A program made the position numbers and the translations under genes. DNA of 64,000 nt from assembly GCA_965112735.1 (NCBI GenBank), contig OZ218953.1, positions 3,162,001-3,226,000 of the forward strand. The letters run 5' to 3'. This DNA comes from Phaeosaccion multiseriatum. Its lineage: Eukaryota > Protista > Ochrophyta, other classes. Positions 1 through 64,000 of the stretch are shown here, in pieces (the stretch's first letter is position 1; the number at the start of each line of letters is the position of its first letter). A model generated the notes under the pieces. That model did no database searches and was not told the origin of the DNA. It was given only the letters and a program-made list of their open reading frames with translations.

Positions 1-211
1 GGACCTCGTGTATCCCCATGTTGTTTGGCATGATCGATGCATACTCTCCTCCCCCCATACTCTGCACATCCCTGACCGTCCGAGCTAATCCTTCCCTGCC
101 TCTCTTCTCCTCTCTTCTTCTCCTCTCTACTCCTCTCTTCTTCTCCTCTCCCCTCCTCCCTCCTCCTCTCTACTCCTCACTACTCGTACTGCACCCACCT
201 GTTGACACAAG

Positions 212-3200
212 ATGGAAATGTCAGTCATGGCCCATGTATGCGGAGACGCCGCTTTGAAGCGCGCCCTTCAGGGCAACCCTCCTTCGGCGGCGCAGGAGCA
301 GAGTCAGAGTCAGAGTCAGGGGCAGGGACAGGGGCAGGGTCTGACCCCCAATCAGGACAAGAAGAAGGGTTGTGAGACCCCCAAGGACGTGTACGAGGCT
401 CTAGCGGCGGCTCTGCTCGGCAAGGGCCAGGACGAGCCGATCTCAAAGGTGCGCAGGGGGTGGGGGGGGGGCAGTGGGACACACCAACAGCATGGAGGTC
501 CAACATGCATACATGCCATTGCATAGGGCAGCCAGCCACATGGTCCTGTGTTTTGTGTGTCTTGTTGGAGTACGCGTGCACTTGCGTTTGCCTCAACTCA
601 AACAAAGGTAGGGGCAGGGGGGTGGCTCCTTTTGCATTCTCTGCCCTCCACCCACCCCCAGTCCTCATTCGTTCTCTTCCATGGTCTCACTCCCCCCCCC
701 CCCCCCACACACACCCTGCCTCCCCTCCACTTCCCTCCCCTCCCATCCCCTCCCCCCCTGCACACCCTGCACACCACCCCCAGACGGACCGCAATATAGC
801 CAAGAAGCTTTGCCTTGCCATGATGTACGGTCTCGGCGCAGGCTCACTCGCTCGTCAGCTCGGCATGAGCGAGGGGCAGGCCCTGCGTCACAAGCAAGCC
901 TTCCACCGCGCCTTCCCGCAGATGGTGCGTGGGGTGGGATGGGATGGGGTGGCGTGGGGTGGCTTCTCCCTACCTCTGTATGCCTACCTGCCTACCTACC
1001 CACCTACCTACCTACCTCCCTACTTTCTTCGTACCTACCTACATACCTACCTATCTGCCTACCCACCTACTTACCTACCTATCTGCCTACCTGCCTACTT
1101 GCCTACCTACCTACCTGCCTGCCTGTCTTCCCACTTAACGGCCCGCCTGCTCAAGGTCTCTCTTCTCTTTCTTGGGCCACACCCACACATTCGCAGCACT
1201 CGGTCGTGTTTCCTCCCTGTTCCCTACCTCCGCTGCGCTCTGAGCCGCTCTGGGCCGCTTCTATCCTCTCCTCTCCTCTCCACTCCACTCCACTCCTCTC
1301 CTCTCCTCTCCTCTCCTCTCCTCTCCTCTCCCTCTCCTCTCCTCTCCTCTCCTCTCCTCTCCTCTCCTCTCCCTCCCTCTCCTCTCCTCTTCTCTCTTCT
1401 CCTCTTCTCTCCTCTCCTCTTCTCTTCTCTCCTCTCCTCTCCTCTCCTCTCCTCCCCTCTTATCCCCTCCCCCCCCCTCCCCCCCCCTCTCCTCTCCTCT
1501 CCTCTCGTCTCGTCCCTACAGAGGGCATTTGTGGAAAGGTGCAAGAGCGATGCAAGGGCGAACGGCTTCGTCACCACCATCACGGGGAGGCGCAGGTGTG
1601 TGTTGGGGGGCGCTCTCTCTGTCTCTCGCTCGCTCGCTCTCTGTGTCTCTCTGGCGCTCTCTCTCTCTCTCTCGCTCGCTCGCTCTCTGTGTCTCTCTGG
1701 CGCTCTCTCTCTCTCTCGCTCGCTCGCTCTCTGTGTCTCTCTGGCTCTCTCTCTCTCTCTCGCTCTCTCTTGTGTCTGCGTCTCTCTGTCTCTCGCTCGC
1801 TCGCTCTCTGTGTCTCTCTGGCGCTCTCTCTCTCTCTCGCTCTCTCTTGTGTCTGCGTCTCTCTGTCTCTGTCTCTGTGTCTATCTCTGTCTTTCTTTGC
1901 CTTTGATGCATCACCAACCGCGACGGCTACTTTTTCGTCCTTTTTCGTCCGTAGGCTTCTTCCTGAGCTACGCAGCTCCTCCGCCGCTGCAAGGGCTACG
2001 GCTGAGCGCCAGGCAGTCAACACAGTCATCCAAGGTGCGTGCGGTGTGTGTGCGTGCGTGCGTGCGTGCGTGCGTGCTTGCGCAGTCTTCAACGGAGAGG
2101 AATTGGTTGCGATGGACTGCAGCAGCAGCAGAAAAGTGCATCCAGCGTAAGATGAGAAGGAGGGCAGAGCAACTAGGCGGGTCTAATCGACCCAGCAAAC
2201 TGTAAAGCAAGTCTCGCTTGAGCAGGCAGCCATTCCCCGGCTTGTCCCTCCCTCCACTGCTTGTATCATAGTCATATCAAAGTAAACAAGCATGGACTGG
2301 CCCTGCCTCTTTCCGCCCCTCCCTACCCTCTATGTCCTCCATATTCTTAACCCCCTATCCCCTCAATTCTATACCCTCTATACCCCCTCGCCAGGCACAG
2401 CCGCGGATGTGATCAAGCTCGCAATGGTCCGCGTCGACAAGCGTCTCGGCGAGTGGCGCCAGGAGCTGCGGCAAGAGGGTGGAGGAACCCAACAAGGGGC
2501 GGTGGCACCGGCACCGGGGCGGCAGGGGGCGGCGGCGGAGGATGAGCCCCCCCAGGTGAGCATTACGGGATGGTCAATAGATGGTCAATAGATGGTCAAT
2601 AGATGGTCAATAGATGGTCAATAGATGGTCAATAGATGGTCAATAGCCCACCCTGAATGGAATGTATGTATGCACATTACGGCATGGTCAATAGCCCACC
2701 CTGAATGGAGTGTATGCACATTACGGCATGGTCAATAGATGGTCCATAGATGGTCAATAGCCCACCCTGAATGGAGTGTATGTATGCACATTACGGGATG
2801 GTCAATAGCCCACCCTGAATGGAGTGCACGCATGCACACGCACACGCACACATAAGTCATTCCGGTTTTTACGCATCACCCCCTCCTCCTCCTCCTCCTC
2901 CTCCTCCTCCTCCTCCTCCTCCTCCTCCTCCTCCTCCTCCTCCTCCTCCTCCTCCTCCTCCTCCTCCTCCTCCTGCTCTCGCTCTTGCCTGCTCTCCACG
3001 CCCTCTTAGGGCGCGCTCGTCACATGCTTTTGCCTCACACCACTGCCATACATTGCTTGCCTCAGATGTACCTTCATGCAAAGGAAGGATAGATAGATAG
3101 ATTGTTACCATTAACACAGTTCCACGCTGCTGCCTCTCTAGAGTATCTCGAATCAGAGTCATTATGCCTTCCACCCCCCGCCCGCCCGCTGCGCTACTGC

Positions 3201-4039
3201 ACTGTGCTGCCTTGACCCCGCCCCTCCTCCTCCTGTTGCTGCCAATGCTGCTGGCCCTCCTACTCTCAACAGCTGCTGATGACCATCCATGACGAGTTGG
3301 TGCTCCAGTGCCGCGCCAAGGAGGGCACCATCGTCAGGCTGCAGCAGCTGCTCAAGAATGTCATGGAGAAGGAGGTACGAAGGACTTCGAGTTCCAGTTT
3401 CTCTCCCCTTGTGTATGTGGGACTTCCTCCCCCCCCCCGCCCCACGGCCCTCGCCCCCTTGTGGCCAGAGAACCTTGTCGCCCGTTGGACTCGAAAGTGG
3501 GTCTCCAAACCCCCAACCTGAGCTGCTCCTCCCTTCTTCTGGCCCTCCCTCCCTCCCTCCCTCCCTCCCTCCCACCAATACGTTGCGCACTGCTCTCTTC
3601 TTCTCTCAAGGTGGTGGCCGAACTTGGACTGAGTGTGGAGCTGAGAATCAATTTTGAAGTGGGCATGACGTGGGGCTCTGTGGTTCCTGCCCGAGGAGGA
3701 GGACGAGGAGGAGGAGGAGGAGGAGGAGGAGGAGGAGGAGGAGGAGGAGGAGGAGGAGGAGGTGGTGGTGGTGGTGGGACTCGTGCAGCGGCAGCGGCGA
3801 GGACCAGCACACCAAGCGGGGCTGGGGCCGGGGTAGGGGCAGAGGCTTTGCATGGAGCAGGGGAAGGGGGGGCAGTAGCAGAGGCATGGCATGGGTCACT
3901 TGAGGTGCAGGGGGATGGTTCACAGCAACAGGGTACACACCAGCAGGGCACACAGCAGCAGCTACCTCTGCCCCCCGCTACTGCAGGCAGTGGAGCAGGA
4001 AGTGGCATGTGCTCTGCGGCCTTCTTGTACAGCGACTGA
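212..4039 (+). CDS. Family A DNA polymerase, Pol theta/nu-like; 3' part only (exons 212-448, 784-924, 1522-1595, 1955-2034, 2395-2555, 3273-3374, 3611-4039)
   Basis: Phase-consistent exons give the end of motif A (MEMSVMAHVCGD), motif B (RNIAKKLCLAMMYGLG), GFVTTITGRRR, AERQAVNTVIQGTAADVIKLAM, motif C (LLMTIHDELV) and C-terminal EVGMTWG. The 5' exons lie upstream of the window. Confidence 0.9.
2566..2822. repeat. Intronic minisatellite: 11-bp ATGGTCAATAG units mixed with longer units containing CCCACCCTGAATGG..GCACATTACGG
   Basis: Tandem copies directly visible in polymerase intron 2556-3272. Confidence 0.9.
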
Positions 4040-4112
4040 GAATTTTATATTGACTTAATAGGAATCACCTAAGAAACTGAAGTTTGTGTGTGTGTGTGTG
4101 TGTGTCTGAGAA

Positions 4113-4138
4113 TCGGCTCCATTCACGCCTAGCGGCCT
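4113..4138 (+). mobile_element. Degenerate solo end of the MITE family at 61625-62139
   Basis: TCGGCTCCATTCACGCCTAGCGGCCT matches the MITE left end TCGGCCCCGTGCACGCCTAGCGGCCT at 23/26 positions. Confidence 0.55.
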
Positions 4139-4368
4139 TAGACGCCCCTAACCCTCCTCGCCCCCCCTCCATGCCACTGAATTAACCTCCGGAATACCAA
4201 AAACCCTCCGCGTACGCTCAACCCCTCGTAAAGCCCCCCAAGTTCCTCTTCGTTCCCCTTCGCGCCTTCCGTAATGTCGAACCCCTCTAAACTCTCCAAA
4301 TAGACCTCATCGACTCCCCATGTCGAAGTGTTGACCCATACACGGACCTACTCTACCACGCTTCCCCT

Positions 4369-5753
4369 TTATGGTACTTGAAGGCGAGCGAGGATCGCCG
4401 CCTCCAGGGTCTGGCGGGACAGGGCTCCTATGCGAGCCTTGAGGGTGTCCTGTTTCAGCGAAGAATAGACAAGAAGGGGGTGTCACATTGGAGCAAGCAG
4501 ACTAGACGGGTAAGCATTCACTCGAAGCTCAGTGCGCGCCGCCCCGCCTTCCTTCCGACGCGAGAAAGCTCAGGGAGCTTGTTGGCCTGCACGCACCTCG
4601 TTGAGAGTTTTCTGAGCCCGAACCTTGCTGTCCCTTGCTTTAATGAGTAGCTGCAGCAGAATGTCCTGTGGCCACGGCACGGCGACTCCTCCACTCGCCT
4701 CCGTGAGCTTCGCATCCACCGTGGCAATGAGATGGAGCAGCTTGCAGTAGACCACTGTTTCGACTGTGGCCTGCGGCCCATAATAGCAGTGGCGGTACGG
4801 GTCATGCGCATCCTGTCTACCCGATACCTCCTTCACACCACTCAACAGGTCCTATGTTTGGGGAAGCGCGGTCAAAGAGTCAGCTTCCAAGTGACAAAGA
4901 GGAGGAGTGGAGAGCTAGGGAGTGTACCTGAATGATGGCGTGTGCCGCGGCGCCCACGTCATACATGCAGCAGATGTCCACGGCCTCGAGAAACACCTCC
5001 CTCGAGACGAGGGGCGCAATGGTGCAGTGTTCTTCTCGAGTGTTTGAAATCTCTCCAGTGCTGAGGACGGCGTCGATGGTGATCGGCGAGGTGGTGGCCG
5101 CTCGGGCCAGGGTGACAGGGGTATCACCTCTGTTCATACGGAGTCACGGGACGAGAGAGACCGGAGATTCCGTGGTCAGGACCTGAGGAGACAGCGGAAC
5201 GCAAGCTTTACTACAACATAGACTTCTACCTTGAGAGGAGATCGCTGTGCCCCATTTGGACGAAGCCGAGAAATGCAGCGAAGCCCGAGGGACTGAAGCT
5301 TTTCATATCCACCATCATCGTCGCCTGCGTGTATCATATCAGAGAGAATGACAGCAAATGGGAGAGGAAGGAGGGTACCACCTCAGCCACAACATGTGTG
5401 CTGATTGTGCCTTCCCCACTGACAGGTCACTGACCTTCTCTTTCATTTCGACGGAAAACATCCTGCGGAACTGTGGACAGAGGAGCGGGGCGGGAAGGAG
5501 AGGTGTGAGGGTGACGAGCCGACTGCAATCATCCGTCACTTTCCCACTGGGACTCACTCACCACAGGGGAGCACACAGGGAGGAGAAACGTGTCAAGGAA
5601 AAAGCTGTCCTCCGATCCAAATTGTATCTCGACAGCTGCTGCGGACGAGACTTCCCTCTCATGGCCTTCATGGGCGTAAGGCGAGCTATACGTCGCCGGT
5701 AGGAAATACCCAGGGAGTTTGGTCAGATTGCTCATTGGTAGCTTTTTAGACAT
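4369..5753 (-). CDS. BTB/POZ domain protein, paralogue 1 (6 exons)
   Basis: Spliced product reads FFLDTFLLPVCSPV|FRRMFSVEMKEK|ATMMVDMKSFSPSGFAAFLGFVQMG...EAVDICCMYDV. This fits the BTB pattern (L..cSpvF..MF...m.E; F..fL.f...G; a..Y.v). The last exon is DTLKARIGALSRQTLEAAILARLQVP*. Confidence 0.75.
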
Positions 5754-6004
5754 GGTTGCTGAGGTGTGTCCCGTGGAGAACCCTTTTCCAAATACTGTCC
5801 TTCCCCTTTTTTCTTTCTATCTTTTCCTATAACGAGAAGTCCTCTACGTCGCCCCAAAGAAGCACTCCCCATCTACCCTACAGGCTGCCACAGCGTAAGA
5901 TTGTCCAGAGGGGCGCCCCCCTAGGGAGTGAAGCGCCGCCACCGCCCGCAGCTAGAAACTTCAGCGCCGCGTGGAGCCCACCGCAAGAGAGAGAGAGAGA
6001 GAGG

Positions 6005-6600
6005 GAGCGAAGGAGCATCGCCGCCTCCAGGGTCTGGCGGAACAGAGGGTGTCCTGTTCGGGCGAGTGAAGAATAGACAAGAAGGGGGTTCCGTGTTGGA
6101 GCGAGTAGACGAGACGGCAAGCATTCATCCGACGCTCAGTGCGCGAAACACTAACGCCAACATCACCCCGCCATGTACTGCCGGCCTTCCCAGGCGGGGA
6201 AGTGGGCAGACCTTGGTTTGCACACACCTCATTCCGCGCTTCCACAGCCCGAACCTTGACGTGGGGGAGTAGCTACAGCAGATTGTCCTGTGGCCACGGC
6301 ACGGCGATTCGTCCATTCGCCTCACTGAGCTTCGCATCGACCGCGACAATAAGGTGGAGCAGCTTGGAGCAGGCTGTTCTGGTGGCTTTGGCGGGCGGTC
6401 CATAGCCATAGATAGGACCCCCGCGGCGAGCGCTACCCCATGCCTCCTTCATGCTACTCAACAGGTCCTTGTTCGATGTAGGAAGCGCGGTCGAAGAGTC
6501 AGCTTCCAGGTGAGAAAGAGGAGGAGCGGAGAGCAAAGGAGAGTACCTGAAGGATGGCGTGAGCCGCGGCGCCCACGTCATACACGCAGCAGATGTCCAC
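6005..6600 (-). pseudogene. 5'-truncated BTB/POZ paralogue (3' exons only)
   Basis: Homologous to the last three exons of both neighbours, with an in-frame TAG (QDNLL*LL), a deletion in the last exon and no 5' exons. Confidence 0.75.
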
Positions 6601-6643
6601 GTACCTGGGTGGCAAGTACATTGCTGCTGTGGGGGGCAGAGAT

Positions 6644-8250
6644 TCACATAGTTTCTTGAAGGCGAGCAAGAATCGCTGCCTCCAGGGTCTGGCGGGACAG
6701 GGCTCCTATGCGAGCCTTGAGGGTGTCCTGTTTCAGCGAAGAATAGACAAGAAGGGGGTGTCACATTGGAGCAAGCAGACAAGACGGGTAAGCATTCACT
6801 CGAAGCTCAGTGCGCGCCGCCCCGCCTTCCTTCCGACGCGAGAAAGCTCAGGGAACTTGTTGGCCTGCACGCACCTCGTTGAGAGTTTCCACAATGTCCC
6901 CAGTCCCACCGATGGGGAGCAGCTGCAGCAGAATGTCCTGTGGCCACGGCACGGCGACTCCTCCACTCGCCTCCGTGAGCTTCGCATCCACCGTGGCAAT
7001 GAGATGGAGCAGCTTGCAGTAGACCTCTGTTTCGACTTTGGCCTGCGGCTTATAATGGCGGTACGGGTCATACGCAACCTTTCTACCCGATACCTCCTTC
7101 ACGCCACTCAACAGGTCCTATCTTTGGGGAAGCGCGGTCAAAGAGTCAGCTTCCAAGTGACAAAGAGGAGGAGCGGAGAGGAGAGTACCTGAAGGATGGC
7201 GTGTGCCGCGGCGCCCACATCATACATGCAGCAGATGTCCACGGCCTCGAGAAACACCTCCGTCGAGACGAGGGGCGCAATCGTGTAGACGGCTTCTCGA
7301 GTGTTTGAAATCTTCTCTCCAGTGCTGAGCACGGCGTCGATGGTGAGGGGCGAGGTGGTGGCCGCTCGGGCCAGGATGATAGGGGCGTGCTCTCTGTTCA
7401 TACGGAGTCACGGGGCGAGAGGAGACGGAGATTCCGTGGTCAGGACCTGAGGAGACAACGTAAGCTTGCTACTACAACGTAGACTTCTCACCTTGAGAGG
7501 TGCAGGAGGTCGCTGTGCCCCATTTGCAGGAAGCCGAGAAATACAGCAAAGCCCGAGGGACTGAAGCTTTTCATATCCACAGTCATCGTCGCCTTTGCAC
7601 GGAGAGAAAAGAAGCGGCCGGGTGACGGACGAATGAGTGTACCACCACACAAGCCCTCCCCAACAGGCACCAGAGCTTACTGACCCCTCCCCCACTGGCA
7701 ACAAAACTCCCTCCCCTCCCCCAATGGCAGCAAAGCTCGCTGACCTTCTCTTTCATTTCGACGGAAAACATCCTGCGGAACTGTGGAAGAGAGAGGGTGG
7801 AGGGTGAGTGGCTGTCGCTCGCGGATGGATATCATCTGTGATTTCTCCATGGCGACTACTTACCACAGGGGAGCACGCGGCCAGGAGGGACGTGTCAAGG
7901 AAAAAGCTGACCTCCCTTGGGCCCTCTGGGACAGGCAGAGTCGCCTCGTCTTGGTGCTCAGCGGTGCCTCCTCCTCCTCCTCCTTCATGACCCTCTTCGT
8001 AATCGTCCTCCTCTTCTTCTTCCTCTTCTTCTTCCTCTTCTTCTTCCTCGTCGTCGTCCTCTTCTTCTTCCTCTTCTTCTTCCTCTTCTTCTTCCCCTCC
8101 TCCGCCATCAAAAGGGGGAGTGACAAGTCCAAATTCCAACTCGACAACTGCTGTTGGCGACCAGACCTCATGGCTGTAAGGCAGGCTGTACGTCCCCGGA
8201 AGGAAAGAGGGAGGGAGCTTGGCCAGGTCTTTACTCTTTTCTTTACTCAT
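6644..8250 (-). CDS. BTB/POZ domain protein, paralogue 2, with an acidic N-terminal insertion (exons 8250-7864, 7780-7745, 7592-7492, 7393-7189, 7117-~6875, ~6727-6644)
   Basis: Same exon structure and motifs as 4369-5753 (LLAACSPV|FRRMFSVEMKEK|...FAVFLGFLQMG). It ends ARLQETM*. Confidence 0.75.
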
Positions 8251-8382
8251 TCTTTCTTTAAGTGTCGTGGATGCAAAGATGATTTCTCGCCGCCTTCGGA
8301 TTTTACAGTTTCCCTCAAAGGGGGGATGGAGGAGGCGCTTCCCCTCCAAGGCTCCAGAAGCCCATAGACGCTAGAGAAGGTC

Positions 8383-23696
<15,314 letters not shown>

Positions 23697-24410
23697 ATTA
23701 AGGATTTAAATGGACTCTCGCTCCCTTCATGGCTAGCTATGACTGAGGACTGACGGGCACACTCTTACTTTCGTACATGACTTGACTCTCTCTGACATCA
23801 CTGACAGCTGCAGGGAGGTGCACAGGGAGTCCCTGTGGCCACACTTCAGTCAGGACCCAAAGGGCGCTCTTTGGCTTGGTGTCTTGTGTACCGGCTGTTG
23901 ATTCCTACTATGGTGGCTCTGTTGTGTGGTGGCTGCTGCTGCCCGCGGCTGGCACCAAAACAGGGGCATGGAATGGCAGATCGATCCCTACAAGATGCAT
24001 TGGAGAAGGGAAAAGGAAAAAAACAAACGAAACAAACAAGCGAACAAATAATATCCAAGTTGTGGGGGAAAGGCATCTCCTACAGTACTTCCAAAAAAGT
24101 GAACACCCCCCTCCGCCTCCTCAGTTGTGCCGTGGTGAGCATTAGTTTTAGTTCCAAGTATCTGGACGGAGTGAGGATTAGTGAAAGGAAAAATGGAGGG
24201 ATGGGGCAACATCAAGGCGAGAGAGGATGCATCTACGCTCCTGCTGACCCAACCTCAAAACTCCCCCTCTGATGCATCACACATACATGCTCCTCTGATG
24301 CAGCTCTAGTAGGCACCTCCTCTCGTGCGTATCTGCCGCCCATACCGACCAATCACACGTCATCCTCTCGTCGGAGGTTCACATCAATCTCATCAATCAG
24401 TCGTGCGTCA

Positions 24411-24714
24411 TCACCGGAGGTCCAGCTCGTATCTCCGCTTCTCGCCCCCTTCCCGGTAGCCCATCTTGAGCAGTGACGCCCTCTGCGCAGGGTTGCCTGT
24501 AAAGCACATGATCTGTGTGTATCCCTCCTCCCGAGCCGCTCTGGCCAAGTCCCGCTTCAGCGCTGAGGCGATGCCGCGGCGCCGGCAGTCGGACCGAATG
24601 CTTGTTCTCACACCTTCGGCCACTTTCACGTTGTCTTTTGCTGGCCTACTACCTGCACTCTGCTGCCCCCCCTCCTGCTGCTCCTCCTGTTGCTCCTCCT
24701 GTTGCTCCTCCTGC

Positions 24715-24801
<87 letters not shown>

Positions 24802-25049
24802 TCCTCCTCAGTCCCGTCTCCTTCACGCCATGCCATATAACCCATCACAAGCCGCTGCAGCAAGGGACGCTCTTCCTTCTGCTTCCGTTGGTGTGCATCC
24901 TCGTCCCAAGGTCGAAGTCCACAGAAGCCCAGTACGCTGTCGTCATCTGTAGAGGAGGGAATGCGGCGGTTGAATAGCAGTCAGTCACTGTAGATGAGGA
25001 CGATGAGGAGGGGGACAGAGATAACACTCACTTTACCCTCTACTCTCTT

Positions 25050-25116
<67 letters not shown>

Positions 25117-25541
25117 CTCCCTTTCCTACCTTTGGAGACTGCCACGAGCATGGCGTTGCCAGGACGCTGGTAGTACTCGTGTGGGCGGTAGAGGTCACCC
25201 CCCTCCTCAAGGATGCCCTTGGCATAATGCCTCCAGAACATCCGGCCAATCCACCTTAGGAATAGGCAGGAGAGAATGAGGAGGGTAAGCACGGCCGGGG
25301 AGTGTAGAAACGAGTTTAGGACGTAGGAGGCAGGTAAGAATGGAGAGAACTGCACTCAATTAAACCCGTTCCACCTGTCCTTCTTCACTCACCTTGCCGG
25401 GAACATGTTTAGATTGGCGTCGTCGAACAAATTGTTGTTCCAAATACTCTTTATCGCCTCGTCGTCCGCCTCTTGGATGCCGCGGATGGTGAAGGATACA
25501 GGAGGAGGTGGAAGTGGAGGAGGTGGAGGTGATGCGTCCAT
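24411..25541 (-). CDS. GNAT-family N-acetyltransferase with a polyQ insertion (3 exons)
   Basis: FTIRGIQEAD (beta1), GDLYRPHEYY..AMLVA, VLGFCGLR, acetyl-CoA motif A RSDCRRRGIASAL, and NPAQRASLLKMGY. Introns are phase-consistent. Confidence 0.8.
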
Positions 25542-25932
25542 GTTGGCCGTGAGATTCAGCTGCTCCCATTCACTGTTCAACTCCTGAAGCTCCGGGTTTT
25601 ATCCTCTTTTCTTTTCCTTCTCTTTTTCCTGCCTGGTCCTGCTGCTGCATTTTTGTGTGGGGTCAAGTTGGTGGGGTACAAGTACTGCTACATTCTGAAA
25701 CCTCTGTGAGGTACAAGTACTGCTACATTTACATCTACGGCTGCTGCTGATTCTTCTGAGAGGTAATAAAGAAAAGGGGAGAAAAAGCCCGTGATAAAGA
25801 ATAGAAATGTAGTAAGTCAGGGGAACCCTTCCCCCTAAGCGTGCCCTCGCCCCGTCGCCATTCCCTCCCCTTTCCTCCCCTGCCCCTCTGCTGCCCCTCT
25901 GCTGCCCCTCTGCTGCTCCTGTGCTGCTCCTG

Positions 25933-28403
25933 CTACGCCTGATCCTCTCCTTCCCCTACTGCTCCAACCTTGCTCAACAGATTGGCGACGGCGGCGTCCA
26001 CCACCAACCCGCCCTGTTCATCAGAGCGAACGCAAGAAGCCTGTCCGGCCAGCAGCGGCAGCGGCACGGCGCAGGCCCACGTGCTCGCCAGGAAGGGGGA
26101 TGGCAGTGGATAGTCTCCATGAGAGACGTCGTTCCTCCTCAGTGCGAGGGCCACCGCGGCGGAGGCCTGCGCTCGTGCTCTGTGGAAGGCCAGGTTCATC
26201 TGGGTGGGGAGGGAGGAGGAGAGGGAAGAGGAGGAGGCAAGCAAGACGACCGGAGAAGGGCAGAAGGGTAGAGCGACGATATCAAGCTGAGGGAGAGACG
26301 GAGGGGACGCTGGGCGCGGACGGGGCGGAGAGAGAATGACTGTGTGAGTCATAGGTGCACGGACCTGCAGGCAGTCATTCTCCCCGTGATTCTCCCCGAA
26401 GCGCTGCTGCAGCAGCTGCTCGGCTCGGGTGAGCTCGGTCCTCCTCTCGCTCAGTAGTCGGGTTTGTTGGGTGGAGAGGCACCACCCTCCCTCTTTCCGC
26501 TTCCCTGGGGACGACGACGATGACGAATCACCAATAGCAGCATCCTCATCATCATCATCGTCGTCGTCATCGTCACGAGGACGGCCACGGCGGCGGCCAA
26601 GGAGTTTGCTGATGAAGTGCAAGTAGCCACGAAAGCTCAGCCAGCGCTCCAACAGCAGGAGCTCTGGGGCGGTGGAGGAGGAGGAGAAGACGGTCACAAG
26701 TACCGCCGCTGGTGTAGCTTCCTCCACCACTGCCAGTGCAGCAACTACGCCCTCGGAGAGGATGCTGAGCTGCTGCAGCAGAAGGGCGGGGGTGAGGCCA
26801 CCTTCTCCCACGGGTACCACTGCCTGCGGGGGCAGGGAGCTGAGGAAGGCCAGCTGAGCCGGAGACAGGAAAGATGTACCGCCGCCCGACAAAACCAACG
26901 TCCTCCTCCTGCTGCTGGTACTGCTGCTGCTGCTGCTGCTGATAATGCTCTGCCCCTCCTTCAGTAGCGAGTGCGGTGGTCTTGTTGGGCCGTGCCCGTG
27001 CTGGCTGCTTCCGTGTGGCCGGCTGTGGCTGTGGCTGTTTCCTCCTCCCATTGTACTGCGCGCTCTACCTCGCCCCCCCCTTGGCCTTCCATCGCGTCGG
27101 GTCGTCCGGTCGTTGACGGCGGCCACTTGCTCCGCGGCGACGCGAGCTGCAACGGTCTCCGCGATGGTCTCTGCAAGGAAGAAGTTCCAATCATCCAACT
27201 CCTCCCTCTCCTCCTCCTCCCTCTCCTCCTCCTCCCTCGCCTCACCCTCCTTACCCTCCTTACCCTCCTCCTCCTGCTCCTTCTCCTCCTCGTCCCGGCG
27301 AAGTCTTCTCAGATATCGCCGCCCTCGAGGGCAGTACACTCGCCAAAGGGTCACAAGGGCGGTAAGGGCCGCGTCTGCGTGCTTCTCGCTAAGAGACAAG
27401 CCCTGCAGGACCCCCTCGAGGTACTGAATGTCTCGCCCCTGGGTTATGTCTCCTCCTCCTCCTCCTCCCTGGGACATTGGCAGGGGCATGTCTGTATCTG
27501 CTGCGGCCAAGTGCAGACGGCGCTCCAGCGTGAGACGCGTGATGGCATACAGGGCCACGTCACGCCTCCTGACGCCGGAGGGAGAGTGCGAGTGCGAGGT
27601 GAGCATCTCCTCGACCATCTCCTGGGTCAGCGGCAAGGGAGGGGGGGGCGAGCGGCGGAAGAAGAAGAAGGCCTTCTCAGAAACAGTCTTCTCGGTCGTC
27701 TCCAGCGGTGGAAGCAATGATGAACCGCCTCTCATGGAACCATCTCTCGCCGCCGCGCCTTGCTGCCAAGCATGATGCTGCTGCTGCTGCTGCTGCTGTT
27801 GTTGGTGGTAGTGGTTGTACTGGTGCTGTTGGTGGTGCCGTTGCGGCTGGTCGGAGTGCCCTCTCCCTCCTCCACCGGCTAGGGCATGTTCTTCTGCTCT
27901 CATCTTGTCGAGCCAAAGAGCGGAGGTGGAGGCGGAGTGCACCGCCGCCGCAGAGCAGAGCATGTGCAACTGTGCGACTCCTTCCGCGTACACAGCGCTC
28001 CTCTTGCACAGCTCGATACCTGACGACTCAACCCCCGCCTGAGAGCGCCCCCTGCCCCCCGTTGGTGCCCCTCCTGCTGCTGCCTCCCCTCCTCCTCCGG
28101 CTGTTGCTGCTGCTCCACTGTTGCTCGAGTCGTCCTCCCCCTCGAGGCCACCACCGTCGCTCGCCTGTGAATCACTAACGCGGAAGATGCCACGGACGCC
28201 ACCGCTGGTACTATTGCGGCTCCTCCTCCTTCCTCCGAGTAGTACGTTCCAGGCCGCATTCATGGTCGCTTCCTCCACTGCGCCGGACAAGGCCAGCGTG
28301 TCGAGAACGTTGAAGGCGAGCACGATGATAGCCTCTCTCTCTTCGTCGCACTCTCCGCCCTCCCCCAAGGCTCCTCCCGCTCTTCCTCCTCCTCCTCCTC
28401 CTC

Positions 28404-28437
<34 letters not shown>

Positions 28438-31400
28438 AGGCCCCACATTCGCCCCTCTTCTCGTCCCCTCGTGCCGGCTCGCTGTCGCTCGCACCCGAGC
28501 CACGATCACGTCAGCCGCATGTACAGCAAGTGCGTGCCTAAATGACCGTGGCAAAGACTCGTCGCAGCAATCATCCAGACTACGGGCATCACCAGCGCCG
28601 AGCTTCAAGGCCTCCGAGTGACCGGTGCCAAGCTGCAGCATCACCAGCGAGAGCTGAAGCAGCGATGGCGTGTGTGCGTCGGAGCAGGGCAGTGCAAAGA
28701 CGCGCTCCACTCCGCGGAAGAGCGACTCCCTCAACAGCCTCCTCGTCACCGTAGATGATGGTGGTGCGCTGAGATTCACAGTGGAGATCGTAGCGGTGGG
28801 TGTAGGCTGTTGCTCCATTGGTGGCGAGAAGACCCTCTGGAAGAAGAATCCGCCACCCTCGCTCAAGACGCGAGTCAGGCGCTCGAACATGACCTCGTGC
28901 TGTCTGCTGCAGAGCCCCAATGCTCCTGTTAGTGCTGCCCTCGCCCTCCCGGGCTGCTGAGTACCCCAAGTGGTGCTACCCTCGCCACCTTCGTCGTTGC
29001 CAAGCATGGCCCAAGTCCAGGCGGTCACTACTGCCCAGACAAAGGAATTCGAACGCTGTATGGCGACTTGTAGCTCTTCGTGGCCCTGGCCAAGCAGGTG
29101 CTGTTGCTCCGCGTCGATGTACGCTCTACACACCGGAAGCACGTCTCCCACATGAACGCAGGGCAGACTCAGCCACTGTTCGCACAAACACAAAAAGGCG
29201 GGGCGATCGTCGTAAGCAGCCGCAGCACGTCAGAAAGGTGATGAAATTGGGCCGGGCCGGGCCCAAAGATAGTCGCAAGGCGCCAGCGACGTACGTGAGT
29301 GAGTGGGCCCTAGAAAGAGACACCACCCCCACCACAAGAAGAAGCCAGCCGAGGCGAAGCAGAAGGGTTAGAAACGGGGCCGACAGCTGTCATACATGTG
29401 CGCTTTCTTAAAATGCCGCTCTCGTTCTCCCCCGGCCCCAAGTCCGGCCAGGCTTACTTGCGCAGCACTCACCCGACTGACAAACGCTTGCCCCTGTTCG
29501 CCGAGCATATGCAGGAGGAACCGAACAGTATCGTCTCCGAATGCGGGGCAGCGACACACGTGCTCCACGCTCCACAGGGCCAGCATGTCCGCCAGTGCCC
29601 CTCTCAGGACGTCCGTGGTGCTCGCATCCGCCTGCTGCCGGTACTCGTACTCGCCATGTTCACGACGGGGGGACATCATCTGTGTGTGTGTGTGCGTGTG
29701 CGTGGGCGTCTTTTCCTCCTCCTCAAGCTCGTATCCGACGACGCCGAGGCCTCCGAGGCCTCCTGGAAGACACAAGAGGGATCGGATCCAGGATCACAGG
29801 CAAGGCGAGGCAAGCCCAGTCAGCAGCGGCACAAATGCGAGCAGGGAGGGAGGGAGGAGAGGGTGAGAACACTTCACGGCTTTCTTCCTTACGCTGCAAG
29901 GTGCGACTGAAACTGCATGACATGGCAAGCAAAAGCCGATACATTCACGACACCACGACACACACAACTGACCTTCTCTTAGTGGTGCGCTTTCTTCTGG
30001 CGTTGGTGAAGAGGAAGGGGGCTCACCGCTGCCGCTGCTGTATGCCCAGCTAGTCATGCTCGCCAGCATGTTCAGCCACACCACTCCGACGCGCGCGTGA
30101 CTGATGCTCCTTGTGATGGTAACCATGTCCTGCAGCCGCGGGGGAGGGCAGGAGCCAGAGCTAGTCAAGCCCCCCCACGGGCAGGGGAGGAACTGTCCAG
30201 GGGAGGGGGAGGAGGAGGGGGAGGGGGGGGAGAAGGTCGCCGAGCCGCAGGAGCAGGAGCAAGGCTCAGTGGAGCTCCTTCTTCCGGGGAGGGGAGGAGA
30301 CGAAGAAGGAACTCGTCCTCCTCCTGCTCCTCCTCCTGCTCCTCCTCCTGCTCCTCCTTCTGCTCCTCCTCCTCCTCCTCCTCCTCCTCCTCCTCCTCCT
30401 CCTTCTCTTTCTACCCGATGGCTCTCCCTCAGCAGCCCCAGCGTGGACTCCGAGTTTGCGACGGAGAGAAAGCCGCAATAGTCGTCGCAAAGAGCCAACA
30501 GGCACAGCACAGTGATCAAAGTGAAGCGCGTCTGCTCCTCCTCCTCCCCCTCCTCCTCCCCTCCCCTCTGTGATGCTCGCCCCTTCTTGTGCCTCTTGTG
30601 CTCTCCACCTCTTTCGGGCAGCAGTCGGTGGTGCTGCTGCTGCCTCTTGTGCATCGCCGTGGAGGATTGTGTCTTTGGTGCGGAAGTCAGAGCTTGCCCC
30701 TGCTGCTTCTGTATCACCAGCTGCTCTAACCTGCGCATCACGTGTTGGTCGAAGGAGAGGGCAAGAGAGGGGCCATTCCATGATGCCAAGAGCCCTCGCA
30801 AAGCGCTATGAAAGCCCCGCCGTGCGTCGCCATCGCTCAGCAGGAGCATCGCCTGCGAAGTAAAGACGGATGGAGCGAGTGGGGTTTGGGATTGGACTTG
30901 GTTTTGGACGAGGGACGGTTCGTGACCAAAAGAGGAGACCTAGTTTTCGAGCAGGCAGAAAACGAACTATTGAGGCATTGTGGAGGAGGCAGCAAACGAA
31001 GGCAAGTAGACGAAGCGCAGCTATTGGCAATCCAGAGATGGTGCCAGGCGGTGCCTGCCTCGCTCCTCTCCTCTCACCTGTCCGTACAAGGCCAAGACTC
31101 TATAGAGAAGTGACCCCAGCTCCTCCGTGCGAGCCCTACTCAGACGCCGCTGCTTGTGTAGTCGCTTCTGCTGCTGCTGCGGGCTCTCATCCGAGGCTAA
31201 GGCGAAGATCGTGGTACTATGTTGCTGGTGCTGCTCCTGCTGCTGCTCCTTCAGGCTATTGATGACCCTGAGCAGAGCCGGCACCAAGTTGTGCTCCAGC
31301 ACACACTGGATGACGCTGCCTACAACAGCCTGGCTCGTACTCCCACCACCGCTGCTGCTTGTGCTGGTCGCCTTTCCATCCCTGGTGGCGCTGGCTTGGG

Positions 31401-32542
31401 GCGGGCCCCGCTCTGCTATTCGTCCTCCTCTTCCCTGAGTACCACCACCGAGAGAAGGAGGAACCCTTGGCACTGTGGCAGTTTTGCAGTGTCCTCGACC
31501 CCCCTTCCCTTCCTCCCCTCCCTCCTCTCCCTCGTCCTCCTCCTCCTCACCGCTCACCCTTGCCAGAGCCTCCGCGCACTCAAGCTGTGCCGCCACACAG
31601 CGAAAGCAGGCGATAGCGACGGTACCACCATTTTCCTCCTCCTTCGCGATACTACTGACCGGCTCCAGTAGTTGGTGCTGCAGTTCGGCCTCTGGGAGGA
31701 GAACGTCGCCGCCGGCCTCACCTCCGCAGCCCATGACAAGAATGCTGTCGAACAACCTCGTCGCGCCCGACAGCACGCGATGGGTCGATGGTTCGACGAG
31801 ACTCCCTCCGCTGCCCCACCTCGGAGCCTGGGCCCTCCCACTCGTAACTGGGGTTGCTGTTGAGGAGGAGGAGGCGGCAGTGACTCCCGAGGACGGGTGC
31901 TTCCCTTCCTCAAGGTGCCTCGTAAGCACAGAGAGCACGTATGTGAGAAGGGAGAAGGCGGTCATTTTGAGTGTTTGCCGCTGCTGCTGCTGCTCCTGCT
32001 CCTGCTGCGGCGACGCCCCATCGGCGAATAAGTCGGCCTGGTCGACGTGGAAATCGAGGCCCACTTCAAGATCGAGGTGCTGCTGCAGGGCCTCGAGCAT
32101 GGCGCTGAGTTGCTCCTCGAAGGGCCTGTAAGCCCTCGGCACGGCCAAGTCCTCCTCGGTGAGCATTCGCATCACCTCCTCTGCGAGCTGCAGGCCCAAG
32201 CGCGCGACGCTCCTCCTCTTTCTCTCCTTCCCCCTCATCCTCCTCCTCCTCGTCGTCGTCCCATTAGTGCTCAACATTAACACGGTCCCTCCGCTGTTGT
32301 TGCCGGTGCTGTTGTTGCTCTGACTGCGCGGCCCCTCCCCCTGACCCGGCCTCCCTCTTCCCTCCGCTGCACCACTGCTGCTGCCATGATGGTGGCTGCT
32401 ATTAGCCCCCCCCCCCAGTAGCAAGGTGCACCGTCCGATCACTGCCTCCACCACACCCGAGGTCGGCGCCGGAGACGCGTGGCGGAGCGTGGTGATGAGA
32501 AGCGCGCTGCACTCCCGGACGGACTCCGAGTTCCCACTGTCG

Positions 32543-32575
<33 letters not shown>

Positions 32576-35500
32576 CAATCACCAGTACCGTCGTCATCAT
32601 CATCATCATCGTCGTCGTCGGCGTCGTCGTCATCGCAGGGGCCGGTGGATGCGGCGCTATTCCCCAGCAGTCTGAGCAGTGCGCTGTTGAAGCCTTCAAG
32701 GTCGCTTGACACGTCTGCAAAGAACTCCAGAGGAGAGTGCTGCGTGATGCGAGGCATTAGGGCCATGCACGGGACATCAAACCAAAGCACAGCACACAGC
32801 ACAGCGGATCAGCCAGCGTCGGGAGCGAAGGAGAGGGAATGAAGAAGAAACAACGCAGGTAGCGGTGGGACTTCAACGTCAGAAGAGAAGAACGGGCGAG
32901 AGCGAGCGATTCGACCGGCCACACGATCTAGTCAGACCAGGAGGGGGGCGGAGACTGAGTACCTCAGCCATGGGATAGGAGAACTCGAGCGAGGTTGGTC
33001 TACCTTATGTCAATGGGGCTGCACACCACGCACGCGGCGGTGCTTGTTCGTGGGAGGGTGGAGAAGAGTGTGACGTCAAACGGACAAGATTTCACCTTAC
33101 AAAGAGAATTGTACCCTCTTTCTCCCTTTTGCTCCCGTACCTGAGCGAGCATATTGAGAGGCGCAAGGAAGTGGCAAGGGGCGTTCTCCCTCAGCACCAG
33201 CGTTCTCGCTCCCTTCGCCTCGCCCACCCCCCCCCCAAAGGAGCTGTGGGAGCCATGTAAGGGGCTGCGGTTCTTCTTGTCCTTGTTGTTCTTCTTCTTG
33301 CTCGCCGCCGCTCCGAGCGCTGCTTGCAGGAGGAAGTCCCCTAGGCCCGCAGAGATGAAGGCTGAGCGAAAGGCAGGCGCACCCGTCTCGCCCTCGTCTC
33401 CCGCTGCGAGGATGAACGAGGCGGCGGCGGCGCGAGATGGTGCGGCTGAGCCCACCAATGGGAGGAGGGGAGGGGGAGAGGGAAGGAGAAGGGAGAGGGG
33501 GGGGGTGAGGAAGGGTCAGAGGGAGGCAGTATCAGCAGCCAGCAGCAGCCGAACGAAGGTAGGTCGAGAAAGGGGCAGGGGTCAGGGATCTGGTGGGGGG
33601 GGGGAGGAAAGAGGCGGTCCGTTGCTGTCCTTAGGGAGGGTGCGACGGATTGACTGGCTCACTGACTGACTGACTGACTGACCGACTGACGGACTGACCT
33701 GAGGATATGAGGAGTGACTTAAGGAGGGCGGCCAGGGAATGGGCGAAGGGGTCGTTCTTGTTGCTGCTGCCTCTGCCACTGCCACTGCTGCCCAATGCTG
33801 CAGGGTGGGAGAGAAGAGCTTCGAGCACCGGGGAGGAGGGCAAGCCTCGAAGAAGAAGGAGGTGCTGCTGCTGCTGTGGTGGCTGCTGCTGCTGCTGCTG
33901 CTGCGCCGCGTGACCAGGACCGCCAAAGGAGTCGTCTCGAGGAGCCATGGCCCCCGCTATCGTGCGACAGTACACGAGCAGGATGGTCATGAGGCCACAT
34001 GCGCTGATCTTCAGCCCCTCGTCCGCCACACCTTCCAGTGCCTGCGGTGTGGTGGCTAGCATCTTTACGAAGGGATCTATCCCTCCTGCTTCTACTCCTC
34101 CTCCCCGATGGCGGTGGGTATCGCTTGGCCCGGACATCATGAATCCTCTAGTAAAGTAAGATCCGGCACAATGTACAAAGCAAAGCACAAGCAAAGCACA
34201 AGCAAACGGGGCAGCGGAAGCGATGTACAGCACAGAGGCAGGAAGGCGTGAGAGCGGGCGAGCAAGTCGGCAGGGCAGAGGGTGGTGTACTGTGCTGTCC
34301 CGCAGCCAGTCGTGAATTTGGCTGGCTAAGGGTTTGGCTGCTGTTTGTCGTTGTCGCTTGAAAATTGCAGTGCAGCCATCCTTCCCTCGTGAGACTCAAC
34401 ATCAAAGGGCGCTCTCTCACGTACCTGGTGCCCAGGCTGCTGAGGTGCAGCGTACACAGCTCTACCGCCACGAAAGCGACGTCCAGCCTCATGTTCTTGG
34501 GCATCTTCATCCTCAGGCCACCGCTACAGTTGCTGCTGCTACTTTTCTTCTTCTCGGGCCCGGTCCCGGCCCATGCTTGAGCAAGGGTCTCCATGACCGC
34601 CTTTGTTCTCGCCCCAAGCCTCTACCAAGGAGGAGGCAGCAGCAGCGGTAGCGGCAGTGGCAATGTTGGAGATTGGATGATGGTGAGAATAAGGGGGGGG
34701 GCGAGGGGGACAGGGGGGTGACGGGGGTGTGCCAGGAATGAGAGATATGTGGAGCGGGAGAGACAAAGGGGCGAGTCGGTATCTGGAGCTTGTGCCGGAG
34801 ATGCGGGCCAGGACGATGCGCGACTGTAAGACGAGCCGAGGTCGGGTAGGAATCCCTGCCCCTCCGCCTGCTCTCCTCAGGTATACATTGCCCTAAAGCC
34901 ATCTGTCATCTTTCCTTCCATCTCATCTCCGGTTGCCTCACTCACGTGTGCGCAAGACATGTAGGTGTCTTCATCCGTGCGTACCCTCTCAAGCAGAGTG
35001 CCCAGCGCCTGTAGATACGACGCTCCTCTCGGTAGATGCAGCGAAACCACCTGCGTGGGAAGAGAAGCGGGACCACGGAGTTCCGGGGACCGTGAAGCAC
35101 AGCGAGGGAGAGAGAGCCAGTAAGACAGCGGAGAGAAACCGCAAGGCAAACAACATCGCCACGTCAGTAGTCAAGCTGCGGCAGCCAATATCACACTACC
35201 CTAAGAGAAGCAAGATAGGGCGGCGCTAAGGCACAAAACTGAGAGAGCTGGGGCTGAACTTACTTTGTCCATGAGAGCGGCGACTACGGAGGGCGCGTCC
35301 ATCAGCTCCGTACCAATGGCTGCGAAGCACTCCACTGCCAGCTGGGCCATGCCCTCCTCTCCACTGCTGAGGCTCACCCCGTGATGGCCTCCCTGTGATA
35401 AGGCATGTTGCTGCTGCTGCTGCTGCTCATTCTGTCCGCCGAGAGCGGTAAACAAGAGCTCGAGAAGATGTCGCTGGCGGGCATCGGTGCGACACATACG

Positions 35501-36079
35501 CATCAGGAGGCATAGGGGAGCAGAGAGGAGGCCATGAGGCAGAGAGAATCACGGGCGTGCGAGCGTTTGGGGGGAGAGTCAAGACGCAAAGTCTCAAAGT
35601 GAGAAATGACGCAGGGGGTGACATAGCCTGCAGAGTAGCCAAATCCCTGTCTCGGCCCTGGCGTTTATATTCACTGCCCAACCTGCTGCTGCCGGAGCTG
35701 TGGGCCCCAACATGCTCCGCAAGGGGGACATGGCGATGTCGCGCTATTGCTCTCACTGCTGCTGCTGTTACTGCTGCTGCTAGCTATGGCTTCCAACAAG
35801 CTGCTAAGGAATGCGTACTGCTTCCAGCCCACTCGAGAGTCCAGGACCTCCGCCGCTCCGCTGAGCAGACAAGCTACGGAAGCTACCATAAAGGCTTGGT
35901 CTGTAATCTGCGTTCGCTTCCCAACTGATTTCAAAATCGTTCTCATGTGTACGTGATTGGGCCTAGATCTGTACCCACTTTCTATAAGTGTGTTTGGTGT
36001 GGGTGTGTGTTTTTTCTCTATAGCGCTGCCTACGATGGAGCCTAGGGTATACATCGTCCGTCTTGCACACTCCATCCAT
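25933..36079 (-). CDS. MEI1: Large multi-exon helical-repeat protein, probable MEI1/PRD1 homologue (meiotic double-strand-break formation)
   Basis: Collinear blocks resemble mammalian MEI1 as recalled: RHLLELLFTAL, PRGASYLQALGTLLERV, EGLKISACGLMTILLVY, HSLAALLKSLLISS, SAFISAGLGDFLLQ, LEFFADVSSDLEGFNSALLRLL. A start MDGVCKTDDVYPRLH splices in phase to LGKRTQITD. Internal exon boundaries are not all resolved. Confidence 0.6.
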
Positions 36080-36240
36080 GGACTTGCTCGCTTCAACCCT
36101 CCGAGACCTCTACGAGCTCTGCAGCCGTTAGAGCGAAGAGGGAGTGGGGTCGATAGATACGTCGTACACATCTCTCGATGGCGCTGCTGCTCTCGATGCA
36201 TTCGGGTGCTCAGCTCAGCTTGCATGCAGCCTGGGTCTTC

Positions 36241-37242
36241 CTACATCCTCTGCTGGTAGATCAAGTACCCCAGACCTGCTCCTACTGCAGCTGCGATAGC
36301 TAGAGCCCACCAATCGCCAGGCCCTACAGCGGCGGTGGCACACACGCGCTCCAGCATGAGCTTCCGATTCTCCCTTAAGAGGGTCTGGGGCGAAGTCTGA
36401 GCCTCCTGTAACTCATGGGCAGTAGCAGCAATCGCCCTCCTGGTGCTCTCCTCGTCCTGCTGCTCCTCCTCCTCCTCCTCCTCCTCCTCCTCCTCTTCCC
36501 CTTCCTCCTCTTCCTCTTCCTCCTCGTCGTGCTCCTCCTCCTCCGCCTCTTCGTCTTCCTTCTCATTCTCCTTCTTCTCCTTCTCCTTCTCCTCCTCCTC
36601 CTCCTCCTCCTCGTTCTCCTCCTCCTTCACTAAGCTCGAGTCCGACCCGCCCTCTCGAGCCCGAACGGAGGAGGGGAAAAAGAACTCCATGTAAGTAGCC
36701 ATTCTTTTCTCTTGCTCCTCCTTCATCTTCTGCTCCGCCTCCGTCAGCTCCACCTCCTCCTCCTCCTCCTGCTCCTCCTCCTCCGTCCACTTCCGCTCCT
36801 GCTCCTCCTCCTCTTTGTAGTCGTCGGCGTAGTGGTCGTCCTCGAAAGGCGGCTCGAAAGTGTATGTCTCCGACCCACCCTCCTCGAGCATCGTCTCCAG
36901 CCATCTCTCTGCCTCCGCGAACAACTCCGTCACAGCGGGCGCTCCATCAGGATAGTCGGAATCGATTTTGCCTGAAGAAGCCTTCACGGGTTCTTGTACT
37001 GTTGACTCCATGGTCCCCGCAGAGCTGGGTGGAGGCTTTTCTTCGTCCTCCGAAGAAAACTCGTCCTCCGAAGAGAGCTCATCCGCCCAAACCCTTCCTG
37101 CTTCCCTTAGGTTTCCACCAATGGAGCGCGTCTGACATAGACTGCGAAAGCTCGAATGAAAAGAGGAAAAAGAAGAAAAGGCTAAGTCAAGGCTAAGAGG
37201 GGCATAAGGGAGGGGGGCACTGTCGCTTCGTGTGAACGGCAC
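36241..37242 (-). CDS. Highly acidic protein with a single C-terminal transmembrane helix (tail-anchored); function unknown; start uncertain (first ATG 37011)
   Basis: Long open frame with Glu-rich tracts, ending WWALAIAAAVGAGLGYLIYQQRM*. Confidence 0.6.
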   Translation of the reverse strand: MPFTRSDSAPLPYAPLSLDLAFSSFSSFHSSFRSLCQTRSIGGNLREAGRVWADELSSEDEFSSEDEEKPPPSSAGTMESTVQEPVKASSGKIDSDYPDGAPAVTELFAEAERWLETMLEEGGSETYTFEPPFEDDHYADDYKEEEEQERKWTEEEEQEEEEEVELTEAEQKMKEEQEKRMATYMEFFFPSSVRAREGGSDSSLVKEEENEEEEEEEEKEKEKKENEKEDEEAEEEEHDEEEEEEEEGEEEEEEEEEEEEQQDEESTRRAIAATAHELQEAQTSPQTLLRENRKLMLERVCATAAVGPGDWWALAIAAAVGAGLGYLIYQQRM

Positions 37243-37339
37243 GCCTTTGGCCCATCACCAATTGCCTCCCTTCGCGCCAAAGGGAGGCAGCGAGCAATAG
37301 AGAAGCAAACCTAAGGTGAGGGAGCTTTGAAGCGTCTTG

Positions 37340-39610
37340 TTAGTAGGTTTTAGCAGTGATGTCCATGTCACTTTTCGCTAGCTCCCGGATGCACATGGTG
37401 GCAAAGCAACCTGATCCCAGGGAGAAGGAAACGCATACGGAAGCATCTGCAGGCCTCTGCTGCTGTATGTCCGACTGCTCCTCCCCCTCCTCCTCCTGCT
37501 GCTGCTGCTGCTGGGCGTCGCTGCCGGTACAGGGGGCGGCCCTGTCCTCCTCGGTGAGATTCTCTCGCTGGAGGCGCTGAGGGAAGTGAAGGAGGGTGCG
37601 GTACGATCCCTTCAGCATACCTGGCGGTGGACAGTTATGAGGGGTCGGGGCCGAGGAGGGGAGGCAAGCAAGGGAGGGCGGTGGAGGCGGAGGAAGGGGA
37701 GAGTCTGCATGAGTGAATGAGGGTGGGTGGATGGACGGATGGGTGGATGGGTGGATGGATGGATGGATGGATGGATGGATGGATGGATGGATGGATGGAT
37801 GGATGGATGGATGGATGGATGGATGGATGGATGGATGGATGGATGGATGGATGGATGGATGGATGGATGGATGGATGGATGGATGGATGGATGGATGGAT
37901 GGATGGATGGATGGATGGATGGATGGATGGATGGATGGATGGATGGATGGATGGATGGATGGATGGATGGATGGATGGATGGATGGATGGATGGATGGAT
38001 GGATGGATGGATGGATGGATGGATGGATGGATGGATGGATGGATGGATGGATGGATGGATGGATGGATGGATGGATGGCGCTGTGGGGCTCGGAAGAAGG
38101 GAGCTCAAGTCCAGCCCCCAGATACACGGAGAGGCCAGGGAATGGTGTACGCGCGCGGCACACCGACACACAGATGCACAGATACACAGATGCACACACA
38201 CACATGCACCTACACCTACACCTACACCACCAGCGCACCCCACCTTTGTACGCGCTGGTCTTGAAGGACGCAACATCGATGCCCTCCTGTTCCAGCAGGT
38301 CCCTGTAGCACTGTCCGATCTGCTCTCTCAGCAAGGGGGGGGGGGGGGGGACAGAACAGGACAGGACGGGACAGGAAGGCCGCAGCAAGAAGTGGGTCAG
38401 TCAACACGCTCAAGGACCTTCGCGTGACGCACAGGCGGAAGGGGTTGGAGCGAAAGGGGAGTGTGGTGGTGAGCAGGAGCACAAAACGCTTAGAAGAGAG
38501 AGGAAGAGGGCGCACGCGCGCACGCACACACACACACACATACATCGCCACACTCCCTCCTTCCCCTCACCTCATGCTCCGGATACACGCTGCGTGAGCC
38601 CGCGATGGGCAGCACCACCCTCCTGAGCAAGCCCTGCCTCTCCTCCTCCGACCCGCAAGCTGCGAGCATGGCATCTGTCAACACCTCCACGCCAAGCAGG
38701 GCCGCAGGCTCCGCCACGCCCTTCACCCTCACCGCGCCACACCCGTCGTCGTCTACCGCTGCGGCTGCTGTGGCTGCTGTGGCTGATGCGACTGCTGCTG
38801 TCTCACCAACTGCTGCATCTGTATCTCCTCCTCCGTGGTCCGCCTGGAGTAGCAGCAGGTCGCCGGGCACGGCTTTTGCCCCGTACTACGCCAGAAAGGA
38901 GGGGGGGGGGGTGAAAGAAGAATTTGGAGAGGCAGGAAGGGGGCATCATCAGAAGGCCTTCGAAGGCATCCGAAGGCATCCGAAGGCATCCAAGCAAAGA
39001 CGAATCCGCTACTTCCTCTTACGATACTTACCCGCCGAATGCGTTCACTGGCCATCTTGTTCCACAGAAATGCCTGGTAGGAGTGCGCCCACATGGAGCG
39101 GCGACCGAACGACACCCCGTTCAGGACTCTGCCGATGGATGGATGGATGGGTGGGTGGGTGGGTGGGTGGGCGGGTGGATGAGTGGGTGTGTGAGTGGGG
39201 GGGTGAGTGGGTGGATGGATGGATGGATGGATGACAGATATGAGTGGGTGATGGGGTGGCCCTGGTGATGGGTGGCCCTGGCATTCACGCCCTCACACCC
39301 ACGACATTGGATATCGATCTCTGGATTGCTTCCGATTATTTCTAAAAGAACAAAACTCTCTACCTTCAGCCCACGCACCTTCCCCAGGAGTCGTTGCCGT
39401 ATCTGGCAAGGGCCTTAAGAATGCCCTTCTCCTGGGTCTTTCCCCTCACTCGCCCGATGGCTTTGCTCGCCTCTGCCGCCGACAGGGAGCCATCTGCAAA
39501 TGCCTTGATTGCAGAGCAGTACTGAGGCGGTCACAGGGGGGGGCGACGACGGGCAGCGGACAACGACGACCACCACAACACACGACAACGACGACAACCA
39601 CACCACACAA

Positions 39611-39663
<53 letters not shown>

Positions 39664-40418
39664 CAAAGATGCATGAGCCGCGAGAAACCACGAGGGGTGG
39701 GGACGAGCTTGTGAGCGAGCATGGATAGCGCAAGACCTGAGTCGGACTTTCGGGTGGAGATGTTTACGCCCTGCTCTCACTCTCTCTCCGCCTCCCACCA
39801 TCTCTCTCCTTCTCTCCCTCTGTCTCCATTTCCCCCTCCCTCGCCCTCGCCCTCTCCCTCGCCCTCTCCCCCTCCCTCTTCCGCACGCACCTCCCGCCAG
39901 TCCCCTTGCTGGGGCTCCAAGATGAGCATAATGGCGGCTTTAAAGTCGCCCCTTAGGATGTGCCTCCCCACCTCGTACTGCCTGGGCCTGCACATACGTC
40001 ATCAAGCATGTCACAAGTACGTCACAAAACACGTCACAAAACCCATGAGCGGTGTGGCGCCACACCATTGGAAGGCAAGAGACCGGCATTCCAGACGAGC
40101 GAAAGAAGGCAGCCGTGCTTCGCTGTTTCGCTATAGAGAGAAAGAGAGGAGTGGGGGGCGGTGGGTGGGACGCGACATACGTACAATCCTCGGCGCACGC
40201 ACACGCGCACCCACACACCCACGCACCCACGCACCCCATGCACCCACGTACGCATACCCACATACTCACCCCTTGACGTGTGGGTTGCCGACTCTCTGTG
40301 TGCCATAGAAGTTAATGAAGCCCGTCCTCTTGAGCTCCTCAATGGCCAGGTCCACTTGGGCAGAGGGCACATCCACGCCGCGCAGCACGAGGCGGAAGTG
40401 GTTGCCGCTGAGGTCTCC

Positions 40419-40456
<38 letters not shown>

Positions 40457-40550
40457 GGGGGGGGGGGCATGCACGAGCATAGACACACGCGCACACAAAC
40501 ACAGAAATCGAGAGAAAGAGAGAAAGAGAGAGAGAGAGAACGAGAGAAAC

Positions 40551-40601
<51 letters not shown>

Positions 40602-43600
40602 CAGAGGAAGGGGGGAAACACAGCAATAGCATGAATAGAGAATGCAAAACGACAATTGGTGGGTGAGGGGCCAAGAGATGGGAATCGCGACAGACCTCGA
40701 ACAAGACCGCAAGCACAAGAATCTCGAGAATAACTCGGAAAGACCCCATATACGTGTCTAGGTACATACTTCTTCACTCACTCAATTACTCAATCACTCA
40801 CTCACTCACTCACTCACTCACCCATCTGTAGCGGCGCAGAGCAAAATGCCACGTTTCCCACGGATATGCCAGTCAGTCCATCCGGGTCCGCTCCCCCCCG
40901 CCCTCCCCCTCTCCCGCCTCCCCTCCCTCTCCTCCCTCCCCTCCTGCCTCCTCCTCCTCCTCCTCCTCCTCCTCCCCGCCCACCCCCCTGGCCCCCTGCA
41001 CTCAAGTTGTTGACGTTGAGGATCCTCGCGGGGGTCACCCCTGGCGACAATTGGCACGTATGCGTATGTAGAACAAGTGTGCATGAGTTGGATTTGAGAC
41101 GTGATCCATCGGTCGGGGCATGTCCCGATACATACACACATAACTACTGGCCACAGATAGAGCGCAGGAGTTAAGTAGTGGAGGAGCAGAAGCTGGTGGC
41201 GAAGAGAAGAGAAAGTCGTAGAGGTGGGTGGAAGGGCCGACCACGAGGGACGTCGGAAGACAGAGACCATGTCAAATCAAATCCCATCAATAGCAAGCAG
41301 GGCTCAGGAGAGGTGGTGTGGGTGTGGGCATGTGTGGGTAGATCTTATGGGACAGAGGCAGTGTGCTCTCTCTCTCTCTCGCTCATGTACTGGCATCAAC
41401 GCGAAGCACCAACCTGCTGCCACGACACGTTGCACCGTCACGGCGTGCTGAGCGAGTAAGTTGCAGCAAGAAAGGGAGCAAAGGGGGAGGGAAAGCAAGA
41501 GGCGGGTACAGCGGTGGGGTGGGGGGGGCGGGCTTAGCGGCGAGAGAGAAAGAAAGAAAAGAAAAGCCACGAGCCTGCCTTCGCTGACTTCAGAGGACGC
41601 GTGCGGGGCCTCTCCCTGCCTCCTCGCTCGCCAGACAGCCCCCGCGCGTCGACCCCTTCACTTGGCAGCAGGTCTTACTCCCTTCCCCTCCCCTCCCTCC
41701 CTCCCTCCCTCCCTCTCTCTCTCTCTCTCTCAAGCTTCCCCCTCCTCACCTTGTCCTTGTTTCCTGCAAAGGAGAGTGCGGAAACACCGCAGCCCAGCGC
41801 GTGGCAGAGACTGTCCACCACTTGGTTGTGCTCCCTACCGTGCTTACGCAGCAAGAAAGAAACAAACTTGGCACACTCTGGCTGCTGCTGCTGCTGCTGC
41901 TCCTGCCCCGCCTCCTCACCTCTGGCGCGCTTCGCTGTGTCGGCCTCTCGCCACTCCCTGGCCTTACGCTTCTTGCCGCGCTTGTGTAGGGAGCTCTGAC
42001 ACCACCGCACGCGCACCTCGTCACCATCGGGGCTGGATTTCGTCTCGAGCACTCGGCTAGCGGCTTTCATGAGCGATCGCAACGCAACACAACACAATAC
42101 ACACACGCACGCACGCACACAACACAACACACAACACACACACATACACACACATACACACATACACACATACGCACACACACACAACACACACGCACAC
42201 ACAAGAAACACACAAGACATACACACGCACACACAACACGCACACACGCACACACACACGCACACACAACACATACATACACACATACACACACAAACAA
42301 CAGGCCACAACACAAAACGCGAGAAGGGGAGCGTGCAAGTAGGAGTCAATCATGCGGCGTTTAAGAAGCGCACTGCTGAGTGCTTGCCCATATGCCTGTC
42401 CGCAAGTCCTGAGCGGCGCGCACGAACCCATCCAAACATCTCTCTCATCCCCTCCTCCTCCCATCCACACAACGGACGGAATCGAACTCACCAGAGATGG
42501 CCGTATGTACCTCCCTCCGCTCTTCCCTGCTCAAATCTGCCCTCAGTACGACGCCCCTGCCTCCTCCTCCTCCTCCTCCTCCTCCACCCACATCCGGCCC
42601 TCGGTGAATGTACCTGAGAACGAGAGAGCGGGGAGTAGGCGTTGAGTGGGTTTGCTTAGGGGGGGAGAAGTGGTGAGACACCCAATCCGAGCCATCAAGG
42701 CCACGCCAGGATGAAACAGGCGCGCGTGGCGTGTTTGTTAGTCAAAGGCGGGCAGGAGCGGATGGTGGCTGCCGAGGCCTCCAAAAAAACGAGGAGGCCT
42801 CTGAAAAGCCGAGGAGGAGCTTGCTCTGTCACTCACGCACTCACCCACTCCACCCCCACGGGTGAGGAAGTCTGAGCGGGGAATCGGAAACCGGAGAGAG
42901 AGAAAGACAGACAGAGAGAGAGAGAGATCTCAAACATTCTCGTCACTCACTCACCCACTCACTCACTCACTCACTCTACTCACTCCCCCTCTCACTCACT
43001 CACTCACTCACTCACTCACTCACGTAATGAGCTCGGCAACGTTGTCTCTGCTGAAGTGCCGCAGCAACGAAGCCAAGCTGGGGTGGGGGCAGGGGCAGGG
43101 GCAGGGGTACGGGCGTGAGGACAGGGAGCAGCAGAGGCATGGGGGGGGGGGGGTGTGAGCTGAAACTCTTCTTCCGCGCTGTGGTGCTTTGAATGAACGG
43201 AACTAGGCATGTGACTCCGTCATAAATCCACAGTAAAAGAGCCACACACGTTCACGGTAAGAGGCGAGGGCTTCCGGCAAGCTGCCACCATCACAAGAGC
43301 AGAGGACTGTTCAAGGCGGAAAGGGACGCACTCCTCCGCTCTCTGCTGCCATATTCCCTTCTATCCTCCTGCCCTCTGGTGCCCTCTGCCCCTGCTGTGC
43401 GACTGCGCTGCCCACCTTCTGTCCGGCGACACCTCAATGATCCACTGCTGCTGCCCTGCCTGTCGCTGCTCTGCCTGCTGCTGCGCTGCTGTCGCTCCAG
43501 AGGCGTCCCCGGGGGGTGCGCTTGCTCCTGGCGGGGGGGGGCGGTACGGTGCGCATGGGCACGTGACGGGTGCGGTAATTCGACAGCAGGAGAGAGCAAC

Positions 43601-45588
43601 AGCAACAGCAAGAGCAGCAGAGCCAAGTATCCCCGTGCGTTGGAAAGAAGGGGAGAGTGTCGATGAGAGAGAGAGTGCAAGGGAAAGGGGGGGAAGCAGC
43701 GCAGCGCAGGGAGGGCGGTGCAAGAGGGGGGAAAGGTAGGCAGTGCACTGGCCTGTGTACAGAGAGACAGAGACGGGCAGACGGGCAGACAGACAGACAG
43801 ACAGACAGACAAGACAGATAGAGAGGGACAGGGCAGACAGAGCGAGAGAGAGACAGACAGCCAGACAGACCGCCAAGAGGCGCGCGTTATACGTCCCCTG
43901 CCTGCCCCTACACCGGTGCTTGTGTTTTGCCTGGTGCCAGATTCTTTCGCGTTGGCGTACGACAAAGTACCTCTTGTGCACTTGACCCCTCCCGGCCTCA
44001 GCGAGTTGGTTGCGCAAAAGGGAAAGGCGGACTTGACTGCGTAGTGCAGCTGTGACCGCTTCTCCTTGTCGTGGCCGCAGGGGATGCGCACCTGAGCAGG
44101 TGACGAGGCCCAGACCACACCATGTTGTGGAAAGCCAGGAGCAAGAGAAGGAGCGAGTCCCAGGAGGAGGAGGAGGAGGAGGAGGAGGAGGAGGAGGAGG
44201 AGGAGGAGGAGGAGGAGGAGGAGGAGGAGGAGGAGGAGGAGGAGGAGGAGGAGGAGGAGGAAGAGGAGGAGGAGGAGGAGGAGGAGGAGGAGGAGGAGGA
44301 GGATAGAGGTAAGGATTGAAATGAGGTAGAGCCGTTTGGATAAGAATATATGGGTGGGGTGTGAGGCGTGCGGGGAGGGAAGGGATATATCCGACCCCTT
44401 TGGGGGAAATGCAGCCCAGACAGGGGCAAGAGGCAACCGACTTCAGCAAGCCTAGGCGAGCAGTACTTGGAGGAAGCTGCAGCATGGATGACATTACCTT
44501 GAGCTGCCGGTCGCTCTCTGACTCTGACAGGTGCCTTTCTGCTGCCTCCCCGGTGGAGACCTTGCCGCCTTCGTCTGCCCCTGTCTTGGGCACAGGAGGC
44601 ACAGTGTGTGGGGCGCCGTGAGACGCCTCCTCGGGAGAGGTCTCCTCGGCAGACGGAGGGGGGGTGGAGCCCGCTTCATCAATCGCTTGAAGCTGCAGCG
44701 TCACATCTGCGCCGACCATGCGCTCGACCTCGGCCCGCCACCCATCCGCGGGATCGCCCCTCCCTCGGCCGACCGCTGGAGGAGATCCTCCTCCTGATTC
44801 TCCAGCTTCTCCTGTTGCTGCTGATCCTCCTCCTGCCGCTCCTGCTACTGCTGTACTTGAAGGCGGCGCTTTGTCCGGCAGCTGAGGAGAACAGTCTGCG
44901 AGAGTTTCCGCCTCTACTGTAGATGTAGGGGCATCAGTCTCGCTGGGCCTGCTGGAGGCACTTTCCATGGCATCTGCTTCATTTCGCACCCCCTCTGCGG
45001 CTGATGCGGCGCATACTGATACGCTGTCGCCGCCGCTTGCTGTCTCGTTCTGTGCTGGGTCGGAAGGAAGCTCGAGGTTATCAATGACAACGATATTGCC
45101 GGCTGGATCAATCTCGTTCACCTATACAAACAAACGAAACAGGGTGTGTCAAAGGCGATAAGAGACGGGAAAGAAGAGGGGGAAGAAGAAGCAAACTCCG
45201 ACCAGAAGAAGACGCAGGTGTCCAAGAGAAGCCTACCCACCTGAAAGTCGGTCGCACAGCGCTTGGCACGAGCCGTAAAAGGCTTTAAGGTGGGAGAGCC
45301 GAGGAAGAGGCCAGAGGTGACGCCGATGACGGCAAGAGACAAGGCACCTTCCTCTCCCTCCTCTTCCCTCCTTTCTGACCCCCGTACTACTGCCTGTAAC
45401 GCCACTGTTTCATCCTTTGGAGCCTGCTGTTGCTCTGCTGCCTTGGCATCCTCAGCTACTTCACCCAAGGCTTGGGCACGTGACCCGGATACAGCTTCTA
45501 AAGATACTGCAGCTGTTGCTATTTGCTCCATATGTGGTCCTTGCTCTTCTTGTGCAGCTGACGCGACGACTTCCAGATCTACGGCCAT
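37340..45588 (-). CDS. PUS7: tRNA/multisubstrate pseudouridine synthase, TruD/PUS7 family (multi-exon)
   Basis: TDFQV|[24 protein letters not shown], catalytic FAGNKDK|[79 protein letters not shown]. Confidence 0.92.
37726..38077. repeat. (GGAT)n microsatellite, ~85 units, in the last PUS7 intron
   Basis: Directly visible. Confidence 0.95.
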
Positions 45589-45838
45589 CGCAGTCCTTCC
45601 GTCCTTCCGGGGAGCACGGGAGGGGTCCTATATATTGACTTAAGAGGAATCACGTGAGGAGCGAGGCAGGGGGATAGGGCAGGGGTCGAGTCCAGCAAGC
45701 GCGAGGCGCGATTGATGTGATGACAAATGGCGACTCTCTGGCCACCAACTCATCTACTTTCCGATCTTCCTTCCCCCCTTTCTCCTTTTTAAATACCTGT
45801 GGCTTCCTGCGCAGAGAAAGGGGCAAGTGACGGGGGCA

Positions 45839-47944
45839 ATGGAGCCATGCCCCCCTTGGACGCAGGGAAGTACCAGTAACGCCGTGGTGGGCTTTATTTC
45901 CGGAGCATCAGGAGCAGCAGCAGCAGGAGGAGGAGGAGGAGGAGGAGGAGGAGGAGGAGGATGGGTACATATGCACCCTCCTGTGGCAGAACAGGACTCC
46001 TTCCGCGCAGCGGTGCATGGAGAGCGGCGAGTGGACACTCCCTCGCTCCGCCTCCTGGGAACTATGGGCAGTACGGGAGGGTCGCGAAGCCTTCGAATAG
46101 AACTGACCAGAGCGATCCAGAGACATGCGAAAATGCGCGACTGGAGAGGGATTGCGAGAGTGATTGGGGAGGCGAAAGCAGCAGGGACTGAGATGGACCT
46201 AATTTCGTACAACGCTGCCATTTCTGGAGTGGGGAAAAGTGGGCGCTGGAAGGGTGCGCTTGCCCTACTCGATGAGATGAAGGCGAGCGCTCTCCAACCC
46301 GATGTCATCACGTACAGCTCTGCGATTTCTGCTTGTGGGACGGCAGGAGAGTACGAGAAGGCGCTTGGCTTGCTGGAGGAGATGCGGAGGGAAGGGCTTC
46401 AACCGAATGTAATTACGTACAGCTCTGCAATTACTGCTTGTGGCAATGCGAAAGAGCACGAGAAGGCACTTGCCCTGCTCAAGGAGATGCGAAGGGAAGG
46501 GTTTCAACCCAATGAAATCTCGTACAGCTCTGCGATTACTGCTTGTGGCAACGCAGGGGAGTATGAGAAGGCGCTTGACTTGTTGGAGGAGATGGGCAGG
46601 GAAGGGCTTGAGCCCAATGTCATCACGTACAACTCTGCGATTTCTGCTTGTGCCAAGGCAGGAGAGCACGAGAAAGCGCTTGATTTGCTCAAGGAGATGC
46701 GCAGGAGAGGACTTGTACCGGATGCAGAAACATACAACTCTGCGATTACTGCTTGTGGGAATGCAGGAGAGTATGAGAAGGCCCTTGACTTGCTAAAGAA
46801 GGAGATGCACAGGGAAGGGCTTCGACCCACGGCAGTCTCGTACAACTCTGCGATTGCTGCGTGTGGCAATGCAGGAGAGTACGAGAAGGCGCTTGACTTG
46901 CTCGAGGAGATGCGCAGGGAAGGGCTTAAAGCCACAGGGCTTCAACCCAACGAAATCTCGTACAACTCTGCCATTACTGCCTGTGGGAAGGCAGGAAAGT
47001 ACGAGAAGGCGCTTTACTTGCTGAAGGAGATGTGGATGGAAGGGCTTCGACCCGATGTCATCTCGTACAACTCTGCTATTTCCGCTTGTGCTGAGGTAGG
47101 AGAGTACGAGAAGGCGCTTGACTTGCTCAAGGAGATGCGGAGGGAAGGGCTCTCACCCAATGAAATTTCGTATGGCGCGGCGATAACGGCTTGTGGCAAT
47201 GCAGGAGAGCTCGAGAAGGCGATTGATTTGCTGGAGAAGATGCGGAGGGACGGGCCTCCACCCAATGACGTCTCGTACAGCTCTGCGATTACTGCTTGTG
47301 CCAATGTAGGAGAGCACGAGAAGGCTCTTGACTTGCTGAAGGAGATGCGGAGAGTAGGGATGCCACCCAATGTCGTCTCGTACGTCTCTGCGATTACTGC
47401 TTGCGGCAAGGCAGGCCAGCATGAGAAGGCGCTTGCCTTGCTAAAGGAGATGCGGAGGCAAGGACTTCCACCTGATGTCATCGCGTACAACTCTGCGATT
47501 TTTGCTTGTGCCAAGGCAGGGCAGCGTGCGAAGGCGTTTATTTTGGTGAAAGAGATGCGCGCAGAAGGCCTCGAACCCGATGACGCGACCTACAGATCCA
47601 TTATCGATCTCCTGTCCGTGCACGAGCAATGGAGCTTGGCCGACGGCGTGTACGCAGAGGCGCTCGCACGGAGTGCAATGTCGCATTGGAAGAAGGGTGA
47701 CGAAGGCAAGGTGATGGACTTGCACGAGCACTCGGAGTGGACCGCCAAGGCCGCCCTTCGCTACGCTCTCCACGTGGAGAAGGCGAAGGGCCGGATCACT
47801 GTCATCACCGGGCGAGGCCGTGGTAGCGTGGGCGGTATCAGCGTGCTCAAGCCTGCGGTGCTGGCGTACCTCAACGAAGAGCTCGGACTCCCCGCCACGG
47901 AGCAGGACAGCAACGAGGGCGCTGTGGATTTCAAGGTGGACTAG
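45839..47944 (+). CDS. Intronless P-class PPR protein (13 clear repeats plus 1 degenerate) with a C-terminal Smr domain
   Basis: 35-aa repeats VITYxSAIxACGxAGExEKALxLLxEMRREGLxP[DN]. Smr motifs MDLHEHS..AKAALR and ITVITGRGRGS...NEGAV. Confidence 0.95.
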   Translation: MEPCPPWTQGSTSNAVVGFISGASGAAAAGGGGGGGGGGGGWVHMHPPVAEQDSFRAAVHGERRVDTPSLRLLGTMGSTGGSRSLRIELTRAIQRHAKMRDWRGIARVIGEAKAAGTEMDLISYNAAISGVGKSGRWKGALALLDEMKASALQPDVITYSSAISACGTAGEYEKALGLLEEMRREGLQPNVITYSSAITACGNAKEHEKALALLKEMRREGFQPNEISYSSAITACGNAGEYEKALDLLEEMGREGLEPNVITYNSAISACAKAGEHEKALDLLKEMRRRGLVPDAETYNSAITACGNAGEYEKALDLLKKEMHREGLRPTAVSYNSAIAACGNAGEYEKALDLLEEMRREGLKATGLQPNEISYNSAITACGKAGKYEKALYLLKEMWMEGLRPDVISYNSAISACAEVGEYEKALDLLKEMRREGLSPNEISYGAAITACGNAGELEKAIDLLEKMRRDGPPPNDVSYSSAITACANVGEHEKALDLLKEMRRVGMPPNVVSYVSAITACGKAGQHEKALALLKEMRRQGLPPDVIAYNSAIFACAKAGQRAKAFILVKEMRAEGLEPDDATYRSIIDLLSVHEQWSLADGVYAEALARSAMSHWKKGDEGKVMDLHEHSEWTAKAALRYALHVEKAKGRITVITGRGRGSVGGISVLKPAVLAYLNEELGLPATEQDSNEGAVDFKVD

Positions 47945-48342
47945 CAGAAATCCTCTTCCTCTAAACGGAAAAATGTCCATACAACCTTTATCAGTTTCGG
48001 GTTCAATTGAACGGCGACATCCACCCGCCCCCCCTTGAGATTCTTTAGCCACTACTGGCGCCGCACTTGCCTCCCTGTCTTGGCCCTGCCTCTTAAGAAC
48101 ACATTGCCACCTTTAGAAGTCGGAAGTAAGTTCATTATTTGATATTACGCGACCCTCAACTGTCACCCCTCCTTTTCCCCTCCCTCCTGGGGCGCTTCAG
48201 CGCTCTGCCCGCTCGAGACTTGGCACCCGAGACTAGTGCCACGTCGCTGTCCTCCTCTTGCCCTCTATCTCCTTCGTCTGATTGTTTGGCCTCTCCTTCG
48301 TCCACCGGCACGCCTGTTCCCTCCTCCTCCTACAATTTGGTG

Positions 48343-48921
48343 CTATTTGGGCCTCATAAGCCAATAGCTCATCTTCAACAGTAAGTCAACAGCCTTGTCC
48401 AACTCGTCGCTGCGGTAGGCAAGCAACGCCTCGTATACGGGTATGCCAATGTGTCGCATGACCCAAGCGTCGTCAGAGGCCAGCGGAGGGGTGCTGTAGG
48501 CCCGGTCTGGAGGGAAGGAGCTGATGGGTACGCCTGGATACGGGTGAGGAGGAGAGCCGCCGCCCTGTTGTCGTCCACTGCCACCTTTCCTCTCCTCTTC
48601 CTCCTCTGCCTTCTTCAATGCCTGCTCAGCCCTGGCTCTGAGCTCGGCTCTATTCTCCGCCTCCTGTCCGCTCCCGCTCCTCCACCGCCTTGTCGCCTTC
48701 CCTCCACCTCCCCCTGCTCCTGCCGCCGCCCCCTGCTGTTGCTCTTGTCCTTCTTCCAACAGCACGTAAAGGCTATGCCGAGTGGCACCCATCATGTTGA
48801 GAAAGGGTCCCTGGCGTGCCTCCTCCCCCCCTTGCCCTCCCCCCCCCCCCATCCCCCTCCTCCGCATGTCGCCCGTACCCTCCCCTCCCCCTCCTGCCTC
48901 TCTTCCCCCATAAGACTCCAC
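48343..48921 (-). pseudogene. Possible fragment of a TTC38-like TPR protein (copy A)
   Basis: VMRHIGIPVYEALLAYRSDELDKAVDLLL resembles the recalled TTC38 C-terminal helices. There is no credible 5' region, and stops follow immediately. Confidence 0.3.
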
Positions 48922-49054
48922 GCTACCGCTGCTCCTGTCGCTGCCTCACACGGAGATGTGCATCCTCCCTAGCAGCTGCTCCGCCTTACCCCTCCACTCA
49001 TCCGCCATCGCCCCCTCCTGCCGACAGGTCGACGTGGGTAGAGCTGTGGCACAA

Positions 49055-49251
49055 CTATGGGTCTATCCTTTGTGCTTTGGAAGGCCTTCCTCCTTGCGAC
49101 GTTTCATTCTCCCTTGACTGACGCCACCCCATGCAGACGAGCCACTTGCGTCGCTCCCATGCTGCAAGAGCGAGAGGCCAGCAGAAAAAAGGAGGGGGGG
49201 CGGCGAGGGTGCGAGCAAAGGGGACGATAAGGTCTTTCTCAGGCAGGCAAG

Positions 49252-49287
<36 letters not shown>

Positions 49288-50720
49288 CAAGTAAGCAGGC
49301 AAGCAGGCAGGCAGGCAAGCAGGCAGGCAGATAGACAGGTAATACCTGCGTCTCTGATCTCTTCTCGGATGCACTCTGCCATCTCAGGACTCGAAGCCAG
49401 TTCCAGGGCCGTTTTACCGGCGTGGTTCCAACCCTGCAGTGCATGGCTCCGAACCTGATGGTAACACCCAGCGCGTAAAAGACACCTCGCAACCATAAGG
49501 TGCCCACTTTGAGACGCTGCCATCAATGGAGTCATCCCACGCCAGTGTGCTTGATCTTTGTTCACGCCCACGGAAAGCAGCAGCTGCACCACCGCCGTAT
49601 GCCCTTGTATACACGCCACCATGAAGGCAGTCAAACCATTTGCGTCCACATGGTCCTTGTTCACCCGAGCGTCGAGGAGCAGCTGCACCACCGCCGTATG
49701 CCCTTCGGAACACGCTATGGTGAGGGAAGTCTGACCACTTGCGTCCACATGGTCCTTGTTCACCCGAGCGTCGAGGAGCAGCTGCACCACCGCCGTATGC
49801 CCTTGGGAACACGCTATGGTGAGGGCAGTCTGACCACCTGCGCCCACATGGTCCTTGTTCATCCGAGCGTCGAGGAGCAGCTGCACCACCGCCGTATGCC
49901 CTTGGTGACACGCCGCTATTAAGGCAGTCAAACCATTTGCGTTCACATGGTCCTTGTTCACCCGAGCGTCGAGGAGCAGCTGGACCACCGCCGTATGCCC
50001 TTGGTAACACGCCGCTGTGAGGGCAGTTGCACCATCTGCGTTCACACGGTCCTTGTTCACCCCAGCGTCGAGGAGCAGCTGCACCACCGCCGTATGCCCT
50101 TGCATACACGCTATGGTGAGGGCAGTCACACCACCTGCGCCCACATGGTCCTTGTTCACGCCAGCGTCGAGGAGCAGCTGCACCACCGCCGTATGCCCTT
50201 GGGAACACGCTGTGGTGAGGGCAGTGGAACCATTTGCGTCAACATGGTCCTTGTTCACGCCAGCGTCGAGGAGCAGCTGCACCACCGCCGTATGCCCTTG
50301 GGAACACGCTATGGTGAGGGCAGTCTGACCACTTGCGTCCACATGGTCCTTGTTCACGCCAGCGTCGAGGAGCAGCTGCACCACCGCCGTATGCCCTTGG
50401 TGACACGCCGCCATGAGGGCAGTAAAACCACCTGCGCCCACATGGTCCTTGTTCACGCCAGCGTCGAGGAGCAGCTGCACCACCGCCGTATGATTTATGA
50501 TACACGCACACAAGAGTGCCGTCCTCCCTATATTGTCCCTGTAGTCCTTGTCCACACCAGCCAACAGCAGCTGCTGCACCGCCACTTCATTACCTGTCAG
50601 ACACGCCTTCATCAGCGAACTTCTTCCATCCCCATCCACATGATCCTTGTTGGCCAACAGCCATACCGTCTCCCGCTTCTTCCCTTCCTCCTCCTGTGCC
50701 CGCATTAACCGTGTGCGCAT
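49055..50720 (-). CDS. Ankyrin-repeat protein A (12 full repeats; exons 50720-49346, 49161-49055)
   Basis: 33-aa repeats G.TAL..AC..GHTAVVQLLLDA.VNKDHV. A phase-1 (CCTG)n intron joins to AWERRKWLVC...IDP*. Confidence 0.92.
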
Positions 50721-50964
50721 GCTTGCCTTTTGCTTTGCTTACTCTTAACTGATCGTCTACTCAGGGTATTAGTACTCCTGGGGACCACCGAGGATATTAG
50801 AACCCCTTGGGACCACCACCAGTGGGAAAAAAGAACCGAACTGCCACTCAAACCTTCACCAACTCGGACATTACTTTTAGACAAATAGATGGCACTTAAA
50901 GGGTGTTACAATTTCTCGATCTCCCCCATTTCTCCCCTTTGAATTATATCCCCGGAGAGAGCCC

Positions 50965-52216
50965 ATGATTGGCGTCAGAGATAATAGAGCTGCAACGATT
51001 CTGCTACTGCTGTCTGCCTCTGCTGCCTACGCCTTCAACGCATCTCAGCTCGCAAAGCTGCAGCAGCATCAACCAAGGATCAACAAGGTGATGAAGGGAG
51101 GAGGGAAAATCCTGCCTCCGCCCTCTTTGCTCCATGCCCAGGAGTTGGGAAGTAGAAGGAGAAGCACCAGCAGCAGCAGTAGCCCTACTACCACCGGCAC
51201 TGCTCTCACGGATTCGACAACGACTGTAGCACGGAGAGAGAATGCTGGTATACCTCGCCGTCTGCCCTCCCTGATGGAGACAGCGCAGCAAGAATTGCTC
51301 AGACAACAGCAGGAAGGAGGAAGGGAAAGGAGGAAGGAGAACGGCAAGCGCCGTCGGGAGAGAAACCTCAGTATCAAGCAAGACTTGGAGTCGAAGGACC
51401 TGACGCCACTCAAGGTCAGGGCTTTGGAAGGGCCGTCGTGCCTTCGAATTCACTGGCGACTTGCACCCTGTTTCCCAAAATTGCTCTCGCTCTCGGCCTT
51501 TTGACTTTTTGGGTGCCGATGTGGCCAAATACAGGTCACCACTTCTCCGGAGTTGCGAGCGCGCCTCCGACTAAAGGGTCGGGAGAAGAGGTCCAGAGTG
51601 TTTGTTTCACAAGAGGACCTACAACGGGAGGAAGGCTTGCTGGAAACCATCAGCGAGGCGATCACTGAGGCCTTTCCGCTCAAGGGTCTACCGTTTGTTC
51701 TCAGGTAAGGGCAGTGATACTTCAGAGAGTCAGGGGGATGGGGTCGCAGTCTTCCTTGTTGGAACAGAAGCTAGCCCACAACAAAGGCTGAGAAGGTTAG
51801 CTCTGGGCATTAGATTCCTCTGCTTGGTCCGCGCTGAGTACTTTCTCTCCTCCGTATCTCTTATCCTTATCGTGCAGTGTAAAGACAGATCGGGAAGGGG
51901 ACAAGGCTCGGCTCACAGACGATGCCGGAATGCGAGAGGCGCTTCACTGGGCGGTGAGTGATACCTATGATAACCAAAGTTTTCAGCCTCCGGGCTCTTG
52001 CCATTCTCCCCCCCGTGCTGTCCTTCCTGGGCCTGACTGTCCATATGCCCCCCCCCCCCCTCGCCTTTTGCCTTCATTGAAGGAGACGGAGGGCAAGGAG
52101 CTTTACATATTCCTCGACGTTCACCCCGATATCCCGGAGGAGGAAGTGCCGCCTTATTTGCAGAATCTGCCCGACGTAGAGGACCCAGATCAGTGGCAGA
52201 TGATTTCCTTCTACAG
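50965..52216 (+). pseudogene. 3'-truncated duplicate of the TrhO-methyltransferase gene (first 4 exons)
   Basis: Near-identical to 55968-57219. The following intron is broken by the duplication junction at ~52398. Confidence 0.85.
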
Positions 52217-52397
52217 GTGAGTGATTCTCTTGCCCGTCCGAGACTCGTGACTCTTCCTCTCTCTCCCTCCTGCCCCCTCTGTCCTCTCCCTCTCTCCTCC
52301 TCTCCCTCTCTCCTCTCTCTCCCTCCCTCTCTCCTCTCCCTCTCTCCTCTCTCTGTCTCCCTCTCTCCTTCTCTCCTGTCCCTCTCTCCTTCTCTCG

Positions 52398-52817
52398 AGG
52401 GCAGCGTGCGAAGGCGTTAAGTTGGTGAAGGAGATGCGCGCAGACGGCCTCGAACCCGATGACGCGACCTACAGATCCATTATCGATCTCCTGTCCGTGC
52501 ACGAGCAATGGAGCTTGGCCGACGGCGCGTACGCAGAGGCCATCGCACACAGTGTAATGTCGCATTGGAAGAAGAGCGATGAAGGCAAGGTGATGGACTT
52601 GCACGAGCACTCGGAGTGGACCGCCAAGGCCGCCCTTCGCTACGCTCTCCACGTGGAGAAGGCGAAAGGCAGGATCACTGTCATCACCGGGCGAGGCCGT
52701 GGTAGCGGTATCAGCGTGCTCAAGCCTGCGGTGCTGGCGTACCTCAACGAAGAGCTCAGACTCCCCGCTACGGAGCAGGACAGCAACGAGGGCGCTGTGG
52801 ATTTCAAGGTGGACTAG
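52398..52817 (+). pseudogene. 5'-truncated PPR-SMR fragment (last repeat plus Smr domain)
   Basis: Copy of 47518-47944 with no start, a 1-bp indel near 52417 and a 6-bp deletion after GRGRGS. Confidence 0.85.
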
Positions 52818-53224
52818 CAGAAATCCTCTTCCTCTAAACGGAAAAGTGTCCATACAACCTTTATCAGTTTCGGGTTCAATTGAACGGCGACATCCACCCG
52901 CCCCGCCTTTTTTTCTTCTTTAGCCACTACTGGCGCCCCCCCCCTGTCTTAGCCCTGCCTCTTACGAACACATTGCCACCTTTAGAAGTCGGAAGTAAGA
53001 TATAGTTAATTATTTGATAATATAACGTACGCGACCCTCAATTGTCACCCCTCCTCTTCCCCTCCCTCCTGGGGCGCTTCAGCGCTCTGCCCGCTCGAGA
53101 CTTGGCACCCGAGACTAGTGCCACGTCGCTGTCCTCCTCTTGCCCTCTATCTCCTTCGTCTGATTGTTTGGCCTCTCCTTCGTCCACCGGCACGCCTGTT
53201 CCCTCCTCCTCCTACAATTTGGTG

Positions 53225-53803
53225 CTATTTGGGCCTCATAAGCCAATAGCTCATCTTCAACAGTAAGTCAACAGCCTTGTCCAACTCGTTGCTGCGGTAG
53301 GCAAGCAACGCCTCGTATACGGGTATGCCAATGTGTCGCATGACCCAAGCGTCGTCAGAGGCCAGCGGAGGGGTGCTGTAGGCCCGGTCTGGAGGGAAGG
53401 AGCTGATGGGTACGCCTGGATACGGGTGAGGAGGAGAGCCGCCGCCCTGTTGTCGTCCACTGCCACCTTTCCTCTCCTCTTCCTCCTCTGCCTTCTTCAA
53501 TGCCTGCTCAGCCCTGGCTCTGAGCTCGGCTCTATTCTCCGCCTCCTGTCCGCTCCCGCTCCTCCACCGCCTTGTCGCCTTCCCTCCACCTCCCCCTGCT
53601 CCTGCCGCCGCCCCCTGCTGTTGCTCTTGTCCTTCTTCCAACAGCACGTAAAGGCTATGCCGAGTGGCATCCATCATGTTGAGAAAGGGTCCCTGGCGTG
53701 CCTCCTCCCCCCCTTGCCCTTCCCCCCCCCCCATCCCCCTCCTCCGCATGTGGCCCGTACCCTCCCCTCCCCCTCCTGCCTCTCCTCCCCTATAAGACTC
53801 CAC
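53225..53803 (-). pseudogene. Possible TTC38-like fragment (copy B)
   Basis: Duplicate of 48343-48921. Confidence 0.3.
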
Positions 53804-53936
53804 GCTACCGCTGCTCCTGTCGCTGCCTCACACGGAGATGTGCATCCTCCCTAGCAGCTGCTCCGCCTTACCCCTCCATTCGTCCGCCATCGCCCCCTCC
53901 TGCCGACAGGTCGACGTGGGTAGAGCTGTGGCACAA

Positions 53937-55736
53937 CTATGGGTCTATCCTTTGTGCTTTGGAAGGCCTTCCTCCTTGCGACGTTTCATTCTCCCTTGAC
54001 TGACGCCACCCCATGCAGACGAGCCACTTGCGTCGCTCCCATGCTGCAAGAGCGAGAGGCCAGCAGAAAAAAGGAGGGGGGGCGGCGAGGGTGCGAGCAA
54101 AGGGGACGATAAGGTCTTTCTCAGGCAGCCAAGCAGGCAGGCAGGCAGGCAGACAGGCAGGCAAGCAGGCAGGCAAGTAAGCAGGCAAGCAGGCAGGCAG
54201 GCAAGCAGGCAGGCAGGCAGGCAGGCAGACAGGCAGGCAGGCAGATAGACAGGTAATACCTGCGTCTCTGATCTCTTCTCGGATGCACTCTGCCATCTCG
54301 GGACTCGAAGCCAGTTCCAGGGCCGTTTTACCGGCGTCGTTCCAACCCTGCAGTGCATGGCTCCGAACCTGATGGTAACACCCAGCGCGTAAAAGACACC
54401 TCGCAACCATAAGGTGCCCACTTTGAGACGCTGCCATCAATGGAGTCATCCCACGCCAGTGTGCTTGATCTTTGTTCACGCCCACGGAAAGCAGCAGCTG
54501 CACCACCGCCGTATGCCCTTGTATACACGCCACCATGAAGGCAGTCAAACCATTTGCGTCCACATGGTCCTTGTTCACCCGAGCGTCGAGGAGCAGCTGC
54601 ACCACCGCCGTATGCCCTTCGGAACACGCTATGGTGAGGGAAGTCTGACCACCTGCGCCCACATGGTCCTTGTTCACCCCAGCGTCGAGGAGCAGCTGCA
54701 CCACCGCCGTATGCCCTTGCATACACGCTATGGTGAGGGCAGTCTGACCACCTGCGCCCACATGGTCCTTGTTCACGCCAGCGTCGAGGAGCAGCTGCAC
54801 CACCGCCGTATGCCCTTGGGAACACGCCGCTATTAAGGCAGTCAAACCATTTGCGTTCACATGGTCCTTGTTCACCCGAGCGTCGAGGAGCAGCTGGACC
54901 ACCGCCGTATGCCCTTGGTAACACGCCGCTGTGAGGGCAGTTGCACCATCTGCGTTCACATGGTCCTTGTTCACCCGAGCGTCGAGGAGCAGCTGCACCA
55001 CCGCCATATGCCCTTGGTGACACGCCATCATGAGGGCAGTCTGACCACCTGCGCCCACATGGTCCTTGTTCACCCGAGCGTCGAGGAGCAGCTGCACCAC
55101 CGCCGTATGCCCTTGCATACACGCTATGGTGAGGGCAGTCACACCACCTCCACCCACATGGTCCTTGTTCACGCCAGCGTCGAGGAGCAGCTGCACCACC
55201 GCCGTATGCCCTTGGGAACACGCTGTGGTGAGGGCAGTGGAACCACTTGCGTCAACATGGTCCTTGTTCACGCCAGCGTCGAGCAGCAGCTGCACCACCG
55301 CCGTATGCCCTTCGGAACACGCTGTGGTGAGGGCAGTCTGACCACTTGCGCTCACATGGTCCTTGTTCACGCCAGCGTCGAGCAGCAGCTGCACCACCGC
55401 CGTATGCCCTTGGTGACACGTCATCATGAGGGCAGTCTGACCACCTGCGCCCACATGGTCGTCCGTGTTTACCCGAGCGTCGAGGAGCAGCTGCACCACC
55501 GCCGCATGATTTATGATACACGCACACAAGAGTGCCGTCCTCCCCATATTGTCCCTGTAGTCCTTGTCCACACCAGCCAACAGCAGCTGCTGCACCGCCA
55601 CTTCATTACCTGTCAGACACGCCTTCATCAGCGAACTTCTTCCATCCCCATCCACATGATCCTTGTTGGCCAACAGCCATACCGTCTCCCGCTTCTTCCC
55701 TTCCTCCTCCTGTGCCCGCATTAACCGTGTGCGCAT
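53937..55736 (-). CDS. Ankyrin-repeat protein B (13 full repeats; exons 55736-54260, 54043-53937)
   Basis: Paralogue of 49055-50720 with one extra repeat and shuffled repeat order. Confidence 0.92.
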   Translation of the reverse strand: MRTRLMRAQEEEGKKRETVWLLANKDHVDGDGRSSLMKACLTGNEVAVQQLLLAGVDKDYRDNMGRTALLCACIINHAAVVQLLLDARVNTDDHVGAGGQTALMMTCHQGHTAVVQLLLDAGVNKDHVSASGQTALTTACSEGHTAVVQLLLDAGVNKDHVDASGSTALTTACSQGHTAVVQLLLDAGVNKDHVGGGGVTALTIACMQGHTAVVQLLLDARVNKDHVGAGGQTALMMACHQGHMAVVQLLLDARVNKDHVNADGATALTAACYQGHTAVVQLLLDARVNKDHVNANGLTALIAACSQGHTAVVQLLLDAGVNKDHVGAGGQTALTIACMQGHTAVVQLLLDAGVNKDHVGAGGQTSLTIACSEGHTAVVQLLLDARVNKDHVDANGLTAFMVACIQGHTAVVQLLLSVGVNKDQAHWRGMTPLMAASQSGHLMVARCLLRAGCYHQVRSHALQGWNDAGKTALELASSPEMAECIREEIRDAGITCLSACLPVCLPACLPACLPACLPAYLPACLPACLPACLPAWLPEKDLIVPFARTLAAPPPFFCWPLALAAWERRKWLVCMGWRQSRENETSQGGRPSKAQRIDP

Positions 55737-55967
55737 GATGCTTGCTTTTGCTTTGCTTACTCTTAACTGATCGTCTACTCAGCACCACCGAGGATATTTA
55801 TATATACCCCTTGGGACCACCACCAGTGGGAAAAAAGAACCGAACTGCCACTCAAACCTTCACCAACTCGGACATTACTTTTAGACAAATAGATGGCACT
55901 TAAAGGTATACAATCTCGATCTCCCCCAATTGTCTCCCCCTTTGAATTATATCCCCGGAGAGAGCCC

Positions 55968-58900
55968 ATGATTGGCGTCAGAGATAATAGAGCTGCAACG
56001 ATTCTGCTGCTGCTGTCTGCCTCTGCTGCCTACGCCTTCAACGCATCTCAGCTCGCAAAGCTGCAGCAGCATCAACCAAGGATCAACAAGGTGATGAAGG
56101 GAGGAGGGAAAATCCTGCCTCCGCCCTCTTTGCTCCATGCCCAGGAGTTGGGAAGTAGAAGGAGAAGCACCAGCACCAGCAGTAGCCCTACTACCACCGG
56201 CACTGCTCTCACGGATTCGACAAGCACTGTAGCACGGAGGGAGAATGCTGGTATACCTCGCCGTCTGCCCTCCCTGATGGAGACAGCGCAGCAAGAATTG
56301 CTCAGACAACAGCAGGAAGGAGGAAGGGAAAGGAGGAAGGAGAACGGCAAGCGCCGTCGGGAGAGAAACCTCAGTATCAAGCAAGACTTGGAGTCGAAGG
56401 ACCTGACGCCACTCAAGGTCAGGGCTTTGGAAGGGCCGTCGTGCCTTCGAATTCACTGGCGACTTGCACCCTGTTTCCCAAAATTGCTCTCGCTCTCGGC
56501 CTTTTGACTTTTTGGGTGCCGATGTGGCAAAATACAGGTCACCGCTTCTCCGGAGTTGCGAGCGCGCCTCCGACTAAAGGGTCGGGAGAAGAGGTCCAGA
56601 GTGTTTGTTTCACAAGAGGACCTACAACGGGAGGAAGGCTTGCTGGAAACCATCAGCGAGGCGATCACTGAGGCCTTTCCGCTCAAGGGTCTACCGTTTG
56701 TTCTCAGGTAAGGGCAGTAATACTTCAGAGAGTCAGGGGGATGGGGTCGCAGTCTTCCTTGTTGGAACAGAAGCTAGCCCACAACAAAGGCTGAGAAGGT
56801 TAGCTCTGGGCATTAGATTCCTCTGCTTGCTCCGCGCTGAGTACTTTCTCTCCTCCGTATCTCTTATCCTTATCGTGCAGTGTAAAGACAGATCGGGAAG
56901 GGGACAAGGCTCGGCTCACAGACGATGCCGGAATGCGAGAGGCGCTTCACTGGGCGGTGAGTGATACCTATGGTAACCAAAGTTTTCAGCCTCCGGGCTC
57001 TTGCCATTCTCCCCCCCGTGCTGTCCTTCCTGGGCCTGACTGTCCATATGCCCCCCCCCCCCCTCGCCTTTTGCCTTCATTGAAGGAGACGGAGGGCAAG
57101 GAGCTTTACATATTCCTCGACGTTCACCCCGATATCCCGGAGGAGGAAGTGCCGCCTTATTTGCAGAGTCTGCCCGACGTAGAGGACCCAGATCAGTGGC
57201 AGATGATTTCCTTCTACAGGTGAGTGATTCTCTTGCCCGTCCGAGACTCGTTACTCTTCCTCTCTCTCTCCCTCCCGCCCCCTCTCTCCTCTCCCTCTCT
57301 CTCTCCCTCTCTCTCCTCTCCCCCTCTCCTCTGTCTGTCTCCCTCTCTCCTCGCTCCTCTCCCTCTCTCCTCTCCCTCTCTCCTCTCCCTCTCTCTCTCT
57401 CGCCCTCTCTCTCCCTCCCTCTCTCCTCTCTCTGTCTCCCTCTCTCCTCTCTCCTCTCCCTCTCCCCTCTCTCCCTCTCTTCTCTCTCTCCTTCTCTCCT
57501 CTCCCTCTCTTCTCTCTCTCCTCTCCCTCTCTCCTCTCTCCTCTCTCTCTCCCTGTATCCCTCTCTTTCCTCTCCCTCTCTCCTCTCTCTTCCCCTCTCT
57601 CGTATCCCTCTCCTCTGTGTCTCCCTCTCTCTCCTTCCCTCTCTCCCCTCTCTCTCCCTCTCTCCTCTCTCTCTCTCTCCTCTCTCCTCTCCCTCCTCTC
57701 GCCGCAGCTGTAACTCACCGTGCTCGGGCATCCATCCCCCCCCCCCACCCTCCCCTCTCCCCTCCCCATCAGATTTGTGCCGATCGATGATCCGGAGACG
57801 TTCACGTTGATGCTGCAGATGCTGTGGAGGCCGCTGGGGGTGTTTGGGAGGGTGTATGTAGCCCACGAGGGCATCAATGCCCAAATGAGTGTACCTCTCC
57901 AAGTGATGGATCGCTTTAAGCTGGCTGTGGACTCCGTCGAGAAGCTGCAGGGTGTTTACATAAACAAGGTGAGAAGGAAGGGAACCTTGCGTGTGTGTGG
58001 GGGGGGCGATGTCGAGAGGGCTCTCTTTTTCTCTCTCTCTGTGTGTGTGTGTGTCTCTCTCTCTCTGTCCCTGTCTTTCTCTCTCCGGTGGGAAGGGCGG
58101 GCGGACGCGTTCACTCACTGAATTTGTATCAAATGAAGGAGATAGGGTAGCGCGCTGAACCCCCCCTCGTCATTGTGCCTGTTGTGCCTTCCTGCGCCCC
58201 CTCGCATCCGGGCAAGGATACGGAGGTCTGGAGTCGGGACAAGTTCAACTCGAGGAGGTGAGTGCCATAGAGTGCCATAGAGCGATGGCAGTGGGTGGGT
58301 CCTCTTGACGTGTCGTCCCATGTGGTGGATCTACAAAGTGAAGGCGGAATCCAATCCAAGACTGGCATTTTCCTTACGTACGTACATACTCTACCGCATG
58401 TCCCTGATGGCCACAACCACAAGGCCCTTTTCCAACCTGCATGTTCGGATGCGGCACCAAATCGTCTCTGACGGGTTGGACCCAGTCACTACGGCGCTGC
58501 AATTCGACTCCAACATTGGAGAGGGCATGGAGCCCGACGCTTGGCACGAGATGGTGGACAGGGACGACACCGTCGTTCTAGACTGTAGAAACACTTACGA
58601 AACGGATGTTGGCATTTTTGACACGGGTACGTAACGTTACGTATTCGGGGTCACGCAGCACTGGAGGTCTGACTTGACTGTCAGCGCCCACACATCCGAT
58701 TTGATTGATTGACTGACTGACTGACTGACTGACTGACTGACTGACTGACTGAGTGACTCACTGACTGGTTGGACGAACAACCGAATGTCTCAAGACTGAC
58801 GAACTGCTGGCGTGGCGTTTCCGGCCACCCATCCATGCGCCCCCTCTCCCCCCTCCCCCCTGCTTCCCTCCCCTCCCCACATGGATTTTTCCACCCCCGC

Positions 58901-60060
58901 CCGCTCCTCCCCCTCCCTCGGCACAGCCGTTCCGCTGGACACCTCCTTCTTCCGCGAGTCTTGGGACTCCTTACGGCAGTCCCTCCGAGACACACCCAAG
59001 GATCGCCCAGTGCTCACATACTGCACCGGGGGGATTCGGTGCGTCAAGATTGCCGCCTATCTGGAGCAGGAGATGGGCTTCACCAACGTCAAGCGCCTCA
59101 ATGGGGGCATTATAAAGTACGCCAGGTGAGTCATGACGTAGGTCCGAAAAGCCGAGAAGGAGGGGATGGTGTGGAGCAATTGGAGTGTTTCGTTACGTCG
59201 GTAAGCGGCGTTCCGACGCTCGCAAGTCGCGCGCCAGACGAGGTATAGTTACTTTGTTAATGTGTAGTTACTCGAGGGCTTCCATATACCCCAACCCGTG
59301 TTCCATGCGGACGGCAGGTGGTGGGTGGTGGTGACTTTCTAAACACGAGTGTCCTCCTGTCCTCTTGACTCGCCAGGTATATCAGCAAGCTGCAAGAGGA
59401 GGGGGGCACCACCAGCAAGTTCAAGGGAAAGAACTACGTGTTTGACAATCGAATGGGAGAGAGAATTACCCAAGACGTGCTCTCAAATTGTGATCAATGT
59501 GGGACCCCCAACGACGACCACGTGAGTAGATCAAGGAGAACCCAAGAAGAAGATAGAGTGACTTGACACGTTTGGTACAGAGAGAGTTGTGTATGGTTGG
59601 GTGGAGAGAGAAGGCTTTTGGCAGTGCGGACACGACAGTGTTTGTGTATGCGTTGTGGGTTTCGGCGGTCGGCGTGAGTGTGGAGTAACGAGCGACTGTT
59701 TTTTCATCTAAATTTGATGCGCTCTCAGGTGAATTGTCGTAACGAACGCTGTGACGTCAGATTCATACAGTGCTCAGCCTGTGGTCAAAAGTACGACGGC
59801 TGCTGCAGCAAAGCGTGCCAAATCATGCGCGCAGCAGTACTAGCTGGTGACACGGCAGCGGTTGGGGCAGCAGCAGTAGCACCAGCAACAGGTGGTGGAC
59901 TATCCTCGGGGGGTGTGCTCACCGCGCCTTCCACGAGACGCGCTACTCTACCGCCGAACATCGCCAAGGTGGTGCAAGCGCAGCAGGGAGCACATCCAAT
60001 CTCTGCGGGTACTGCGGCCACCATCACTACGGATACTCCTCCCCACAGTAGCGAGGACGC

Positions 60061-60091
<31 letters not shown>

Positions 60092-61163
60092 CAGGAGCAG
60101 CGGGAGGTTGTGCCGCAGCGGTTTCAGAACACAGGCCTCAATCGCAAGATGGATGAGCTCATGGAGCGGTATGCCTCTGACAAGTCCAGCGAGGAGCCAG
60201 CCCTCCTCGCACGACTGCGGTGAGTGTGCGAGAGTGGGGCTGAGAGTGCCGTGTTGGAGAGTTTTCAGTTTATGTGACCTATCAATATCGAACACCATAA
60301 ATGGTGTTCATACCGAAGCTTCTGTGTTGCCTACTCCCATGGATGTTAGAGAGTGGGGTTGAGAATCCCATAGATCAATTGGACGCTTTTTGGGAGGGTG
60401 GGGAGGTGAAGAGCACTACCATGAGTTAGTTGGGTACGTGTGCAACCCAACCTCTTCCGTTTGCGTTGCGTTTGTAGTAAGCATGGCAGCGTTCGTTGCC
60501 CTCCGCTCCCCCGCCCCCCCAGGTTGTCCTTGCTTACTTACTTACGTACTTACTTACTTACCTCTGAATGAATGCACACGCGAACACAGGAAGGAGACAT
60601 CCGAGGCGTACTCATCGGCGGCCCATATGCTTGCGGGTCACCTCCAAGGGCGGCTTCTTACGCTCTTGACGAAACTACTCGGTGCCCAAAGAGTCTTGGA
60701 GATTGGCTGTTTTACAGGCTACAGTGCGCTGTGCTTTGCGGAGGGTCTTTGTTCGACTGCGGACGACCCCTCGACGACTGAGGGCCTCGACAGCCTCGCT
60801 GGTACATCGGGCCAGAGGAAGGACGAGAGGAGGGACCAAGAAGTCGTGACGTGCGAGATTGATCCGCGATGCGCCGCTTTTGCGCAGCGTTTCTTCGATG
60901 AGAGCGAGTACGGCGGCAGAATACGTGTCGAGCTTCGACCGGCGATGGACACGCTTCAGGGTATGGTGGAGGGAGGAGAGCAACCCTTTGATATCGTCTT
61001 TATCGACGGAGACAAGCGCATGTACCGGACATACTACGACACGATAATGGACAATCGCTTGTTGAGCAAGAATGGCATCTTGCTGGTGGACAATGTCATG
61101 TTTCATGGGGAGGTTCTGGAAGTGGAGCAGGAGAGGAGCGAGGAGGCAAGCCAGGATGGCAGT

Positions 61164-61196
<33 letters not shown>

Positions 61197-61255
61197 GGTG
61201 GAGCACTGAGCGAGGTAGGAGGGCTTGAAGCTGAAGGAGTACCAGCAGCAACAAG

Positions 61256-61299
<44 letters not shown>

Positions 61300-61523
61300 C
61301 ATCAGTAGTGGCATCGGCAGCAGCAGTAGTCGGAGCTGAGGCAGGAGCAGGCGGAAGGGGAGGAGGAAAGGAGGACAAAATTCTGGCCAAACGAGTGAAG
61401 AGGCGGAGAAGAATCGCCGAGAGCCTGGCGGACTTCAATGACCACGTCAACGCCGACCCTCGGGTAGAGATCGTCGTGCTTCCCTTGAGGGACGGTCTAA
61501 CACTGGTGCGATGGAAAGGCTGA
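55968..61523 (+). CDS. Fusion protein (~1012 aa): bipartite targeting leader + TrhO/YceA (UPF0176 rhodanese) tRNA U34 hydroxylase + CCoAOMT/TrmR-type SAM O-methyltransferase; exons 55968-56417, 56538-56707, 56881-56956, 57086-57219, 57773-57968, 58217-58257, 58424-58626, 58927-59125, 59377-59521, 59729-60219, 60590-61523
   Basis: TrhO motifs: ISFYRF, GRVYVAHEGINAQ, LDCRNTYETDVGIF, YCTGGIRCVK, LNGGIIKY, FKGKNYVFDNR, Cys-rich CDQCG..NCRNERC..CSAC..CCSKAC. Methyltransferase motifs: EEPALLARLRKET, QGRLL, VLEIGCFTGYS, FDIVFIDGDK, LVDNVMFHG, LPLRDGLTL. All 10 introns are phase-consistent (3039 nt total). Confidence 0.9.
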
Positions 61524-61624
61524 TTGACTGATTGATCAATTGATTGATTATTGTGAGGGTGAAACATTTCACAGCTCAAAACTATCGTACCTACTGTTTA
61601 TATGAGGGTGTTTTGTACTACTAC

Positions 61625-62139
61625 TCGGCCCCGTGCACGCCTAGCGGCCTAGGCCTATTTTGGAAAATTGCCCGGCCTAGCGAGGGCCGTAGGCCCTCGG
61701 CCTATTATAGGCCGCCTAGGCGGCGGCCTAGGCGGGGGCCGGAGGCCCGCGGCCTAGGGCAGACGCCAACTAGGCGCAGGTCCAGGGCGGGAATATGCTC
61801 ATATGTCCCCCTGCCTGGGCTGGCCCGGAACCCGCCCAAGTGTCGTCAGTTTTAAGCAAATGTATTGCATGGGATAAGTGAGGAGAGACTTGGTTCTATA
61901 GACTTGGTTCGTGTTGTCTCTTTCCGCCTCGCTGGCCCTACGAGGAGTGCAGGCCTACAGGTGTGCTGCTACCCCTGGCTGGGCGGCACCACGCACGCGC
62001 CCACGGTCACTGGGAGGCTGCCTAGAGGCGGGCTATAGGCCGCCTAGGGCTGAAAAGTGAGCGGCCTAGAGCGGCCGGAGGCCGCCGGCCTAGGCCTATT
62101 TCGGCCGAAGGCCGAGCGGCCTAGCTTGCACGGGGCCGA
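61625..62139. mobile_element. 515-bp non-autonomous DNA transposon (MITE)
   Basis: Perfect 13-bp TIRs TCGGCCCCGTGCA / TGCACGGGGCCGA, flanked on both sides by TACTACTAC, with dense subterminal GGCCTAG(GCC) arrays and no ORF. Confidence 0.88.
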
Positions 62140-62248
62140 TACTACTACTTGTAGTAAAACAAAAACCAAAAAAAGCGTCGTACCTGTGAGCAGCGGATTC
62201 GATCCTATTAAGTCAATAAGTCATATTTTCTTGTCGTCGTAGGCGGGA

Positions 62249-64000
62249 ATGAAGCCCCTTTGGAAGACGCAGGACACTCCGCCCCCCTTGATGGGCTTCA
62301 TTTCCCCAGCAGCAGGATATGCGGCCGGTGGATATGGCTCTTCTGCTACTTCTTTCACAGGCTCGCGGGGAAGAAGCGTCTCTGCCTCCTCGGCACATCC
62401 TCCTGTGGCAAAACAGAACTCCTTCCGCGAGGAGGAGCGATGGCCGACTCATTCGCTCCTTCTTGAATCCAGGGGTGGTACGGGAGGGACATGGCAGGGA
62501 CGAGGATCTGGGCGAGGCCAGCGAATAGAGTTGACCAAAGCGATCCAGAGACATGCGAAAATGCGCGACTGGAGAGGGATTGCGAGAGTGATTGGGGAGG
62601 CGAAAGCCGCAGGGACTGAGATGGACATAATTTCGTACAACGCTGCCATTTCTGGGGTGGGAAAAGCTGGGCGCTGGAAGGGTGCGCTTGCCCTACTCGC
62701 TGAGATGAAGGCAAGTGGTCTCCAACCCGATGTCATCACGTACAGCTCTGCGATTTCTGCTTGTGGCAAGGCAGGAGAGCACGAGAAGGCGCTTGACTTA
62801 CTGGATGAGATGCAGAGGAAAGGACTTCAACCGAATGTAATTACGTACAGCTCCGCAATTACTGCTTGTGGCAATGCGGAAGAGCACGAGAAGGCGCTTG
62901 CCTTGCTGACGAAGATGCGAAGGGAAGGACTTCAACCCAATGACATCTCGTACAGCTCTGCGATTACTGCTTGTGGCAACGCAGGGGAGTATGAGAAGGC
63001 GCTTGACTTGTTGGAGGAGATGCGCAGCGAAGGTCTTCAACCCAATGTCATCACGTACAACTCTGCGATTACTGCTTGTGGCAATAGAGGCCAGCACGCG
63101 AAGGCCCTTGACTTGCTCAATGAGATGCGGAGGGAAGAGCTTGAACCCAATGTCGTCTCATACAGCTCTACGATTACTGCATGTGGCAATGCAGGGGAGC
63201 ATGAGAAGGCCCTTGGCTTGCTGAAAGAGATGCGGAGGGGAGGCCTTCAACCCGATGTCATCACGTACAACTCTGCGATTTCTGCTTGTGCCAAGGCAGG
63301 GCAGCATGAGAAGGCGCTTGCCTTGCTGAAGGAGATGCGCAGGGAGGGCCTTCTACCCGATGGATTCTCGTACAGCTCTGCTATTTCTGCTTGTGGCAAT
63401 GCAGAAGAGCACGAGGAGGCGCTTGCCTTGCTGAAGGAGATGCGCAGGGAAGGGCTCCAACTCAATGAAGTCTCGTACAACTCTGCGATTACTGCTTGTG
63501 GGAATGCAGGAGAGTACGAGAAGGCGCTCGACTTGCTCGAGGAGATGCGCAGGGAAGGGCTTCACCCCAATGAGATATCGTACAACTCTGCGATTTCTGC
63601 TTGTGGGAAGGCAAGAAAGTACGAGAAGGCGCTGGAATTGCTGGCGGAGATGGGGAGAGAAGGGCTTCAACCTGATGTCATTGCGTACAGCTCTGCGATT
63701 TCTGCTTGTGGGAAGGCAGGAGAGCACGAGAAGGCGCTTGATTTGCTGGAGGGTATGGGCAGGGAAGGGCTTCTACCCAATGAAATCTCGTATAATTCTG
63801 CTATTACTGCGTGTGGCAATGTAGGAGAGTACGGGAAGGCGCTTGACTTGTTGGAGGAGATGCGCAGGGAAGGGCTTCAACCCGATGAAATCTCGTACAA
63901 TGCTGCAATCACTGCTTGTGGCAATGCAGGAGAGCATGGGAAGGCGCTTGACTTGCTGGAGGGCATGCGTAGGGAAGGGCTTCAACCCGATGAAATCTCG
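62249..64000 (+). CDS. Second intronless PPR protein (>=13 repeats; paralogue of 45839-47944), running off the window
   Basis: Open frame from ATG 62249 (MKPLWKTQ...MGFISP...HPPVAKQNSFR...RIELTKAIQRHAKMRDWRG) into continuous 35-aa repeats. It is missing from the ORF track because no stop lies in the window. Confidence 0.92.
   Translation, partial: MKPLWKTQDTPPPLMGFISPAAGYAAGGYGSSATSFTGSRGRSVSASSAHPPVAKQNSFREEERWPTHSLLLESRGGTGGTWQGRGSGRGQRIELTKAIQRHAKMRDWRGIARVIGEAKAAGTEMDIISYNAAISGVGKAGRWKGALALLAEMKASGLQPDVITYSSAISACGKAGEHEKALDLLDEMQRKGLQPNVITYSSAITACGNAEEHEKALALLTKMRREGLQPNDISYSSAITACGNAGEYEKALDLLEEMRSEGLQPNVITYNSAITACGNRGQHAKALDLLNEMRREELEPNVVSYSSTITACGNAGEHEKALGLLKEMRRGGLQPDVITYNSAISACAKAGQHEKALALLKEMRREGLLPDGFSYSSAISACGNAEEHEEALALLKEMRREGLQLNEVSYNSAITACGNAGEYEKALDLLEEMRREGLHPNEISYNSAISACGKARKYEKALELLAEMGREGLQPDVIAYSSAISACGKAGEHEKALDLLEGMGREGLLPNEISYNSAITACGNVGEYGKALDLLEEMRREGLQPDEISYNAAITACGNAGEHGKALDLLEGMRREGLQPDEIS

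Follow-up and report, generated by a model that had tools for sequence, protein, structure and literature searches.

In the ochrophyte alga Phaeosaccion multiseriatum, a complete TrhO module and an O-methyltransferase are encoded in a single reading frame. The fusion gene lies at 55968-61523 on the + strand of the window (the whole stretch of DNA analysed here, 64,000 nucleotides in length). Its nine predicted exons, all on the + strand and all joined by GT-AG junctions, encode ~1034 amino acids with zero internal stops, and GC3 exceeds GC2 in every one of them. A preliminary description of this DNA had given the same start and end, and its account of a complete TrhO module running into a Methyltransf_3-type O-methyltransferase is confirmed by Pfam, NCBIfam, HMM alignment and colinear homologues. 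The catalytic motifs of both halves are intact, and the domain order is kept across many eukaryotes.

What might such a protein do? Bacterial TrhO (YceA) is an O2-dependent tRNA U34 hydroxylase, and Escherichia coli continues from ho5U to cmo5U via CmoA/CmoB. We infer that the Phaeosaccion gene probably specifies one bifunctional nuclear-encoded enzyme that converts tRNA U34 to ho5U and then to mo5U, most likely in the plastid. The two-step logic proposed earlier, TrhO hydroxylation followed by O-methylation, holds as reasoning. The protein would begin with a presequence and a beta-grasp domain, followed by the TrhO module; a flexible linker of low complexity would connect this to a class I O-methyltransferase dependent on SAM and a divalent cation. 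The TrhO module would bind tRNAs with U34 and use O2 to form 5-hydroxyuridine; the tethered methyltransferase would then methylate the metal-activated 5-hydroxyl, with SAM as the donor, yielding 5-methoxyuridine (mo5U34). The tether may serve to give a high local concentration of the second enzyme, rather than a rigid channel. The plastid would be the most likely site; its small tRNA set depends on U34 for reading whole four-codon boxes.

The TrhO and methyltransferase halves

The TrhO half has the architecture UPF0176_N, Rhodanese and Rhodanese_C, in an order colinear with that of E. coli TrhO and of the fusion homologues. The UPF0176_N domain (GRVYVAHEGINAQ) occupies exon 4 (57773..57968; Pfam PF17773, E 3e-15), which also matches the NCBIfam TrhO model. 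Exon 5 (58344..58626) encodes the first half of the rhodanese domain, including R386 and R388 (HVRMRHQIV, nt 58440-58466); its 5′ boundary may be 58344 or 58424, and its conserved part runs from 58422. The rhodanese active-site loop CTGGIRC (aa 478-484, nt 59022-59042) is found in exon 6 (58927..59125; Pfam Rhodanese), and the first half of Rhodanese_C (FKGKNYVFDNRMGERIT...CDQCGTPNDDH; Pfam PF12368) in exon 7 (59377..59521). All four Pfam families named in the preliminary description were recovered on open frames: UPF0176_N at 57720-58121 (E 3e-15), Rhodanese at 58812-59129 (E 1.7e-7), Rhodanese_C in two pieces at 59438-59566 and 59678-60223, and Methyltransf_3 at 60390-61523 (E 3.9e-40). The NCBIfam TrhO equivalog NF001133, whose cut-off of 170 bits applies to a whole protein, gave 36.4, 53.8 (exon 5) and 63.4 (exon 6) bits when single exons only were submitted; one orthologue (P0125) scored 203.1 bits, and another (P0139) fell just below the cut-off at 165.3 bits.

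Six residues of E. coli TrhO, C200, T201, G203, R205, K112 and R114, are all needed for activity (PMC6599085). The first four, from the CXGGXR loop, correspond to C478, T479, G481 and R483, and R386 and R388 are the aligned counterparts of K112 and R114 in the basic beta-sheet surface. All six are kept in 16/16 fusion proteins aligned, in every one of which the CTGGIRC loop is identical.

The second half is a full-length methyltransferase domain (HMM positions 5-215 of 217), most of which is encoded by exon 9 (60590..61523; Pfam PF01596, E 3.9e-40), where the stop codon also lies. The SAM motif VLEIGCFTGYSAL (aa 759-771), E813, the metal/substrate motif FIDGDK (D863, K866) and VDN (D891, N892) are intact, and D863, D891 and N892 correspond to D133, D159 and N160, the metal-site residues of TrmR (PMC6158493). 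The domain is interrupted by low-complexity insertions at aa 780-805 and ~911-992; after the second comes KRVKRRRR (aa 991-998), a basic stretch that lies near the TrmR Arg-178 region and may correspond to it. An AF2 model of the methyltransferase half had a pLDDT of 82.5, with both insertions at low confidence, and the predicted structure matched solved Methyltransf_3 enzymes with Z scores of 26-27.

To which members of this family is the fused domain related? Against PDB sequences, the highest score was that of 3CBG (SynOMT; 101 bits), with COMTD1 at 73, CCoAOMT at 49 and the TrmR entries 5ZW3 and 8K1F at 40 and 33, so that the two solved TrmRs ranked ~40th or lower. A profile search gave the same ranking as the plain sequence (119-120 bits for the TrmRs vs 208 for SynOMT), and structure-based identity was 25-26% to TrmR vs 35-39% to SynOMT, SafC, the Coxiella enzyme and COMTD1. 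In a tree, the window domain fell within a clade of 112 sequences, mostly fusion proteins (support 0.79), and cyanobacterial homologues were nearest to the fused domains. By these comparisons the fused methyltransferase belongs to the cyanobacterial SynOMT/COMTD1 type and not to the Bacillus TrmR type. Arg-86 and Arg-90 are a signature of TrmR orthologues (Ryu et al. 2018, PMC6158493). A mapping by motif spacing, anchored on the GYS, E85, A114, DxDK and DN motifs rather than on a residue-level TrmR alignment, places Ile and Cys at these positions, with an Arg at 89; by the same mapping, 0/390 retrieved relatives had K/R at both. The TrmR-specific arginines are apparently absent from the fused methyltransferase. 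The earlier assignment to the same methyltransferase family as TrmR is thus correct at the level of Pfam PF01596 but fails below it, where SynOMT, COMTD1 and plant CCoAOMT are closer and Arg-86 and Arg-90 were not found.

These relationships bear on a second reading, in which the fused pair acts elsewhere than on tRNA U34, for example on a small metabolite, aromatic or catechol, or on RNA at another site; its methyltransferase would then resemble SynOMT or COMTD1. We consider this rather unlikely. Its strength lies in the closest solved and characterised methyltransferase relatives, which are small-molecule (catechol) O-methyltransferases, in the apparent absence of the TrmR arginines, and in the genomic neighbourhood of the 80 closest bacterial homologues, where neither trhO nor trhP lies within 6 kb of any of them; a Mycobacterium preprint voices a like caution on a 'TrmR homologue'. 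However, the TrhO half keeps all the residues shown to be necessary for tRNA hydroxylation, the basic tRNA-binding surface included, and we know of no small-molecule activity for any TrhO. Moreover, the fused methyltransferase domains carry K/R at positions where S/D/E stand in the closest bacterial homologues that are not fused (mean net charge -2.2 vs -8.2), and these added basic residues sit around the active-site side. The same methyltransferase subgroup is also joined to another RNA-modifying enzyme, in that two representatives of close relatives (49 and 54% identical) are fused to a SpoU-type RNA 2′-O-methyltransferase. The conserved TrhO residues, the gain of basic residues, the intact SAM and metal motifs and the plastid-like N-terminus speak in favour of an RNA substrate. 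mo5U has been detected in the RNA of Synechocystis (PMC12860351), and among solved relatives none is closer to the fused domain in sequence than the SynOMT (3CBG) of this cyanobacterium.

The N-terminus and the cellular destination

Exon 1 (55968..56417) contains the start codon, a signal-peptide-like hydrophobic stretch ending AYA/F, an S/T/R-rich stretch and the first beta-grasp residues. It is an open frame with a GC3 of 0.62, its donor AAG/GTCAGG at 56417 is the best junction, and homology support is limited to its last few residues; the start codon may be at 55968 or at an in-frame ATG at 55893. The beta-grasp (PB1/ubiquitin-like) domain continues in exon 2 (56538..56707), which holds its first half and is matched by tblastn segments of four homologues (P0139, P0131, P0143 and P0268) at 56532-56705. 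Exon 3 (56983..57219) encodes a variable loop, completes the domain with its second half (LYIFLDVHPD...PPYLQSLPD) and runs into the beginning of UPF0176_N (ISFYR); it is supported by tblastn at 57083-57226 and by the donor CAG/GTGAGT at 57219, its acceptor position being tentative. The fold was checked on a homologous domain, and the beta-grasp domain is confined to algal fusion proteins.

For proteins imported into complex red-derived plastids, the known pattern (ASAFAP-type motif) is a hydrophobic stretch, then Phe, then a region rich in S/T/R. Read by eye, and with the start codon uncertain, the Phaeosaccion N-terminus looks like such a plastid-targeting signal, and similar signal-plus-Phe N-termini occur in two orthologues (P0209 and P0268). 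The organellar destination suggested in the preliminary description is plausible from the N-terminus. Could the proposed chemistry take place in mitochondria or in the cytosol instead? This is unlikely, although orthologues exist in plastid-less oomycetes and in Plasmodiophora, with N-termini that are bare or resemble arginine-rich mitochondrial presequences, and a start at 55893 would place 33 residues before the hydrophobic stretch, which is unusual for a signal peptide. The hydrophobic stretch, Phe and S/T/R-rich region shared by the window protein and several algal orthologues, together with the transit-peptide-like N-termini of red-algal orthologues, argue for the plastid.

The linking exon and the spread of the fusion

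The two halves meet in exon 8 (59729..60219), as the preliminary description had reported. In this exon the Rhodanese_C Cys-rich tail is completed by its second half (aa 561-590); a linker of ~110 aa follows, of low complexity and rich in A/G/Q, and after it comes the helix with which the methyltransferase begins (aa 701-723, nt 60149-60219). The exon lies within an ORF at 59678-60223 that is open from end to end and contains VNCRNERCDVRFIQCSACGQKYDGCCSKAC, which matches Rhodanese_C profile positions 34-66, as well as MDELMERYASDKSSEEPALLARLR, and a single tblastn segment of P0139 covers it without a break (59726-60220). The methyltransferase HMM match begins in exon 8, with model position 5 at residue 701, and runs through the junction at 723/724 to the C-terminus. 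Intron 8 (60220..60589; 370 nt, GTGAGT...CACAG) falls within the methyltransferase domain. Its donor (GCG/GTGAGT, 60219/60220) and acceptor (CACAG/G, 60589/60590) join LLARLR to KETSEAY in frame and form the top-scoring choice against homologues.

The implied novelty of the fusion is not upheld. Sakai et al. (2019, PMC6599085) described yceA/trhO fused to trmR in Phytophthora sojae, P. ramorum and Phaeodactylum tricornutum, and took the fusion as a Rosetta-stone clue to TrhO function. The Phaeosaccion gene is an orthologue of this YceA-TrmR fusion, and the architecture is not new. It is common in public proteomes, and a search beyond Phaeosaccion, as the preliminary description had envisaged for algae, found it widely. 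UPF0176_N, Rhodanese, Rhodanese_C and Methyltransf_3 occurred together in 21/47 long representatives, and among 186 protein clusters (90% identity, E <= 1e-20) most of the best 120 had the fusion architecture. These best 120 clusters included diatoms, other ochrophytes, red algae, Vitrella, a dinoflagellate, Plasmodiophora and oomycetes, and some of the fusions were MMETSP transcripts labelled 'type:complete'. By tblastn, Phytophthora infestans PITG_18101 (P0019, 621 aa) was colinear with the window over its full length, and 16 other fusion proteins were likewise colinear with the window; the closest homologue was a Phaeothamnion protein (603 bits over three segments), one tblastn segment of which crosses exon 8 unbroken. 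The earlier remark that no characterised example is known holds for the biochemistry, in that the literature searched yielded no biochemically characterised eukaryotic TrhO-methyltransferase fusion; nor was xo5U reported there from the tRNA of any eukaryote or organelle.

It is very improbable that the fusion is a reading artefact in which two adjacent genes, an internal promoter or alternative polyadenylation yield separate proteins: the long linker would suit such an arrangement, and metagenome contigs searched for an exact match to the spliced exon 8/9 junction gave none, but the first 23 residues of the methyltransferase share an unbroken exon with the TrhO tail, a methyltransferase beginning at exon 9 would be without its first helix, and complete transcripts and gene models of many lineages encode the fusion.

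Comparison with known systems

The Phaeosaccion protein shares with E. coli TrhO (YceA) the three-domain module, the CTGGIR loop and the basic residues equivalent to K112 and R114. The E. coli protein is a standalone enzyme of 350 aa, whereas the Phaeosaccion module is fused to a methyltransferase. In its Cys-rich tail, N557 and D569 stand where E. coli has its third Cys and a His, which, like the distance of the methyltransferase half from Bacillus TrmR, counts against the proposed U34 reading.

Bacillus subtilis TrmR (YrrM; PDB 5ZW3/5ZW4) is the ho5U34 O-methyltransferase (Ryu et al. 2018, PMC6158493). The fused domain resembles it in Pfam family, fold (Z 23.6-23.9), SAM and Asp/Asp/Asn metal motifs and the DxDK Lys. 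It differs in that identity is only 25-26% and TrmR ranks below SynOMT, COMTD1 and plant CCoAOMT; furthermore, TrmR is standalone and encoded in an operon with trhP1/trhP2, whereas the Phaeosaccion domain is fused to TrhO. The closest solved sequences and structures are Synechocystis SynOMT (3CBG; 39% identity, Z 26.2), Myxococcus SafC, Coxiella 3TR6 and human COMTD1 (2AVD; 36%). These enzymes are standalone and acidic and are described as catechol or hydroxycinnamate O-methyltransferases; unlike them, the fused domains have extra basic residues and are joined to TrhO.

The oomycete and diatom fusions, such as PITG_18101, have the same domain order (UPF0176_N, Rhodanese, Rhodanese_C, linker, Methyltransf_3) and the same catalytic motifs. 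In comparison with PITG_18101, the Phaeosaccion protein is ~400 aa longer and has low-complexity insertions in the linker and the methyltransferase domain, and at its N-terminus it carries a presequence and a beta-grasp domain, both missing from the oomycete fusions.

Distribution of the TrhO-methyltransferase fusion

Is the joining of a TrhO-type tRNA hydroxylase to a Methyltransf_3 O-methyltransferase, found on the plus strand of the window at 55968-61523, peculiar to this alga? The preliminary description had presented the fusion as new, but Sakai et al. 2019 (PMC6599085) had already stated the TrhO(YceA)-TrmR fusion in their text and in the legend of their Fig. 3b, and it is frequent among public proteins; their statement makes it a published Rosetta-stone clue to the discovery of TrhO. 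Other algal proteomes, which the same description had proposed to search, contain the architecture in diatoms (Cylindrotheca, Nitzschia, Pseudo-nitzschia, Cyclotella, Thalassiosira and Stephanocyclus), in other ochrophytes (Ochromonadaceae, Chattonella and Phaeothamnion) and in red algae (Gracilariopsis, Gracilaria, Agarophyton and Rhodosorus), and it extends to Vitrella, Alexandrium, Plasmodiophora and oomycetes. Searching with the closest homologue gave 186 clusters (E <= 1e-20), and in the best 120 of them the same architecture predominates. The full TrhO and Methyltransf_3 set was present in 21 of 47 representatives, the longest ones within the best 150 hits of the methyltransferase exon. 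Phytophthora infestans PITG_18101 (621 aa) carries all four Pfam domains and is colinear with the window. Several homologues are MMETSP transcripts labelled as complete ORFs, which constitutes transcript-level evidence of the fusion in relatives. The protein encoded in the window itself is absent from the public protein collections searched; its best match is a Phaeothamnion confervicola protein (48% identity), and no paper characterising any eukaryotic member was found in the literature searched. The window gene is one more addition to a fusion family already known and still uncharacterised, to which it contributes little besides another lineage.

The algal fusion proteins have an additional domain at the N-terminus, about 120 aa long and unmatched in Pfam, located in the window at 56403-57205 of the plus strand (aa ~146-281, exons 1-3) and represented by its homologues in alignment A3; it is absent from the oomycete, Plasmodiophora and bacterial versions. 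AlphaFold on 18 homologues modelled this domain (pLDDT 86.7) as a beta-grasp fold of the PB1/ubiquitin/MoaD-like kind (Z 8.8 against 1OEY_J, 8.5 against 1WMH_B); the best Foldseek E was only 0.024.

Among the retrieved homologues, P0293, P0324, P0360 and P0297 (brown algae), P0286 (Tribonema), P0291, P0385, P0386 and P0388 match only TrhO in Pfam. These relatives have a degenerate, methyltransferase-like C-terminal domain that has lost the SAM motif, DxDK and DN and kept the '...WKG' end. In sequence this domain looks like a pseudo-methyltransferase, and such lineages may stop at ho5U or use it structurally. Another homologue, the predicted protein P0267 (1563 aa), has two TrhO modules and a poly(A) polymerase part resembling MTPAP alongside a Methyltransf_3 domain; it may be a merged gene model.

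Candidate reaction, substrate and compartment

What might the fused protein do? We consider it probable that it is a bifunctional tRNA enzyme, producing ho5U and then mo5U in one polypeptide; it has a single reading frame, both modules are intact and the fusion is conserved. The TrhO module would hydroxylate U34 with O2, and the methyltransferase, using SAM and a cation held on D863, D891 and N892, would then methylate the 5-hydroxyl to yield mo5U34. The linker of about 110 aa is of low complexity, which suggests tethering rather than a fixed channel, and because TrmR and other family members are dimers (PMC6158493), the fusion may form dimers by way of its methyltransferase half. The gene had previously been read in this two-step way (U34 to ho5U to mo5U), and the logic of that reading is sound, its novelty and its TrmR label apart.

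The TrhO half was examined in an alignment of the window model with E. coli TrhO (K-12 record) and 16 fusion proteins. The active-site loop CTGGIRC is identical across this alignment. Residues C478, T479, G481 and R483 of the window correspond to E. coli C200, T201, G203 and R205, and R386 and R388 to K112 and R114 of the basic sheet proposed to hold tRNA, all six E. coli residues being needed for tRNA hydroxylation (PMC6599085). Most Cys of the Cys-rich tail are kept, with N557 and D569 in place of an E. coli Cys and His. At the NCBIfam TrhO cut-off, the Chattonella orthologue passes and the Phaeothamnion orthologue falls just below.

That the fused protein acts on a substrate other than tRNA seems unlikely. 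Toward an RNA substrate of the methyltransferase we counted the retention of the fusion across stramenopiles, alveolates, Rhizaria and red algae. Compared with their nearest standalone bacterial relatives, the fused domains have gained Lys/Arg at several columns, namely after DN-x-L-aromatic (where the window has His), after DxDK and in the run before the last helix (KRVKRRRR, aa 991-998, in the window), and their net charge averages -2.2 over the domain, whereas that of the standalone bacterial domains averages -8.2. The fused methyltransferase domains have acquired a basic surface. The domains most similar to that of the window belong to P0123 (54% identical) and P0122 (49%); in these two, and in P0281, which shares a 90%-identity cluster with P0122, Methyltransf_3 is joined to a SpoU-type RNA 2'-O-methyltransferase, and P0122 is a single uninterrupted ORF on a metagenome contig (L083:3347-5518). 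A TrmL-like, wobble-position identity of the SpoU part was considered and rejected; it is RlmB/TrmH-like rather than specifically TrmL, and therefore ties this methyltransferase subgroup to RNA, not to position 34. mo5U has been found by mass spectrometry in Synechocystis RNA (PMC12860351), and the solved relative nearest in sequence is Synechocystis SynOMT; this link to an RNA substrate is circumstantial only. On the opposing side, tblastn with three queries (TrhO and TrhP of E. coli and the TrhO part of the Phytophthora protein) found neither trhO nor trhP within 6 kb on either side of any of the 80 closest bacterial methyltransferase-domain homologues. No neighbour family recurred in more than 11 of the 80 loci; these neighbourhoods neither favour nor counter the tRNA reading.

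Where would a bifunctional tRNA enzyme of this kind act? Proteins imported into complex red-derived plastids carry a hydrophobic signal, then Phe, then a stretch resembling a transit peptide. The predicted N-terminus of the window protein is MIGVRDNRAATILLLLSASAAYA/FNAS..., then a Ser/Thr/Arg-rich stretch, and the same signal-plus-Phe N-terminus is seen in the orthologues P0209 and P0268. The N-terminus of the Rhodosorus orthologue is transit-peptide-like, Arg-rich presequences are found in Plasmodiophora and in one oomycete-like protein, and PITG_18101 has no N-terminal extension. Judged from these presequences, the protein plausibly goes to an organelle, in this alga most likely the plastid; other lineages may use a different compartment. 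The same chemistry in a compartment other than the plastid is, in our estimate, unlikely here.

A fused hydroxylase-methyltransferase with a plastid-type presequence predicts mo5U34 on plastid tRNAs reading four-codon boxes. If the methyltransferase half belongs to a second, SynOMT-type lineage of ho5U-tRNA methyltransferases, a possibility that we hold to be doubtful, mo5U34 would occur in red-lineage algal plastids (and in oomycete and Plasmodiophora mitochondria or cytosol) as the first eukaryotic xo5U-type wobble modification. Eukaryotic TrhO homologues were noted by Sakai et al. 2019 (PMC6599085) as suggesting a modification of this type in eukaryotes, and our literature search found no report of a search for it there. 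The fusion would offer a convenient single-gene handle in transformable diatoms.

Gene model and linking exon

Successive open frames of the plus strand at 55968-61523 match one family after another. UPF0176_N (E 3e-15), Rhodanese (E 1.7e-7), Rhodanese_C (two pieces) and Methyltransf_3 (E 3.9e-40), the four Pfam domains that the preliminary description had named for this gene, were all matched, and three frames matched the NCBIfam TrhO equivalog (oxygen-dependent tRNA uridine(34) hydroxylase) at 36.4, 53.8 and 63.4 bits; this scoring was done on the separate frames and on orthologues. The gene model, guided by homologues and using canonical GT/AG sites, comprises exons 1-3 at 55968-56417, 56538-56707 and 56983-57219, exons 4-6 at 57773-57968, 58344-58626 and 58927-59125, and exons 7-9 at 59377-59521, 59729-60219 and 60590-61523. 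The spliced product is 1034 aa with zero internal stops, and GC3 exceeds GC2 in all nine exons. Exon 5 starts at 58344 (with a good donor at 57968) or at 58424 (with a poor donor), a choice that touches a variable loop only, and the start codon is at 55968 or at the in-frame ATG 55893.

How are the two halves connected? First, the uninterrupted frame 59678-60223 holds the last Cys-rich Rhodanese_C block, at positions 34-66 of the 66-position profile, and, some 110 residues farther on, MDELMERYASDKSSEEPALLARLR. Second, donor GCG/GTGAGT (60219/60220) and acceptor CACAG/G (60589/60590) give an in-frame join to KETSEAYSSAAHM. Third, a methyltransferase HMM built from alignment A2 (standalone bacterial Methyltransf_3 proteins and two Phytophthora fusion-protein domains) places its position 5 at residue 701 and continues across junction 723/724 to position 215 of 217 at the C-terminus, broken by two insertions. 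The methyltransferase domain therefore starts within the exon that ends the TrhO module, and translation from exon 9 alone would yield a methyltransferase without its first helix. The claim that one open frame links both halves, exon 59729-60219 holding the Rhodanese_C tail and the methyltransferase start, is borne out. Production of TrhO and the methyltransferase as unfused products is very hard to credit beside this shared exon; an exact 32-nt search with the spliced exon 8/9 junction gave no match in metagenome and metatranscriptome contigs.

The low-complexity insertions, at 60750-60830 and 61120-61390, lie in surface loops of the methyltransferase domain; one is (GCA)n-like, with Ser/Ala runs, and both are of low confidence in the AlphaFold model (pLDDT 40-61). 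A hidden intron in the 82-aa insertion was rejected, there being zero in-frame GT[AG]AG...AG pairs, and on this absence the insertion is taken as coding, with (GCA)n-type repeats. Intron 3 (57220-57772) contains a long CT-rich tract (GC skew ~-0.84, AT skew ~-0.87), and a 400-aa ORF rich in Glu and Arg, at 56916-58118 of the minus strand, was dismissed as a gene, being the complement of this intron. An open frame of 599 aa on the minus strand (53937-55736) consists of near-identical ankyrin repeats GHTAVVQLLLDAGVNKDH and closes with a repeat rich in Cys, Leu and Pro (CLPACLPA...); it is oriented head-to-head to the fusion gene at a distance of 231 bp from ATG 55968, and no record matches its exact product.

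Affinity of the methyltransferase half

The SAM motif VLEIGCFTGYSAL, the acidic residue E813 ending strand 2, FIDGDK (D863, K866) and VDN (D891, N892) are present in the methyltransferase half, and its motifs are counterparts of the SAM and Mg2+ ligands of TrmR. The AlphaFold model of exon 9 (mean pLDDT 82.5, confident outside the two insertions) superposes on solved Methyltransf_3 enzymes with Z 26-27. Synechocystis SynOMT (3CBG) scored 101 bits with the single sequence and 208 bits with the family profile, at 39% structure-based identity; the corresponding values were 73 bits, 168 bits and 36% for human COMTD1 (2AVD), 49 bits, 160 bits and 27% for alfalfa CCoAOMT (1SUI) and 40 bits, 119 bits and 25-26% for B. 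subtilis TrmR (5ZW3), and a second TrmR (8K1F), for which structure-based identity is not listed, scored 33 and 120.5 bits. By type, the methyltransferase half goes with SynOMT and COMTD1 and not with Bacillus TrmR. The earlier TrmR label was too specific.

A tree built from 429 methyltransferase domains divides the fused ones into three groups (most algae; red algae and some others; oomycetes), and the nearest bacteria are cyanobacteria and a few actinobacteria, rooting and deep support being weak. We tentatively raise the possibility, which we hold to be doubtful, that the methyltransferase half represents a second lineage of ho5U-tRNA methyltransferases, of the cyanobacterial SynOMT type rather than the Bacillus TrmR type. 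Were this second lineage real, 'catechol' O-methyltransferases such as Synechocystis SynOMT would be tRNA enzymes, and the animal TSTD2-COMTD1 pairing might have the same explanation.

For the comparison with TrmR we relied on residue numbering anchored at conserved motifs, on scores from the profile and on identity in the structural superposition. None of 390 fetched relatives has a basic residue at both position 86 and position 90 in motif-spacing numbering. In contrast to Arg-86 and Arg-90, the signature of TrmR orthologues according to Ryu et al. 2018, the window has Ile and Cys, with positions counted by motif spacing.
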